NCBI GenBank assembly: GCA_039024555.1
Contig: JBCCQQ010000001.1
Coordinates: 160,001-224,000, forward strand
Direction: 5' to 3'
From: Cyanobacteria bacterium P01_D01_bin.156
GTDB lineage: Bacteria > Cyanobacteriota > Cyanobacteriia > Phormidesmidales > Phormidesmidaceae
DNA length: 64,000 nt
Shown here: positions 1 through 64,000 of the stretch, in pieces
Numbering within the stretch: position 1 is the first letter of the stretch
Layout: every line of letters starts with the position of its first letter
Notes under the pieces: model-generated
The model's database searches: none
Told to the model about the DNA's origin: nothing
What the model saw: only the letters and a program-made list of their open reading frames with translations
Position numbers and translations under genes: made by a program

Positions 1-1
1 C

Positions 2-916
2 TACACATAGACTAAAGCCTGATTCAACGATCAGTTCCAATTTTTCAGCAGTTTCTACAGAACCTTCAACAGCCTCATTAATCTCGGTTTCCCAAGCTGC
101 ATAATTTTCCTCTACTTCTTCTTGACTCGTATCTTCATCTACATATTGAAACTTAGCTTGGAGCCTAGCCAACCGGGAGAGCTGTTCCTCTGGAACTGAA
201 TTGACAGCTACATTATCGGTTTCCGAGCTAGCTGACTGTTCCGGTAATTCAGAAAGTCCCGGTACACTTTCATCACCGCCGGGTTGCTCAGCCACCTGTT
301 GTTCTTCAAGCTGTTGCTGTCGTTTGAGAATTTCTTCGTCCGTCAAATCTGAACGACCGACAGAAGGAGGAACTGGAATATTGGTAACAGGCGTATTTCG
401 ACGTTCACTACTCTGGGCTGAGCGAGAGGGGGTATTGGTAATGGGTAATCGTGGCCTAGGAATGTAGGGATTACGAAAAGGTCGGTTACGGTTTAAGCGA
501 CTGTTGGAATTCAACCGACTCGTAGAACCAATAGATGGGAGTGTGGAAAGACGACTGCTAGGGCTACTAAAGAGTGGGGATTTAGGCAGTGTTGGTAGAC
601 TTCTGGGAGATGTGGGAGTTGTAATCCGAGGAATCGAAGGCAATTTTGGCTGATTAAAGTTGGGTAACCGGCCCTGCTCAGCAGGGGACAGGGTCACTAG
701 AGGCACAGTGCGCGTTTCTTCAGAAATATTATCGTCGCTAAAAGCTGCAAAAGATGCAGAGGAAAATCTAGGAATTGCAGCAAAAAGCACCCCATGGAAG
801 CTTAACGAAGCGATCGCAGCAACACCATAGGGGCTCGTGAGTATCTCTTTCAAATAGTTGAAGGCTTTTTTCGACGGCGATACATTTTGGGAAGATGGCT
901 CAGAGGATTTCAACAT
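2..916 (-). CDS. Partial membrane-anchored Pro/Ser-rich protein, probably TonB-like; C-terminus lies outside the window
   Basis: Not in the ORF track. Manual translation from ATG at 916: MLKSSEPSSQ...PYGVAAIASLSFHGVLFAAIPRF (TM helix with an SxxxH TonB-type motif), then a long Pro/Ser/Arg-rich linker and an acidic region. The frame stays open to the window edge. Confidence 0.65.
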   Translation of the reverse strand, partial: MLKSSEPSSQNVSPSKKAFNYLKEILTSPYGVAAIASLSFHGVLFAAIPRFSSASFAAFSDDNISEETRTVPLVTLSPAEQGRLPNFNQPKLPSIPRITTPTSPRSLPTLPKSPLFSSPSSRLSTLPSIGSTSRLNSNSRLNRNRPFRNPYIPRPRLPITNTPSRSAQSSERRNTPVTNIPVPPSVGRSDLTDEEILKRQQQLEEQQVAEQPGGDESVPGLSELPEQSASSETDNVAVNSVPEEQLSRLARLQAKFQYVDEDTSQEEVEENYAAWETEINEAVEGSVETAEKLELIVESGFSLCV

Positions 917-1160
917 AAAAAATTGCAGGCACTACTTTTAAGTGCACGATCGTGAACGATAAATCAGAACGTCACTAACAGGAATTCAACGGTCCATGCC
1001 GACTAATGCTTGAGCACATACAGCGGCACACAAACCCTTAATAGTCAGCCTTTAACTAGTACTCAGCTTGGTCATCACACTTTAGCCTAGCAATGTGTCT
1101 AGCATAGACAATTTAGGCTAACGCGTGACTACTTTCATCAAGGAGGGAACTGCGATCGCG

Positions 1161-3128
1161 CTAGGATGGCTGCAAATCTCCGGGCGATTCCCCCGTTCCC
1201 TCTTGTTTTTCTGATTTAAGTTCAGAGGACTTAGACTCTGACTCCCCAGTATTTTCTGGAGGATCCACAGGAGGCAAGGTATCGCTAACTAGACGACCGG
1301 TTCGCTTCCCACCTGATAATCGCTTCAATAACTGCGGAGTGGGGTCATGTATTAAGTAAGTAACCCGATCACCTGGTTGCCAAATACCTGGCCCCAAAAC
1401 CACATCCAGCTTTCCATTACGCTGTAAGGTAATGGGCAACAGCTCACCTCCAGCAATCAGCTTATTGAGCTGATCTCGCTGTTTATCAAAGTCATCAGCC
1501 TGGAGCTGAGTAGTACTGAGCTCAGCAGCATTATCCTTTAAATAAGTATTCCAAGTTTTAATCGCCAGAGGCGTAGATGTCACCTTGCCACCCTTACCAT
1601 TTTGCTTAGCCTCCGTTTCCTTATCACTCCGGGGCAAAACCGCCAGCACCCGAGGTGGCTGAAACTCCTCCGCAGCCCTCTCCGCCACTACCGAATTAAC
1701 TTCGCCGTTCGTTGTGAGCGCTAAAAACGTGCCGATGGAACTTAACCCAGCTTCATCTAAAAGTTCTGCATCTAAAGCACTGCTCAAGTAAACCTTCAGA
1801 CCATCTTGCCTAGCCAGTTCGCAGGCTTCCTCATCTGTATCAAACATGACTACAGATTCTCCCTGCTGGGCAAACAAACGCCCCACCAAACGCCCTACCG
1901 GATTACATCCTACAATCACCACCCCGGTGGCATCCGCTTGGGTAATCCCCAAAAACTTAGCAATGCTGCGCGCCGTCAGGCCCTGGATAAAGACCGTCAT
2001 AATGATGGTCAAAAACACCAGCGCTTTAATGGAGTCACCACCGTTAATGCCACGCTCAGTCAACAAAATTGCAAACAATGAAGCAACTGAGGCTGACACA
2101 ATTCCCCTAGGCGCAATCCAGCTTAGAAAAAGTTTTTGCCGCCAATTCAGATCACTATTCAGTGTGCAGGCATAAATATTTAAAGGGCGGACTAGCAGCA
2201 TCAGAGCCAGCACCGTAAATACGGAGCCTATCCCCAAGGCAAAGACACTGTCTATGGATAGGTCTGCTGCCAACAAAATAAACAGCACAGACACTGAAAA
2301 TACCGTCAGCTGTCCCTTAAAGCGCAGCAGCAAGCGCTCATCAGGTACGGAGAACGCTCTCAATACCAACCCTGCTGTTACTGCCGCCATTAGCCCTGAT
2401 TCACTACGAACCTCTTGGGCTAATCCAAACAAGCCCCACACACTGGCCAAAACCACCAGATTTCGGAGTTCCTCAGATAAAAAGTCAGCCTGTTTGAGAA
2501 ACTGCCCCAGCAGGGCACCGCCAATGCCACCAATGACTGCACCAATACTCAAACGTTGGGCCAGGCCACCCACAATAAATCCCACATCGGTATCACCGTT
2601 GAGCAAAATATCTAGCACGACAACCGCCAGAATTGCCCCAACCGGGTCAATTAAAACCCCTTCACCTTCCAAGATGGTGGCTACCTTTTTTTCCACCTGT
2701 ACCTGACGGAGCAGAGGCGTAATTACCGTTGGCCCAGTAACCACAACCAGAGAGCCATATAGAAACGCTAACGGCCAGGGAAATTCTCCAAACCAGTGAG
2801 CGGCCATACCGCCACCGAGCAGCGTAATAAACGTGCCAATGGTAATGAGATTTCGTAAACTACCAGAAACCTGGCCCAACTCCTTTAACTCTAGGTTTAG
2901 TCCACCTTCAAATAAAATAAGTGCAACGCAGAGAGATACGATTACCTCCAGTCCTGTGCCAAGCAACTTGGGCTCAATGACTCCCAGAAAGTCAGGCCCC
3001 AGAAATACGCCTAAAATGAGCAAGAAAATAATGCTTGGCAACCGCAAGTATTCGGCAATTACCTGGGCTGTAATACCAGCTAAGACTGCCAAGACTATCT
3101 GCAGAGTGATATCAAACGGGGTTGCCAT
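1161..3128 (-). CDS. Cation:proton antiporter (CPA1/NhaP-type) with C-terminal TrkA-N/RCK domain
   Basis: Many TM helices, ILFEGGL and EGEGVLIDPVG motifs, and a C-terminal Rossmann-like VVIVGCNPVG segment. Confidence 0.9.
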   Translation of the reverse strand: MATPFDITLQIVLAVLAGITAQVIAEYLRLPSIIFLLILGVFLGPDFLGVIEPKLLGTGLEVIVSLCVALILFEGGLNLELKELGQVSGSLRNLITIGTFITLLGGGMAAHWFGEFPWPLAFLYGSLVVVTGPTVITPLLRQVQVEKKVATILEGEGVLIDPVGAILAVVVLDILLNGDTDVGFIVGGLAQRLSIGAVIGGIGGALLGQFLKQADFLSEELRNLVVLASVWGLFGLAQEVRSESGLMAAVTAGLVLRAFSVPDERLLLRFKGQLTVFSVSVLFILLAADLSIDSVFALGIGSVFTVLALMLLVRPLNIYACTLNSDLNWRQKLFLSWIAPRGIVSASVASLFAILLTERGINGGDSIKALVFLTIIMTVFIQGLTARSIAKFLGITQADATGVVIVGCNPVGRLVGRLFAQQGESVVMFDTDEEACELARQDGLKVYLSSALDAELLDEAGLSSIGTFLALTTNGEVNSVVAERAAEEFQPPRVLAVLPRSDKETEAKQNGKGGKVTSTPLAIKTWNTYLKDNAAELSTTQLQADDFDKQRDQLNKLIAGGELLPITLQRNGKLDVVLGPGIWQPGDRVTYLIHDPTPQLLKRLSGGKRTGRLVSDTLPPVDPPENTGESESKSSELKSEKQEGTGESPGDLQPS

Positions 3129-3412
3129 CGGTGGTGTTATGGCGACTGCTTCGCAGGCAGGACCTAGAAAAACAAGACTGGCTGGATGTTCTGAACAAGA
3201 ATGACAATGGAAATCAGGACCAGTCCTACAAAGGTATTAGCTAGATCCAAATCGTATCGCAGCTAATGAATTGAAATGAACTGAATGCCTTAACGCATCT
3301 AGCCTTAGACAGGCGAAATCATATCTATAGCAGCACGACCAAACTTCTAGCCTAACATCTTATGTTGGCCAGGAAACGCTGGCAACTCTGGCAAGTGAAC
3401 CCGAACAAACGC

Positions 3413-3439
3413 AAAAAAAAGGGTGGACTAACGCCACCC
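3413..3439 (-). terminator. Rho-independent terminator
   Basis: GGGTGG/CCACCC stem followed by T8 on the minus strand. Confidence 0.75.
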
Positions 3440-3524
3440 AAGTCACAGGAGTTATAAGGAGATACGACAATCCGACCGCCGGTACTCTACCAAGGCCGTA
3501 ATGTCATGGTGGGATTAACCCACG
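3413..3524 (-). ncRNA. Candidate trans-acting small RNA (~110 nt)
   Basis: Minus strand: TAATAT -10-like box (3535-3530), 5' hairpin GTGGG-TTAAT-CCCAC, two anti-SD-like motifs (TCTCCTT, ACTCCTG), and terminator GGGTGG-cgttagt-CCACCC followed by T8. Confidence 0.55.
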
Positions 3525-3733
3525 CCTTTATATTAGTGGGAGTTTTTTGAAAACGGTGTTTTTATAGAACTTCTATAGGATTTTTTTTTCTATAGATAGT
3601 ATTGATGCAAAACAACGTTGCAGTGTGTATCAACCCTGAAAACCATCTTAATAATCGGACGCATTTCCTACAGAAGTCGCTACTTTGGATTTAAGAAAGA
3701 ATATTAGTAAGCTGCCCTTTATCTTCAAGTCTC

Positions 3734-4159
3734 GTGCTGCGTCATCGTAACCTACTAAAGCACCAATTTTTGCACTCTCAAAAGATCGTGCAAAAGATTG
3801 ATTTAGGTGAAGTTTACCCGTGTCCGGTATGCCGTCATCGAAGTAAGATTCAGAGCATTACACTGACCGAAGCATTTGGCTGCGATCGCTGCCAACAAAT
3901 TTATGTTATTCGTGATAGCGGACTAGGTTTGGAACAGCTTTCAAGTGTCCACCCGTATCGCCGTCTTTGGCGATGGACTGGTAGCCAGTGGAAACAGTAC
4001 AGTAAGATTCCAGCCTCTGGATGGCTAATTTTGCTAGCCGTCATTGCCATCTTGTTTGCAATCCTAGGGCTCTGGTTTCTGCTGCCTATTCCTTTTAGGA
4101 TTTTGGCAGTGGTAGCAGCCAGCCTAGCGGGTTGGTCAATTTTGACCTCACGCCACTAG
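3734..4159 (+). CDS. Hypothetical membrane protein with N-terminal Zn-ribbon (CPVC...CDRC)
   Basis: Two CxxC motifs and two C-terminal hydrophobic helices. The true start is probably the in-frame GTG at 3788. Confidence 0.75.
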   Translation: MLRHRNLLKHQFLHSQKIVQKIDLGEVYPCPVCRHRSKIQSITLTEAFGCDRCQQIYVIRDSGLGLEQLSSVHPYRRLWRWTGSQWKQYSKIPASGWLILLAVIAILFAILGLWFLLPIPFRILAVVAASLAGWSILTSRH

Positions 4160-4209
4160 GCTTTTGATACGCCGGACAAATTACCGAGCCTGCTCAAAGC
4201 TACATGCGC

Positions 4210-5052
4210 TTAAGAAGACAGCAACGCGGTTTGCATATCCTGCTGTTTAGGGAGCTTCACCCTAGTAGCCAAACCAAGCTTAGACAGCAACTGAATAGTC
4301 ATCCACGTCATATCAATTTCCCACCATTTCAAACCATGGCGAGCCGAAAACTGGAACGCATGGTGGTTGTTGTGCCAGCCCTCGCCATAGGTAACTACAG
4401 CAACCCACCAGCAGTTAGTTGAATAGTCACCAGACTTGTAAGTACGGTAGCCAAACTTATGAGTTGCACTATTTACAAACCAGGTGCAGTGATAAACCGC
4501 TACCAAACGAACAAAAATTCCCCACAGCACGTAGGACCAACCGCCAACAGCGTAAAGCAGTAGACCTAAAGCAATCTGCATCAGCAAAAAATACTTTTCA
4601 CAGAACAGATAAAAAGGGTCATTGGCAATATCTTTTGTCAATCGGGGTACATCTCCATCTGCAGGGACCTCATAAAAGATCCAACCCATATGACTCCACC
4701 AGAAACCTTTAGTAGAACTATGGTGATCTACGGGTTGATCAGAATGAGCATGGTGATGACGGTGTAACCCAATCCACTCAATGGGACCATGCTGACACGC
4801 CAGACTGCCGCAAAACACAAAGAAATACTCGAGCCACTTAGGCACCGTAAAACTACGATGGGCCACTAACCGATGCCACCCCAAGGTGATGCCCAAACAA
4901 CCAGTCAACCAGTGTAAAAAGACCGCTACGCCTAATGCGCTCCAGCTAAAATTTGCAGGTAAAAATGCTAGTAGAGTGATTAAATGAACGGCCACCATAA
5001 AGACGGCTGTAGGCCAATTAATAGGGGGCTTTGAAACGTTTGCAACAGTCAT
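4210..5052 (-). CDS. desC: Delta-9 acyl-lipid desaturase
   Basis: His boxes HRLVAH, HRHHH and HNNHH, plus the GEGWHNNHHAF motif. Confidence 0.92.
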   Translation of the reverse strand: MTVANVSKPPINWPTAVFMVAVHLITLLAFLPANFSWSALGVAVFLHWLTGCLGITLGWHRLVAHRSFTVPKWLEYFFVFCGSLACQHGPIEWIGLHRHHHAHSDQPVDHHSSTKGFWWSHMGWIFYEVPADGDVPRLTKDIANDPFYLFCEKYFLLMQIALGLLLYAVGGWSYVLWGIFVRLVAVYHCTWFVNSATHKFGYRTYKSGDYSTNCWWVAVVTYGEGWHNNHHAFQFSARHGLKWWEIDMTWMTIQLLSKLGLATRVKLPKQQDMQTALLSS

Positions 5053-5127
5053 GTAAAAATCTCAGCGTTAACGTAGGGGCCAACTTGCGTCACAATTAGA
5101 GCCCGCGTCATTAGCCCAGGAAAGCGA

Positions 5128-6375
5128 GTGAGTAGCCTGAAGACAGAGCAGCCAACAGAACAAGCACTATTTTCGATTCTTTACGCAATTGACTCCCAGG
5201 TCAAGGTAAATATCGACCGAGTCCTGCGCGCATTTCGTGCTAGTAGGGTAGGAACGCACCATTTTTCTGGGGTTTCAGGCTATGGTCACGATGATCTAGG
5301 GCGGGAAACCCTGGATCGCGTTTTTGCGACCTTAGTAAATGCAGAAGCAGCAGCAGTACGGGTGCAGTTTGTGTCCGGCACCCATGCCATTACCTGTGCA
5401 TTATTTGGTGTACTGCGTCCGGGGGATGAACTGCTGGCAGTCACCGGTGTCCCCTATGACACCCTAGAAGAAGTCATTGGCGTCCGTGGACATGGGCAAG
5501 GCTCCCTCAAAGACTTTGGTGTGAGTTATCGTGAGCTACCGCTGACGATAACTCACACCGTAGATTGGGAAGCCCTTAAAACAGCCATTCGGCCCCATAC
5601 AAAAATGGTGCTAATCCAGCGTTCTTGCGGTTATAGCTGGCGTTCTAGCCTCACGGTGGATGAGATTGGCCGGATTGTACAATCTGTGAAAGCGCAAAAC
5701 CCGGATACGGTTTGCTTTGTCGATAACTGCTACGGGGAGTTTGTCGAAACCTGTGAGCCCACTGCTGTGGGAGCAGACCTCATGGCAGGTTCCCTGATTA
5801 AAAATCCTGGGGGTACCATCGTGACTACTGGTGGCTACGTAGCAGGTCGCGCCGATTTAGTAGAAGCTGCCACCTGTCGTTTAACCTCGCCGGGCATTGG
5901 TAGCTCTGGTGGCTCTACACTGAACCAAAATCGGCTACTGTTCCAGGGACTATTTTTAGCACCCCAAATGGTGGGAGAAGCACTCAAGGGTAATTACCTA
6001 TTGGCCAAGACCTTTAGCGAACTTGGCTATGCTGTGAATCCGGCCATAGATGCGCCGCAACGAGACGTGATTCAGGCAATTCGTTTAGAAGATCCCGACA
6101 AACTAATCGCCTTTTGTCGTGCCGTGCAGCAACATTCCCCCATCGAAGCTTATGTGGATCCAGTCCCCGCAGCCATGCCAGGATATGAAAGCCAGCTCGT
6201 TATGGCTGGCGGCACATTTGTTGATGGCAGCACTTCAGAACTATCCGCCGATGGCCCGCTCAGAGAACCCTATGTAGTCTATTGTCAAGGCGGTACCCAC
6301 TGGACGCATGTTGCGATCGCAGCCGAGGCCGCCGCCCAAGCCATTGGACCAGCAGGCAGGGAATTCGGAATTTAG
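5128..6375 (+). CDS. Methionine gamma-lyase family / aluminium-resistance (YnbB-like) PLP-dependent protein
   Basis: GYGHDDLGR, VSGTHAI, VDNCYGEF and GSLIKNPGG motifs. Confidence 0.88.
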   Translation: MSSLKTEQPTEQALFSILYAIDSQVKVNIDRVLRAFRASRVGTHHFSGVSGYGHDDLGRETLDRVFATLVNAEAAAVRVQFVSGTHAITCALFGVLRPGDELLAVTGVPYDTLEEVIGVRGHGQGSLKDFGVSYRELPLTITHTVDWEALKTAIRPHTKMVLIQRSCGYSWRSSLTVDEIGRIVQSVKAQNPDTVCFVDNCYGEFVETCEPTAVGADLMAGSLIKNPGGTIVTTGGYVAGRADLVEAATCRLTSPGIGSSGGSTLNQNRLLFQGLFLAPQMVGEALKGNYLLAKTFSELGYAVNPAIDAPQRDVIQAIRLEDPDKLIAFCRAVQQHSPIEAYVDPVPAAMPGYESQLVMAGGTFVDGSTSELSADGPLREPYVVYCQGGTHWTHVAIAAEAAAQAIGPAGREFGI

Positions 6376-6438
6376 AAGTCTGAATTCCGAAATTGGCATT
6401 CTCCCTTTTCAGAATTCAGACTTCCGAATTCCGAATTT
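6361..6438. repeat. Imperfect 32-bp inverted repeat built from 7-mer units (STRR-like)
   Basis: GAATTCGGAATTTAGAAGTCTGAATTCCGAAA ... TTTCAGAATTCAGACTTCCGAATTCCGAATTT; overlaps the upstream stop codon. Confidence 0.75.
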
Positions 6439-6491
6439 TCTGAGTAGACGGTTAAAATGAATACAATTACCGACCATTCCACTCGCCCCAA

Positions 6492-7136
6492 ATGATTACC
6501 GTTGCACTACCCAAGGGCTCATTGCTCAAAGACAGTATTGCCCTATTGCAGGGGGCTGGTCTAGACTTTAGCGGCTTTCTAGATAAGAGCAACCGCCAGT
6601 TGCAGATTGAAGAAAGCACCGGTCGTGCCAAGGGTTTACTGGTGAGAGCTCAGGATGTGCCAGTTTACGTAGAATACGGCCAGGCCCAGCTCGGCATCGT
6701 CGGCTACGACGTGCTCTACGAAAAAGAACCCAAGGTAGCTCAGCTGGCGGACCTGAACTTTGGCGATTGTCGCTTTTCCGTTGCGGTTAAAAAAGATGGT
6801 CCCTATCGGTCTGCCCTCGATTTGCCCCCCCACTGCCGTGTAGCATCCAAATTTGTTAATTCTGCCCGACGCTATTTTCAGAGTATTGATTTACCCGTGG
6901 AGATTATTCCCCTCTACGGCTCTGTGGAACTAGGACCTATTACAGGGATGTCTGAAGCCATCGTGGATTTGGTGTCCACTGGGCGTACTCTAAAAGAAAA
7001 CAATCTGATGGAACTGGACGTTCTATTTGAAAGCACAGCACGGCTGGTGGCACATCCATTAAGTTATCGGTTAAATGTAGATAACCTCAGCGAGTATGTT
7101 GATTTGATTTGTCAACAGGTGACAGTGCCCGCTTAA
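6492..7136 (+). CDS. hisG: ATP phosphoribosyltransferase, short form
   Basis: [21 protein letters not shown] and [25 protein letters not shown] motifs; 214 aa. Confidence 0.95.
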
Positions 7137-7152
7137 AACAAGTCTCTAATTA

Positions 7153-7200
7153 GCAGAGAGAATCGAAAAGTCTGATCTTTTCGATTCTCTCTGTAGTTTT
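7153..7200 (+). terminator. Stem-loop / terminator after hisG
   Basis: CAGAGAGAATCGAAAAG-tctgat-CTTTTCGATTCTCTCTG followed by tagtttt. Confidence 0.65.
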
Positions 7201-7232
7201 CAAAAAATTGAGCCCACCTCTTCTCTATCTTC

Positions 7233-9056
7233 ATGGCGTCTTCTCAAGTAACCGTACCAAAACAGGGTTCAACCTATGACTGGCAGCTATTTAAGCGGCT
7301 GTTACCCTATATTTTGAAAGAAAAGCAGCATCTGGTATTACCGTTACTGTTATTGATTCCATTAGCCTTTGCCCAAGCATTTCAGCCCGTACTGATTGGT
7401 CAGGCGATTTCAGTGATTGGACAAGAATCTGGAGCTTGGAGTTTTTTAGCAGAGCGACCACTACAAGAGGCGCTCAATATTCTCATCATTCTGTTGCTGC
7501 TGTGCATTGGTACACGATTAGCACTGGATGGATGGCAAAGTTTTTTAGTCCAAAAAGTAGGACAAGATATTACCCGCAATATTCGGGATGATTTATTTCG
7601 TCATGTTAGCTCCCTATCGATGCGATTTTTTGATCGCACTCCAGTGGGCAAGCTAATTACCCGACTCACCAGTGATGTCAATGCGTTAGGAGATGTTTTC
7701 TCCACGGGTGCCATCGGTATTTTTAGTGACATGTTCTCCATTGTTATATCAGTGGTAACAATGTTACTCATCGACTGGCGACTGGGGCTGTTGCTGATGT
7801 TTTTGCTAATACCGGTAACAGCGATCATCATCTATTTTCAGCAACAGTACCGTATTGCCAACTATAAAGCCCGAGAAGAGCTGTCTAGCCTCAATGCCAA
7901 TCTACAAGAGAACATTGCAGGCATTGAAGTGGTGCAACTGTTTCGACGGGAAAAATTTAATGCAGAGCTGTTTCGTGCTACTAATGAACGCTATATTGAT
8001 GCGGTCGATAAAACTATCTTCAACGATTCTGCGGTATCGGCCACATTAGAATGGATTTCATTGGTTGCGATCGCAAGCGTGCTCGGTGTTGGCGGCTGGT
8101 TAGTCCTGGGCAAAAATATGGAGATTGGCACCCTCACCACATTTATCCTGTTTGCCCAGCGGTTGTTTGAGCCTCTGCGTCAGTTCGCTGACAAGTTTAC
8201 TGCCATTCAGGCAGGGTTTACCGCTGTTGAACGTCTCAACGATCTTTTGGACGAACCCATTGACATTAAAGATATTGAAGATCCAGCAGTACTTCCCGAG
8301 CCCACCGACGAGCACGATAACATTCTCCCTGGAGAGATTCGCTTTAACCACGTTTCTTTTGGTTATAAAGCTGACGAATATGTATTGAACGACCTTGATT
8401 TCACCATTCGACCTGGCGAGAAGGTAGCCCTAGTTGGCCCCACAGGAGCAGGTAAAAGTTCAATCATTCGGCTGCTTTGCCGTTTGTACGAAGTGGGCAA
8501 AGGGCAAATTTTGTTAGATGGTGTAGATATTCGCGATCTGGCGCAAGCAGATTTGCGCAAACGGATGGCCATTATTCTCCAGGATGGGTTTCTATTTTCT
8601 GGCGATGTAAGTAGCAACATTACTCTAGGTGAAGAGTACACTCCCACTCAAATTCGCCATGCGGCTGAGTCTACCAATGTGGCGAGCTTTATTGAACAGC
8701 TGCCCCAGGGATACGACACCATGGTTCGGGAACGGGGGACTAATCTTTCCGGTGGGGAGAAACAGCTGCTGGCCTTTGCCCGTGCAGCCATTCGGAATCC
8801 TGGGATTTTGGTGTTGGATGAAGCTACAGCTAACTTGGATGTGGGCACTGAGGCCCAGATTCAGTCTGCGCTGAATACGCTCTTGGAAAATCGCACTGCG
8901 ATTATTATTGCTCACCGGCTATCGACTATTCGTAATGTGGACCGAATCTTGGTACTTAAGCAGGGTCATTTGGTGGAGCAAGGCAGCCATGATGAACTAC
9001 TACATGCGAATGGGCTATATGCAAGCCTGTATAAACTACAGATGCTAGGGCAATAA
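7233..9056 (+). CDS. ABC exporter, fused TMD-NBD (MdlB/MsbA-like)
   Basis: Six-TM domain, Walker A GPTGAGKS, signature LSGGEKQ, Walker B LVLDEAT. Confidence 0.92.
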   Translation: MASSQVTVPKQGSTYDWQLFKRLLPYILKEKQHLVLPLLLLIPLAFAQAFQPVLIGQAISVIGQESGAWSFLAERPLQEALNILIILLLLCIGTRLALDGWQSFLVQKVGQDITRNIRDDLFRHVSSLSMRFFDRTPVGKLITRLTSDVNALGDVFSTGAIGIFSDMFSIVISVVTMLLIDWRLGLLLMFLLIPVTAIIIYFQQQYRIANYKAREELSSLNANLQENIAGIEVVQLFRREKFNAELFRATNERYIDAVDKTIFNDSAVSATLEWISLVAIASVLGVGGWLVLGKNMEIGTLTTFILFAQRLFEPLRQFADKFTAIQAGFTAVERLNDLLDEPIDIKDIEDPAVLPEPTDEHDNILPGEIRFNHVSFGYKADEYVLNDLDFTIRPGEKVALVGPTGAGKSSIIRLLCRLYEVGKGQILLDGVDIRDLAQADLRKRMAIILQDGFLFSGDVSSNITLGEEYTPTQIRHAAESTNVASFIEQLPQGYDTMVRERGTNLSGGEKQLLAFARAAIRNPGILVLDEATANLDVGTEAQIQSALNTLLENRTAIIIAHRLSTIRNVDRILVLKQGHLVEQGSHDELLHANGLYASLYKLQMLGQ

Positions 9057-9747
9057 GCCTGTTCACGAATATCTACCACTGGCAATCTCATCCCCAACTC
9101 TCTGTATATTCCTTCCCCAGAGATATTGTCTATATCGCTCAATCACTAACATAGTTGTTATCAATCTCACTCATTGGAATCATTAATTGATGTATTTTAC
9201 TCTCATCGCCACAAACAACTTCAATGATTAGCATTGACACATTGGCTCACTTTAAAGCGGTATAGACCTGAATAAGTAAGGATTTAAGAAGCTCTCTAAA
9301 ATCCACTCAGATGCTCATCCAACAAGGCATTGAGTGGATCATACAATCCTCTTAGCTCTGACTGAATCCACTCGTCAAGATTGAATAGAGCATTGTTTTT
9401 CTATTGAACCAAATCAATAAAAGAGTCATTCTTCAATGCCTAGCATGAGCACTTTCATATAAATATTTTTGGAACGTTCTAATACACACAACGTCTCACG
9501 AAGTAAGACATCAGACATAGGCTAGGGTCTATTGTATTCCTAGCTAAAAAGGCTTCTCACCGTTAGGTTTCAAGCACTAACCCTTAATTGCATTTGAGTG
9601 AAGGGTATTAAGAATCCGTTCCATTACACCCGCAAATCATACAACTCTCACGTTCTCCCACAGCGAAGGGTAATTGTGAGGTTCTATTGTTCTGCCAATC
9701 GTCAACTAACTGCACATTGAACTCTTGTCCATTAGAGACTTCTAAAG

Positions 9748-10887
9748 ATGAAATTTTATATAACAATGCTTGTGACAACACTTTTAATGTTGTCCAAGAC
9801 GACTATTGCAGCCGCAGTTTCTATTCCTGAAATCAAGTCAGAACCCGTAGTTCAAGGTCAAGAAACTCTCATTTGGCCTCGCGAGGGTGATCGTGACCTA
9901 ATTCCACAGCGTTCCTTTGACTATCCCGATTTAACAGGACGAGGCAATGTTATCGATGACTGGCATATGCAAACCAGCCGTGATGATTGGGATTTATTAA
10001 TTTCATCGGCAGGTAACTTTCATCGTTTCTTAAACGGCTTTTTCCGTCAGCGATACTTACCTAACAATCCTAGTGTTGCCAACGGCCAATGGGGGTACTC
10101 TACCTCGCCACCCATTTCCCTTGAGCAGATTGAAAATGGAGGACGTTTGACTTTTGGAAACATAGAAATCATGGGGAATCCCATGATTGTCACAGGTCCC
10201 AAGAAACTTATGGAGGAGATGAAGAGACGTGGATTTGCTGAAGGTGAGCCCGCACCTATGCTCAGTAACCATGGTAATGTGCTGCTGGTTAGGGCAGGTA
10301 ATCCTAAGAATATTCAAGGTCTTTGGGATTTAGGTCGACCCGACGTCAAAGTTGCCACCCCAAATCCCAAAACTGAGACTCGGGCTTTTGACAACTACCG
10401 TACCAGTATCTTTCACATGGCGTTTCGTGATGTGGAAGCACAGACTGGCAACATTGACGAAGCCGAGCGCCAAGCTAATCTACTGTTTAATCAAGTCTTT
10501 AACAACCAGTCTATCCCTGGCAAATGGGTTGTTGGAGATCGAATCCACCATCGGGATTTACCTCAAATCGTAGCCGATAGCGATGCTGATGCTGGTATCT
10601 TCTTCTATCACTTAGCGCAAACAGCTATGGAAGCTCATCCTGGCAGGTTTGAGATTGTTCCCCTAGGAGGCACCGCGGAAAATCCAGAGCCCATGCTAGG
10701 GAATCGTGTAGCCACCATGTTTGCTATTCGTATTGCAGGAGATTGGACGTCTCAGCAAAAGACCAACCGAGATCGGTTCTTCTCAAAAATTACTAGTCCA
10801 AGAGAGAATCGGACTCTCTTGAAGAGATACTGGTTACGGCCACCAGTGACAACTGGCAATAATCAACCTCCTTTACCGAGTAATTAG
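9748..10887 (+). CDS. Exported substrate-binding protein, ModA/AcfC-like (type II PBP)
   Basis: N-terminal signal peptide, LLVRAGNPKNIQGLWDLGRPDVKVATPNP segment and the ADAGIFFYHLA motif. Confidence 0.7.
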   Translation: MKFYITMLVTTLLMLSKTTIAAAVSIPEIKSEPVVQGQETLIWPREGDRDLIPQRSFDYPDLTGRGNVIDDWHMQTSRDDWDLLISSAGNFHRFLNGFFRQRYLPNNPSVANGQWGYSTSPPISLEQIENGGRLTFGNIEIMGNPMIVTGPKKLMEEMKRRGFAEGEPAPMLSNHGNVLLVRAGNPKNIQGLWDLGRPDVKVATPNPKTETRAFDNYRTSIFHMAFRDVEAQTGNIDEAERQANLLFNQVFNNQSIPGKWVVGDRIHHRDLPQIVADSDADAGIFFYHLAQTAMEAHPGRFEIVPLGGTAENPEPMLGNRVATMFAIRIAGDWTSQQKTNRDRFFSKITSPRENRTLLKRYWLRPPVTTGNNQPPLPSN

Positions 10888-10933
10888 GGTCTAGATAAAG
10901 AGTGGCTAACAACCGCTCTGGGCTAGATATCCA

Positions 10934-10984
10934 CAAGCCTTTTGGCGGTGCTTAATCTTTAATCAAGCACCGCCAAAAGGCTTG
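10934..10984. repeat. Perfect 20-bp inverted repeat (hairpin; terminator or MITE-like remnant)
   Basis: CAAGCCTTTTGGCGGTGCTT-11 nt-AAGCACCGCCAAAAGGCTTG. Confidence 0.8.
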
Positions 10985-11237
10985 ATTCAATGGTTTAAAC
11001 ACGCCACTATCTCAGACTCATACTTCAACCTGACAAACTCTAAATTCTGCTATACCTCAGTCAGCATCAGCTCTGACGAAACTTCGGTCGTTGTAACTGC
11101 ACGGTTTGAGTTGGGTTGAGTGTCAAGCTGTGTAAATAAAACTATCTGTTTGCAACAAAGACTTAGGCATTACAAACGACAGCTCAGCCTATTTCCACAA
11201 TAGAGGTAAGCACACACCACCTCAGAAAATAATTTCC

Positions 11238-14210
11238 ATGGTCATCCAAGGAGCATCCACACAAAAAGCTTCCGCCGCTATCTACGAAACCGCCACCCAG
11301 ACCATTGCCAAGGAGCTGCTGGCCGAAACCGAAGAACGTCAAGGCTGGCTTGGAAAACTCCGCGATCGCACCCGTCTCCACGATCAGCTCCTCGGCTTTG
11401 CCATGGCCAACCCCGGCCTGCGAGTGCAACTGTTTCAGCTGATCGACTGCCTGCCCTCATTACCCGACAAAACTGCGATCGCTCACCACATCCGCGACTA
11501 CCTAGGCCAAGAGACCGTCGAACTACCCGGCCCCCTCAAAGCACTGCTCAACTTTACCCAGGCCAATTCCGTACCGGGCCATCTGGCAGCTACCACCTTC
11601 TCTACAGCCGTAGCCACCATGGCCAAAAAATACATTGCCGGAGAAACCATCGACCAGGTATTCAAAAGCCTAAATCAGTTACAAAAACAAAATCTCACCT
11701 TTACCGTGGACCTCTTAGGTGAAGCCGTCATTACCGAAGCAGAAGCTGAAGGTTACCTAAACCGCTATCTGTTGTTAATGGAACAACTAGCGGAGAAATT
11801 CCCCAACAAAGCTGAAGCCGAGTTGTCTAACTCGCAGGTGTCAGTTAAACTCACGGCCTTTTATTCTCAATTTGATCCGCTCAATCCCACCGGCACCCGA
11901 GACAAGGTGAGCGAACGGGTACGCCGACTGCTGCGAAAAGCAGGAGAGCTCGGTGTAGCGATCCATTTTGACATGGAACAATATGTCTACAAAGACCTGA
12001 CCCTAGCCATCCTCAAAAATGTATTGATGGAAGATGAATTCCGTCAGCGTAGCAACATTGGTCTCACGCAACAGGCTTATCTGCAGGATAGTTACTACGA
12101 CCTAAAAGACATCATCAAATGGGTTAAAGAACGAGGCACTCCTCTGACCGTAAGGCTGATCAAAGGCGCTTACTGGGACCAGGAGATGATTAAAGCGATG
12201 CAGCATGGCTGGGCACCACCAGTGTATCGGCATAAGGTCTCCACCGATGCTAATTTTGAACGCATGACGCGAGTGTTGTTGGAACATCACGAGGTGATTT
12301 ATGCAGCTATCGGTAGTCATAATGTGCGCTCCCAGGCTCACGCCATCGCCATTGCCGAGGCCCTCAACATTCCTAAACGCAATCTTGAATTGCAGGTACT
12401 CTACGGCATGGCTGACAAGCTAGCTGTTGTCTTAGCCAAACGGGACTACCGGGTGCGGGTGTACTGCCCCTATGGCAATCTCATTCCCGGCATGGCCTAT
12501 CTAATTCGCCGACTGCTAGAGAATACGGCCAACACATCCTTCCTGCGCCAGTCCCTGGAAGAAACGCCCATGGCGGATCTGATTGCTCGCCCAGAATTTG
12601 TCGACATCGATACCCAGCCTGCTGAGCCAATTCTTCGTCAGGAGTTTAACAATGCCCCCGATACGGACTACGCACAACAACAGGCCAGACAAACAGCCCA
12701 GCAAGCTATTGAACAGGTGCGTAACCAGTTGGGTAAACGCTACAGCTCCTGGGTAAATGGACAATACCTAGCCACAGAAACGGTAGTACCGTCGGTAAAT
12801 CCCTCCAACCCAGCAGAGGTTGTTGGCCACATTAGTTTGCTGGATACGGCCCAGGCGGATGCTGCCATGGCCGCAGCTAAGGATGCTTTTGCCACCTGGC
12901 GCGATACCCCAGCCCCAGAGCGGGCAGCCTGCTTGCGTCGGGCCGGAGATCTTATGGCCAAACGCCGGGAAGAGCTATCGGCTTGGATTGTTCTAGAGGT
13001 GGGCAAACCGCTGCGCCAGGCAGATGGAGAAGTTTCCGAGGCCATCGACTTTTGCTATTACTATGCTGATGAAATGGAGCGGCTAGATGCTGGTATCGCC
13101 GCTGATGTGCCAGGAGAGACCAACCGCTATCGCTATTTCCCCAAGGGTATTGCCCTGGTGATTTCGCCATGGAATTTCCCCCTTGCGATCGCAACCGGCA
13201 TGACCGTAGCCGCCTTGGTCGCTGGTAACTGTACCCTGCTCAAACCTGCTGAAAATTCCGCCGTTATCGCCGCTAAGCTAGCCGAGATTCTCATCGAAGC
13301 CGGTTTCCCACCCGGTGTATTTCAGCTCATCTTTGCGAGAGGATCTACCGTCGGTGCCCATCTGGTCAAACATCCCGATATCCATCTAATTGCCTTTACC
13401 GGTTCAAGGGAAGTGGGCTGTCGCATTTATGCTGATGCAGCTCAACTCAGCTCGGGTCAAACGCATTTAAAGCGGGTGATTGCAGAAATGGGCGGTAAAA
13501 ACGCCATTATTGTCGATACTAGTGCCGATCTGGATCAGGCCGTGCAAGGTGTTGTATATTCTGCCTTTGGCTACAGTGGGCAAAAGTGTTCCGCCTGTTC
13601 ACGAGTAATTGTTCTAGAGGCCGTTCACGATACGTTTGTAGAGCGTTTAGTAGAAGCCACACGGTCTCTCAATGTCGGAGCCGCTGAATCTCCTGGCACC
13701 AAAGTGGGACCAGTGATTGATGCCACTTCCCAGAAACGCATTCAAGAGTATATCGAAACCGGAAAACAAGCAGGAGAGTTAGTGCTATCTATGGACGCAC
13801 CGGATACCGGATATTTTGTAGGGCCTACTATTTTTAGTCAAATATCTGCTGATGACACAATTGCTCAACAGGAGATTTTTGGTCCTGTGCTAGCGGTTAT
13901 TACTGCTAAAACGTTTGCAAATGCGATTGCGATCGCCAACGGTACCGACTATGCCCTGACAGGGGGTCTTTATTCTCGCACTCCTGAACACATCCAACGG
14001 GCTCAAGCTGAATTTGAAGTGGGCAATCTCTACATTAATCGAAGCATTACGGGTGCCATAGTTGCCCGTCAGCCCTTCGGTGGCTTTAAGCTATCTGGCG
14101 TTGGCTCCAAAGCAGGTGGGGCAGATTACCTACTCCAGTTCATGGAACCCAGAGTCGTCACCGAAAATATCCAACGACAAGGCTTTGCCCCCATCGAAGG
14201 ATTTGAGTAA
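11238..14210 (+). CDS. putA: Bifunctional proline dehydrogenase / P5C dehydrogenase
   Basis: PRODH motifs (DLLGEAV, RLIKGAYWD, YLIRRLLENTAN) and ALDH motifs (ISPWNFP, EMGGKN, GQKCSAC, EIFGP). Confidence 0.95.
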   Translation: MVIQGASTQKASAAIYETATQTIAKELLAETEERQGWLGKLRDRTRLHDQLLGFAMANPGLRVQLFQLIDCLPSLPDKTAIAHHIRDYLGQETVELPGPLKALLNFTQANSVPGHLAATTFSTAVATMAKKYIAGETIDQVFKSLNQLQKQNLTFTVDLLGEAVITEAEAEGYLNRYLLLMEQLAEKFPNKAEAELSNSQVSVKLTAFYSQFDPLNPTGTRDKVSERVRRLLRKAGELGVAIHFDMEQYVYKDLTLAILKNVLMEDEFRQRSNIGLTQQAYLQDSYYDLKDIIKWVKERGTPLTVRLIKGAYWDQEMIKAMQHGWAPPVYRHKVSTDANFERMTRVLLEHHEVIYAAIGSHNVRSQAHAIAIAEALNIPKRNLELQVLYGMADKLAVVLAKRDYRVRVYCPYGNLIPGMAYLIRRLLENTANTSFLRQSLEETPMADLIARPEFVDIDTQPAEPILRQEFNNAPDTDYAQQQARQTAQQAIEQVRNQLGKRYSSWVNGQYLATETVVPSVNPSNPAEVVGHISLLDTAQADAAMAAAKDAFATWRDTPAPERAACLRRAGDLMAKRREELSAWIVLEVGKPLRQADGEVSEAIDFCYYYADEMERLDAGIAADVPGETNRYRYFPKGIALVISPWNFPLAIATGMTVAALVAGNCTLLKPAENSAVIAAKLAEILIEAGFPPGVFQLIFARGSTVGAHLVKHPDIHLIAFTGSREVGCRIYADAAQLSSGQTHLKRVIAEMGGKNAIIVDTSADLDQAVQGVVYSAFGYSGQKCSACSRVIVLEAVHDTFVERLVEATRSLNVGAAESPGTKVGPVIDATSQKRIQEYIETGKQAGELVLSMDAPDTGYFVGPTIFSQISADDTIAQQEIFGPVLAVITAKTFANAIAIANGTDYALTGGLYSRTPEHIQRAQAEFEVGNLYINRSITGAIVARQPFGGFKLSGVGSKAGGADYLLQFMEPRVVTENIQRQGFAPIEGFE

Positions 14211-14226
14211 ATCTCTCGATACGAAG

Positions 14227-14427
14227 TCAGTCATCCATCCATCCACACTGATCGCAATCCCAATGGACCTGCTGCTGTTGAGTCTGACGGATAGGCATGT
14301 CGCAGCTAGGACACCGCCCTGTAAACATAGGATGCCAGTTGAGCCTGGCTAATTGTTGCTGCAGTGTATGACGTACAACTGGGGTCGGCATGACTTCCTC
14401 GTTGTAGGTTGAACTGTCGCTATTCAT
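14227..14427 (-). CDS. Small Zn-ribbon hypothetical protein
   Basis: HPMFTGRCPSC...HWDCDQCGWMDD, i.e. paired CxxC motifs. Confidence 0.7.
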   Translation of the reverse strand: MNSDSSTYNEEVMPTPVVRHTLQQQLARLNWHPMFTGRCPSCDMPIRQTQQQQVHWDCDQCGWMDD

Positions 14428-14918
14428 AATTTACAAGCTCCCCATTCCTGGAATGCTGATACAAGGTCAATATGTATAGCAGCCGCTAGCTCCATTAGAG
14501 CAAGGCTGCGACGCCATTTCGTTTTTTTGCCAAGCAGGATAGTTTCCCTAAATGGCCTAAGGTAAATGGCGCAAGCTACATACCTGGGGGGCGTCAGATC
14601 TAGCTTGCAGACATCCTCTGTAATTCCACGTAAATATCTGCATGATTTATGTGACATATAAATTCAGGGCAGGTTCCCCATAATGACCTATCAAACTAGG
14701 TCAAATACTCTCCGTGCTAGTCAAGCTGAGATTACGTTCAACTTATTCCTAGTGCAAAACCACTAGCTTCAAGAGTTTAGCGGAGGCAATTTATAAGTGA
14801 TCGCGTTCATTGAGAGATTCTAACCCCGAGGCAAACCGTCAAACCCTCATTAAGAATCGAATTCTTAACCGCTTTCTGTAGTAGCGTTATTGACTGAAGT
14901 CCTAAATGCCCTTTAGCA

Positions 14919-15971
14919 ATGACAACCAACTGGTCCAGCCTGCTACAGCAACTTATTGATAAGCAGTCCCTCTCTGTCGATCAAGCGGAAGCCTTGATGC
15001 AGGGCTGGTTGACAGAGTCCGTTGATCCAATCATGTCCGGTGCTATTCTAGCAGCCCTACAGTCCAAAGGGTTTTCAGCAGATGAACTGGCAGGGATGGC
15101 CCGGGTACTGCAAAGTCAATCCTTGGGTGGCATGCAGGCCGATGACTCTTTACCTAGCCCCCGCATTGATACCTGCGGCACCGGTGGTGATGGCGCTTCC
15201 ACCTTTAATATTTCCACGGCGGTCACCTTTGTGGCAGCAGCAGCGGGTATTCCAGTTGTTAAGCATGGCAATCGATCTGCATCCAGCAAAGTAGGTTCTG
15301 CTGATGTACTGGAAGGATTAGGTGTAGACTTGAGCGCACCACCAGAAAAGGCTAAGGCTGCCGTGAAAGAAGTCGGTGTTACATTCCTGTTTGCTCGGGG
15401 TTGGCATCCAGCGATGAAAGCCGTAGCCCCTATTCGTGGCACCTTGAAAATTCGCACGGTGTTTAACTTGCTAGGGCCATTAGTCAATCCGCTGCGTCCC
15501 ACCGGTCAAGTGATTGGGGTATTTGACCCATCGGTTATTTCCACCATGGCCGAAGCCTTAAACCAACTGGGTATGGGGCAAGCCGTTGTGCTGCACGGTC
15601 GTGAAGGGCTAGACGAAGCAGGGTTAGGAGATGCGACAGACCTAGCCGTGCTGGCTAATGGCAAAGTGATTCCCAAGGTGATTGATCCTCAAAGTATGGG
15701 ACTCACTAAAGCAGATGTGGCTGCCTTGCGCGGGGGAGAACTCGAAGAGAATATGACCATTCTACGCAATGTGCTCCAGGGGAAAGGCACTCAAGCTCAG
15801 CAGGATGCCGTTGCTCTCAATGCAGCCCTAGCATTACAGGTGGGGGGAGCTGTTACTGGAGACACTTTTGAATCAGCCTGTGCCCACGGGGTCACTAAAG
15901 CTCAAGAGATTATCGCCAGTGGTGCAGCTTGGGATAAGTTAGAACAACTGGTGGCCTTCTTAAAAAGCTAG
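14919..15971 (+). CDS. trpD: Anthranilate phosphoribosyltransferase
   Basis: [20 protein letters not shown] and GSADVLE motifs. Confidence 0.95.
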
Positions 15972-16010
15972 CTAGAGAGAAAAGTCTGTTATTCAGAGGG
16001 TGGGCAATAC

Positions 16011-17357
16011 TCACCCTTTGTCATTACTAACCATACTATCTATTGAATCTTGACACGATATTCCTTGGGCTAAAAGGGCTGCCACCCCCATGGAACAACC
16101 GCCTAAAAGAACAATACTGATTCGATCGCACCCCATACAGGTAATTAACCAGCCCAGCCCTAACGATGCAACAATCTCGGGCAGCACAATAAAACAGTTA
16201 AAAATACCCATGTAGAGACAGTTTTGTTCAGCTGGAATTGATTTAACTAACAATGCATAGGGCAGTGAGTGCATACTAGCGATCGCAATTCCCACACCCA
16301 CCATCGGCAACAGTAACAACACTGGCTGGTGAATCCAATTGATAGCAATCAGCCCAGCCGCACCACACAGCAGACTCAAACTATGGGTATGCTGTTCTCC
16401 TAATTTATCGACTACCCCATAGAGACAAACAGCGGCAACACAGCAAACTAGATTGTCGACAGCCAAACACAGACCAGACCATTCAATACTTTTGGCATAG
16501 AGGGGTGTGCCCGGCACAGCACCAAAAATATGATGGGCAATGGCCGGGGGTAGATAGAGAAACATACAAAATATCCCTAACCAGCTAAAGCATTGCACCC
16601 AGGCCAATCGACGCATCGTGGGAGGCATAGTTGTAACTGCTTGCCAAATTTGCTGCACCATACTTCCTTCTGGTTCAGGCAATGCCAGAGGTTCAGGCTC
16701 GGATGTAGTGACCACCGTCCACACCACCGACCCTAAAAATATAACGGCGCCCAGATAAAACGCATATTTGATGGACAGGGGAATATTTCCAGACTGGGTT
16801 ATGCCAGGCCAGTGTCCCATCATCCATGGCATGGCCGAGGCCAACACAGTTCCCATGCCACAGAGCAGGCTCTGTAGAATAAATCCTTGGGTTTGCTGAG
16901 CCACAGGAACTTGATCGGCCACAAACGACCGAAACGGAGTCATGCTGACATTGGCAGACGCATCTAGTAACCAAAGCAACCCTGCCGCCACCCAAAGGCT
17001 CGGGGCATTAGGCAATAGCACCAAAGCGATAGAACTGAGAACGGCTCCTACCAAAAAGTAAGGACGGCGACGACCCAAGGGAGTCCAGGTGCGATCGCTC
17101 CAGTAACCCACCACAGGCTGGATCAGCAGCCCACTCATGGGAGCGGCCAACCAGAGTAATGGCAGTTGCTGAGGCGTAGCTCCTAAAGATTCAAAAATGG
17201 CGCTGCCATTAGCCATTTGCAAGCCCCAGCCAAACTGGATGCCAAGAAATCCAAAGCTCATATTCCATAACGCCCCTATCCTGGTCGGCTGGCGTAAAGC
17301 AGGGGAAGGATTTGAAGCAGACGATGTATGAGCAACAAAGTGAACAGTTTCTACCAT
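16011..17357 (-). CDS. MFS/GPH-family disaccharide (sucrose/maltose-type) transporter
   Basis: GIQFGWGLQ, QPVVGYWSD and GRRRPY motifs typical of SUC/SLC45-like transporters; about 12 TM helices. Confidence 0.8.
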   Translation of the reverse strand: MVETVHFVAHTSSASNPSPALRQPTRIGALWNMSFGFLGIQFGWGLQMANGSAIFESLGATPQQLPLLWLAAPMSGLLIQPVVGYWSDRTWTPLGRRRPYFLVGAVLSSIALVLLPNAPSLWVAAGLLWLLDASANVSMTPFRSFVADQVPVAQQTQGFILQSLLCGMGTVLASAMPWMMGHWPGITQSGNIPLSIKYAFYLGAVIFLGSVVWTVVTTSEPEPLALPEPEGSMVQQIWQAVTTMPPTMRRLAWVQCFSWLGIFCMFLYLPPAIAHHIFGAVPGTPLYAKSIEWSGLCLAVDNLVCCVAAVCLYGVVDKLGEQHTHSLSLLCGAAGLIAINWIHQPVLLLLPMVGVGIAIASMHSLPYALLVKSIPAEQNCLYMGIFNCFIVLPEIVASLGLGWLITCMGCDRISIVLLGGCSMGVAALLAQGISCQDSIDSMVSNDKG

Positions 17358-17472
17358 GGCATGGCCATGGACTGCAGTACAAAATTCTGAACAAGATTAA
17401 GCATAAACACTATTAAACTGCCACAGCCAATAAACAGGCCATAGCTTAAGGCAAGTTATAGAGAGCATCGAC

Positions 17473-17517
17473 AATTTAAGGAATGCATTGTTTACAAAAC
17501 AATGCATTCCTTAAATT
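17473..17517. repeat. Perfect 21-bp-arm palindrome in a divergent promoter region
   Basis: AATTTAAGGAATGCATTGTTT-aca-AAACAATGCATTCCTTAAATT. Confidence 0.85.
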
Positions 17518-17686
17518 CACAGGACAATTTTTGTTGTAAATCACCAACACGCGCTCTTTTTCATTAAAGCCTTGTAGATTATTTTGCTGCAGATATATAT
17601 CTCTATGTAACGACCTTTGAATCAGACGTGTTTTCTCTAACAAGCATTTCTAGAATGGATGTAAGCAATCTTTATCCAATATCACT

Positions 17687-18181
17687 ATGGCCAGGAAAAC
17701 AGTTCTAACAAAAACGGCCACAAAAACTGTGGGTGAGATGATGACATCTTCTCCCTTAACAGCTACCCCAGAAATGCCCCTCAAGGATGCCATTCAACTA
17801 CTCGCCAGCCATCGAATTAGTGGATTACCCGTGGTTGACGCAGCTGGAGAAGCCATAGGAGAGATTTCTGAAACGGATCTAATGTGGCAGGTCAGTGGTG
17901 CTTCTCTCCCTGCCTATGTCATGCTGCTCGATAGTGTTGTATACCTAACCAATCCAGCTCGCTATAACCAAGAACTGCACAAGGCCTTGGGGCAAACCGT
18001 AGCTGATGTCATGTCTCGCAAGGTCACTCTAATCAAAAGTGATGACGATCTACAGCTGGCCGCTCAGCTGATGCACGATAAGCAAATTCGTCGGTTACTG
18101 GTTGTTGATGATACCCAACGAGTGGTTGGAATTTTGACTCGTGGAGATATCGTGCGTGAACTCGCTAAACAGTACAGCTAA
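17687..18181 (+). CDS. CBS-domain pair protein
   Basis: HRISGLPVVD and IRRLLVVD...VGILTRGDI CBS motifs. Confidence 0.9.
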   Translation: MARKTVLTKTATKTVGEMMTSSPLTATPEMPLKDAIQLLASHRISGLPVVDAAGEAIGEISETDLMWQVSGASLPAYVMLLDSVVYLTNPARYNQELHKALGQTVADVMSRKVTLIKSDDDLQLAAQLMHDKQIRRLLVVDDTQRVVGILTRGDIVRELAKQYS

Positions 18182-18259
18182 TCTGGCCATAGATTTAAAT
18201 GGTAATCAGTCTGGCCCTGTAATATTAGTTAGAGATTGCCACGACATGCCAGAAACTAC

Positions 18260-18934
18260 ATGACCATTTCTGTAGAACACATTAGACAGCAGCTTGCCTC
18301 CGAAGATCTAGGTGCCCGCTTGCGAGCAATCAACTTATTGCGTGACATTGACCCACCAACAGCATTCGAACTTATTCAAACCGTTGTCAATGACAAGAGT
18401 GCCCGGGTGCGCTATGCCGCAATTAGCCAGTTCTCATCCTTAGGCTTCCAGGATGTAGAAACGGCGCTAACTATTCTGAAAGAAGCACTTTACAACGACC
18501 CAGAAGCCGATGTTCAAGCTGCCGCTGCCGACTCTATTGGAGCTCTGAAGTTAACAGATGCTTACGATGACTTGGCCACAGTTTATAACAGTTCCTCGGA
18601 ATGGATTGTTCAGATGAGTATTGTGGCTTGTTTAGGCGAGTTAGGTGTAGCGCGAGGATTTGACTTACTAGAAACTGCTCTGAAATCTGATACTAGCCTA
18701 GTCGCACTCACAGCAATTGGCGCCCTAGGTGAGCTCAAAGACCCAAGAGCTATTCCCCTCCTATTACCCTTTGCGAGTCATGATGATTGGCAAGTCCGTC
18801 ACCGTTTGGCTCAGGCATTAGGCCACTACGTAGATACAGTACAGGCAGACGATGTATTACCTGCATTAACTAAACTTACAGAGGACTCCTCAGAGATTGT
18901 CACTGATGCAGCCAAGTACGCTCTCAACATCTGA
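18260..18934 (+). CDS. nblB: HEAT-repeat phycobilisome degradation protein NblB
   Basis: PBS-lyase HEAT repeats (RVRYAA, DVQAAAAD, WQVRHRLAQAL). In-frame ATG at 18260 preferred over TTG at 18236. Confidence 0.8.
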   Translation: MTISVEHIRQQLASEDLGARLRAINLLRDIDPPTAFELIQTVVNDKSARVRYAAISQFSSLGFQDVETALTILKEALYNDPEADVQAAAADSIGALKLTDAYDDLATVYNSSSEWIVQMSIVACLGELGVARGFDLLETALKSDTSLVALTAIGALGELKDPRAIPLLLPFASHDDWQVRHRLAQALGHYVDTVQADDVLPALTKLTEDSSEIVTDAAKYALNI

Positions 18935-19567
18935 AGTGTTGGGCAATATTGTGAGCAATTTTATATACCTTTGGCGAGCATCAATGGATTGTTTTGAAAC
19001 AAACGTATATTCAAATACTGCGATACCAATCCAGAGGTAATGCTCACAGTGACTTTCAGTTGTCTCATTGAGCCGCTTAGACTCAACTCTTACTAGGCAA
19101 AAGCTTTACAAATTGGATGCGATTTATTGGACGTTGTAGTGACTATAAATCATCTCTAATACAGTGTATTTCTCAAATTGTTAGATTACTGAATTCCCTC
19201 ATCTTTCATCAGGATACATGTGATAAAGGCTACCTAATGTCAATAGTTCCTATGGTGAATTTGTGTAGACTCGACAGATAATTTTGGCGGAAAAATTTAA
19301 GACATAACTTACTTCATTTAGTGTATGAAAACTGCAAATTTACGTTTCAAATCAGCAGGTTTTCCTGTTTTCAGACGTCACTTATTGCATATCTGATATA
19401 TTAGAAAAAGAAAAAATCCGTTTAATTTTCCATAGTCTGTCGCAAGACATATTTTTCTAAAAGATCATCGCCTTAAAGAGTCATATATTCAATTCAATCT
19501 TTTTCTGTCCCCTGTTAGCTATACGTCTGTCATCCGTAGCGATTAGTTCGATTTTGGGAATGATTTC

Positions 19568-20056
19568 ATGGTTAGTGTGATGAAACCATCCACAGGAGAA
19601 AAATGGGATAGGCTTAGTTTTGCTTCCACACTATATTTGTGTCCGATTCTTGATACTTTACTGGAGCATGCACCTGCAGAAATGCACGATGAGCTGCGTT
19701 TAGGTTTACAGGAAGCTCTAGTAAATGCAGCTAAGCACGGTAATTGTTTGGATCCTGGTAAGCAAGTATCCGTGCAATATGCCGAAATCCATGGTGATTA
19801 TTGGTGGATAATTACCGATCAGGGCAGTGGATTTGACATTCCCTACGAATGTGAGAAATGTCCTGAAGAGCAGGCAAATGAAGGCACATACGACTGTGGA
19901 CGTGGTCTGTTCATCTTGCATCAGATTTTTGACCAGGTGCATTGGTCCCAAAAAGGAAATGAGGTTCGTTTATGTAAGCGATGGAAGCGTTGGCCAAGTT
20001 TTTTCAAGCGCTTACAGAATGCTTGGGTCGCTGATGAGAAGATGGCAGTGAGCTAA
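19568..20056 (+). CDS. pmgA: RsbW-like anti-sigma factor/kinase PmgA
   Basis: SFASTLYLCPILD, ELRLGLQEALVNAAKHGN, DQGSGF and GRGLF motifs. Confidence 0.88.
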   Translation: MVSVMKPSTGEKWDRLSFASTLYLCPILDTLLEHAPAEMHDELRLGLQEALVNAAKHGNCLDPGKQVSVQYAEIHGDYWWIITDQGSGFDIPYECEKCPEEQANEGTYDCGRGLFILHQIFDQVHWSQKGNEVRLCKRWKRWPSFFKRLQNAWVADEKMAVS

Positions 20057-20185
20057 TAGGGGCTGTCGCCCTTACTATTAATATCAGTAGCAGATCCCAT
20101 TTGAGTGCCTGCCAAGCCTATGGTCCCTTAGCTTAGCTGTTTTCTTGCTCAATTTTCTCTTTCGTTGAAGTAGGACACAGTATCG

Positions 20186-22243
20186 ATGACCTATGAACCC
20201 CTTCATCATAAGTATCGTCCTCAAACTTTTTCTCAGTTAGTAGGGCAGACTGCGATCGCAACCACCCTTTCAAACGCTTTACAACAAAATCGTATTGCAC
20301 CTGCGTATTTATTTTGTGGCCCTCGTGGGACAGGTAAAACGTCCAGTGCTCGCATACTTGCTAAATCTATCAACTGCCTCAACGGTGAAGGACCTACCGC
20401 CACCCCGTGCGGTCAGTGCCAAGTATGTCAGGAAATCACCCTGGGGTCTGCCCTAGATATTGTTGAGATCGACGCTGCCAGCAATACAGGGGTTGACAAT
20501 ATTCGAGAGCTGATTGAACGGGCTCAATTTGCTCCAGTACAGTGTCGCTATAAGCTATATGTTCTTGATGAAGTACATATGCTGAGCACGGCGGCTTTTA
20601 ATGCCCTGCTCAAGACCCTTGAAGAACCCCCTCCACACGTTGTCTTCGTTCTAGCGACTACCGATCCTCAACGGGTATTGCCCACGATTATTTCTCGCTG
20701 CCAGCGATTTGATTTTCGTCGCATTCCTTTAGAGGCCATGGTGCAGCACCTGGATTACATTGCCAAGCAAGAAGCAATTGCTATATCAGCAGATGCACTA
20801 CAGCTAGTAGCTCAGCTTTCCCAGGGCGGATTGCGGGATGCGGAAAGTTTGCTGGACCAGCTAGGGCTATTGGATGGCGAGATCTCTATCGAAGCCGTAT
20901 GGGATCTGGTAGGAGCAGTTTCAGAACGGGATTTATTAGCCCTAGTACAGGCCATTGCCGCTGATGATGGCACCGAGGTTTTAGCGTTAGCACGTCAGTT
21001 AATGGATCGGGGTCGAGAGCCACTGATGGTGCTGCAAAGTCTAGTTGCCTTTTATCGCGATTTACTAATTGCTAAAAATGCTGCAGAACGACACGACCTG
21101 GTAGCCATTACACCTCCCGTCTGGTCAGAGATGGTGACCTTTGCCCAGCACTTACCGCTACCACTGTTGTTAGCCAGTCAACAGCACTTACGAACAGCTG
21201 AAGTGCAGGTAAAACATACAACTCAACCTCGCCTGTGGTTAGAAATCACCTTGATGGGATTACTGCCTTCAGCTCAGACTTCAGTCACGGATATTACTCG
21301 GCCTGTTGTAGCACCTTCTGTAACAGCTGTTGGTAAACTGTCCCAAACCACCACTACGACAGCAGAAACCACATCATTCGCTCAGCCATCCTCAACCAAG
21401 CCTCCTACGGTTAATGTGGTGCGGTCTCCGGCACCCAGTCAAACGGACTCTATTCCTAAGCTAGATCCTGAAGTAGTGGCCTCAAGCGATCCCATCCCTG
21501 GCCCCCCATCGAATACCACAGACGTTTATCCCGCAGATACAACACCTACTCCATCGACAAAAGCACAGCCAACAGCAATTGCCCCAGAACCTGCAGAGAC
21601 CAACCCTACTGCCGTAATAAACGCTCCAGCAATGGGGAGCCTCAATGATATTTGGGGTAAAATCGTCGCTCAATTAACCCCGATGGGTACACAGGTTTTA
21701 ATGCGACAGCATGGTCAGCTAATAGCCTGCGATGGTGTAGAGGCGCGGGTGGGTATCACCAATGATAAGCTGATGCGTATGGCTCAAGACCGTTTGAGCA
21801 ATGTAGAAACAGCATTTGAGAAAGTTTTTGGTCATAAGCTACGGGTAACCATGGTAGTAGCAGCCGAAAAACAGACCTCCCCAGCACCGCCTCCATCCTT
21901 AGGACCACCACCATCCGCGGCACCCGTTTCTTCACCAGGGCCTAATCTGCCCTCCAACACCACAGGCCAAACCGTACCGGCACCTGCAAATATCTCTGCA
22001 CCCAAGCCTCCCTCTATCGCCACACCTACGACTACTGCTCATCCCGCAGCACCTACTAAACCTGTAGCTGAAACAACATCATCACAGCCAACAGGCTGGA
22101 AAACAGAGAGTGATTTAGATCGCAGTGTAAAAAGCTTTGCTCAGTTTTTTAATGGTCAGATTGTCAATTTAGATGACGATGCAACTGAGCTTCAAAAATC
22201 TCAAGCCCCTTCCTCGGAACCTGGACCAGATGTGCCTTTTTAG
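20186..22243 (+). CDS. dnaX: DNA polymerase III subunit gamma/tau
   Basis: HKYRPQTF, GPRGTGKT, EIDAAS, DEVHML and SRC motifs, followed by Pro/Thr-rich linkers. Confidence 0.95.
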   Translation: MTYEPLHHKYRPQTFSQLVGQTAIATTLSNALQQNRIAPAYLFCGPRGTGKTSSARILAKSINCLNGEGPTATPCGQCQVCQEITLGSALDIVEIDAASNTGVDNIRELIERAQFAPVQCRYKLYVLDEVHMLSTAAFNALLKTLEEPPPHVVFVLATTDPQRVLPTIISRCQRFDFRRIPLEAMVQHLDYIAKQEAIAISADALQLVAQLSQGGLRDAESLLDQLGLLDGEISIEAVWDLVGAVSERDLLALVQAIAADDGTEVLALARQLMDRGREPLMVLQSLVAFYRDLLIAKNAAERHDLVAITPPVWSEMVTFAQHLPLPLLLASQQHLRTAEVQVKHTTQPRLWLEITLMGLLPSAQTSVTDITRPVVAPSVTAVGKLSQTTTTTAETTSFAQPSSTKPPTVNVVRSPAPSQTDSIPKLDPEVVASSDPIPGPPSNTTDVYPADTTPTPSTKAQPTAIAPEPAETNPTAVINAPAMGSLNDIWGKIVAQLTPMGTQVLMRQHGQLIACDGVEARVGITNDKLMRMAQDRLSNVETAFEKVFGHKLRVTMVVAAEKQTSPAPPPSLGPPPSAAPVSSPGPNLPSNTTGQTVPAPANISAPKPPSIATPTTTAHPAAPTKPVAETTSSQPTGWKTESDLDRSVKSFAQFFNGQIVNLDDDATELQKSQAPSSEPGPDVPF

Positions 22244-22344
22244 AGGTCACTCGGGTAGTTCTCACACGAGTGTCTCCGCTGGATGTATGGGGTCAGTCTC
22301 CCCGTTAAGTTGCAATAGTTGAAACTCAACGACCCTCGTCAAAG

Positions 22345-23190
22345 TTAGTAGTGAAACGGAATAGATACTAAGGGCATTAGACTAAATATCGTGCAGCAAA
22401 CCACAACAGACCACTGCAGGGTAAATCTAGATTCCGACGCTTCTGCTGGGATATCCAACAAAGCATCAATCCGTCGATTGAGGCGACTTGTTGGAGCTGT
22501 ACAGCTAAAGTTAACAGCCGTAACGGTCGATAAAGGAGAAGCAATCACCTGCACCAGTGATTCTGCCAAGGTGAGCCGTTCTACAGATTGAGTAGCCCAT
22601 CGATCGGCACGAATTTCCCGAAGTAGAAGTAATTCCTGCCAAAGACTATCGCCATAGGGCAACCAAAAATTAATACGTTGCAACCAACCTAGCCAGAAAA
22701 ACCAAAACGTATCACGGTAGTGTGCGTGGGCCTTTTCATGGGCAAGCACTGCTGCCAAATGATCTGGGTCTAAAGCGTCTATCAATCCTTGACTAATGAC
22801 CAGCTGCGATGACCACATCCCCATTTGGGCACTAAAGACAGCGTCATCATCCAATAGACGGCCTTGGCTACCTTGCACAGTAATCTGAGGAAATTGCTCA
22901 ATATATTGCATACTGCAGCGGGCATGCCATCCAAGCCGTGCGAGCAAGCCAAAAATAATCAGCAAATAGCTCCAAGACATGCAATAGCTTAGCCAACCTT
23001 CCACATGGGTAACGGCATGGCCATGGGGTCCCATAATCACAATCGCGAGAGTCGTTGTAATCAGTAGCAAAGGCGGCACTGCAAAAATTGCTAATGTGGC
23101 CAACCAGTTATTCATACAGCGTTGAGCCAAAATAAATCTTAGCAGTATTGCCAGCGCGATCGCACTTAACATTAAGCTCACATGCATCAT
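22345..23190 (-). CDS. petP: M56/BlaR1-family membrane metalloprotease, PetP-like
   Basis: HEKAH Zn motif, REIRAD, N-terminal TM helices; overlaps the BlaI-family gene by 4 nt. Confidence 0.75.
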   Translation of the reverse strand: MMHVSLMLSAIALAILLRFILAQRCMNNWLATLAIFAVPPLLLITTTLAIVIMGPHGHAVTHVEGWLSYCMSWSYLLIIFGLLARLGWHARCSMQYIEQFPQITVQGSQGRLLDDDAVFSAQMGMWSSQLVISQGLIDALDPDHLAAVLAHEKAHAHYRDTFWFFWLGWLQRINFWLPYGDSLWQELLLLREIRADRWATQSVERLTLAESLVQVIASPLSTVTAVNFSCTAPTSRLNRRIDALLDIPAEASESRFTLQWSVVVCCTIFSLMPLVSIPFHY

Positions 23191-23618
23191 GGCTGCTCCT
23201 CCTGCTCAGTTTGAGCACGGCGAGCCGCCTGAATACGCTGGGTAATGGCCTCTAGCTGCTCTAAACTATCTTGGTCGATAGTATCTGCAAAGGCAGCAAC
23301 AATATCAGGATTACTAGCCGCCAAAAACTGCTGCAAACTTTCATGAGACCGCAAGACCTTAGCATTGTTCTCAGAAAGTAACGGTTCCCAGTGGTAGGCT
23401 CGACCGACACGACGTTTAGCAATCCAACCTTTTTGCTCCAGACGTCTTAAAACAGTGGCCACAGAAGAATAGGTTAAATCTCGATCAATATCCGCCAAAA
23501 TCTGATCGTGAATTGCCGTGCCAGACGACGTGCCCAACTGCCATAGAATCTCTAAAATTTCAGCCTCTAAGGGCCCTAATGAAAGACGGCTAGGGCGATG
23601 TGCCGGAAATGGCGACAT
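23187..23618 (-). CDS. petR: BlaI/MecI/CopY-family repressor, PetR-like (copper switch of petE/petJ)
   Basis: LSLGPLEAEILEILW...YSSVATVLRRLEQKGW winged HTH; paired with the M56 protease as in cyanobacterial PetRP. Confidence 0.78.
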   Translation of the reverse strand: MSPFPAHRPSRLSLGPLEAEILEILWQLGTSSGTAIHDQILADIDRDLTYSSVATVLRRLEQKGWIAKRRVGRAYHWEPLLSENNAKVLRSHESLQQFLAASNPDIVAAFADTIDQDSLEQLEAITQRIQAARRAQTEQEEQP

Positions 23619-23715
23619 TGGTCAGTACCTCAGCAAACAGCCTGATATCCATTACATAGTACTATCTCAAGCTTAGTGAAATGCAGATTAGGTAGCGTAA
23701 ACGAAGATTAAAACT

Positions 23716-23730
23716 GTGACAGGCTGTCAC
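23716..23730. promoter_or_regulatory. 7-1-7 palindrome upstream of petR (candidate operator)
   Basis: GTGACAG-G-CTGTCAC, about 100 bp upstream of the petR start. Confidence 0.35.
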
Positions 23731-23841
23731 TTGAGTTATGACCGTGAAATGAACAAAATTGAATTACTTTAATGCATATTTTGCAGATCAAGGTTGAGTG
23801 AAGAGGTGGCAACTGCCATCTCTTTTTTATTTTCTCCTGCC

Positions 23842-24651
23842 TCAAAAAGTACGTCTTAAGAATCGAATTTGGCTAAAGTCAGTAACGAAAGCACTAGGTA
23901 TCTGGAGTGCCCCCAGAACCTGCTTTGATGCGATTTGCTCGGGAGACAAAAGAGGAGACCAGCCTCCTAAATAACCAATAAACCCACCCGTCAGAGTAGC
24001 AACGTGTAAATCAGTTGCCGCATCCCCAATCATCAGCGCTTGATGGGGGGTGACATCGATAGCTTGGCAAACAGCTTGCAAAAAATCAGGCGTCACTTTA
24101 CTAGGGTACTGACGGCTAACCCCTTGTAGATGGCCAAAGTAATTCTGTAGCTGATAATGTTCCACAAAATCTACTAAATGGACCTGAGCATCAGCAGATA
24201 CCATGCTTACTTTCAGCCCTGCTTGACGTAAGCGCCTCAGAAAGTCAATAACTCCCGACAATAAAGGCGTATAGGATGCCTTAGGTAAATGCTGTCGAGC
24301 GGCGGCGGCTAACGTTGTCGCAACTAGGTCAATAATCCGCTCATTCTCAGTCAGTTGTTCCTGTAGAACCTTAGCAACGCCATTGATAGTCTCTTGGCGA
24401 CTACCCACAGCCATTAAGCCCGCCGGGTCTAATCCACCAGAGGAAATACCGAGAGCTTGGAGAACCCAAGGATAGGTACCTGGGATTAGAGCTTCCATCA
24501 GTTGGGCTTGGCATTTACCCAAAGAAAGTAAGTACCGGCTGACATCAGCTAACGTGCCATCTTTATCTAGAAAAACAGCTTGAATGTCTTGAAAAATCAC
24601 ATCTTTGCAAGCAACTATAACCACAATGGAACGTACTGACAGCAACAACAA
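23842..24651 (-). CDS. HAD-family hydrolase
   Basis: FLDKDGTL motif I and MIGDAATD motif IV. The start may be slightly downstream of 24651. Confidence 0.85.
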   Translation of the reverse strand: MLLLSVRSIVVIVACKDVIFQDIQAVFLDKDGTLADVSRYLLSLGKCQAQLMEALIPGTYPWVLQALGISSGGLDPAGLMAVGSRQETINGVAKVLQEQLTENERIIDLVATTLAAAARQHLPKASYTPLLSGVIDFLRRLRQAGLKVSMVSADAQVHLVDFVEHYQLQNYFGHLQGVSRQYPSKVTPDFLQAVCQAIDVTPHQALMIGDAATDLHVATLTGGFIGYLGGWSPLLSPEQIASKQVLGALQIPSAFVTDFSQIRFLRRTF

Positions 24652-24781
24652 ACAAAAAGTTTAGCCGTTACTGATTACGCAGATGGAGCAATGTGTCATT
24701 GTCTCAATGCAAAAACTTTCAGTCCTCACCCCCACCAAAGCCAAGCAAGATAGAAGTTTCATTTAATTCATGCCAAGCAAT

Positions 24782-24814
24782 AAAAAAATGTGAGGCTTCA
24801 AGAAGCCTCACATT
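24782..24814 (-). terminator. Terminator of rps1
   Basis: AATGTGAGGCTTC-aa-GAAGCCTCACATT hairpin with a T-tail on the minus strand. Confidence 0.75.
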
Positions 24815-24863
24815 CGAAAAATTAAACCGATAGGTGTTGAATTATGCCAAACCGGCAAACACC

Positions 24864-25868
24864 CTACTCAGCATATGCAGCTACGGCAGTTTCACCTTCT
24901 TCTTCTACATAGGGTTCTTCGCTAACGGTCTCACCGTCTGCAGCCGCAGCCGCAGCGGCCTCAGCTTCTGCAGCTTTAAGCAATTGCTGACGATAGCGCT
25001 CAGCCATTTCTTCAGCTTTCTCAAACACAATGTCAGGATTCTTGACCATATCACCAGGTTCTGGCTCAAGCTGCTTCGTGGAAAGAGAAATACGCCCCCG
25101 TTCAGCATCAAGATCAATAATCATGACCTTGATTTCATCGTTAACATTCAGAACAGTGTTGGGGGTATCAATATGGTCGTGAGAGATTTCAGAAATGTGT
25201 AGCAGACCACTCACACCACCAATATCAATAAAGGCACCGTAAGGCTTGAGTCCACGCACAGCCCCAATCACAACTTCGCCAACCTGTAGGCCATTCATCT
25301 TGCGCTCAACCAGAGCACGACGATGACTGAGTACTAGACGATTACGCTCTTCATCAACCTCAAGAAACTTAAGAGGTAAGGCTTCACCCACTAAGTCTTC
25401 CTTAGGTTTACGCGTACTGATATGTGAGCCAGGAATAAAACCGCGCAAGCCTTCAATTCTGACAAGAGCACCACCACGATTAGTCGCAAACACATCAGAG
25501 CGAACAGTTGCATCCTCGTTTTGGAGCTGACGGACTCGCTCCCAAGCACGCATGTACTCAATTCGACGAATGGAAAGAGTTAACTGGCCATCTTCATTTT
25601 CATCTGTCAGGATGAAAAATTCACGAGTCTCATTAGACTGAAGCACTTCATCAGAGGCTTCGACACGATTGATGGACATCTCTTGAATGGGCAAATAGGC
25701 AGCAGTTTTTGCACCAATGTCGATCAAAGCGCCTCGAGGCTCAATGCTAAAAACAGTTCCTGGAACAATGTCTCCAGGACTGAAATGATAATCGTACTGA
25801 TCTAATAAAGCTTCAAAATCTTCATGAGTAAAACCAATATCGGCTTCTTTCGTTTCAAAGTTGACCAT
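24864..25868 (-). CDS. rps1: 30S ribosomal protein S1 (cyanobacterial three-domain type)
   Basis: GALIDIGAK, GLRGFIPGSH and GLLHISEISH S1 domains. Confidence 0.95.
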   Translation of the reverse strand: MVNFETKEADIGFTHEDFEALLDQYDYHFSPGDIVPGTVFSIEPRGALIDIGAKTAAYLPIQEMSINRVEASDEVLQSNETREFFILTDENEDGQLTLSIRRIEYMRAWERVRQLQNEDATVRSDVFATNRGGALVRIEGLRGFIPGSHISTRKPKEDLVGEALPLKFLEVDEERNRLVLSHRRALVERKMNGLQVGEVVIGAVRGLKPYGAFIDIGGVSGLLHISEISHDHIDTPNTVLNVNDEIKVMIIDLDAERGRISLSTKQLEPEPGDMVKNPDIVFEKAEEMAERYRQQLLKAAEAEAAAAAAADGETVSEEPYVEEEGETAVAAYAE

Positions 25869-26276
25869 GCTAGATGTTTCCTACGGTTTCTCCATAATCA
25901 GGTGGACATGTTGTGCGTCTGTGTGCCGCCTCTACATTGATCCAGATTTTATCTCAGATGAGGTGGGAGCACGATTTCTTTGATGCTTTCCCCGACCCCT
26001 TAATTAACTCTGAGCCGCCGAAACCTTGGAAACATGCAGTGCGCACTTCCACAGGGTGACGTGAACCTGAACTAGGCCCAAAACTTAGAGCCTTGCAAGG
26101 CGAGCAATACTAATCTGAAGAGTAGCTTCTCAAAGAAGCGCATACTAAAAATTAGTAAAATATACAAACCTTCGCAAGACTATTAATCATAAGTGAATTT
26201 AGCCCGACTGTCACTGACTGTTACGGGTTATTGATCAATGTGATGGTCAGAACCATGTGCTCAAGCAGCATACAGA

Positions 26277-26801
26277 CTAAACAGTTAATGGGGAGCCAGG
26301 TTGTCGAACACTATTGCCATAGGAGGGCAACGGACTAGAAGATACATCTGTCTGCAGATGGTTGAGAGTATCTGCAAAATCTCGAATTCCTGTGAACTGA
26401 CGATACACTGACGCAAATCGAACATAGGCCACTTCATTTAATGGTCTCAGTTCCTTTAAAGCCAATTCGCCGATATCAGCACTGCTAATCTCTCGGGTAG
26501 AACGCTGCTGCAGAACCATTTCAATATTATCCACAATGGCATCTAAAGAGCTAGCATCAAGTCCCGTTTTTTCACAAGCCCGCGCGATTCCTCTTAATAG
26601 CTTTGAACGATTAAAGAGTTCCCGGTTACCACTTCGCTTAATAACCGTCACGGGAACGTATTCAATACGCTCATAAGTGGTGAATCGCCCTTCACATTTC
26701 AAGCATTCACGACGACGACGAATACTACGACCAGCTTCTGCCGATCTGGATTCGAGCACACGGTTACTTGCATGTTGGCAGAAGGGACATTGCATAGACA
26801 A
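26277..26801 (-). CDS. nrdR: Transcriptional repressor NrdR
   Basis: CPFC...RRRRECLKC...RFTTYE, ATP cone and [10 protein letters not shown] motifs. Confidence 0.95.
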
Positions 26802-26850
26802 CTAAACCCAAGTGAGTAGGCGGCTCACGCTCATTAGAGCACGCATACAA

Positions 26851-26900
26851 CAAAAATAGAGGTTAACTTCGATAAATGCAAAGAAGTTAATACCTCTATT
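26851..26900 (-). terminator. Terminator downstream of psbB-psbT
   Basis: AATAGAGGTTAACTTC...GAAGTTAATACCTCTATT stem with a T-run on the minus strand. Confidence 0.55.
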
Positions 26901-26999
26901 ATGTCATTTGTGCCACTAACAGCACCAAATTAATTATATTTTGCGTCTAACCAGCAGCTACTGTTTGAGCCAACCCCTAACCGCAGTGGTGTTTAACCA

Positions 27000-27098
27000 C
27001 TAGTCTTTGTTAATCCGGGGAGGCTCACGAAATGCGATCGCAAAAAAGAGGGTGCCAATAACGCAGGCAAAAATCAGAATGTAAGCAACACTTTCCAT
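27000..27098 (-). CDS. psbT: Photosystem II protein T
   Basis: Not in the ORF track. Translates as MESVAYILIFACVIGTLFFAIAFREPPRINKD; lies directly downstream of psbB. Confidence 0.95.
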   Translation of the reverse strand: MESVAYILIFACVIGTLFFAIAFREPPRINKD

Positions 27099-27237
27099 GA
27101 TTCAATCCTAATCAGGTCAGGTAATCTCTAGAGCCCTTTCCAAAAACAAAGGCTACCATTAACACCATTATTTCAAAAAAACGGCCCAGTGGGAGATCTT
27201 CTCACTGAGCCATTCATTCAACTTAAAAGCTTACGCT

Positions 27238-28764
27238 TTAGTTGCTAGTACGCGTGGATGTATCACCCACCTTCTGGAAAAAGCCCCACTCAACCTGTTC
27301 AGGAGATAGGTCAGGATCCACACCAGCGAAAACGTCGCGATACAGTGTTCGAGAGCCATGCCAGATATGCCCAAAGAAGAACAACAGTGCAAACACTGCA
27401 TGTCCAAAGGTAAACCAGCCACGAGGACTAGAACGAAAAACACCGTCAGAATCTAGAGTCTCTAGATCAAACTCAAAGGGCTCACCAAGTAGCGCCTTGC
27501 GAGCGTAGCGCTTAACACTTGCAGGATCCTTAATAGTTTGACCATCCAGCTCACCACCATAGAAGGTAGCAGTTACACCAGTCTGCTCAATACTGAACTG
27601 AGACTCAGCACGTCGGAAAGGAATATCGGCACGAACCACACCACTGGAATCAGTCAAGACCACAGGGAACGTTTCAAAGAAGTTGGGCAGACGACGAACC
27701 GACAGCTCGCGACCTTCAGAGTCTGTAAACACAGGGTGGCCAAGCCAGCTAGTAGCAATGCCATCACCAGTATCCATAGGACCTACTCGGAACAAGCCAC
27801 CCTTAGCAGGACTGTTGCCCACGTAGTCATAGAAAGCAAGCTTCTCAGGAATATTTTCGTAAGCCTCTTTGCGACTCAAGCCGTCAGCCATGTCAGCCTG
27901 TACCCGACGCTCGATCTCTTGCTGATAGTAGCCACCGTCCCACTGATAACGAGTTGGTCCAAACAGCTCAACAGGAGTCGTTGCGTTTCCGTACCACATG
28001 GTACCAGCCACAATAAACGCCGCAAAGAATACAGCAGCGATACTGCTGGAAAGAACTGTTTCGATATTACCCATACGCAATGCCTTGTAAAGACGCTGCG
28101 GTGGACGCACTGTTAGATGGAAAAGACCAGCAACAATACCGACAATACCAGCAGCAATATGGTGTGCAACAATACCACCAGCATTGTATGGGTTAAATCC
28201 TGAAGGCCCCCACTCAGGTGCAACCGGCTGAACATGGCCAGTTAGACCATAAGGGTCAGAAACCCACATACCAGGCCCCCAGACGCCTGTCAGGTGAAAT
28301 GCCCCAAATCCGAAACAAAGTAAACCAGATAAGAACAGGTGAATGCCAAACATCTTAGGCAAGTCCAAAGCAGGCTCACCAGTTCGAGGATCACGGAACA
28401 GATCCAAATCCCAGAAAACCCAGTGCCAAACAGCTGCTAAAAACAACAAGCCAGACAGCACGATGTGTGCAAGGGCAACCCCTTCAAATGACCAGAAACC
28501 AGGATCGACACCTGTCTCTCCAGTCACACTCCAGCCGCCCCAGGACCCGGTCACACCGAGGCGAGCCATAAAGGGTAAAACAAACATGCCCTGACGCCAC
28601 ATGGGGTTCAGAGCAGGATCGCTTGGATCAAAAGTTGCTAGCTCAAACAGGGCCATAGAGCCAGCCCAACCTGCCACAAGGGCAGTATGCATCAGGTGTA
28701 CAGAAATCAGTCGTCCGGGATCGTTAACCACGACTGTATGTACCCGGTACCAGGGTAGTCCCAT
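27238..28764 (-). CDS. psbB: Photosystem II CP47
   Basis: [12 protein letters not shown]... CP47 sequence, 508 aa. Confidence 0.98.
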
Positions 28765-28973
28765 TGACTACACGCCTCCTCCTAGTTTGGAAAATTTAGC
28801 CGTACATTAAAATACCAATAGTGAATAGGCTACCAGATCTCCAGAGCGCATCCACGTATGGGATTGTCAAAAATCCCCCGTAGACAACTTATTCTGAAAT
28901 ATATGGCAACTGATCACGGTAATGAATCCAGACGATTCCCGACGGACTAACCACTAAAAATCAAAGATTAAAG

Positions 28974-28991
28974 TGTATAAAGAAGTGTAAC
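28974..28991 (-). promoter_or_regulatory. HLR1-like (RpaB) direct repeat in the psbB/ferredoxin divergent promoter
   Basis: Minus strand GTTACACT-TC-TTTATACA resembles the (G/T)TTACA(T/A)(T/A)-N2 repeat. Confidence 0.55.
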
Positions 28992-29084
28992 TAGACTTCA
29001 TAATCCAATGCAAGTTGGATTCTATGTAAATCCAGCCGTTCACGGCATACCCAACTTTACAGCGATTGCTTTTGGAGCTATTCG

Positions 29085-29393
29085 ATGCCCATTATTAAGT
29101 TTGTTAAAGAAGATCTTGAGATCACAGCGGCAGATGGTGCAAACCTGCGGCAGAAAGCGATCGACAACAATGTAGACATCTATACCTTCACGGGTAAGAT
29201 GATGAACTGCGGTGGTTATGGTCAATGTGCTCTATGTGTGGTTGAGATAGAAGAGGGATTAGATAACCTCTCCCCACGCACCGCAGTTGAGGAGAAACGG
29301 CTAAAAAAACGACCTGCCAATTGCCGCTTAGCCTGCCAAACATTAGTAAATGGACCTATTAGGGTAGTAACAAAACCCAAGAAGAAACGATAG
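29085..29393 (+). CDS. 2Fe-2S ferredoxin-like protein
   Basis: [11 protein letters not shown]...RLACQ cysteine pattern. Confidence 0.9.
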
Positions 29394-29537
29394 TAAAGAG
29401 CATTGTTTCCTCAATGATAGGTCGTTGTAATGTATTCTCCTTTACATCAGATCTACGTTAAGCGGTTCATTGATTTAGGTCAGAGTGATATGCTTAGCCT
29501 TGTGGCTTGTTGTTGAGAGAAGTAGTAGTTAAGGTCT

Positions 29538-29633
29538 ATGGAAGTTAATAACCTGGGGTTTGTAGCCAGCATTCTTTTTGTATTTGTTCCAACCGTCTTC
29601 CTGCTTATTCTTTACATTCAAACGAAAGAATAG
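29538..29633 (+). CDS. psbM: Photosystem II protein M
   Basis: Not in the ORF track. Translates as [31 protein letters not shown]. Confidence 0.95.
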
Positions 29634-29744
29634 TGTTTATTGATGTCTCAATGCTCTGAGTTTTTCGGCTTGGTAACTGTCTTGTCTTAAAACTCAATTA
29701 GGTATTGGCCGCTGGGGTTAGGTTAGTTAGCTTGATATACGTTT

Positions 29745-29802
29745 TACAAAAAGGGTACGAATTACTAAGCTCAAAAGTTTAGCAATTTGTACCTTTTTTG
29801 TA
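29745..29802. terminator. Bidirectional terminator-like hairpin between psbM and the TauE gene
   Basis: TACAAAAAGGGTACGAATT...AATTTGTACCTTTTTTGTA. Confidence 0.6.
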
Positions 29803-29974
29803 TTGTCATCGACGTTTCGATATGAGCGCTACATACAGTTACACATACACCTCTCCGAGTTCTTGGGCGCCACCATGGGAGTGAACTCAACTCAAAAAAT
29901 AACAAATAGTGAGTGGCTCAGAATCACAACACCCAAAGTTTAGAATCTCTAAACACGAGAGCTAAGAGCAAAAA

Positions 29975-30766
29975 CTACGTGCTCATATTTACATAAGCGT
30001 GCCAGGCTTGCCAGAAAACATAAGTAGACAAAACACATAACAGGGCACGGAATAAAATACTCACTACCGTATCAGGCAGTTTTGGTAAAAAGCGAGTACT
30101 GAATTGAACACCGATTAGGCCACCCATGCCAAGACTCAGTCCGGCCCCGTATACGATATCTCCATTTAAACCGTTGTGAATACAAGCCACGAGGGAAGTC
30201 AGAACAATGACTCCTAGACTGGTGCGTACTGCACTCTTTAAACCAGAGTTCAATAGCAGAACTTGTAAAGGCACCATAATCACACCGCCACCCACACCAA
30301 ATAGGCCCGCCATAAAACCTGAAGCTCCGCCAGTAATCACTCTTGCCGGGATAGGGGAAATAATAGATTTCTGAACGGTATGCGGAGACACCGTACTAGC
30401 CATACTCTTTTTCAGAGTGACTAAGTAGATATTGCAAAGCAATAAAACACCAAATAAGGCTCTACGCCAATGCTCTGGCAACATACGACCAGCCTCTGTA
30501 CCAGCCACAACCAGAAGAATTGCGGGTAATGCAAGCCATAGCACATGCTTGGGCTGAAGATAGCCCATACGCCAGTTTTGTACGCTACCCGTGGTAGCCG
30601 TCACCAAAATCGCTAACAGACTAGTAGCAGCTGCTTGCCTAACATTGAGACCAAACAGTAACAGTAGAGGCACCATCAACACACCTCCCCCGATACCCAA
30701 AAGCCCGGCTAGTAGTCCAGCAACCAAGCCACCCATAGCCAATAAAGCTACATCGATTGGAGGCAT
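29975..30766 (-). CDS. TauE/SafE (TSUP) family transporter
   Basis: Duplicated GLLGIGGG / GLFGVGGG motifs in two hydrophobic halves. Confidence 0.88.
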   Translation of the reverse strand: MPPIDVALLAMGGLVAGLLAGLLGIGGGVLMVPLLLLFGLNVRQAAATSLLAILVTATTGSVQNWRMGYLQPKHVLWLALPAILLVVAGTEAGRMLPEHWRRALFGVLLLCNIYLVTLKKSMASTVSPHTVQKSIISPIPARVITGGASGFMAGLFGVGGGVIMVPLQVLLLNSGLKSAVRTSLGVIVLTSLVACIHNGLNGDIVYGAGLSLGMGGLIGVQFSTRFLPKLPDTVVSILFRALLCVLSTYVFWQAWHAYVNMST

Positions 30767-30829
30767 AAAATCCTCGTCTAAAGCACTAATAGCTTATTAT
30801 GCCTCTAGATCTTGCAGGGGGTGTCCGAA

Positions 30830-32326
30830 TTATGACTCACTCAAAATAGGGTCTAAGTTTATGTACTGTTCAACGGTATTAGCCAGAGTGTTTAGCATGG
30901 CATCTCGCTGTTCTCGATAGTTCGCAATACCGGTAGGTAAAGAGCCTAGGCCCCGCTGCTGTCGCAAACGGTTGAGCCAAGCGCGCCGCCAAGGACCATT
31001 ATCAAAAATGCCATGTAGATAAGTGCCCCAGAGGGACTCAGTTTCATCAACAATACCCAAACTGCGGTCGTCAAAGATTGGTTGGAACTTAGGTCCAGGG
31101 TCTCCACCTTCGGGAGTCATCACGAGTTGAGTACGACCGTGGTGAATTTCATAACCATTCACCGGTAGACCTTCCTGAGGGTGCTTAGAACTGACAGACC
31201 GCTGCCGTGCCACCTTATTTTGGGTAATCACAGTGCGTAGGGGCAAGATACTGAGACCTCTAAAACGTCCCTCTTGGCCTTCTAACCCTTCAGGATCGGC
31301 CAGCATTTGTCCCATGAGCTGAAACCCACCACAAATACCAAGCACTGTGCCACCTGCTGCTGCATAATTTTGAATGGCCTCCGCCATACCCGTACGCTGC
31401 AGAATTAAGAGATCGGCAATAGCTGTTTTAGTCCCTGGCAAAATAACTGCATCGGGATGTCCTAAATCTTCCTTGGGGCTGAGGTACCGCACATTGACAG
31501 AAGGTTCCGCTTCTAAGGGATCAAAGTCAGTAAAGTTGGAAATTCTAGGAAGACGAATTACAGCAACATTTAGCTCAGCAGATTGTTTTTCGATAGGACG
31601 ATTCATTAGGGCCATTGACCCCTCAGCCATTAGATTATTATCTAGCCAAGGCACCACCCCGAGCACTGGAATGTTAGTGCGTTTTTCTAGCCAGTCGATA
31701 CCTGGTTGAAGTGCTTGGGTTTGACCGTGAAACTTGTTCAGAATAACGCCTTTAATTAGGGAACGTTCCTCAGGTTCCAGCAGCTCGAGAGTACCGATGA
31801 TATGAGCAAAGGCACCCCCTCGGTCAATATCGGTCACCAGAATAGTGGGAGCGTTTAATGCCTGGGCAATTTTCATATTGGCAAGATCGCGATTCTTAGT
31901 CGTAATCTCGGCAGGGTTACCATTACCTTCACAAATTAATAGGTCAAATTCTTGACCAAGACGGGCCAGGCTCTCTTGTACGGCTTGCCAGCCCGTTTCA
32001 AAATAGGTTTCGTAGTAATGACTAGCAGTCGTTTGTCCTACGGGGCGTCCTTTAATAATCACTTGAGCTTTGCCACTGTTACCTTGAGGTTTCAGCAAAA
32101 CCGGATTCATTTCAGCCTGGGGAGAAACACCTGCAGCCCACGCTTGTACAGCTTGCGCATAACCAATTTCAGCACCGTTAGCAGTCACATATGCATTGAG
32201 GGCTGTATTCTGACCCTTGAACGGAGCTACTCGCCACCCCCGGCGACTGAGTATACGGCAAAGTGCTGTGACAAGTAGAGATTTCCCTGCGTGGGAGGTG
32301 GTCCCCACTACCATAATGGCCTTCAT
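30830..32326 (-). CDS. cobQ: Cobyric acid synthase (motifs partly divergent)
   Basis: VGTTSHAGKS, DIDRGG, ISNFTDFDPL, GICGGFQ and GTYLHG motifs. Confidence 0.88.
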   Translation of the reverse strand: MKAIMVVGTTSHAGKSLLVTALCRILSRRGWRVAPFKGQNTALNAYVTANGAEIGYAQAVQAWAAGVSPQAEMNPVLLKPQGNSGKAQVIIKGRPVGQTTASHYYETYFETGWQAVQESLARLGQEFDLLICEGNGNPAEITTKNRDLANMKIAQALNAPTILVTDIDRGGAFAHIIGTLELLEPEERSLIKGVILNKFHGQTQALQPGIDWLEKRTNIPVLGVVPWLDNNLMAEGSMALMNRPIEKQSAELNVAVIRLPRISNFTDFDPLEAEPSVNVRYLSPKEDLGHPDAVILPGTKTAIADLLILQRTGMAEAIQNYAAAGGTVLGICGGFQLMGQMLADPEGLEGQEGRFRGLSILPLRTVITQNKVARQRSVSSKHPQEGLPVNGYEIHHGRTQLVMTPEGGDPGPKFQPIFDDRSLGIVDETESLWGTYLHGIFDNGPWRRAWLNRLRQQRGLGSLPTGIANYREQRDAMLNTLANTVEQYINLDPILSES

Positions 32327-32648
32327 CTATAGTGTCTCCCGGTCTAACTGGAGTGTTAGTAATTGCAATAGTGATTTTGGAATATCGAGGTGGAATAACG
32401 GCTTTTAGGATCAGTATGGGCAATATTCGTGGCTTACTTTAGCTGTAGTTAGGAGATTGTGTCATGGCATCACCTTACCCAACCTCCAGGCTTTATCCAT
32501 CGTTGGTTGTAAACAGTTTTACTGGTGAAGTTACAACATTAGCGATGGATAATGTTGTACATGATGCTGTCAGACAGGCTTGCCAAAGGACATTACATGT
32601 CAAGACAATGCCCTGTCAGGATTGGGGAACTTCCCCAGTTAATCCTCG

Positions 32649-33050
32649 CTATCTTAGCCAAACAGGTAGTCTGAACCATCGGTTTCTGGTATTGGATAAA
32701 TAATCCACAAGGCTGCCTGTGGAATCCGGACGACCTGCAGCTTCCCAATGGTCTACGAGTTGCCGACCAATTGGGGTCAGGCGAAATTTATCAGTCAGCC
32801 CTTGCCCATCCACTTCTCTACGGACAATGCCAAGCTCCATAAGCCAGCCCAGGTGGGTGTCAGCAGCAACCTCAGAGAGGGGCTGACGAGTGTACCCATT
32901 GAGCATGCCCCGATCTTCGCTGATGGCACGCAGGGAAACACTGCTTGCTTGCATAGTAGACAGTAATTTCATATGGAAGGGACTACAGCTTACAGCGCAT
33001 TTAGCACGAGCTAAGGCTTTAGGCTGAGGTGTAAGAGTGGAGGAGGTCAT
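32649..33050 (-). CDS. Conserved cyanobacterial protein, Npun_F0494 family
   Basis: GIVRREVDGQGLTDKFRLTPIGRQL motif. Confidence 0.8.
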   Translation of the reverse strand: MTSSTLTPQPKALARAKCAVSCSPFHMKLLSTMQASSVSLRAISEDRGMLNGYTRQPLSEVAADTHLGWLMELGIVRREVDGQGLTDKFRLTPIGRQLVDHWEAAGRPDSTGSLVDYLSNTRNRWFRLPVWLR

Positions 33051-33058
33051 ACCTGAAA

Positions 33059-35788
33059 CTACTCTTCTTCAGAAGTATTGCTGTTATCCTTTTCATTATC
33101 TCCCGGTGCCAAAGAATTCGCCTCATCCACAGTGATATTGGCTGCTTCATTAACCGGAAAACGATTGATTAGATAGGCCGCTTGACGAGCCGTTGATTTG
33201 ACAGTGCTAGATACAAAGGGGATGTGATGAATCTGGGACAAAATATCTAGAGTGCGCCGTAAAATGCGGACCACATCCCCTTCATCAAGGCTGGTATTTT
33301 GGCACAGGTCATTCCAATCGGTTTCTAAGGCCCAAGCTTCTACGAGAGCAATGAGGTTCCATTCCAAAGGCACAGGCAAGGTAACTTGGTAACGACGCTG
33401 TTGCTGAAACAGCTGTCGCCGTATAGAACGTAAACCTTCTAGGGCTTCAATCACACCATTGGATGTACGATAGTGGGTCCACGTATCAGGACGGGTAATT
33501 TCGGTAACGATGGCAGCGCAAGCAGCAGCAAATTGATGAGGTTCTAAGTGGTCAAATTCTCCAGACCCTAGGGATAGGGCCAGCCATAGCTCATTTTCAC
33601 CACGAAGAGCCGCAGCCATCTTACCAAAGTTAGTAGGTTGGCTATTATCTAAACCACCAAAGGTTTCTAGGATAGCCATTAAATTTGAAAATTCTTCCCA
33701 GTAACGACTGGCGTATTTTTGGTATTGTGCTTTGAGATCTCTGAGTTCGGATTCTAGCGCTTGTAGCTGCTGTTGTTTTTTGACTAACGTTTTGGGTTTA
33801 CCGAATTCATTTAAGGGGTGGGCCTCTAGCTTATCTGCAACGGATTGCATGCGATCGCGCTGGTCTTTAACCTCAGGGGCCAGTTGATCTAGAGTCGGCA
33901 ATGACGTAGGAATCCATTGAGCCACGGCAATAGACACATCATCACCAGCCCATTTACTCCCCGCCTTGAGAGGTAACTCAGCAGGAGGTGTCAGAGTATC
34001 TACGGCAGAAATTCGCTCATACTTTTCGTACAGACCAAACACATCAGTGGCAGTGGCCATAATCCAATGGTTATCAGCCGTGAGACAGGTTAGATAAGTA
34101 ACCTTGCCAGGGCCGAGAATTTTTGTCACTAAAACAGCAGGTAGAGGATTATGAACCTTAATATGCTTACCTTTGAGGGAAAGCACCGTACCTGCCACCG
34201 TAAAATTCACCGCCGTTAGAAGATTTCCCGTCAGCTTTTCAATGGCTTGCTTATCTAAAATCTTTAGCAGCCGACGTTCTTCCCGAAGACGCTCCTTCAG
34301 CTTGGCATAGTCGGCAACCATGGCATCATCCACCACAGCCAGCTGCTCACGGATAAGCTCAATACTATGCTCTACCTCAGAGATAGCACGCTGCTGTGGA
34401 ACTAGATGTAGGGTAGATAGGTATTGACCAAAACTACGCTCCACCAAATCGCGGGTTTCTGGGAGGGAGTGCGTTTGGAGCAAGTTCAGGACCATGCCAT
34501 AGCTAGGGGTGAATTGACTAACTAACGGATCTGGTTTGGCCAGGGCCAGATAGCCTGCTTCCTGAGCTCCCTCAAACGGAGTTTCCACGGTCACAACATG
34601 ACCTTCAGAATCCATACCCCGCCGCCCAGCCCGACCGGCCATCTGCAAAAATTCTGATGCCCGCAGCAGGCGATGGCCACTGTCAGTACGCTTAGAAAGG
34701 TTAGAAATAACCGTTGTACGAGCAGGCATGTTAATTCCTGCGGCTAGGGTTTCTGTCGCAAAAACCACTTTAATCAAGCCTGCCTGAAAGAGCTCTTCAA
34801 CCAGGCTTTTCCAAGCAGGTAATAATCCAGCATGGTGAGCGGCAATCCCACGATAAAGCGGATCTACCTGACCGGCTCGGGCAGCTTCTGGATTAGCCGC
34901 TAAAAACTCATCAATCCGCTGCTTAAGTGCTCTTGCTTCAGATGAAGATACTAAAGATAAATTGCTGATGTTTTGAACCGCTTTGTCACAGCCCTTGCGA
35001 CTAAAAATAAAAAAGATAGCTGGCAACATATCTCGTTGCTGCAGCTGAGCAACAATCAAAGCCATCGTGGCAGTCACAGGCTTTTTCTTTTGACCTTTTT
35101 GGCGACGCGGCGGTCGGCGATGTCTTTTGAGATGACTATGGAGAGCCGTCTTTTTCTCGTTTAAAAGCGGAAAGATGCCTTTGCTAGTAGCAAAATGCAT
35201 CGTTAATGGCACTGGGCGAAAGTTAGAATAAATGAGCTGACTAGGGCCATGGATTTTGGCAATCCAATCAGTCAGCTGATCGCCATTGGCAACAGTCGCT
35301 GATAGCCCCACCAGCTGAATTTCGTGGGGACAATAAATAATAGATTCTTCCCAGACAGTTCCTCGCTGCCGATCGTTCATATAATGACACTCGTCTAGAA
35401 CAACGGTCTGCACATCCCGAACTGAATGCCCCACCTCCCCCATCGTGGTGCCGTAAAGCATGTTGCGAAAAATTTCTGTAGTCATGACCAGAATAGGAGC
35501 TTCACGATTCACGGAAGTATCCCCGGTCAGCAACCCCACGTTACTCTGGCCAAACAGCTTCTGAAAGTCTCGTAGTTTTTGGTTGGATAAGGCTTTAAGC
35601 GGGGTTGTATAAAATACTCGTTTCTTTTCGTGGAGGGCTTTATGGATTGCATATTCGCCCACTAGGGTTTTCCCTGACCCTGTGGGGGCACAGACAATCA
35701 CAGACTGCCCTTGATTGAGGGCGTCAATCGCTTCCACTTGAAATGGATCCAGAGTAAATGGAAATAAATTTTCAGGTGTTAACACCAA
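33059..35788 (-). CDS. Ski2/HelY-like DExH RNA helicase
   Basis: APTGSGKT, DECH, SAT and QMAGRAGRRG motifs, plus a C-terminal DSHCT-like DEGDVVR. Confidence 0.92.
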   Translation of the reverse strand: MVLTPENLFPFTLDPFQVEAIDALNQGQSVIVCAPTGSGKTLVGEYAIHKALHEKKRVFYTTPLKALSNQKLRDFQKLFGQSNVGLLTGDTSVNREAPILVMTTEIFRNMLYGTTMGEVGHSVRDVQTVVLDECHYMNDRQRGTVWEESIIYCPHEIQLVGLSATVANGDQLTDWIAKIHGPSQLIYSNFRPVPLTMHFATSKGIFPLLNEKKTALHSHLKRHRRPPRRQKGQKKKPVTATMALIVAQLQQRDMLPAIFFIFSRKGCDKAVQNISNLSLVSSSEARALKQRIDEFLAANPEAARAGQVDPLYRGIAAHHAGLLPAWKSLVEELFQAGLIKVVFATETLAAGINMPARTTVISNLSKRTDSGHRLLRASEFLQMAGRAGRRGMDSEGHVVTVETPFEGAQEAGYLALAKPDPLVSQFTPSYGMVLNLLQTHSLPETRDLVERSFGQYLSTLHLVPQQRAISEVEHSIELIREQLAVVDDAMVADYAKLKERLREERRLLKILDKQAIEKLTGNLLTAVNFTVAGTVLSLKGKHIKVHNPLPAVLVTKILGPGKVTYLTCLTADNHWIMATATDVFGLYEKYERISAVDTLTPPAELPLKAGSKWAGDDVSIAVAQWIPTSLPTLDQLAPEVKDQRDRMQSVADKLEAHPLNEFGKPKTLVKKQQQLQALESELRDLKAQYQKYASRYWEEFSNLMAILETFGGLDNSQPTNFGKMAAALRGENELWLALSLGSGEFDHLEPHQFAAACAAIVTEITRPDTWTHYRTSNGVIEALEGLRSIRRQLFQQQRRYQVTLPVPLEWNLIALVEAWALETDWNDLCQNTSLDEGDVVRILRRTLDILSQIHHIPFVSSTVKSTARQAAYLINRFPVNEAANITVDEANSLAPGDNEKDNSNTSEEE

Positions 35789-35914
35789 AATCCTTAAGAC
35801 CTTTGCTTGGGTTGGCCCTATTGTGCCAGAGGAGTGGAAAAGTTGGTGGAATTGACAGGACTAATGATGAACTCAAGATGAGGAGGCTTAAAGACTCCTT
35901 GAAAGCACTCAGTG

Positions 35915-35944
35915 TTTTACCTTCTCTTAACCTTTGTTTTTATT
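35915..35944 (+). promoter_or_regulatory. Putative Pho box (SphR site)
   Basis: TTTTACCT-tct-CTTAACCT-ttg-TTTTTATT: three 8-mers with 11-bp period, about 145-170 bp upstream of the phosphatase gene. Confidence 0.6.
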
Positions 35945-36086
35945 AGGTATTTTACTTTCAGAATGAATCTTTGCTGCGGCTTGGCCTGCGCCACGTTTAG
36001 CCTAAGGAAGCGGTAGCGAGATGTCCTGGGGGTCCGTCCATACAACGTGTTCAACATCCAAGTTTATCTAGATAACGAAATCATCC

Positions 36087-37664
36087 ATGACACTTAAGTA
36101 TATGTTGGGGGCAGTCATCCCAGCGGTTGTGCTTACGAGTGCGATCTCTACTCCTGCGTCTGCGTTCACCCTAAGCCGCGTTGGCAGCGCTGAAGTTGAG
36201 AGTGGTGCAGAGATTTCTGCGTTTGATGCGGATACTGCCAATTTGTTCGTCACCACTGGCGACACCATTGAGATTTTTAATCTAAGTACTCCAAGTGCGC
36301 CTAACTTTTTTGGCTCCATTGACCTGACTAACCCTGCCAATATTGGTGGTTTTGTCGGCGGTGGTGTGAATAGCGTTGCATTTGGCAATGGTATTTTGGC
36401 TGCTGCAATTGAAGCCGAAACTGCACAGGACAATGGCATCGTTGCATTTTTTGATGCCTTTGGTAGTTTTCAAACTTCCTTTGAAGTCGGCGCTCTACCC
36501 GATATGGTTACCTTTACCCCCGATGGCAGCAAGGTGCTTGTGGCCAACGAAGGTGAGCCCAGCGATGAGTATGATGTGGATCCTGAAGGTTCCGTCAGCA
36601 TTATTGATATTGCTAACAGCACCGTAAACAGCATCGGCTTCGGTGGCGTTGCCATTGACCCTGAGGTGCGCATTTTTGGTCCTGGAGCAACGCCTGAGCA
36701 AGATTTAGAGCCTGAATTCATCGCAGTGTCTGAAGATGGCTCCACCGCTTACGTTGCCATTCAAGAAAACAATGCCCTAGGGATTCTAGACCTGGAAACT
36801 GAGTCCTTCACCGCAGTGAAGAGTCTTGGCTTTAAGGATCACAGCCTTGAAGGTAATGGTTTTGATGCTAGCAACCGGGATGACGGCATCAATATCCAAA
36901 CTCATCCAGTATTGGGTATGTATCAGCCAGATGCGATCGCAACATACACCGTCGATGGTGAAACCTATGTAGTCACCGCCAATGAGGGCGACGCCCGTGA
37001 CTATGACGGCTTTTCCGAAGAAGAGCGAGTGGCCGATCTTGTTTTAGATCCCACCGCTTATCCCAACGCGGCTGAACTACAGCTAGATGAGAATCTAGGC
37101 CGTCTAAAAACCACTAACACCCTGGGTGACACTGACGGCGACGGCGATGTAGACCAGATCTATAGCTACGGTGCCCGTTCATTCTCCATTTGGGACGCTG
37201 AAGGCAACCTAGTCTTTGACAGTGGTGATGAATTTGAGCAGTTTATTGCCGCTAACTTCCCCGAGCTGTTCAACATCAACGACGGTGACCCCGAAGAATT
37301 TGATGAGCGCAGCGATGACAAAGGTCCTGAGCCCGAAGGTGTCACCGTTGGCATCGTTGATGGTAAGCCCGTTGCCTTTATTGGTCTAGAGCGTACCGGT
37401 GGCGTCATGGTATACGACATCTCCAATCCTGCTGCGCCGAGCTTTATCAGCTACGAGCCCAGCTTCAAAGGCGATGTTAGCCCCGAAGGCTTACTATTCA
37501 TCGACGGAGAAGATAGTCCCACTGGACAATCCCTATTAGTCGTTACTAACGAAGAAAGCAACACCTTCTCTGTTTACCAACCTGTACCTGAGCCCGGCAC
37601 AATGCTCGGCCTCTTGGGTGGCGCTGCCGCATTATTTGGTATCAAACGTAAGCGGAGCGAATAG
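36087..37664 (+). CDS. Choice-of-anchor I / alkaline-phosphatase-like beta-propeller protein with PEP-CTERM anchor
   Basis: Signal peptide, VGALPDMVTF, ANEGEP, EPEFIAV and RSDDKGPEPEG motifs; C-terminal VPEP-TM-KRKR. Confidence 0.88.
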   Translation: MTLKYMLGAVIPAVVLTSAISTPASAFTLSRVGSAEVESGAEISAFDADTANLFVTTGDTIEIFNLSTPSAPNFFGSIDLTNPANIGGFVGGGVNSVAFGNGILAAAIEAETAQDNGIVAFFDAFGSFQTSFEVGALPDMVTFTPDGSKVLVANEGEPSDEYDVDPEGSVSIIDIANSTVNSIGFGGVAIDPEVRIFGPGATPEQDLEPEFIAVSEDGSTAYVAIQENNALGILDLETESFTAVKSLGFKDHSLEGNGFDASNRDDGINIQTHPVLGMYQPDAIATYTVDGETYVVTANEGDARDYDGFSEEERVADLVLDPTAYPNAAELQLDENLGRLKTTNTLGDTDGDGDVDQIYSYGARSFSIWDAEGNLVFDSGDEFEQFIAANFPELFNINDGDPEEFDERSDDKGPEPEGVTVGIVDGKPVAFIGLERTGGVMVYDISNPAAPSFISYEPSFKGDVSPEGLLFIDGEDSPTGQSLLVVTNEESNTFSVYQPVPEPGTMLGLLGGAAALFGIKRKRSE

Positions 37665-37715
37665 TTCCACCTTTCCAATACAACGACTGAAGATAAATCA
37701 CTACGACCTACACTT

Positions 37716-37750
37716 TTCCCCTGAATTGATGTCTCAATCCAGGGGATTTT
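37716..37750 (+). terminator. Hairpin/terminator after the PEP-CTERM gene
   Basis: TCCCCTGAATTGA-tgtc-TCAATCCAGGGGA followed by tttt. Confidence 0.6.
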
Positions 37751-37923
37751 CTTAGACAGCGCTTATTAGTCCCCAAACATCAACACACTTGTATTCAGTC
37801 AACATTATTTTCAAGGGAGCACCAAGCTGTACTATGGACTCAACTTTCTCGCTGTCGGTGGTGAACCTAAGATCGTTTGTTGAACGCGTTGGGACAAGGC
37901 CCTAACACCGCTGCTATTTACCC

Positions 37924-39141
37924 ATGCCCCATAAACTCTTATTCATTAGCAACGGCCACGGCGAAGATAATCACTCTTCCCACATTATTCGGAGCTTGCG
38001 CGAACTCGCCCCCAACATCGACATTGCTGCCGCCCCAATTGTGGGTGAAGGGCATGCCTATCGCAATATCAATGTTCCAATTATTGCTCCCACCCTCACC
38101 CTGCCATCGGGCGGGTTTACCTACACCAATCGTCTACGGCTGATTAATGATATTCGCGCTGGTCTACTCACGTCTACCTGGCGACAACTTCAGGCGGTGC
38201 GCCGCTACGCCCCCCAGTGTGATCTCGTATTTGCCACCGGAGATGTGGTGGGCCAGTGTTTTGCTTACCTGAGTGGTAAACCATTTATTTCTTTTACCTC
38301 ACCGCTATCGGCGATGTACGAAGGCACTCTCAAACTAGATTTAGTGCTGAAAGCCGTACTCAAGTCACCCCGATGTTTAACACTTTTTTCTCGCGATGCT
38401 CACACAGCTCAAGATTACCAAAAACAAGGATTTACCAAAGCCCAATTTGGTGGAATTCCATCCTTAGATCGGCTTAATCCCAAAGGCAAAGATCTAGGTC
38501 TTGACTCAAGTCGCCCAATGATGGCTTTGTTACCAGGATCTCGAATTCCCGAAGCCATGAGAAATCTCAAGCTACTCCTGGGACTAGTGGTTGAAATTGC
38601 GCACAGGAATCCTCAAGTACAGTTTCGAGCAGCTCTTGTCCCAGATGTCATGTCTGATCTAGAGGCCATAGCTGCTTCCGCTGGTTGGCAGTGCAATGGG
38701 CACAAACTGACGTATCTATCTCCTAAAGGCAGTTCTATGACCACCGTGCTGTGTTTTAGTGATGCCTTTAGCGACATTGTTTGCAACACCACTCTGGTGT
38801 TGGGCATGGCTGGCTTAGCCGTAGATCAAGCTATGGCTATCGGTAAACCCATCTTGCAAATCCCTGGAGCAGGCCCCCAGTTTACCTACGCCTTCGCAGA
38901 AGCGCAGGATCGACTGTTGGGTCTTTCGGTAAAAACCATCGGGACTGAACCCGCAACACCAGAAACCTTACAAGAAGCTGCCCAATATGCTGTAAAAGTC
39001 ATTCAAGATGACGATTATCTAAAAGCCTGTATTGAAAATGGACAAGAACGCTTTGGCCCCTTTGGAGCATCCTATCGTATTGCTAAAGTGATTCTCTCAA
39101 CGTTAGAAGAACAACAAAAGGATAAAGCAATCGCTGAGTAG
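37924..39141 (+). CDS. Lipid-A-disaccharide synthase-related GT-B protein
   Basis: LLFISNGHGED, LPSGGF, LLPGSR and GPQFTYAFAEAQ motifs. Confidence 0.82.
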   Translation: MPHKLLFISNGHGEDNHSSHIIRSLRELAPNIDIAAAPIVGEGHAYRNINVPIIAPTLTLPSGGFTYTNRLRLINDIRAGLLTSTWRQLQAVRRYAPQCDLVFATGDVVGQCFAYLSGKPFISFTSPLSAMYEGTLKLDLVLKAVLKSPRCLTLFSRDAHTAQDYQKQGFTKAQFGGIPSLDRLNPKGKDLGLDSSRPMMALLPGSRIPEAMRNLKLLLGLVVEIAHRNPQVQFRAALVPDVMSDLEAIAASAGWQCNGHKLTYLSPKGSSMTTVLCFSDAFSDIVCNTTLVLGMAGLAVDQAMAIGKPILQIPGAGPQFTYAFAEAQDRLLGLSVKTIGTEPATPETLQEAAQYAVKVIQDDDYLKACIENGQERFGPFGASYRIAKVILSTLEEQQKDKAIAE

Positions 39142-39200
39142 TAAAACAATTCAGCGATTGCTTCACAATGATTTTCCTCGATTTTTGAGTTTAAGGATTT

Positions 39201-40934
39201 ATGGTTTCAAAACAACGATCAGTCTATTGGCAGCTGTTGCCCTTTTTACATCCCCAATGGCCGCTGTTTACCTGGTCGTTTGTATTTATTGTAGGCTACG
39301 TGCTCTCTACCATCACATTGCCATATCTGGCTGGGCAGGTCACATACTTTATTAGCCAAGGCGAAGTCCCTAATATTGCCAGGTGGCTGGGATTTACAAC
39401 CCTAGCATTCCTAGTTCAAAACCTTTTTCAATATGGAGAGAAGGTTTTCTCCATACGTGCATCTTTAGCTACAGTATTAGAGCTGCGAAAGAAAGTATAC
39501 GCACACCTGCATCAGCTCAATATCGATTACTTTGCCTCCGCTAAAACGGGTGATCTTTCCTACCGCCTCACGGAGGATATTGATCGTATTGGCGAAGTAA
39601 TTTACAAAATGTCGCAACAGTTTATCTCTTGCGTATTTCAGCTGATTGCCATTCCCATATATATGTTTTATCTCAATTGGCCCCTCACACTAGCGGGCTT
39701 TTTGATTGCACCGTTAATGGCTTGGTTAATTGGCACCTTTGGTAATCGTATGTTGTCGTTATCACGTCGTAGCCAAAACGAGATTTCGAACCTATCTGCT
39801 TTACTCACAGAGGTCTTAGGAAATATCCGTGTAGTCAAGGCATTCGCAGCCGACAAGTATGAAGTAGAACGCTTTAGTGCCGTTGCGGATGAAAATCGTA
39901 TCGCAAAATATCGAACTGAGCATCTCACGGCAATTCAATACCCAGTCGTCGGATTTCTAGAGGCTGTCGGAATTATGTTTCTCTTTCTGCTAGGAGGCTG
40001 GCAGATTGCACTAGGAAAATTAGCACCTCAAGAGTTTGTCAGCTTTTTGGTAGCTGTAGCTCTGCTGATCGATCCAATTAACCTAGTTACCCAACATTAC
40101 AACACCTTTAAACAAGCTGAAGCTTCTGCCGAACGAGTCTTCGAAATTTTTGCAGAGCAGCCCACACTCAGAGAAAAACCAGATGCCCACGTATTACCTT
40201 CCATTACAGGCAAAGTCGAATATCATCGCGTAAGCTTTGCATATCCATCCAGCCAAACTGTCTTTAAAGATCTCTCATTGCTGGTACATCCTGGAGATGT
40301 TGTTGCTCTAGTGGGGCCATCAGGAGCAGGAAAAACCACCTTAGTAAATCTATTAGCAAGGTTCTACGATCCACAGACGGGTGAGGTTTTGGTAGATGGT
40401 GTAAATATACGAGATGTAACTCTGCAAAGTTTACGACAACAGATTGGTATCGTACCTCAGGAGACTACCTTATTTTCAGGTACCATTGCTCAGAATATTG
40501 CCTATGGTCAAACGAAGCTGGATCAACAAGCGATTGAGGCAGCAGCAAAGATTTCAAATGCCCATAACTTTATTCAACAATTTTCTCAGGGTTATCACAC
40601 TTGGGTAGGGGAACGAGGTGTAAATCTGTCAGGTGGTCAACGACAACGTATTGCGATCGCTCGGGCAATACTTTTAAACCCTAGGATTTTAATCCTAGAT
40701 GAAGCCACATCAGCCCTGGATTCTGAATCAGAAGCACTCGTACAAGAGGCACTGGAACGAGCAATGGAAAACCGAACAGTGTTTATCATTGCGCATCGGC
40801 TCAGTACCGTGAGAAAAGCGGATCGCATTTTGTTTGTTGAAAACGGTCAGATTGCAGAAGCTGGGACGCACTTAGAACTACTAGAACAGCAGGGACGTTA
40901 CGAGCAGTTTTACACACAACAGTTTAAGGAATAG
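39201..40934 (+). CDS. MsbA-like ABC exporter
   Basis: Six-TM domain, GPSGAGKT, LSGGQRQ and ILDEATS motifs. Confidence 0.9.
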   Translation: MVSKQRSVYWQLLPFLHPQWPLFTWSFVFIVGYVLSTITLPYLAGQVTYFISQGEVPNIARWLGFTTLAFLVQNLFQYGEKVFSIRASLATVLELRKKVYAHLHQLNIDYFASAKTGDLSYRLTEDIDRIGEVIYKMSQQFISCVFQLIAIPIYMFYLNWPLTLAGFLIAPLMAWLIGTFGNRMLSLSRRSQNEISNLSALLTEVLGNIRVVKAFAADKYEVERFSAVADENRIAKYRTEHLTAIQYPVVGFLEAVGIMFLFLLGGWQIALGKLAPQEFVSFLVAVALLIDPINLVTQHYNTFKQAEASAERVFEIFAEQPTLREKPDAHVLPSITGKVEYHRVSFAYPSSQTVFKDLSLLVHPGDVVALVGPSGAGKTTLVNLLARFYDPQTGEVLVDGVNIRDVTLQSLRQQIGIVPQETTLFSGTIAQNIAYGQTKLDQQAIEAAAKISNAHNFIQQFSQGYHTWVGERGVNLSGGQRQRIAIARAILLNPRILILDEATSALDSESEALVQEALERAMENRTVFIIAHRLSTVRKADRILFVENGQIAEAGTHLELLEQQGRYEQFYTQQFKE

Positions 40935-40946
40935 AACGCTCTCGCC

Positions 40947-42137
40947 TTAATGGTTTCCACTCAAAGATGCGAGCTGATATCGAGTTGTTTCTAGGACCTG
41001 AGCAGGGTCAATCGGCTTCACCATAAAGTCCGTTGCACCCACTGATTTAGCGCGCATTCTATCCATCAGACTATCATTATTACCAATTAGCATAATAATC
41101 GGAGTTTGTTTAAACGCTTTTACTCTCCGGACCTGTTTGCAAATTTCATAACCATTGGCCACAGGCATCGTGACATCTAAAAAAATCAGGTCTGGAGTAT
41201 GGCGAATAATTGCAGCTAATGCTTGAACCGAATCCTGGATGCTGGTACATCTATAGCCAGCCGAACACAACACTTCTTCCATCAAATAGCCAATCTGAGG
41301 ACTATCATCGATACAGAAAATCAACGGTAGTTTTTGAGCGACTTGGATCAGCATCTTCTGCTCCATCGCTCCATAAGGCTGAGATAGATCGTTAATAGAA
41401 GTCAGACCGACAATATCTCGTTCTACATAGGCGGCTACCATAGCCCCCAGTTCACACAGATCGCGCCCAGTAATCCGGCTGAGTTCTCGCAGTGAACGAT
41501 TCCCAGAGAGTAACCGCTGGAGAATCTGACCTGTGCGGGGTTGGGTTTGCTTTTCTAAACGGCTAACATCAATAATAGCCGGAGCTAAATTAGGAGAGAA
41601 ACAAGATAACTTTGTTTTCTGCCACTCTTCTAATGCAGTTTTAACATTATAAAACAACGTCGTGTGATTAAATATCACAATGGATTGATTCAAACGAGCC
41701 TGACGGTTAATGCTGTAGCTAATGTGCGTAATACTTTCTACAGCATGACAAATGTCAAACAACACTTCTGAAAGTGTAGCCTCTACTATGGACAATGCAT
41801 CACTATGCTTTAGCTGTTGTCGTTTCAACAAAACAGTTAAAGCAACATATTCCCAATTCTCAAACACCTCTTCTTCTCGCAACTTTACTTCCCTAGGATT
41901 GACGCTAGGACAGTAGGTTTGCAATAAACGCTGCCAACGTCTAAATCGATGCTGCCCTCCTCCAGCCCAAAGCAACTGACTCCCTTGAAACTCCAGCCAC
42001 CAATTTTCTCCAGTAGATGTTTTTAGGTGAATATAACCATTAATTTGGACTTGGAGAAGTTCTTTAACCGTTTTGAGTAGCTTTAGTGGCGAGCATATGG
42101 TGTCTAATTGTATTGTTTGAATGACAGACTCGGTCAT
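40947..42137 (-). CDS. PatA-type response regulator (PATAN + REC)
   Basis: N-terminal W-x-L-x-F...HRFRRWQR PATAN-like domain; C-terminal REC domain (CIDDS, FLDVTMP, KP). Confidence 0.85.
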   Translation of the reverse strand: MTESVIQTIQLDTICSPLKLLKTVKELLQVQINGYIHLKTSTGENWWLEFQGSQLLWAGGGQHRFRRWQRLLQTYCPSVNPREVKLREEEVFENWEYVALTVLLKRQQLKHSDALSIVEATLSEVLFDICHAVESITHISYSINRQARLNQSIVIFNHTTLFYNVKTALEEWQKTKLSCFSPNLAPAIIDVSRLEKQTQPRTGQILQRLLSGNRSLRELSRITGRDLCELGAMVAAYVERDIVGLTSINDLSQPYGAMEQKMLIQVAQKLPLIFCIDDSPQIGYLMEEVLCSAGYRCTSIQDSVQALAAIIRHTPDLIFLDVTMPVANGYEICKQVRRVKAFKQTPIIMLIGNNDSLMDRMRAKSVGATDFMVKPIDPAQVLETTRYQLASLSGNH

Positions 42138-42676
42138 AACTTTAGAGCTCTAATGCTCTCCTAATCAAGGAAAGTAAGGCAATCAGCGCTAGGGAGCAAA
42201 TCGTGACCTGTTTAAATTACCCGCACGTTTGGAAGGGATAACGATGCTATCGCAGCAGCACACAGTAACCTATCAGTACAAAAATTAGCATTGTGAAGCG
42301 AGGCTGTCATACAAATAAGTGGTTTTTAACAATACCAAATATAGCGGTATCCCTCTAAATTGATAGTTGATTTTCTATCTCTAAAAACGAAAAAACACCC
42401 ATCTAAAATCAGCTATGTTTAGTCTTAAGTAATAACATAAAGACTCTAGTAAGTAGGTGATCACATGTGATTATTGGGAAAAGAAATTCTAAATTCAATG
42501 TCAAGTAAAAGGGGAATGAATTAGTATTAAAAGTGTAAATATTAGTGCCTAAGTAACTTAGCCTTACTTGTGATTCTGGCATTAACAGGCCTAGAGATAA
42601 AATGATTGGGATATCCTCTGCCCCGTTTGAAATAAAGCCCTAATTAAACCAGTCACTGCAGATTGAGTTGTAGGTT

Positions 42677-43147
42677 ATGGATATCCAAGCACGAATCAAC
42701 CGTCAGCGAGTCAATCATATTGTTGATAGCTATCATCTCACGGGTGATGATGTTCTAGCCTTTGAGGAATATTTAACAAGGCTACTCAATACGTATCCAC
42801 AACCTCTGATCGAACTGGCGATCACTGAGGAAATCATACAAGGCTGGTTAAAAATTCCCATGCAGAAGGGACTTGACTTTATCCAAAAGGTTCATACCCA
42901 TCTACAAGTTTGGCAACCAGTTCCAGAAGAGCTCCCTCCATTACCAAGCTCCATCCGCACTCTCACACCCAAAATCTTAGAAACCTCTGTGGTCAATGTA
43001 GAAGTCACGAATACAGCTCTCGTCAACTCAGCATTAGTGAAAACCAAGTTAACTCCTGAACAGTTTGAACAAATTACCGGATTAGACTCTAGTTTAGTGT
43101 TCGATCAACATGGGCAGGTCATAATCGATGCTTCTGCAGCACCTTAA
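42677..43147 (+). CDS. Hypothetical protein
   Basis: 156-aa ORF starting at ATG after TAGG; ends LTPEQFEQITGLD...; overlaps the comF stop by 4 nt. Confidence 0.7.
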   Translation: MDIQARINRQRVNHIVDSYHLTGDDVLAFEEYLTRLLNTYPQPLIELAITEEIIQGWLKIPMQKGLDFIQKVHTHLQVWQPVPEELPPLPSSIRTLTPKILETSVVNVEVTNTALVNSALVKTKLTPEQFEQITGLDSSLVFDQHGQVIIDASAAP

Positions 43148-43827
43148 AACATTGCTCGAGCCACAGTTATCATGCCTAAAACGTTGTAGCCCGCTTGTCT
43201 TAACACCACTGTGGCAGCAAGGGCTGTACTACCGGTCGTATAAATATCATCAATCAGCCAGATTGGCCTGGAGGGCTTGGGCAGGCTCGTGCCTAGTTGA
43301 AATGCCCCCCATAGATTAGCTTTTCGTTCTGCCACTCCTAGGCTGTGCATGGCACAAGTGTTTTTCTTACGAATAAGACCATTAGGTATATAACGTAACC
43401 CGGTAGCACGGCAAAATCCTTTCGCAATTAAACTAGCTTGGTTATAGCCTCTTTGCTGTTGGCGTTCACGATGTAACGGAATAGGAATCATTAAAGGCTT
43501 GTGCCGTAAGGTAGCGCCGTAGTGCTCGTACCATTGGGCTCCCAATTGCACCCCCAGCCAGATCCCTAATTCAGGCTTATTACCATACTTGAGTAAAGCT
43601 AATGCCTGTTTAAGTAAGCCACTATACGCTCCCCATGCAAAAAGATTAAAATCAGTGGTTGGGGGAACCTTCATACGAGGGTCAGCCAAGGTTGCCACTG
43701 GCCAAAGGGATGATAGCATCTGACCATGGCAGGACTGACATAACACCTCACCTGTGGAGCGATCGCAAAGTGGACAGGTATTTGCCAAAAAGAGGCGTGT
43801 AAACGGGCCTAAGACTTCTTGAAGCAT
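43144..43827 (-). CDS. comF: ComF family competence protein
   Basis: CPLC...CQSC zinc ribbon, RGYNQA and PRT motif LIDDIYTTGST. ATG at 43827 preferred over 43869. Confidence 0.88.
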   Translation of the reverse strand: MLQEVLGPFTRLFLANTCPLCDRSTGEVLCQSCHGQMLSSLWPVATLADPRMKVPPTTDFNLFAWGAYSGLLKQALALLKYGNKPELGIWLGVQLGAQWYEHYGATLRHKPLMIPIPLHRERQQQRGYNQASLIAKGFCRATGLRYIPNGLIRKKNTCAMHSLGVAERKANLWGAFQLGTSLPKPSRPIWLIDDIYTTGSTALAATVVLRQAGYNVLGMITVARAMF

Positions 43828-43982
43828 ATGTACTGCTATGATTGCATCCGTTAAACGCGTCGCCCTCACTATCGAAACAATTCCTAGGATTTGACATTGC
43901 TAATCCTGAGGACAGTTGTAGTATTCACGCACTTCAATTGAAAACACCTGGTAGATCGTTGCATCCGCTAAACCAGCAATGG

Positions 43983-44147
43983 CTACGACTTCTTCCGGCG
44001 AACTGTAACGTTGGTGACATGTCCATCGGGATACACCAAAGACATCATTTGCTCATTTGATTGCTGAGTGCTGGCAGTGCATGGGTAAATTTCATGAGTG
44101 TGTTGCCCATTATTACTTAGGCAGCGAATAGGGTTGACGAATTTCAT
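43983..44147 (-). CDS. Putative unannotated 54-aa small protein
   Basis: Manual translation MKFVNPIRCLSNNGQHTHEIYPCTASTQQSNEQMMSLVYPDGHVTNVTVRRKKS; below the track's length cutoff. Confidence 0.4.
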   Translation of the reverse strand: MKFVNPIRCLSNNGQHTHEIYPCTASTQQSNEQMMSLVYPDGHVTNVTVRRKKS

Positions 44148-44560
44148 GGCAGTGATGGTGACGGTAGAACGTTGACGATATAGTCAATTGTTCATCAGAC
44201 TGAACAAAAGTTGTGAGGGTGAAATTATTGATGTTATCTATTTTTCTTAAGAAGAAAAAATAAAGTTGCTTACTTCATATTTAAAGAGACTTTAACTATA
44301 ATCTGCCGTATCTCTAAAAAGTCTCACATCAAGAACTTACGGGGTTTAACAGGAAAGGGGGTTACGTTGAATTAAAGTTTTCACATCCTCAATTTATGAC
44401 AACGTCAAAAGTGATCTAAGTGTTGACTAAAAGTTTCCATCAATCTCCGCAAATTACCTTAGATCGATAATCTGCACGACCACTCTCATGAGACCGTGAA
44501 ATTCACGTACAATCAACACTGTTTGCCCTAATTCCTAAGCAGTCAAGAGAGGATAGACCT

Positions 44561-45910
44561 TTGAAAACTCGCGTAATTGTGGTCCGTCATGGCGAAAGTA
44601 CCTTCAATGTGAAACGTATTGTTCAAGGACATCATGACGAGTCTCTACTGACTGAAACAGGAGAAGAACAGGCCCGCCAAGTAGGTAAGTTATTAAGCAA
44701 CATTAAAGTTGATGCCGTTTACTGTAGTCCCCTCAAGCGTGCTGCCCGTACAGCCGCTTTGATTACGGAAGCGATGGGTGGGGAGACCGCGCCCCACCCC
44801 ACTGATTTACTGAAGGAGATTAGCTTGCCTCTTTGGGAAGCCATGTCGTTTAGCGATATTGAAATTCAATATCCTGAGGAATATCGCGCATGGCGACAGC
44901 AGCCCAACACATTAAAAATGGCTCTTCCCCAAGCTGATGGAACAGTTCAGGACTTTTATCCGGTAAGGGCTGTGTGGCAACAGGCCGAAAAGTTCTGGAA
45001 ATGGCTGTTAGAACATCATCAGGGTCAAACACTATTATTAGTTGCTCACAGTGCTATTAATCGAGCATTAGTTGGAACTGCTATCGGTCTCGGCCCAGAA
45101 GCACTTAATCGCATGTATCAATCCAACTGCAGTGTCAGCGTGCTGAACTTTCCAGGAGCATGGGGACAGCCTGCTCAACTTGAGTCGATGAATTCTACAA
45201 GCCATACCGGTTCACCACTACCCACTTTACGTCGTGGATTCAAAGGCCCTAGACTCCTTTTAGTACGTCATGGTGAAACAGAGTGGAATCGAGAATCTCG
45301 TTTTCAAGGACAGATTGATATTCCGTTAAACGACAATGGTCGAGCTCAAGCAGCTCAAGCGGGAGATTTTTTACAGGCAGTTACCATTGATGGTGCTGTG
45401 TCTAGTTCCATGATGCGCCCTAAGGAAACCGCTGAAATCATCTTGAAACATCACTCTGAAGTAACCTTAGGCGTTACAGAAGGTCTATGGGAAATTAGCC
45501 ATGGCCAGTGGGAAGGGAAGTTTGAACATGAAATTGAAGCGGGTTTTCCTGGCATGTTAGAAGCTTGGCAAACCAAACCTGAAACAGTGCAAATGCCTGA
45601 TGGGGAAAACTTACAGGATGTTTGGGAACGAGCGGTTAAAGCTTGGAACAAAATCGTCACCCAATATGAAAATGATGAGGCACCTCAGACTGTGCTGGTT
45701 GTAGCTCATGACGCTATCAATAAATCTATCTTGTGCTATGTGACTGGACTAGGGCCAGAAGCATTTTGGCAATTTAAACAGGGCAATGGGGCGGTGAGTG
45801 TTATTGACTACCCCAATGGCCTAGACAGTGCACCGATGTTGAGTGCTGCCAATATTACGGTACATTTATCCGGCAGCTTATTTGATACAACAGCAGCAGG
45901 CGCATTATAG
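44561..45910 (+). CDS. Tandem histidine-phosphatase domain protein (phosphoserine phosphatase/GpmB-like)
   Basis: Two RHGE motifs and two VAH motifs. Confidence 0.88.
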   Translation: MKTRVIVVRHGESTFNVKRIVQGHHDESLLTETGEEQARQVGKLLSNIKVDAVYCSPLKRAARTAALITEAMGGETAPHPTDLLKEISLPLWEAMSFSDIEIQYPEEYRAWRQQPNTLKMALPQADGTVQDFYPVRAVWQQAEKFWKWLLEHHQGQTLLLVAHSAINRALVGTAIGLGPEALNRMYQSNCSVSVLNFPGAWGQPAQLESMNSTSHTGSPLPTLRRGFKGPRLLLVRHGETEWNRESRFQGQIDIPLNDNGRAQAAQAGDFLQAVTIDGAVSSSMMRPKETAEIILKHHSEVTLGVTEGLWEISHGQWEGKFEHEIEAGFPGMLEAWQTKPETVQMPDGENLQDVWERAVKAWNKIVTQYENDEAPQTVLVVAHDAINKSILCYVTGLGPEAFWQFKQGNGAVSVIDYPNGLDSAPMLSAANITVHLSGSLFDTTAAGAL

Positions 45911-45928
45911 TCAGAGCTCCCAAAGATT

Positions 45929-47173
45929 ATGAATAGCTGGTGGATACGAGAGGTACGCATATTAGATCCGCTCACCCAATACGATCAGATCGGGGATGTT
46001 CTCATTAAAGATCAGACTATCCAAGCCCTAGGTTCGCCTTTAGAGGCTTCAGGAGAACTCATTCAAGAAATTGATGGGCAAGGTTGTGTAATGGGGCCAG
46101 GTTTAGTGGATCTTTATAGCCAGACCGGTGAACCTGGCTATGAGTCTCGGGAAACTCTAGAACAGTTTTTACAAGCAGCCAGTGCAGGAGGGTTTACCCA
46201 GCTAGGGTTATTACCGAACACTACGCCAGCCATTGATAACCTCACCCAGGTGAAACAGCGGTTAGTGCAGAAATCGGGGTTGCCTCGGGTATTGCCTTGG
46301 GGAGCTATCACTCTAGGTACAGCAGGGAAAAAGCTAACAGATTTGATGGAGCTCAGTGACTCTGGTGTAGTCGGTTTTTGTGATGGCCGCCCGTTGGAAA
46401 ATCCTCGAATACTGCAAAAATCCCTAGAATATATGCAGCCGTTGCCATTACCGCTCGCTTTCTGGCCCTGTGATCCTCAACAAAGCGGTAGCTGTCGTGA
46501 TGGCGCAGACTCGGTACGTTTAGGGCTCTCGCCCATAGCCAATACTGCGGAAACTAGACCACTCACCGCCCTGCTGGAAGAAGTCGCTGTCAGTCGACGA
46601 TCAGTACATCTCATGAGGATTTCCACGGCCCGCAGCGTGGATCTCATTCGAGCAGCTAAAAACCAAGGGTTACCGATCACAGCTAGTGTAACTTGGTTAC
46701 ATCTATTGTTTAGCACGGCTGATTTAGACAGTTATGCACCAAGTTTAAAGCTAGCGCCTCCTCTAGGCACTCCTACTGATCAAGCAGCACTGATTAGAGG
46801 ATTGGAAGATGGAACAATAGATGCGATCGCAGTAGATCATTGCGCCCATACTTACGAAGAAAAAGCCGTTCCCTTTGGCACTGCGCCACCAGGTGCCATA
46901 GGTCTACCGCTTGTTTTACCTATTCTCTGGAGAACCTTTGTAGCCGGTGGGCGATGGAGTCCGCTACAACTGTGGAGCTACCTAAGCTCACAACCAGCCC
47001 AATGTTTAGGCATTCAAACACCCATGCTCAAACAACAGACTCCAGTTAACCTAGTCCTATTTGATCCGAATCAAACCTGGCAAGCAACACTCCATAACCT
47101 AGGCAGCGCCCCCATCAATACCATCTATGGTGAGCAAATCATTCAGGGAAAAGTGAAACGTATTTGGATCTAA
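45929..47173 (+). CDS. Dihydroorotase-like protein, probably the non-catalytic PyrC'
   Basis: Amidohydrolase fold with PNTTP and PPLG, but DLYSQ in place of the DxHxH metal-binding motif. Confidence 0.8.
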   Translation: MNSWWIREVRILDPLTQYDQIGDVLIKDQTIQALGSPLEASGELIQEIDGQGCVMGPGLVDLYSQTGEPGYESRETLEQFLQAASAGGFTQLGLLPNTTPAIDNLTQVKQRLVQKSGLPRVLPWGAITLGTAGKKLTDLMELSDSGVVGFCDGRPLENPRILQKSLEYMQPLPLPLAFWPCDPQQSGSCRDGADSVRLGLSPIANTAETRPLTALLEEVAVSRRSVHLMRISTARSVDLIRAAKNQGLPITASVTWLHLLFSTADLDSYAPSLKLAPPLGTPTDQAALIRGLEDGTIDAIAVDHCAHTYEEKAVPFGTAPPGAIGLPLVLPILWRTFVAGGRWSPLQLWSYLSSQPAQCLGIQTPMLKQQTPVNLVLFDPNQTWQATLHNLGSAPINTIYGEQIIQGKVKRIWI

Positions 47174-47184
47174 TTGCTCAGGGT

Positions 47185-47754
47185 CTAGTTACCCCTCAGC
47201 ACACCAATACGGTTAGGTGGCCAAAACCGAACAACCGCTTTCCCAATAATTTGATCCTCTGGTAAAAAGGGTCTAGGCCAAGCATGACTATCAACACTGT
47301 TATTGCGGTTATCGCCAAACACAATGTAATTCTCTTCAGGGACTGTTTGAGGTCCCCAACGATACTTAGGAGGCGCTTTAATGTAGCGCTCATCAATCGG
47401 CTCGTTATTAATAAATACTTGGCCGTTAGCGACTTCTACTGTATCCCCGGGTAAGCCCACAATGCGTTTGATAAATGCATTACGAGGTTGACCGACCGGT
47501 GTAATTTCCTCTGGCGGCCAAAAGACAATAATGTCTCCCCGGGCAGGCTCCGTGAGACGATAGCTCATTTTTTCTACTACCAAACGATCATTCACCTGGA
47601 GCGTAGGTTCCATAGACCCCGTCGGAATATAACGTGCCTCGGCTACAAATTGGCGAATACCCAAAGCCAAAACAATACTGAGTCCGATAGTTTGTACACT
47701 TTCAACCCATATATTGGGATTGGAACTTTGACGGTCTTGATTTTGATTAGCCAC
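47185..47754 (-). CDS. lepB: Signal peptidase I (paralog 2)
   Basis: IPTGSMEPTL, FIKRIVGLPGD and GDNRNNSVDSH motifs. Confidence 0.93.
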   Translation of the reverse strand: MANQNQDRQSSNPNIWVESVQTIGLSIVLALGIRQFVAEARYIPTGSMEPTLQVNDRLVVEKMSYRLTEPARGDIIVFWPPEEITPVGQPRNAFIKRIVGLPGDTVEVANGQVFINNEPIDERYIKAPPKYRWGPQTVPEENYIVFGDNRNNSVDSHAWPRPFLPEDQIIGKAVVRFWPPNRIGVLRGN

Positions 47755-47922
47755 AGAAACTAGCCCTTACTCAGATAGAGACACCCGCCCGAGATATACA
47801 GACCTAGATGCTGCCGTAGAAGCAACGACCAAATCCGAGCGATCTTACCAACAGTATTTATATCAGGGCATGAGTGTTATCCCAGTCAGCCTTCACATCC
47901 AAAGACATCACGATAAGTAGAT

Positions 47923-48471
47923 TTACTCCAAACCGCCTAGCCTGGCAGGTGGCCAAAACCTAACGACAGCCTTACCAATAATCTGATCTTCAGGAACAAA
48001 GGGTTTCGCAATGTTCCAGGCATGGCTATCGTAGCTGGCATTACGGTTATCCCCGAGCACAAAATAATTCTCGTCAGGAATCGTTATCGGTGTCTGTTCA
48101 TAGTCGGGGGGAGCCTGAATATACCTTTCATCTTGTACCTCACCATTGATAAAAACTTCACCATCGCTGACTTCGATCGTATCTCCCGGTAACCCAACAA
48201 TGCGCTTGATAAACGCATCCCGCTTTTGCCCTGCAGGCACAATTTCTGATGGAGGCCAGAAAACAACGATGTCGCCCCGTTGAGGTTGCTGAAAACGATA
48301 GCTTATCTTTTCAATCACCAGCCGATCATTAACCTGTAGCGTAGGCTTCATAGACTCTGATGGAATGTAGCGTGCTTCCGCCACAAATTGGCGAATACCT
48401 AGAGCCAGCGCAATGCTAAGTCCAATAGTTTGAATGCCCTCAATCCAGGGATTTTGTTGTTTTTGAGACAC
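47923..48471 (-). CDS. lepB: Signal peptidase I (paralog 1)
   Basis: IPSESMKPTL, FIKRIVGLPGD and GDNRNASYDSH motifs. Confidence 0.93.
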   Translation of the reverse strand: MSQKQQNPWIEGIQTIGLSIALALGIRQFVAEARYIPSESMKPTLQVNDRLVIEKISYRFQQPQRGDIVVFWPPSEIVPAGQKRDAFIKRIVGLPGDTIEVSDGEVFINGEVQDERYIQAPPDYEQTPITIPDENYFVLGDNRNASYDSHAWNIAKPFVPEDQIIGKAVVRFWPPARLGGLE

Positions 48472-48678
48472 AGTTGACGACTAGAAACGTTGGGATGATT
48501 TTAATGGCAAGCATAACTGCTAATAGCCATCAGTGACGAGGCACAAAAGACAATCGCTATCTTATTTAATTTAGGTGAGCTTTTTGGTGATACGCATACC
48601 CTTCTACACAATTAAGATTGCCACCTATCGTTTTGAGGTCGCAAGCGCTCGCTGTTCATAACAATCAATAGCTGAGCA

Positions 48679-49365
48679 CTATGGCTGAGTCGGCGATTGG
48701 ATAGTTCTTTGCTTTGGCCGCTTTAACCAAATGCCATGCAAACCAGCCGAACCAGCCCCTTGAAGGTCATCTTTGCGGCTGTCGCCGATGTGCCACGCTT
48801 CTTGAGGATGACAATCATGTTTTTGAAGAGCCGTCATAAAAATAAGCGGGTCTGGCTTAGCAGCACCTGCCTCAGTAGAAATAGTCACAGTCTGAAAATA
48901 ATCCTTGAGCCCCAGGGCACCTAAAACAGAGTAAATACGTGAGTCAAAGTTTGAAATAATGCCTAGGGAAATACCCAAGCGCTGCCATCGCTCCAAGGAA
49001 CTCAACGTATCTTGATAAACAACCCAAGGCTTTGCAGTGGAAAAGTGGTGATAAACCTCTTCAAAAAAAGTTTCGAAATTGGAAAATTCTTGGACAACAC
49101 CTGCACGCTCAAAGGTGTCTCTAGCGATGGCTAACCACCAGCGATACTCACAATAAGGAATATCAACCGCTGATACATCTGGAAAGGCCATGGGCGTAGC
49201 TGTGGAAAAACTACGATAAAAAGCCTGATCCAAAGTCTGAGCAGAGGCTGTGACACCTGATTGTTGAGCTAAGCGTTGATACACCTCACCAACACTACCC
49301 TTAACGCCAAACAGGGTACCGACAGCATCTAGAAAAATCACTTTTGGGTATGCCATGGCCATCAA
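48679..49365 (-). CDS. HAD-IA hydrolase (REG-2-like)
   Basis: FLDAVGTL, SNFDSR, KPDP and HIGDS motifs. Confidence 0.88.
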   Translation of the reverse strand: MMAMAYPKVIFLDAVGTLFGVKGSVGEVYQRLAQQSGVTASAQTLDQAFYRSFSTATPMAFPDVSAVDIPYCEYRWWLAIARDTFERAGVVQEFSNFETFFEEVYHHFSTAKPWVVYQDTLSSLERWQRLGISLGIISNFDSRIYSVLGALGLKDYFQTVTISTEAGAAKPDPLIFMTALQKHDCHPQEAWHIGDSRKDDLQGAGSAGLHGIWLKRPKQRTIQSPTQP

Positions 49366-50558
49366 GACACTGACAGCAACTGCCGTAGGGGTTGACTTAC
49401 CCAGTTGAGGCCTACTCGCAACTGATGTTCAAAGGTAGGCATTCGGTACAAATAGGTTAAACGCCGAAAAATATGAGCAGCGGGACCGTCTAACTTTAGC
49501 CCTAACCCGGTTAGGGTAGCGGTATCGCGGCCAAGAGTCATCATTTCTCCCAAATGCTGATATCTAAAAGGGAGGGGAGGACGACCTGTCAGAGATGCCC
49601 AAATATTCCAAGCCGTATAGTCAGCTTGCTGCAGAGCGACTTGGGCCGTAGTTGGCACATTATTGCCATCGGCATCTTTACCATCGGCCAAGTCTCCCAA
49701 GGCAAAAATATTATCGTGCCCCATAATTTGCAGGGTGGGCTGAACTTTTAACTGCTGTCGCTTATTTTTTTCCAAAGGAAGCTGGTCAATTAAGGAAGTC
49801 ACCTTATTACCGACAGTCCATAGCACGAGATCTACGGGTAAAACATCCATTTGATCTTTATAAGTCAAGGAAATAGTGTCGGCCCCTATATCACTGACGG
49901 TAGTTTCATAATCAACCCAAATACCATTTTCAGTGAGCGCGGACTGGGCTGCTTTTTTATTGAAATCTGGGGAATTTTGTAAAATTTCAGTGCCACGCTC
50001 CACAATGCGCAAGCGCCCTCGCTCACCTAGACGTTCTGCCAATTTACAGGCAAGTTCTACCCCACTGTAACCTCCGCCTACTACGGCAACCCGAATTTTG
50101 TCAGCATTAGAGTTTTCGATAGCCCGCAGTCGTTCCTTCAGGGTGTATGCATCGTTCAGGGTACGAAATGCGATCGCATGCTCTCTTACACCAGGGGCCA
50201 TATCCATAGGCGTTTCTCCCCCTAGAGCTAACACCAAACGGTCGTACTCTAAAAGAGTTTTATCCTGTAAATGAACTTTATTGCCTGGTAAGTCGATTTC
50301 AGCAATCCCACTCTGGTGAAATTGAATGCCTGTACCTGCTAAAAGCTCTGTGTAGGGAGGCGCCACTTCCCAAGTCTGCAATTCATCGGTCACGACTTCG
50401 TACAACAACGGAGCAAATAAAAAGCGATCGCGCTGGTCCACAAGAGTGATTTCAGGTTTTGCCGTTTTCTCCCACGGCAGTTTGCTCAGGGCCAAGGCCG
50501 TATAGAGCCCCCCAAAACCGCCGCCCAAAATTACCACTCGCTTGCTTGATACCGCCAT
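49362..50558 (-). CDS. ndbB: Type II NAD(P)H dehydrogenase, NdbB-like
   Basis: GGGFGG and GGGYSG Rossmann motifs, FALGD and TAQVALQQ; GVELACKLAERL fits the NdbB/NDC1 clade. Confidence 0.75.
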   Translation of the reverse strand: MAVSSKRVVILGGGFGGLYTALALSKLPWEKTAKPEITLVDQRDRFLFAPLLYEVVTDELQTWEVAPPYTELLAGTGIQFHQSGIAEIDLPGNKVHLQDKTLLEYDRLVLALGGETPMDMAPGVREHAIAFRTLNDAYTLKERLRAIENSNADKIRVAVVGGGYSGVELACKLAERLGERGRLRIVERGTEILQNSPDFNKKAAQSALTENGIWVDYETTVSDIGADTISLTYKDQMDVLPVDLVLWTVGNKVTSLIDQLPLEKNKRQQLKVQPTLQIMGHDNIFALGDLADGKDADGNNVPTTAQVALQQADYTAWNIWASLTGRPPLPFRYQHLGEMMTLGRDTATLTGLGLKLDGPAAHIFRRLTYLYRMPTFEHQLRVGLNWVSQPLRQLLSVS

Positions 50559-50620
50559 CTGTTATCACAAAAACGTGGATTAACGGTTATTAGGATAACG
50601 CGAGTAGTGATATCCAGGGG

Positions 50621-51892
50621 CTAAGCCGCCGCCGGAATTTCCCCTCGTGACACAGGTCTAGCAAACATTTCCCGAAACCTGGCTTGACGCGTATCAGCAG
50701 GCTCAGGGGCAGTTTCCCACAGGCTCTCATAGAAGAAGAATGTCATTCCCAAACCAGCAACTCGGGCCTCTCGCACTTTATCCTCGATCAGGCTAATGCG
50801 CACTGGCACATTTCTAAGGCCTGTGAGAATGCCCGCAGCTGTCGGTATCTTATGGAGACTTTCCCGCAGAGATGGAGCATATAGTTGCTGACGAAAATCA
50901 TTAATATTGTTGCGATAGATCTGAACAATCAGCTCGTCTACCCAGCCTTGTCGCACCCAAGTTAACCAATCCTGCAGCTGTCCCTTGTAGGCAAAATCGT
51001 AATGATTAGGAGCGACTGAAAAAATCACATCCCGTCGACGTGCTTTGAGATCGGCATTAAGGGTCTTCACGAACTCGCTTAGCTTATCCGCACGCCAGCG
51101 AACCCAGGCCGGATTATGGGGATCATCAGGCACATTCTTTCCGGTGTCGGCTTTGTACAGTGAGCGGGTGTAGGCATCATAGCCAAACTCCACTGGCAAA
51201 ATGAAATGGTCATCAAACTGCACGCCATCAACGTCATAGCGACTGATTAACTCCAACAGCAGACGGGTGATAAACTGCTGAACTTCTGGCTTGTAAGGAT
51301 TCAGCCAGACCATATCACCCACATTTCTACGAGTGTCTATGCGACTGCCATTACGTTTTTCTGTGAGCCAGTCGCCGTGAAGTGTAGCGAGTTCTGATGT
51401 GGCAGGAGCCATAAAGCCAAACTCAAACCAGGGAATAACCGTCATTCCTTGACGATGCCCCTGAGCGATCAACTCCTGCAGGATGTCATACCCCTGTATG
51501 CCACGACGTACAAAATGTTGAATCCCCGCTTGCTTAGCGGTGCCACTATCAAATAACGTGTATCCACTGTTCCAAACCACTGGATAAAGGGTGTTGAAAT
51601 TCAAATCTGCCAGCTGATCGATAGCGTTATCCAGCTTGGGCTGGTCCACCATGACATCCATGTCGTTGGTGGTAATCCAAACACCGCGAATCTCATGACT
51701 TGGAGTAGCGACACGAGCAAGGGCAGATGAATCTATCCCCCCGTGCAAGATGATGGCAAACACCACTGCCAGACCAAATAACAAGAGTGAAATAGGCTGC
51801 CAGCGCCAAACAGATGAAGTCATAGCATGAGGGGCAATGGGATGAGTACGAGAACCGTTGCTAAGCCGTAGCAAAGACGCACATGTAACCAA
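50621..51892 (-). CDS. Glycoside hydrolase-like family 10 (GHL10/DUF187) protein
   Basis: EIRGVW, PWFEFG and YDVDGVQFDDHF motifs. The start may be the ATG at 51823. Confidence 0.85.
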   Translation of the reverse strand: MVTCASLLRLSNGSRTHPIAPHAMTSSVWRWQPISLLLFGLAVVFAIILHGGIDSSALARVATPSHEIRGVWITTNDMDVMVDQPKLDNAIDQLADLNFNTLYPVVWNSGYTLFDSGTAKQAGIQHFVRRGIQGYDILQELIAQGHRQGMTVIPWFEFGFMAPATSELATLHGDWLTEKRNGSRIDTRRNVGDMVWLNPYKPEVQQFITRLLLELISRYDVDGVQFDDHFILPVEFGYDAYTRSLYKADTGKNVPDDPHNPAWVRWRADKLSEFVKTLNADLKARRRDVIFSVAPNHYDFAYKGQLQDWLTWVRQGWVDELIVQIYRNNINDFRQQLYAPSLRESLHKIPTAAGILTGLRNVPVRISLIEDKVREARVAGLGMTFFFYESLWETAPEPADTRQARFREMFARPVSRGEIPAAA

Positions 51893-52115
51893 AAACCGGC
51901 ATTAAACAATTAATGTAGGCTGGAAAACATTTAGCGAGTTATTGGTCATCTATTCATCACTGTGATGGTCATGTCAGAGCAAACAACGGTTCAGTTGTAC
52001 TGGAAAATTTAACATTTTATTTGGGATCTTTGTTGATCTGCAATTTGTGCTGCCTCAAAAAATCACAATCCGGTCTACAAGTGACCTTTTACAGCATTCG
52101 TACATCCACTCCTGA

Positions 52116-52256
52116 AACGATGCAGTATCCGTGCAAATCCTTGCGCCCATAGCGTGCTTATTAACGATGCAGTATCCGTGCAGATCCTTGCGCCCATAGC
52201 GTGCTTATTAACGATGCAGTATCCGTGCAAATCCTTGCACCCATAGCGTGCTTATT
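52116..52256. repeat. 3 x 47-bp tandem repeat overlapping the TPR gene stop
   Basis: AACGATGCAGTATCCGTGCAAATCCTTGCGCCCATAGCGTGCTTATT at 52116, 52163 and 52210; copies 2 and 3 each differ from copy 1 by one base. Confidence 0.95.
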
Positions 52257-54195
52257 TTTGACCAATGCCGAGCTGCCGCAAGAGCGGATGCTCCTTGACT
52301 ATGGGCAATATTTCTTGAAACCAAAGCCGGGCCATGTCTTCTTTGCCTTGCAACATAAGCAAACGACTACGGGTAAGCATTAGGCTCACCAAGTCGTTTT
52401 CTGTAATCTGCGCATGGGATAGCAATGGGGCTAGAACATTTTCTGCGGCTGCTAAATTCTCTTCTTGCAGGTAAAGCTGGGCGATCGCAATTCGGCTATC
52501 TACATCATTGGGATGCTGATCAATAATTTTTTGGGTCAACTGACGGGCATCGATGAGGCGGTCTTGATGGGTGTATGCGAGGGCTAAATTATTGAGTAAT
52601 ACTGGGTTGCTAGGTTCTAGTTCCAGAGCCTGCTGTAAATATTTCTCCGCAGTTTCGGCAGCTTTGGAAGATTCCAGAGCAATCTTCTTTTTAGCCTTAT
52701 CCAGTAATTCAGCAGCTTCTGGTGTCTGAGTTGAGGAAACTTCAGGTTCCAGAATATAGATGTCCAGAGGAGGATTTTCACACCACTCACCGTTAAGCCA
52801 GAACCTGGCAGTTTTTAATTTTTGGTGACGTGCTAGATAAGATGCCATGTGATAACGCTGTGAATCACTGCCGTCGGTACCAGCAATAAATTCGTTAACG
52901 GCCTGAACATGATCATCTGTTAGATGACTCTTAGTAATCACCATAGCGAGCATCCGGGCCCTGGGGCTGCCACGTTTTAACCAAACAGGTAATAGCTGAC
53001 TAACAAAGGGATACTGCTTAAGCAAATTCTCGACAGCACGAACTAGGAGAGGTTGAGGAGTACGGGCCGACGACATAGCGCGAACAACCTGCCGTAATTC
53101 TTGATAAACAGCATTTTCCACCCAACTATTGAGCTCAAATGGCCAAGGTCCTTCCTTAAAAGTGGACGTCATATCAAAATCATCCAGATTTTCCTTGGCC
53201 ACTGCCAGGTCAGGATAAAGTTCTAGGGCCAAACTCCACTGATGACGCGCGGCTCTGAGTTCACCTTGACGGACTAAGGCCACAGCGACCAAATGGTGAA
53301 ATAACCCGGATACTAAAGAACGATTATCCTTTTGCGGATCTGGAGGTACGGTGTCCAGCAGATTTACAAGGCTGGTCATGTCATCCAAATAAGCCAATGC
53401 TTCTGCCTTGCGAGTGAGGTCATTGGCATCTGTACTGCCATTTGCTAGGAGTCGTTCTCTGTGGATTTCAGCATCGCTAAAATTGCCCCGTAAGCAGAGA
53501 AATCGGACGAGATTTGCACGTAATACAAGACTATCGGGATAGTTTTGCAGGGAGGATTCCAGTGTCGCGATCGCATTTTCGTACTGATCGTCAGCCATAT
53601 AGGCCAGAGCTAAGCAGTTGTATCCTGGTACAAACTCAGGGCGTTGCTCGATGAGTAACTGAGCTGAGTCAATTGCTTTAGCTGCCTGACTCGTTTCTGT
53701 ATAGGCCCGGGTACGTTCGTAGAGAATACCAAAGTCCCAATCGTCGGGATATTGCAATTCAAGATTGTCTAGAGCTTCCGATAAATTCGGCTCGATCACC
53801 GCTAAATGTTCTTTACCGTCCACCGCACCTGGATGATCAGGCCACCGCTCAATGGCCTGCCGATATTGTTGAACACCGAGGAGTGGATAGTAGTTGAGCA
53901 TATAGGCATGGCCCAGCAAAAAGTTAACCCGGGCATCGTTGGGTTTTAGGGCTAAAAACTGCTCACATGTGGCCTGGTACTGATAAAGCTGACCTAATTC
54001 ATAATGCACTGCTAGCAGATGGGCCAAAACATCCATATTTTCAGGATTAGACTCTCGAAGCCGTGCTAGAAGAGAATAGGCATCGGTCCAGTGTTCCCGC
54101 CGGATCAAGGCATCTGCATGGGCTAGCTCCGTCAATAGTGACTGATGGCCAAAACCGCGATTCACCTGGGTTTTCTTTCTAGTTTTCCGAGCCAT
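52252..54195 (-). CDS. Tetratricopeptide-repeat protein
   Basis: Multiple TPR-like repeats (AIERWPDHP, ALELYPDL, ALELEPSNPVLLNNLALAY). Confidence 0.85.
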   Translation of the reverse strand: MARKTRKKTQVNRGFGHQSLLTELAHADALIRREHWTDAYSLLARLRESNPENMDVLAHLLAVHYELGQLYQYQATCEQFLALKPNDARVNFLLGHAYMLNYYPLLGVQQYRQAIERWPDHPGAVDGKEHLAVIEPNLSEALDNLELQYPDDWDFGILYERTRAYTETSQAAKAIDSAQLLIEQRPEFVPGYNCLALAYMADDQYENAIATLESSLQNYPDSLVLRANLVRFLCLRGNFSDAEIHRERLLANGSTDANDLTRKAEALAYLDDMTSLVNLLDTVPPDPQKDNRSLVSGLFHHLVAVALVRQGELRAARHQWSLALELYPDLAVAKENLDDFDMTSTFKEGPWPFELNSWVENAVYQELRQVVRAMSSARTPQPLLVRAVENLLKQYPFVSQLLPVWLKRGSPRARMLAMVITKSHLTDDHVQAVNEFIAGTDGSDSQRYHMASYLARHQKLKTARFWLNGEWCENPPLDIYILEPEVSSTQTPEAAELLDKAKKKIALESSKAAETAEKYLQQALELEPSNPVLLNNLALAYTHQDRLIDARQLTQKIIDQHPNDVDSRIAIAQLYLQEENLAAAENVLAPLLSHAQITENDLVSLMLTRSRLLMLQGKEDMARLWFQEILPIVKEHPLLRQLGIGQK

Positions 54196-54326
54196 CGTTC
54201 GCCTACTCCCTCAATCTGCAACGCCGTTGCCATCACCTTAAGCGTCTAGGGGTGTTTACAAGTCAGAGTTTATAAAAGGTTTAGCAAGTTCTCTTACATG
54301 TCTATCGCTTGATATACACAACAGCA

Positions 54327-55079
54327 ATGCCTTCTTCCAGTTGGTCCGGTCGTCATCACGATAAAGATGCTTTGCGATCGCGGATTTGGTCTACCCTAAA
54401 GGCCCACAAAGCCACGCGACGGGATCCAGTAGGACATATCCCAAACTTTATAGGGGCAGACATCGCTGCAGAACGTCTAGCCGCTACTGAACTATGGCAA
54501 CAGGCTCAGGTTATTAAGTGCAACCCCGACTCACCCCATACAGCCGTGCGATTGCGCGCGTTAGCTGACGGCAAAACCCTTTACATGGCAGTGCCCCGCC
54601 TTGCCCGTAAAAAATGTTTTGTGGAATTGACCGCCACAGCTTTGAGAGCAAAGGGCATTGCCCCAGAAACAGCAGCCACTATGCGTGGTGCCATGGACCA
54701 TGGCCAACTCGTTGCCTTTGACGAAATGCACGCCATTGATTTAGTGGTGGTGGGTTGTGTGGCAGTCGCCCTAACAGGTGGACGCACAGGCAAAGGAGCA
54801 GGCTTTGCTGATTTGGAATTGGCCATGCTGCGACAATGCAATTTGGTCACAGACAAGACGCCCATCGTTACCACTGTCCACGACCTACAAATCGTTGATG
54901 GCACCGAACTACCCATGCAAAAGCATGATTGGGGACTGGACTTGATTGTCACCCCCACTCAGTGTTTCACAACCCAAAATCGTTACCCTAAACCTACTGG
55001 ACTAGATTGGGATACGATTCAACCGGATCAGATTGCACGTATTCCCATCCTACGGCTCTGGTCTCAGCAACGTAACTAA
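54327..55079 (+). CDS. 5-formyltetrahydrofolate cyclo-ligase paralog (MTHFSD/COG0212-like)
   Basis: IPNFIGA, KCNPDSP, GRTGKGAGFADLE and TTVHDLQ motifs. Alternative TTG start at 54309. Confidence 0.82.
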   Translation: MPSSSWSGRHHDKDALRSRIWSTLKAHKATRRDPVGHIPNFIGADIAAERLAATELWQQAQVIKCNPDSPHTAVRLRALADGKTLYMAVPRLARKKCFVELTATALRAKGIAPETAATMRGAMDHGQLVAFDEMHAIDLVVVGCVAVALTGGRTGKGAGFADLELAMLRQCNLVTDKTPIVTTVHDLQIVDGTELPMQKHDWGLDLIVTPTQCFTTQNRYPKPTGLDWDTIQPDQIARIPILRLWSQQRN

Positions 55080-55107
55080 GCTGGCTATTTTCTAATTTGT
55101 ATTTGCC

Positions 55108-56094
55108 ATGGCATTGCCCCCCAGTCTATTAATTCGTACCGCTAAAACACTGTGGACCACCCTATGGCGCACAATGATGGCTCAAATGGCCCCTAGCAAT
55201 AGGAATGGAGAATATCAGCGACCAGTTAGTGCATTTTGCGATCGCATTCCTTCTGAAACCTTTCCAGCTGCCGCTGGGCGCTATCGTCTGATTGTTGGTA
55301 TGGGTTGCCCCTGGGCTCACCGCACATTGATTGTACGAGCCTTGAAGGGACTAGACCAAGTAATTCCTATCACTGTCGTTTCGCCAGCGGGTGAGCAAGG
55401 CTGTTGGGTATTTGATCACCCCTCTGCAACAGACTCCCTGAGTTGCCAGACCCTGCCACAGTTTTATAAGCGTTTACAACCAGGGTATAAGGGACGAGCT
55501 ACTGTCCCCGTTTTGTGGGATAGCCATACCAACACAATCGTCAATAATGAAAGTGCTGAGATTATCGAAATTCTAAATGCAGCCTTTGACATCTGGGCAA
55601 ATTATCCCAATTTAGATTTATACCCAGCTGCATTGCAAAGCGATATCAATCAATGGAATCAACATACATACACCGCTATCAATAACGGTGTATATCGATG
55701 CGGTTTTGCACAAACACAAACAGCCTACAAAGCTGCTTGTAACGAACTCTTTGATGCACTAGACACCATTGATAAAACCCTAGCGCAGCATCGTTACCTC
55801 TGCGGTAAGACGTTAACCCTGGCAGATGTCCGCTTGTTTACCACCCTGATCCGTTTTGATGTAGCCTACCACGATCTTTTCAAATGCAATCGCCACCGGA
55901 TAGCAGACTACAAGCATCTTAGCGAGTATGTACGAGACATCTACCAACTACCGGGTATTGCCAACACCTGTGATGTTGAAGCTATTAAGCGAGACTACTT
56001 TGGCAACCTATTCCCTCTGAATCCTGGAGGAATTATCCCTCTAGGACCAGACCTAACAAGCCTTGAACAGCCGCACAATCGCCACAAGTTTTGA
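55108..56094 (+). CDS. Glutathionyl-hydroquinone reductase (Xi-class GST, YqjG-like)
   Basis: CPWAHR, TVPVLWD, NNESAEI and INNGVYRCGFA motifs. Confidence 0.9.
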   Translation: MALPPSLLIRTAKTLWTTLWRTMMAQMAPSNRNGEYQRPVSAFCDRIPSETFPAAAGRYRLIVGMGCPWAHRTLIVRALKGLDQVIPITVVSPAGEQGCWVFDHPSATDSLSCQTLPQFYKRLQPGYKGRATVPVLWDSHTNTIVNNESAEIIEILNAAFDIWANYPNLDLYPAALQSDINQWNQHTYTAINNGVYRCGFAQTQTAYKAACNELFDALDTIDKTLAQHRYLCGKTLTLADVRLFTTLIRFDVAYHDLFKCNRHRIADYKHLSEYVRDIYQLPGIANTCDVEAIKRDYFGNLFPLNPGGIIPLGPDLTSLEQPHNRHKF

Positions 56095-56128
56095 AAACAG
56101 AGGTTTGCTTATCCTAGGTAGAACAACC

Positions 56129-56647
56129 TTAATCCTTCTCGATATGACGTTTTACAGAATTCAAATCAATATATCGATCGGTCGCATTGCGCAGTTCCCT
56201 TGCAATCATTCCTTCTGTGGACACAACGGTGATGTGAGTATTTTTGGAGCGCAGTAACTCGATAGCTCGCTCAAAGTCACCATCCCCACTAAACAAAACA
56301 ACCCGGTCATACTGAGCGGCTGTGTTGAACATATCAATAACAATTTCAATATCTAAATTAGCTTTTTGGGAGTAACGTCCAGAGTTATCGTCATAGTACT
56401 CCTTTAGAATTTTTGTGCGTACCGTATATCCCAGGCTAATTAAGGCATCGCGAAACCCGCGCTGGTCTTGAGGATCTTTAAGCCCTGTGTACCAAAAAGC
56501 ATTGATTAATGTAGACGGGACTGTTTCGTGGGTAAAGTACTCAAGCACACGTTTAGGGTCAAAAAACCAGCCATTTTTCTGCTGGGCGTAAAACATGTTA
56601 TTGCCATCTACAAATATAGAAAGGCGACTTAACGGTTGCGTATGCAT
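56129..56647 (-). CDS. labA: LabA-like NYN-domain protein
   Basis: FVDGNNMFY, KANLDIEIVIDM and LFSGDGDFER motifs. Confidence 0.8.
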   Translation of the reverse strand: MHTQPLSRLSIFVDGNNMFYAQQKNGWFFDPKRVLEYFTHETVPSTLINAFWYTGLKDPQDQRGFRDALISLGYTVRTKILKEYYDDNSGRYSQKANLDIEIVIDMFNTAAQYDRVVLFSGDGDFERAIELLRSKNTHITVVSTEGMIARELRNATDRYIDLNSVKRHIEKD

Positions 56648-56720
56648 AGAAATTAAAACAATAAGAGTAATTAACCACTAGAGGATTGCCACCGAGACGA
56701 TTCGTTGACAAAACTCGCCA

Positions 56721-56760
56721 GAAATAGACTGAAACGTAAGTGAAATAGACTGAAACGTAA
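56721..56760. repeat. 19-bp direct repeat (21-bp period) upstream of labA
   Basis: GAAATAGACTGAAACGTAA at 56721 and 56742. Confidence 0.85.
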
Positions 56761-57545
56761 ATATAAGAACAGAAAGCAAATGCATAGCTATTGATGCGGT
56801 TGCTGAAGCTGATTCAAAAGTAATCTTTATAAGATAATAAGAATGTGAACAGCGGCTAGCCAACAACCACAGCGAATAACCTAATACTGAGCTTTACAGT
56901 GACAATATACATATGAGCAAAAGTGTAGATATTCTTGCACCAGCGCATAACTTAATGAGTCAAAGGCATTGCTAGAGTCAGAAATCATAGAAGAAGTTTC
57001 AATAGGTTTTAATCCATAACTTTTCAATCAGGACACAACCTGTCAGTGCATAAATTGGTTTTTGCTATGTATCAATCGATCTATGAGGATAAAGAGTAGC
57101 CTAAATTAGGCTTCATATTACCACTGACCATAGATACTCATAATTTGCTCCTCTAATCAGCACCACCTACAAGAAAGACAAGTTACTACTATAAGGCAGA
57201 TCTGATTATCTTGCGGGGCGAGACCACAACTCAGCTTGTCGTCATTGGAATTCAGAGTACACAAGCCCAGACATGGATAACATGCAACACAGTATGTTTC
57301 CTACAGAAAGACTAATATTACTCCATCACCTGAGTAATATTAGCTACAGCCAACGGAAACAGTTAGCCAGTAATTATAGTCGTAATAATATCGCATACTT
57401 TTATGTAATCTATGCACTCCACTACGCAGGTCCTGAAAAACGCTGGATTCTTTATTCCACAATAGATAAAGAGCTAATAGATTTAGGACTGCACTCTCTG
57501 GTAGCTGTATAAGCCAAGTATTTTAAGACACACACGTTTATCCGT

Positions 57546-59945
57546 ATGAAGCACGATGACGTTGATGTTACGGTTACGCTTACTTCTCAAGATCGTCTCC
57601 GCAATCGTATATCAACAATCAGTTTTGCGAAACGCTGGAGAGCCTATTTGAATGGGTTTTTAATTGGTCTAGCCGCGCTTGCAACCGGCAGCGAGTTAGG
57701 TGTCGTACGTTCATTAGAAAGCCAAGGTCAGGCTTTGATGTGGGAAGTCCGAGGTTCCACAGCGGCTCCAGAAGATATCGTCATACTAGCAATCGATGAA
57801 GAGTCATTATCTCAAGGGCAACATTATTTGGATGAACCGGAGGCATATCCAGAGTTAGCAGCTATTAGTTCTTGGCCGTGGCCAAGGGCAACTTATGCTG
57901 CAGCTGTGGATAAGCTCTTAGCAGCAGGTGCGGATGCTGTGGCACTGGATATTGTTTTTGCCCAACCTAGTAGTTACGGCCCAGAAGATGATCGCGCCTT
58001 CAGGGAGGTATTGGCTCAAAAAGGTGAGCGAGTGGTGCTAGCGGCAGAATACGGAGATGTAGATTTACGTCAGGGCTCATTACTGCAGCCAACACTGCCC
58101 TTACCGGACCTACGTGAAACTCCAGTTAACGTAGGTGCTATTAACTTCCCCATAGAACCTAATGGTAAGATTCATCGTCTAAGTCGAGAGTTCTTAAATC
58201 ATCTGCGGGAAGTTGAGGCAAATTTTCTTGGGATAGACTTTTTGGCTGAGACCGGAGAGCCTCGTGTACTTAGTTTTTCTGAAGCCACACTAGAAGCAGC
58301 ACAAGCGGACTACGCACAAGATCATCGAGACCACATCTTCTTTCACGGTCCTGGTAAAACGTTTCAACATGTACCCTTTTGGTACATTCTAGACAACCAA
58401 CTGTGGCAATCTCAGCTTGATAACGGGCGTTTTTTCAAGGATAAAATCATTCTGATTGGTTCTACAGCAGCACTCCTACAAGATTTTCACGCGGCTCCTT
58501 TTTCCAGTGGATTTCTTTACTCTGAACCAATGGCTGGCGTAGAGATTTTAGCAAATACCGTTGCGAGTCTTCGAGATGATTTGGTGCTGTATTCAGTAGC
58601 GCAGCGTTCATGGATGAGCGCATTCATAGTTGCTGGATGGTTAGGAGGAATGGCGATTTTTACAAGCCGAATTTCGTCGCGACAACCTTTACGCCGTGTA
58701 ATGTTAGCGGCTATTGGTGCAGTTATTTGGGGTGGAATTGGATTCCTGCTGTTTACGTTAGGTGGACTTATTCTCCCTATGGCAGTTCCTATTTTAGGCG
58801 TCTTAGGATTTGCGACAGCAGATGCTGCCATCGGATTATTCAGTGAGCAACTTCAGAAGAAAAATTTACGCAATACCTTAGCACGCTATGTTACCTCACC
58901 CATTGTTCAGGAAATCATTAGCCAACAGGACGATCTCAAAGATTTGCTGACTGTCCATGAAAGTGAAATGATTGGAAAGTTACTCAGCGATCGCTACCGA
59001 ATTAAGAAAATTCTAGGCTCAGGTGGATTCGGAGAAACTTACCTAGCTGAAGATATGCAACGACCTGGTAATCCGGTGTGTGTCGTCAAACAGCTAAAAA
59101 TCGTTAGTGATAATCCTAAGGCACACTCATTAGCACAACGCTTATTTTCATCAGAGGCAGCCACCTTAGAACGGCTAGGGGAACACGATCAAATACCTCG
59201 TTTGTTAGCTTATTTTGAAGCAAGTTATTCGTTCTATTTAGTCCAGGAAATGATTGATGGGACCCTGCTAAGGGAGCACCTCGATCCACGCAATCCCATG
59301 TCACAACGGGCCGTAGCAGAGTTTTTAATGGATTTACTACCAGTCATTAAAGCTGTTCATGGGCAGGGAGTAATTCATCGTGATATCAAGCCCTCCAATA
59401 TCATCGTTCGACATAGCGATGAGCGCTATGTCTTGATCGATTTTGGAGCTGTCAAACAAATATCCAATCGTTTAACAGATACCAATGCCCGCATTACGTC
59501 TACGGTTGGTATTGGCACCCAGGGATATATGCCCAGTGAACAATCAGCTGGATTACCAAACTTCAGTAGTGACATCTATGCCTTGGGTGTAACAGCCATA
59601 GAGGCACTTACTGGCTTACCTCCCCATGCTCTTCAGAGGGACAGCAACGGTGAAATTAAGTGGACTCACAAGGTGCCGGACTTAGAGCCTGGATTAGCAA
59701 GCGTAATTGAAAAAATGGTGCGCTATGACTTTAATCAGAGATATTCTAATGCGGGTGAAGTGTTAACGGCATTACGACAGCTAAGCTTCAATATTCTATC
59801 GACAGAGGCCCCTAAGTACTCAAAACTAGCAGCTGAATCAATGGCACCTGAAGATACTAAACTGACAACGATGATTTTGCCAACAGACTGGGATAAAAAC
59901 TATAAAAGGCCAAACGATACAACAGCGATTGATGACAATAATTAG
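57546..59945 (+). CDS. CHASE2-sensor transmembrane Hanks-type Ser/Thr kinase
   Basis: CHASE2 motifs (IVILAIDE, WPWPR, DFH..P, GVEILAN), three TM helices, kinase motifs LGSGGFG, VVK, HRDIKPSN, DFG and GTQGY. Confidence 0.92.
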   Translation: MKHDDVDVTVTLTSQDRLRNRISTISFAKRWRAYLNGFLIGLAALATGSELGVVRSLESQGQALMWEVRGSTAAPEDIVILAIDEESLSQGQHYLDEPEAYPELAAISSWPWPRATYAAAVDKLLAAGADAVALDIVFAQPSSYGPEDDRAFREVLAQKGERVVLAAEYGDVDLRQGSLLQPTLPLPDLRETPVNVGAINFPIEPNGKIHRLSREFLNHLREVEANFLGIDFLAETGEPRVLSFSEATLEAAQADYAQDHRDHIFFHGPGKTFQHVPFWYILDNQLWQSQLDNGRFFKDKIILIGSTAALLQDFHAAPFSSGFLYSEPMAGVEILANTVASLRDDLVLYSVAQRSWMSAFIVAGWLGGMAIFTSRISSRQPLRRVMLAAIGAVIWGGIGFLLFTLGGLILPMAVPILGVLGFATADAAIGLFSEQLQKKNLRNTLARYVTSPIVQEIISQQDDLKDLLTVHESEMIGKLLSDRYRIKKILGSGGFGETYLAEDMQRPGNPVCVVKQLKIVSDNPKAHSLAQRLFSSEAATLERLGEHDQIPRLLAYFEASYSFYLVQEMIDGTLLREHLDPRNPMSQRAVAEFLMDLLPVIKAVHGQGVIHRDIKPSNIIVRHSDERYVLIDFGAVKQISNRLTDTNARITSTVGIGTQGYMPSEQSAGLPNFSSDIYALGVTAIEALTGLPPHALQRDSNGEIKWTHKVPDLEPGLASVIEKMVRYDFNQRYSNAGEVLTALRQLSFNILSTEAPKYSKLAAESMAPEDTKLTTMILPTDWDKNYKRPNDTTAIDDNN

Positions 59946-60054
59946 ATGCTTAGATAATCAGGCTTATTAAGGGAATAGATTGCTCTATCTAGAAAGAGCA
60001 CAAGTTGAGAGTCCAGTAGCGATTACTCTATAACTGGCTACGGTAGCAATCTCA

Positions 60055-61650
60055 TCAATTACCAGAAATATCATTTTCACTATCAATAATTTCAAGCTGA
60101 AGCCCAGCAGGTAAATCATCAGGCGGTGAGTCAGTAGCACCTTCAACATTAAACCCAAAATCTTGGCTATCGGCTGGTGCACGCTCCGCCGATGGCAAGC
60201 TATCGGCTGGAATATTTGATACACCGCTATCCACGATTGACGCACTAGAATCTACAGATAAAGTATTGTCTGGAATAGCAGATGGACCACCATTCACTAC
60301 CGACAAACCGGAATCTACGGATGAAGTATCGCCTGGAATATTAGATAGACCACTATCCACGATTGACGAACTGGAATCTACAGATAAAGTACTGTCTGGA
60401 ATAGTAGATGGACCGCCATTCACTACCGACAAACCGGAATCCACGGATGAAGTATCGCCTGGAATATTCGATAAACCACTATCCACTATCGACAAACTAG
60501 AATCTGCAGAGGGACCTACAACTAATGGTCTAGCTATGGGTTCTGATGCATTAGAGACTGATGGATTTGACACTACCTGCCGATTGTTGTCAAACCGTCG
60601 AGCAGCTCTCGAACTGGTGATTGGTGCAGTCAGGTTAGTATTATCTGATTCACTCTGAACCACAGGGCTACTATCCGGGGCATAGCCACGAGCTGGCTGT
60701 AATGTAGTAGCGGTAATCTGCGGAGTAGAGCTGTGAAAAACAGCAGCAGGAGAAGACTCAAAGGATGGAAAACCTGAGAATGCAACCACATCGAGGCCTT
60801 CCAGCTCTAGCTCAGTAACATTTGCGATCGCAGGTGTAACAATTTCAGGATTTACGACAATCTGCTCAGAAGAGCCATACTCGTCAAAATTTCCCTGCAG
60901 CTCTAAAGCATCCTGAATTTCTAGCCACACATCATGCAGATCATCCGACAAACTAGCTGGAGGAGTTTCACTATCTAAATCTAAACCTTTAGCTAAGCCA
61001 CTAGTTTGGTAGAAGGTACGCAAGTCAAATTCCAAACTCTCAGTGATGGTGTCACCTTCAATAATCACCATTTCTCCAGCATAAAGAGCTTGTTGCTGAT
61101 TACCGCTACCATTGAAGGCCATCATCGCACCAGCGGAATTGTTAGTCAGAGCACCCACAATCGTTACTGGAGAAGCACATTGCCCTACATCAAAACCATC
61201 TGCTACGCAATGAACGCGCACAAACAGAGCAGATCCCTGAATACCCGTCACAGCATTAGGGGTTTGAATAGTTGTGCGCCCTTGTCCTGGCGGGATGAGC
61301 AGCAGTACAGTGCCATTGGAAAGCTGAAAATTACGAGTATCCGGGGTAAAACGAAACGTTGCCTGTTCACCAACCCGCGCTAATGAACCATCATTGAATC
61401 GTAATTCAGCCCGTGCCGATGTCGAGGTACGTAGAGCATCACCGATACTCATTAGATCTGAAACCCTAGCTCTTCGTGCACGTCGGCCGCTAGGAATGAG
61501 ATGAACTCTATTACGGAGGGTTTCAACCCTAGCCTGAGTGAGAGGCGTTTGAGCTAAGGCAATAGATGGCAAACCCAGCAAGGAAGCTGAGCCTAGCAAA
61601 AAAGAGTACCAGCGGGCAGAAACTTTGCACATACGAAGTAATGATTTCAT
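60055..61650 (-). CDS. Exported FecR-domain protein with Ser/Asp/Pro-rich repetitive C-terminus
   Basis: Signal peptide (..ALA|Q), GDALRT..ARAELRFNDGSLARVG...QTPNAVTGIQGS FecR motif, then a low-complexity tail. Confidence 0.88.
   Translation of the reverse strand: MKSLLRMCKVSARWYSFLLGSASLLGLPSIALAQTPLTQARVETLRNRVHLIPSGRRARRARVSDLMSIGDALRTSTSARAELRFNDGSLARVGEQATFRFTPDTRNFQLSNGTVLLLIPPGQGRTTIQTPNAVTGIQGSALFVRVHCVADGFDVGQCASPVTIVGALTNNSAGAMMAFNGSGNQQQALYAGEMVIIEGDTITESLEFDLRTFYQTSGLAKGLDLDSETPPASLSDDLHDVWLEIQDALELQGNFDEYGSSEQIVVNPEIVTPAIANVTELELEGLDVVAFSGFPSFESSPAAVFHSSTPQITATTLQPARGYAPDSSPVVQSESDNTNLTAPITSSRAARRFDNNRQVVSNPSVSNASEPIARPLVVGPSADSSLSIVDSGLSNIPGDTSSVDSGLSVVNGGPSTIPDSTLSVDSSSSIVDSGLSNIPGDTSSVDSGLSVVNGGPSAIPDNTLSVDSSASIVDSGVSNIPADSLPSAERAPADSQDFGFNVEGATDSPPDDLPAGLQLEIIDSENDISGN
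60207..60500 (-). repeat. Intragenic 126-bp (42-aa) repeat, about 2.3 copies, made of 7-aa subunits
   Basis: CTGGAATATT..GAT..ACC.CTATCCAC recurs at 60207, 60333 and 60459; protein unit SIVDSGL-SNIPGDT-SSVDSGL-SVVNGGP-STIPDST-LSVDSSS. Confidence 0.85.
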
Positions 61651-61997
61651 GGGCAGAAGTTTGAACGATGCACCGAGCAGGTACTTTTACTCTGCTCCAC
61701 TAGTAATATTACCGAACTTTTCTGCATCGTGACCAGCACCATATTTATGATTCCTTTACAGTGTGGGCTGTTTTTTGTACTTCAGTCGGAGTTTTGAGGA
61801 ATAATTCGGAGTTTTTAATCGTTTGGTAGAAAATCCTAATTATTTAGTTTTGCCATACTAAACTCAGTGCTTCTAGAGATTTTAGTCAAAGCTATTGTTT
61901 CCTTATTGGGAGAAAATTACGTCATTCGGCAGTTGAGTTACGTTCAAAATGCTGATAGCAAGGTATATGAGTGTCTTAGCAGTGTGGAACGTTTGTA

Positions 61998-63131
61998 ATG
62001 AGGCTGTTTTCTAGACCAAGGTTGATGATAGAAATTTTCGCAATCGGTCTTGGCAGCTGGGTTCTACCTGACGGTCACGCTTTGGCTAAAATCGGACAGG
62101 TGCCAGCTTTTGACGATAACAATGCAGTCACATCAGATCAGGTTGAAAGTCCGGCGACTCTTCGTCAACATGCTTTGGATCATGCTGAATCCGGTCACAC
62201 TCACAAGAGTCATATAAGTCCTAAAGATGAAGATAAGGATAGTGAGAACGCAGCCGAATCATATCCAGAGCAGATAAACCATGAGGATGATGCGGCAACT
62301 ATTATCGACGATGAACTAGGCATTTTACGGGTAAGATCGCGTCCCATTGGTATCGATGGTGAGTTGGGAGTGCTGCGAATTCGCCCCACGGAAGATGTTC
62401 CTTTAGAAGTTGAACCAGAACCCACCCGGCAAACCACAGTATTCCTCACTGGCCGGGCGAATGTCTTTGGCGGCAATAACCTGTTTCGTACCCCCAATCC
62501 AATTGATGATCGAATTTATCAAACTGGGTTGGGGGTTTTTGCGTTTCCAAAACTTGGAGACAAAACTAACTTGATTTTGAGTGCCGAAACAAATCTGGCT
62601 CGATACGAAGATCTCTCAGTTGTTGACTACAACGAAATTCAATTCCAAGCAGGTATTCGTCAACGATTGGGACGTCGCAGCTATGGACAGATTAACTGGC
62701 GTTATCAAAATCTCAGTACCCCAGGTAGCGATTCCTTCTTTTCAGCAAATTACGCGGAGTTACTACTCAGCCGTCGAGATATTCTGAATAACCGCACTTG
62801 GCTAGACGCATACTATCAAGCCCGCTTAAGCCTTAGCGATCCTGAAGAATTTAGCCGGTTTACCCAGATTGCAACGGGCTCGATCAACTATGGATTTAGT
62901 CCAACAACTCGAGTTAGCCTACTGTACCAACTCTTTCTAGATGACTACATAGAAACGCCCCGAAACGATACCTATCACCAGGTATTGGCACAATTTAGCC
63001 ACGACCTCTCGAGTACTACCCGATTTAGCCTATTTACCGGCGCTAGATTTGGTGACTCTTCACGAGCAACTGTCAACTTTGACGATATTATCTATGGGGC
63101 CAGTATGAATATCAACTTGCCGCTGTTTTAG
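61998..63131 (+). CDS. Predicted outer-membrane beta-barrel protein
   Basis: Signal peptide, disordered acidic/His-rich N-terminus, about 230 aa of alternating amphipathic strands rich in Y/F, and a terminal Phe (..NINLPLF). Confidence 0.75.
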   Translation: MRLFSRPRLMIEIFAIGLGSWVLPDGHALAKIGQVPAFDDNNAVTSDQVESPATLRQHALDHAESGHTHKSHISPKDEDKDSENAAESYPEQINHEDDAATIIDDELGILRVRSRPIGIDGELGVLRIRPTEDVPLEVEPEPTRQTTVFLTGRANVFGGNNLFRTPNPIDDRIYQTGLGVFAFPKLGDKTNLILSAETNLARYEDLSVVDYNEIQFQAGIRQRLGRRSYGQINWRYQNLSTPGSDSFFSANYAELLLSRRDILNNRTWLDAYYQARLSLSDPEEFSRFTQIATGSINYGFSPTTRVSLLYQLFLDDYIETPRNDTYHQVLAQFSHDLSSTTRFSLFTGARFGDSSRATVNFDDIIYGASMNINLPLF

Positions 63132-63245
63132 AAAGATGCCGTCCTTAGAAAGATGCCGTCCTTAGAAAGATGCCGTCCTTAGAAAGATGCCGTCCTTAGA
63201 AAGATGCCGTCCTTAGAAAGATGCCGTCCTTAGGAAGATGCCGCC
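63128..63245. repeat. 6 x 17-bp perfect tandem repeat plus a degenerate 7th copy
   Basis: TTAGAAAGATGCCGTCC at 63128, 63145, 63162, 63179, 63196 and 63213; 7th copy TTAGGAAGATGCCGCC at 63230. Confidence 0.97.
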
Positions 63246-64000
63246 GCCGATAAGTTGGGCTCTACTGCTTCTGCGAGCTGCTTGAGCATGGTCTGGGTAG
63301 TAGCAAAATCAACACAGGCATCTGTGATGCTTTGACCATAAACCAGTTCATCTAAATTCTCTGGAATTGCCTGACGCCCTGCGTAAATGTGGCTTTCAAT
63401 CATGACGCCAAGAACATGACGAGAGCCAGACTTCAGTTGATCAGAAATATTGTTCAATACAGTGGACTGTTGCTGGTGCTGTTTATTCGCATTCGCATGG
63501 CTACAGTCCACCATGAGACGGGGATTTAGACCCGCCTTGGAAAGCTGTTCAACGGCTTGAGCTACGCTCTGAGCGTCATAGTTAGGCCCATTCTTACCAC
63601 CTCGTAGAACTAGATGGCCATCCGGGTTACCTGTAGTCGCTACAATACTAGCTAACCCACTGTGATTAATGCCTAAGAAATGGTGGGAGCGACTGGCAGC
63701 CAACATGGCATTGGTAGCGGCCTGCAAGCTACCGTCCGTATTATTTTTGAAGCCTATGGGCATCGATAAACCAGAAGCCATTTCACGGTGGGTTTGGCTC
63801 TCTGTAGTACGAGCTCCAATCGCTGTCCAAGAAATCACATCAGCAATATATTGGGGAGTAATAGGGTCTAATAGCTCTGTTGCTGCTGGCAAACCCATTT
63901 CGGCTAAATCAATTAACAGCTGACGGGCCAAACGCAGACCATTGTTGATATCGTAGCTTCCATCTAAGTGAGGATCGTTGATTAGCCCTTTCCAACCGAT
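63230..64000 (-). CDS. aroG: Class I DAHP synthase (AroF/G/H type), 5' end outside the window
   Basis: Frame open to the window edge (IGWKGLINDP...), with AIGARTTESQTHREMASGLS, DCSHAN and YGQSITDAC motifs. Confidence 0.92.
   Translation of the reverse strand: MGWKGLINDPHLDGSYDINNGLRLARQLLIDLAEMGLPAATELLDPITPQYIADVISWTAIGARTTESQTHREMASGLSMPIGFKNNTDGSLQAATNAMLAASRSHHFLGINHSGLASIVATTGNPDGHLVLRGGKNGPNYDAQSVAQAVEQLSKAGLNPRLMVDCSHANANKQHQQQSTVLNNISDQLKSGSRHVLGVMIESHIYAGRQAIPENLDELVYGQSITDACVDFATTQTMLKQLAEAVEPNLSAAASS

Follow-up and report, generated by a model that had tools for sequence, protein, structure and literature searches.

A candidate envelope-spanning unit of outer-membrane barrel, FecR-domain protein and CHASE2 Ser/Thr kinase in cyanobacteria

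Three contiguous genes in the genome of Cyanobacteria bacterium P01_D01_bin.156 encode a predicted outer-membrane barrel, an apparently exported FecR-domain protein and a CHASE2 Ser/Thr kinase. Do their products, one for each compartment of the envelope, act as a single signalling unit? The original prediction proposed that a surface cue passes from the barrel through the FecR domain to the kinase. We examined the proteins, their inheritance across cyanobacteria and their resemblance to known systems, starting from the 64,000-nucleotide stretch of contig JBCCQQ010000001.1 that carries the trio (hereafter, the window).

Gene order and properties of the three proteins

The open reading frames of 799, 531 and 377 aa occupy the coordinates and strands first described for them (Table 1). 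The barrel and FecR genes are divergent and the FecR and kinase genes convergent; the three do not form a single operon. Scanning the kinase-FecR intergenic gap for promoters and terminators gave no signal above chance. According to a family scan, the trio is flanked by NYN and DAHP synthase genes, with no sigma factor or TonB-dependent receptor among these neighbours. Both the proposed gene arrangement and the proposed lack of an adjacent ECF sigma factor or TonB-dependent receptor are thus borne out.

Table 1. Features of the barrel, FecR and kinase genes, in window coordinates
Feature	Position	Strand	Basis
CHASE2 Ser/Thr receptor kinase, 799 aa	57546..59945	+	ORF, Pfam, motifs, hydropathy
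CHASE2 domain PF05226, residues 46-367, E 2e-41	57681..58646	+	Pfam
Post-membrane linker, about residues 441-460	58866..58925	+	Alignment to the corresponding CHASE2-cyclase linker
Hanks kinase domain (Pkinase), residues 484-734, E 8e-35	58995..59747	+	Pfam, catalytic motifs
FecR-domain protein, FecR-A, 531 aa	60055..61650	-	ORF, Pfam, structure model
63/126-bp tandem repeat within the coding region of the FecR-A tail	60201..60510	-	Repeat analysis
G139-S140, candidate self-cleavage site	61231..61236	-	Alignment to NsrA, which has G-T
Predicted outer-membrane protein, 377 aa, with residue 10 a possible start	61998..63131	+	ORF, AlphaFold2
Two copies of E/D-L-G-x-L-x-x-R (ELG) motif, arm just before barrel	62313..62384	+	Conservation

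The kinase is organized as a predicted membrane helix, a periplasmic CHASE2 domain, three more predicted membrane helices, a cyclase-type linker and a Hanks kinase domain. This 1+3 helix layout derives from simple hydropathy only, with hydrophobic stretches near residues 36-54, 355-374, 385-403 and 401-420. The Gly loop (GSGGFG), Lys (K515), helix-C Glu (E537), HRD (HRDIKPSN) and DFG elements and SDIYALG are all found, together with the N-terminal CHASE2, and the catalytic motifs are retained in 33-38 of the 38 kinases compared. The protein is therefore a CHASE2 Hanks Ser/Thr kinase, as originally described, with phosphotransfer predicted from its motifs alone. Its linker is likely a retained form of the cyclase transducer element, which has been described together with its motif (PMC5995499). 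The CHASE2 domain belongs to a distinct subfamily, scoring 615 bits on a subfamily profile that contains the window sequence itself, versus 63 bits for the genome's next CHASE2 paralogue. No PDB sequence was matched by the CHASE2 profile in the search for a solved structure, and the signal sensed by CHASE2 domains is called unknown in the accessible text of two papers (PMC5192318, PMC10581220).

FecR-A has a signal-peptide-like start, ending by eye in A-L-A, a folded domain (about residues 34-269) and a tail of low complexity, about 260 aa long and rich in Ser, Val, Pro and Asp; it is likely exported and periplasmic. PF04773 matches residues 71-145 above the curated cut-off, with no second Pfam family above cut-off. 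The FecR fold is also present, the structure model matching BDI_1681 and the periplasmic domain of PupR with Foldseek E-values of 3e-5 to 1e-4, although only 141 columns align with the 213-residue PupR chain. Since the folded domain begins after no more than about 33 residues, in the window protein and its orthologues alike, an anti-sigma domain ahead of a membrane helix is excluded, and the claim that this FecR protein has no cytoplasmic anti-sigma part stands. Of 26 FecR-A rows in the alignment, 23 have G-S or G-T at the position of G139-S140, a possible self-cleavage site; E. coli FecR is cleaved at G181-T182 (PMC12036975). Across FecR-A proteins the tail has a median length of about 220 aa and is variable, often repetitive and in some cases almost absent. 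The window genome encodes a second, close paralogue of FecR-A; the 14 kb examined around it contain neither a barrel nor a CHASE2 gene. Binding to host proteins is reported for FecR proteins of Leptospira (PMC13719327).

The third protein starts with a signal-peptide-like segment, followed by an acidic arm of low complexity, about 110 aa long, and a 12-strand barrel (about residues 148-377) ending in a terminal Phe. Its AlphaFold2 model (mean pLDDT 89.8) has 12 long strands and no plug, and its structural matches are exclusively outer-membrane barrels, in agreement with the original assignment of the product as a predicted outer-membrane barrel. The best matches include solute channels (COG4313, Z 16.5; CymA, 16.5; OmpG, 16.4; KdgM, 15.7), nearly tied with autotransporter translocators (Z 14.7-16.0) and FapF (Z 15.2). 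The 12-strand fold of protein-translocating barrels is thus present (rmsd 3.1-4.2, 209-224 aligned), tied with that of solute channels. No Pfam family matched the protein, PF10082 included, and TIGR03014 (EpsL) reached E 0.002, scoring 17 bits where the cut-off is 275. Among four barrel homologues scanned, two had partial BBP2_2 (PF10082) matches confined to roughly the last 95 positions, and BBP2_2 occurs in 11-33% of the members of the top Atlas clusters. Assignment as a BBP2/EpsL-type barrel was rejected, there being no full-length match above the curated cut-off. The family is currently annotated as hypothetical.

The ELG motif in the arm is a candidate docking motif. It occurs in 136 of 150 barrel representatives (the best 150 of 542) versus 78 of 3000 shuffled arms, with at least two copies in 71 of those 150; the profile that retrieved these representatives itself contained the motif. 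The same 150 proteins range from 208 to 675 aa and carry the barrel at the C-terminus. A homologue search found no longer or fused barrel homologues, which is weak evidence.

Co-inheritance across cyanobacteria and sister cyclase forms

The check proposed with the original prediction, co-occurrence of the three families across cyanobacteria, was carried out and showed them to be co-conserved, contrary to the first of its refuting conditions. In the first sample, the barrel gene is directly adjoined by FecR in 36 of 36 loci (34 genomes), and the CHASE2 subfamily is present in 33 of 34 barrel-positive versus 2 of 46 barrel-negative genomes. All 33 double-positive genomes have the kinase form, and both barrel-negative exceptions are cyclases. 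The subfamily profile was built because a family-wide CHASE2 search was uninformative, with 276 of 301 genomes positive and many copies in each. With it, 105 of 301 Cyanobacteriia genomes (103 at a strict cut) have both barrel and kinase form, 7 the barrel only, 1 the kinase only and 188 neither. After removal of 18 genomes that also belong to the first sample, 87 of the 94 remaining barrel-positive genomes have the kinase form. Matches to the FecR profile are listed for 111 of 112 barrel-positive versus 11 of 189 barrel-negative genomes, so that FecR-A-like genes occur in 11 genomes without a detected barrel. About a third of the sampled genomes carry the kinase form.

Joint presence or absence varies within families (24/24 versus 0/9 in f7, 10/10 versus 0/19 in f6 and 26/26 versus 0/3 in f1) and also splits inside three genera (g19, g41 and g139). 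The only kinase-only genome is a 730-contig assembly, with FecR-A near a contig end. Because the genomes are related, these counts overstate independence. The grouping of the trio, judged by neighbourhood together with presence and absence, is far above chance expectation, and the near-constant joint retention or loss suggests that the trio likely relays a signal across the envelope. Queried with a single barrel sequence, the eight families listed last in the phylum sample (165 genomes, mostly of other classes) gave no match. The divergent barrel of the Gloeobacterales genome G383, searched against the named genomes, matched its own contig only.

The kinase gene is not within 8 kb of the barrel in 70 of the 105 co-occurrence genomes, in some only through contig breaks. 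In the 35 genomes, from 9 families, where it lies within 8 kb, FecR is central in every one, inverted in 24 and co-oriented in 11. Synteny by itself proves little, since the kinase adjoins the NYN gene as often as module genes and in family f7 keeps NYN more often than FecR. Homologues in cultured strains include the kinase ABA21731 and the barrel ABA21402 of Trichormus variabilis ATCC 29413, and the Nostoc PCC 7120 protein BAB76537, which falls in the 90% cluster of a CHASE2 kinase subfamily match and which we take to be all4838. At 12 h after nitrogen step-down, all4838 is up 6.6-fold (PMC3141674, Table 2).

Sister forms of the window kinase have a cyclase output, and a distinct FecR clade, FecR-B, accompanies them: it is found in 36 of 40 genomes with the cyclase form, versus 1 of 20 with the kinase form only and 1 of 20 with neither form. 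This clade-specific co-occurrence suggests that each CHASE2 receptor has its own FecR partner. In G383, the FecR, barrel and CHASE2-cyclase genes all point the same way and are separated by only 14 and 11 bp, and this operon, taken together with a tree, suggests a later swap from cyclase to kinase. The window genome also has a second cluster, FecR-FecR-CHASE2-cyclase. FecR-B and the cyclase form occur without this barrel. Among 12 extra-FecR loci fetched, 5 have a member of a related FecR clade directly upstream of an SLH-OprB porin, so that FecR is not confined to a single type of barrel.

Proposed mechanism and alternative explanations

We consider it reasonably probable that the trio forms one envelope-spanning unit, in which the barrel binds FecR, FecR partners CHASE2 and Ser/Thr phosphorylation is switched. 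The predicted outer-membrane barrel would contact the likely periplasmic FecR-domain protein, which in turn would pair with the CHASE2 domain of the kinase, and this second contact would turn phosphorylation on or off, signal flow being assumed to run inwards. The long low-complexity arms of the barrel and FecR would stand in for the TPR arm of NsrA, with the repeated ELG motif as docking site, and the kinase would be controlled via a dimer helix inherited from the cyclase. By analogy with NsrA, the cue could be a surface macromolecule or contact, which is a guess. A broader proposal is put forward tentatively, with somewhat less than even confidence: exported FecR proteins would be cognate CHASE2 partners, clade by clade, and an ancestral barrel-FecR-cyclase system would have become an outer-membrane-controlled, eukaryote-like receptor kinase via unstructured tethers and a repeated docking motif. 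If true, these proposals would provide an upstream input for a cyanobacterial Ser/Thr kinase and a role for the barrel family, and the association of the two sister CHASE2 receptors with separate FecR clades would bear on what CHASE2 domains sense.

The same proteins could be connected differently. The barrel might be a dedicated exporter or holder, with the FecR tail threaded through the 12-strand pore as a surface antenna or adhesin; the FecR domain would stay inside touching CHASE2, so that the kinase is still signalled and the tail, not the barrel, is the sensor. Autotransporter translocators and FapF among the near-tied structural matches, the long, variable and often repetitive tails, the pairing of FecR with the SLH-OprB porin and the existence of FecR-B with the cyclase form where this barrel is missing would all suit such an arrangement. 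Nevertheless, we judge it unlikely, since solute channels match the model as well or better, the tail is nearly lacking in some FecR-A proteins and the FecR-A alignment shows no conserved C-terminal export signal. Slightly less probable still is an inside-out or indirect relation within one process, where the barrel and FecR assemble or survey some structure of the envelope (sheath, exopolysaccharide, adhesion) that the kinase controls without touching them. Co-inheritance carries no direction, the kinase gene is unlinked in most genomes and the EpsL and BBP2_2 matches are weak links to polysaccharide-export barrels. However, the association of each CHASE2 form with its own FecR clade fits direct cognate pairing, FecR is tight against the CHASE2 gene both in the G383 operon and in the second cluster of the window genome, and no recurrent glycosyltransferase or export cluster appears among annotated neighbours (54 proteins scanned).

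That only the barrel and FecR are paired, the kinase being an unrelated neighbour inherited in the same lineages, is largely refuted and appears very improbable. Related genomes do have genes in common, and the NYN neighbour of the kinase is the better kept one in family f7. Against this, loss is joint within several families and genera, co-occurrence persists where the kinase is unlinked, and the single kinase-only genome among 301 is the fragmented one with FecR-A near a contig end. The envelope-spanning unit remains the preferred reading.

Comparison with known systems

FecR-A shares the FecR fold with FecA-FecR-FecI and PupB-PupR-PupI, and its G-S/G-T motif resembles their self-cleavage site; the trio, in contrast, has no anti-sigma domain, adjacent sigma factor or TonB-dependent receptor. 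Membership of the classical FecIRA type is ruled out, with no anti-sigma domain and neither an adjacent ECF sigma factor nor a 22-strand plugged TonB-dependent receptor.

The original prediction knew of no characterization of such a module in cyanobacteria. That part stood: a literature search, with most subscription papers outside its scope, found no cyanobacterial study of a barrel-FecR-CHASE2 module. The design itself is less new than the prediction implied, since a FecR gene beside a CHASE2 receptor, with or without outer-membrane proteins, is already published for Sinorhizobium, Burkholderia and Campylobacterota. The Burkholderia BiofilmReg cluster comprises a regulator, a LysM-FecR protein and a CHASE2 histidine kinase (PMC5192318), and the Campylobacterota cluster a CHASE2 cyclase, a phosphodiesterase, an outer-membrane FecR protein and a TPR protein (PMC9239204). 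Like the present locus, both place the gene of an exported FecR-domain protein beside a CHASE2 receptor, with one pathway proposed; unlike it, they belong to other phyla and have other outputs, the available text describing no such small barrel, no Ser/Thr kinase and no assay of FecR-CHASE2 contact. Within cyanobacteria, the CHASE2 Ser/Thr kinases all4838, alr1869 and Ava_2109 of genome surveys (PMC2176072) have the same domain layout as the window kinase but were surveyed by domain, the available text giving no function or link to FecR or a barrel.

The closest parallel is NsrA of Sinorhizobium meliloti, required for signalling to CHASE2 cyclases (PMC7529298, PMC13001267), which with CyaK, CyaD1 and CyaD2 likewise combines an outer-membrane barrel, a FecR domain and an inner-membrane CHASE2 receptor. 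In the same species, the stand-alone FecR gene smc02177 beside cyaD1 is dispensable for signal perception (PMC5498481). For comparison, we took as NsrA, from its position and size, a 1219-aa FecR+TPR open reading frame directly upstream of the pSymB CHASE2 cyclase in a record without annotation. The proposed analogy held in part. A profile of the barrel found no match in this one NsrA sequence (sequence only), so the barrels are not detectably homologous, and they differ in size, that of NsrA measuring about 600 aa (PMC7529298) versus about 235 aa and 12 strands in the window protein. NsrA also unites FecR, TPR arm and large barrel in one polypeptide, whereas here FecR and barrel are encoded by two genes and no TPR is present, and the output of CyaK is cAMP whereas that of the window receptor is a Hanks kinase. 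On the other hand, homology to the window proteins does hold for the FecR domain and for the CHASE2-membrane-linker part: in profile comparisons, FecR-A matched the NsrA FecR domain with probability 91 (E 9e-7), and the window CHASE2 and membrane part matched CyaK with probability 99.7 (E 1e-25).

Three predicted envelope genes of the window

The original prediction had a surface cue passing from an outer-membrane barrel through a FecR-domain protein to a CHASE2 Ser/Thr receptor kinase. All three ORFs were found at the coordinates proposed, and the kinase catalytic motifs described as intact are present in the product. Signal peptides and membrane helices were assigned by eye and hydropathy only.

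Features of the window
Feature	Position	Strand	Content
Kinase ORF	57546-59945	+	CHASE2 and Pkinase domains
FecR ORF	60055-61650	-	FecR domain above Pfam cut-off
Barrel ORF	61998-63131	+	no family in Pfam scan; C-terminal 12-strand barrel in model
NYN-domain gene	56129-56647		divergent from kinase
Repeat	63128-63243		17-bp unit, 6.8 near-perfect copies, between converging barrel and DAHP synthase genes

In the predicted structures, the folded part of the FecR protein (residues ~34-269, pLDDT 89.5) resembles the periplasmic domains of BDI_1681 and PupR and is followed by a low-complexity C-terminal tail. The barrel is formed by the C-terminal 235 residues (pLDDT 89.8), and its structural matches are outer-membrane barrels only. 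Among 150 barrel representatives, 141 end with Phe.

Co-inheritance of barrel, FecR and kinase

A single-sequence query matched the barrel in 35 of 301 genomes of the phylum, the window genome counted. The 36 other barrel loci were all fetched for neighbour reading; the adjoining gene was FecR in every one, and a CHASE2 kinase lay beyond it in 8. Since the CHASE2 family is nearly universal (276/301 genomes), a subfamily profile was built instead from the sensor-membrane-linker part of 9 clustered kinases. The subfamily was detected in 33 of 34 barrel-positive genomes versus 2 of 46 barrel-negative ones, the latter hand-picked from 127 candidates, mostly above 4 Mb, and negative in the sense of giving no match with that one query. 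The unlinked matches in barrel-positive genomes were all kinases (25/25), and the two in barrel-negative genomes were cyclases.

In a second sample of 301 Cyanobacteriia genomes, profiles matched the barrel in 112, the sensor part in 148 and FecR in 122. Sensor matches, most of them unfetched, were typed as kinase or cyclase form by frame length and profile end, a proxy consistent with the sequences of the 38 full-length kinases and of the cyclase loci that were fetched. As the original prediction implied, barrel and kinase occur together in 105 genomes; 7 have the barrel alone, 1 has the kinase alone and 188 have neither, counts that are inflated by kinship among the genomes. The strict joint count is 103, because G540 and G400 rest on relaxed searches, which were run on doubtful genomes and not on the 188. 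The cyclase form is present in at least 62 genomes. Six of the seven barrel-only genomes carry a divergent barrel and the cyclase form, and the seventh, G382, lacks both forms. The one genome with the kinase alone is assembled in 730 contigs, and its window-type FecR (FecR-A) is close to a contig end. Joint presence or absence divides inside families f1, f2, f6, f7 and f22 and inside genera g19, g41 and g139. The kinase lies within 8 kb of the barrel in 35 of the 105 genomes, always with FecR between them; this FecR gene has the inverted orientation of the window in 24 genomes and is co-oriented in the other 11.

One genome, G260 (loci L060 and L106), has its FecR-A gene in two halves, far apart, the second adjoining a transposase gene; its barrel and kinase frames are open. 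An extended kinase form of 1254 aa, with ~450 additional residues, is encoded at L121:549-4310.

Several points speak against a single signalling unit. The window genes are not an operon, the kinase is not clustered with the barrel-FecR pair in most genomes, and its linkage to the NYN gene is equally well kept. FecR-A genes without partners exist, one of them in the window genome, and a stand-alone FecR gene beside cyaD1 of S. meliloti is reported as dispensable for signal perception (PMC5498481). Leptospira FecR proteins are reported as host-protein binders (PMC13719327). The 12-strand fold is equally common to channels and protein translocators, so the barrel may instead thread the FecR tail to the surface. 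The value of the module rests on its near-complete co-inheritance and the clade-specific FecR pairing described below, which render the question of CHASE2 input directly testable.

In most kinase loci, a 172-194-aa ORF holds the NYN position and a leuA-like gene comes next, the Pfam content having been read in one locus. The window genome encodes a further protein close to FecR-A, a paralogue at L108:4059-5582 (contig C76) that reaches 55% across the domain; the 14 kb examined around it contain neither a barrel gene nor a CHASE2 gene.

FecR clades and receptor outputs

The window sensor part (CHASE2, membrane and linker) is 38% identical to a CHASE2 cyclase over 478 residues; this sensor is thus found joined to either of two outputs. 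A separate clade, FecR-B, adjoins the cyclase form at L033, L092-L094, L114, L115, L128 and L130, and does not at L116, L117, L126, L127 and L129. Among 80 genomes chosen from earlier results, FecR-B was found in 36/40 with the cyclase form (8 of these supplied the alignment) and in 1/20 kinase-only and 1/20 neither-form genomes, both weak partial matches. The four cyclase genomes without FecR-B all carry barrel and FecR-A; in one of them, G383 (Gloeobacterales), FecR, barrel and cyclase form a tight co-oriented run. At L033, L114 and L115, FecR-A, barrel, FecR-B and CHASE2 cyclase form four-gene clusters, in which both receptors may depend on the one barrel.

In a FastTree phylogeny of 42 sensor regions (17 similar family-f7 kinases omitted), all kinases form one clade (support 0.76), with the FecR-B-type cyclases as its sister (0.85; joint node 0.998) and the G383, G500 and G397 cyclases outside this group. 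This topology suggests, with moderate support, that the ancestral unit comprised barrel, FecR-A and cyclase; after duplication, one copy would have gained the kinase and retained barrel and FecR-A, the other retaining the cyclase with FecR-B.

Other arrangements were also observed. In the window genome, two tandem FecR genes directly precede a CHASE2 adenylate/guanylate cyclase that belongs to another subfamily and starts one base past the stop of the second FecR gene (L107:6218-10229; G000:C53:39217-43228). At L097, L098, L101, L102 and L103, the gene immediately before an SLH-OprB porin gene encodes a member of a further FecR clade, a second cyanobacterial pairing of FecR with an outer-membrane barrel. 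Finally, a 276-aa exported-looking ORF, which we take to be DUF928-like, is directly upstream of another CHASE2 cyclase (G000:C18:95147-98273) and possibly represents another class of CHASE2 partner.

Proposed mechanism and known systems

The S. meliloti barrel protein NsrA is reported as required for signalling to CHASE2 cyclases (PMC7529298, PMC13001267). FecR and TPR domains are present in the ORF that lies upstream of the CHASE2 cyclase on pSymB and is taken as NsrA from position and size. FecR-A can be aligned with the FecR domain of this ORF, and the sensor part of the kinase with the cyclase through the linker; the two barrels gave no alignment. The cyanobacterial genes thus probably represent a split form of the NsrA design, in which unstructured arms would stand in for the TPR arm. 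In the barrel protein, the median arm is ~220 aa long, and a short ELG motif, often repeated, is present in 136/150 representatives versus 2.6% of shuffled arms, the motif being contained in the search profile that found these representatives. In such a flexible arm, this repeated short motif would be a putative docking site, most simply for FecR-A. Furthermore, the kinase probably retains the linker helix of CHASE2 cyclases, an element described in PMC5995499, through which changes of the CHASE2 dimer could be relayed to the kinase domains. A G-S/G-T pair, kept in 23/26 FecR-A and 10/10 FecR-B aligned rows, may, by analogy with the self-cleavage site of E. coli FecR (PMC12036975), be a candidate cleavage site, as a lead only.

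A literature search retrieved no study linking barrel, FecR and CHASE2 kinase genes in cyanobacteria, in agreement with the original prediction, which knew of no such characterisation. The cyanobacterial gene all4838 presumably belongs to the window kinase subfamily, as judged from a cluster match and accession numbering. Cyanobacterial CHASE2 kinases, all4838 among them, are listed by domain in PMC2176072, and Table 2 of PMC3141674 reports that nitrogen step-down induces all4838. In Burkholderia (PMC5192318) and Campylobacterota (PMC9239204), FecR genes adjoining those of CHASE2 receptors have been described. Membership of the window module in the FecIRA system was rejected. It was also rejected for NsrA-CyaK: the cyanobacterial module distributes FecR and barrel over two genes, has no TPR, uses a barrel that gave no match to the NsrA one and has a kinase output, although it probably works alike.
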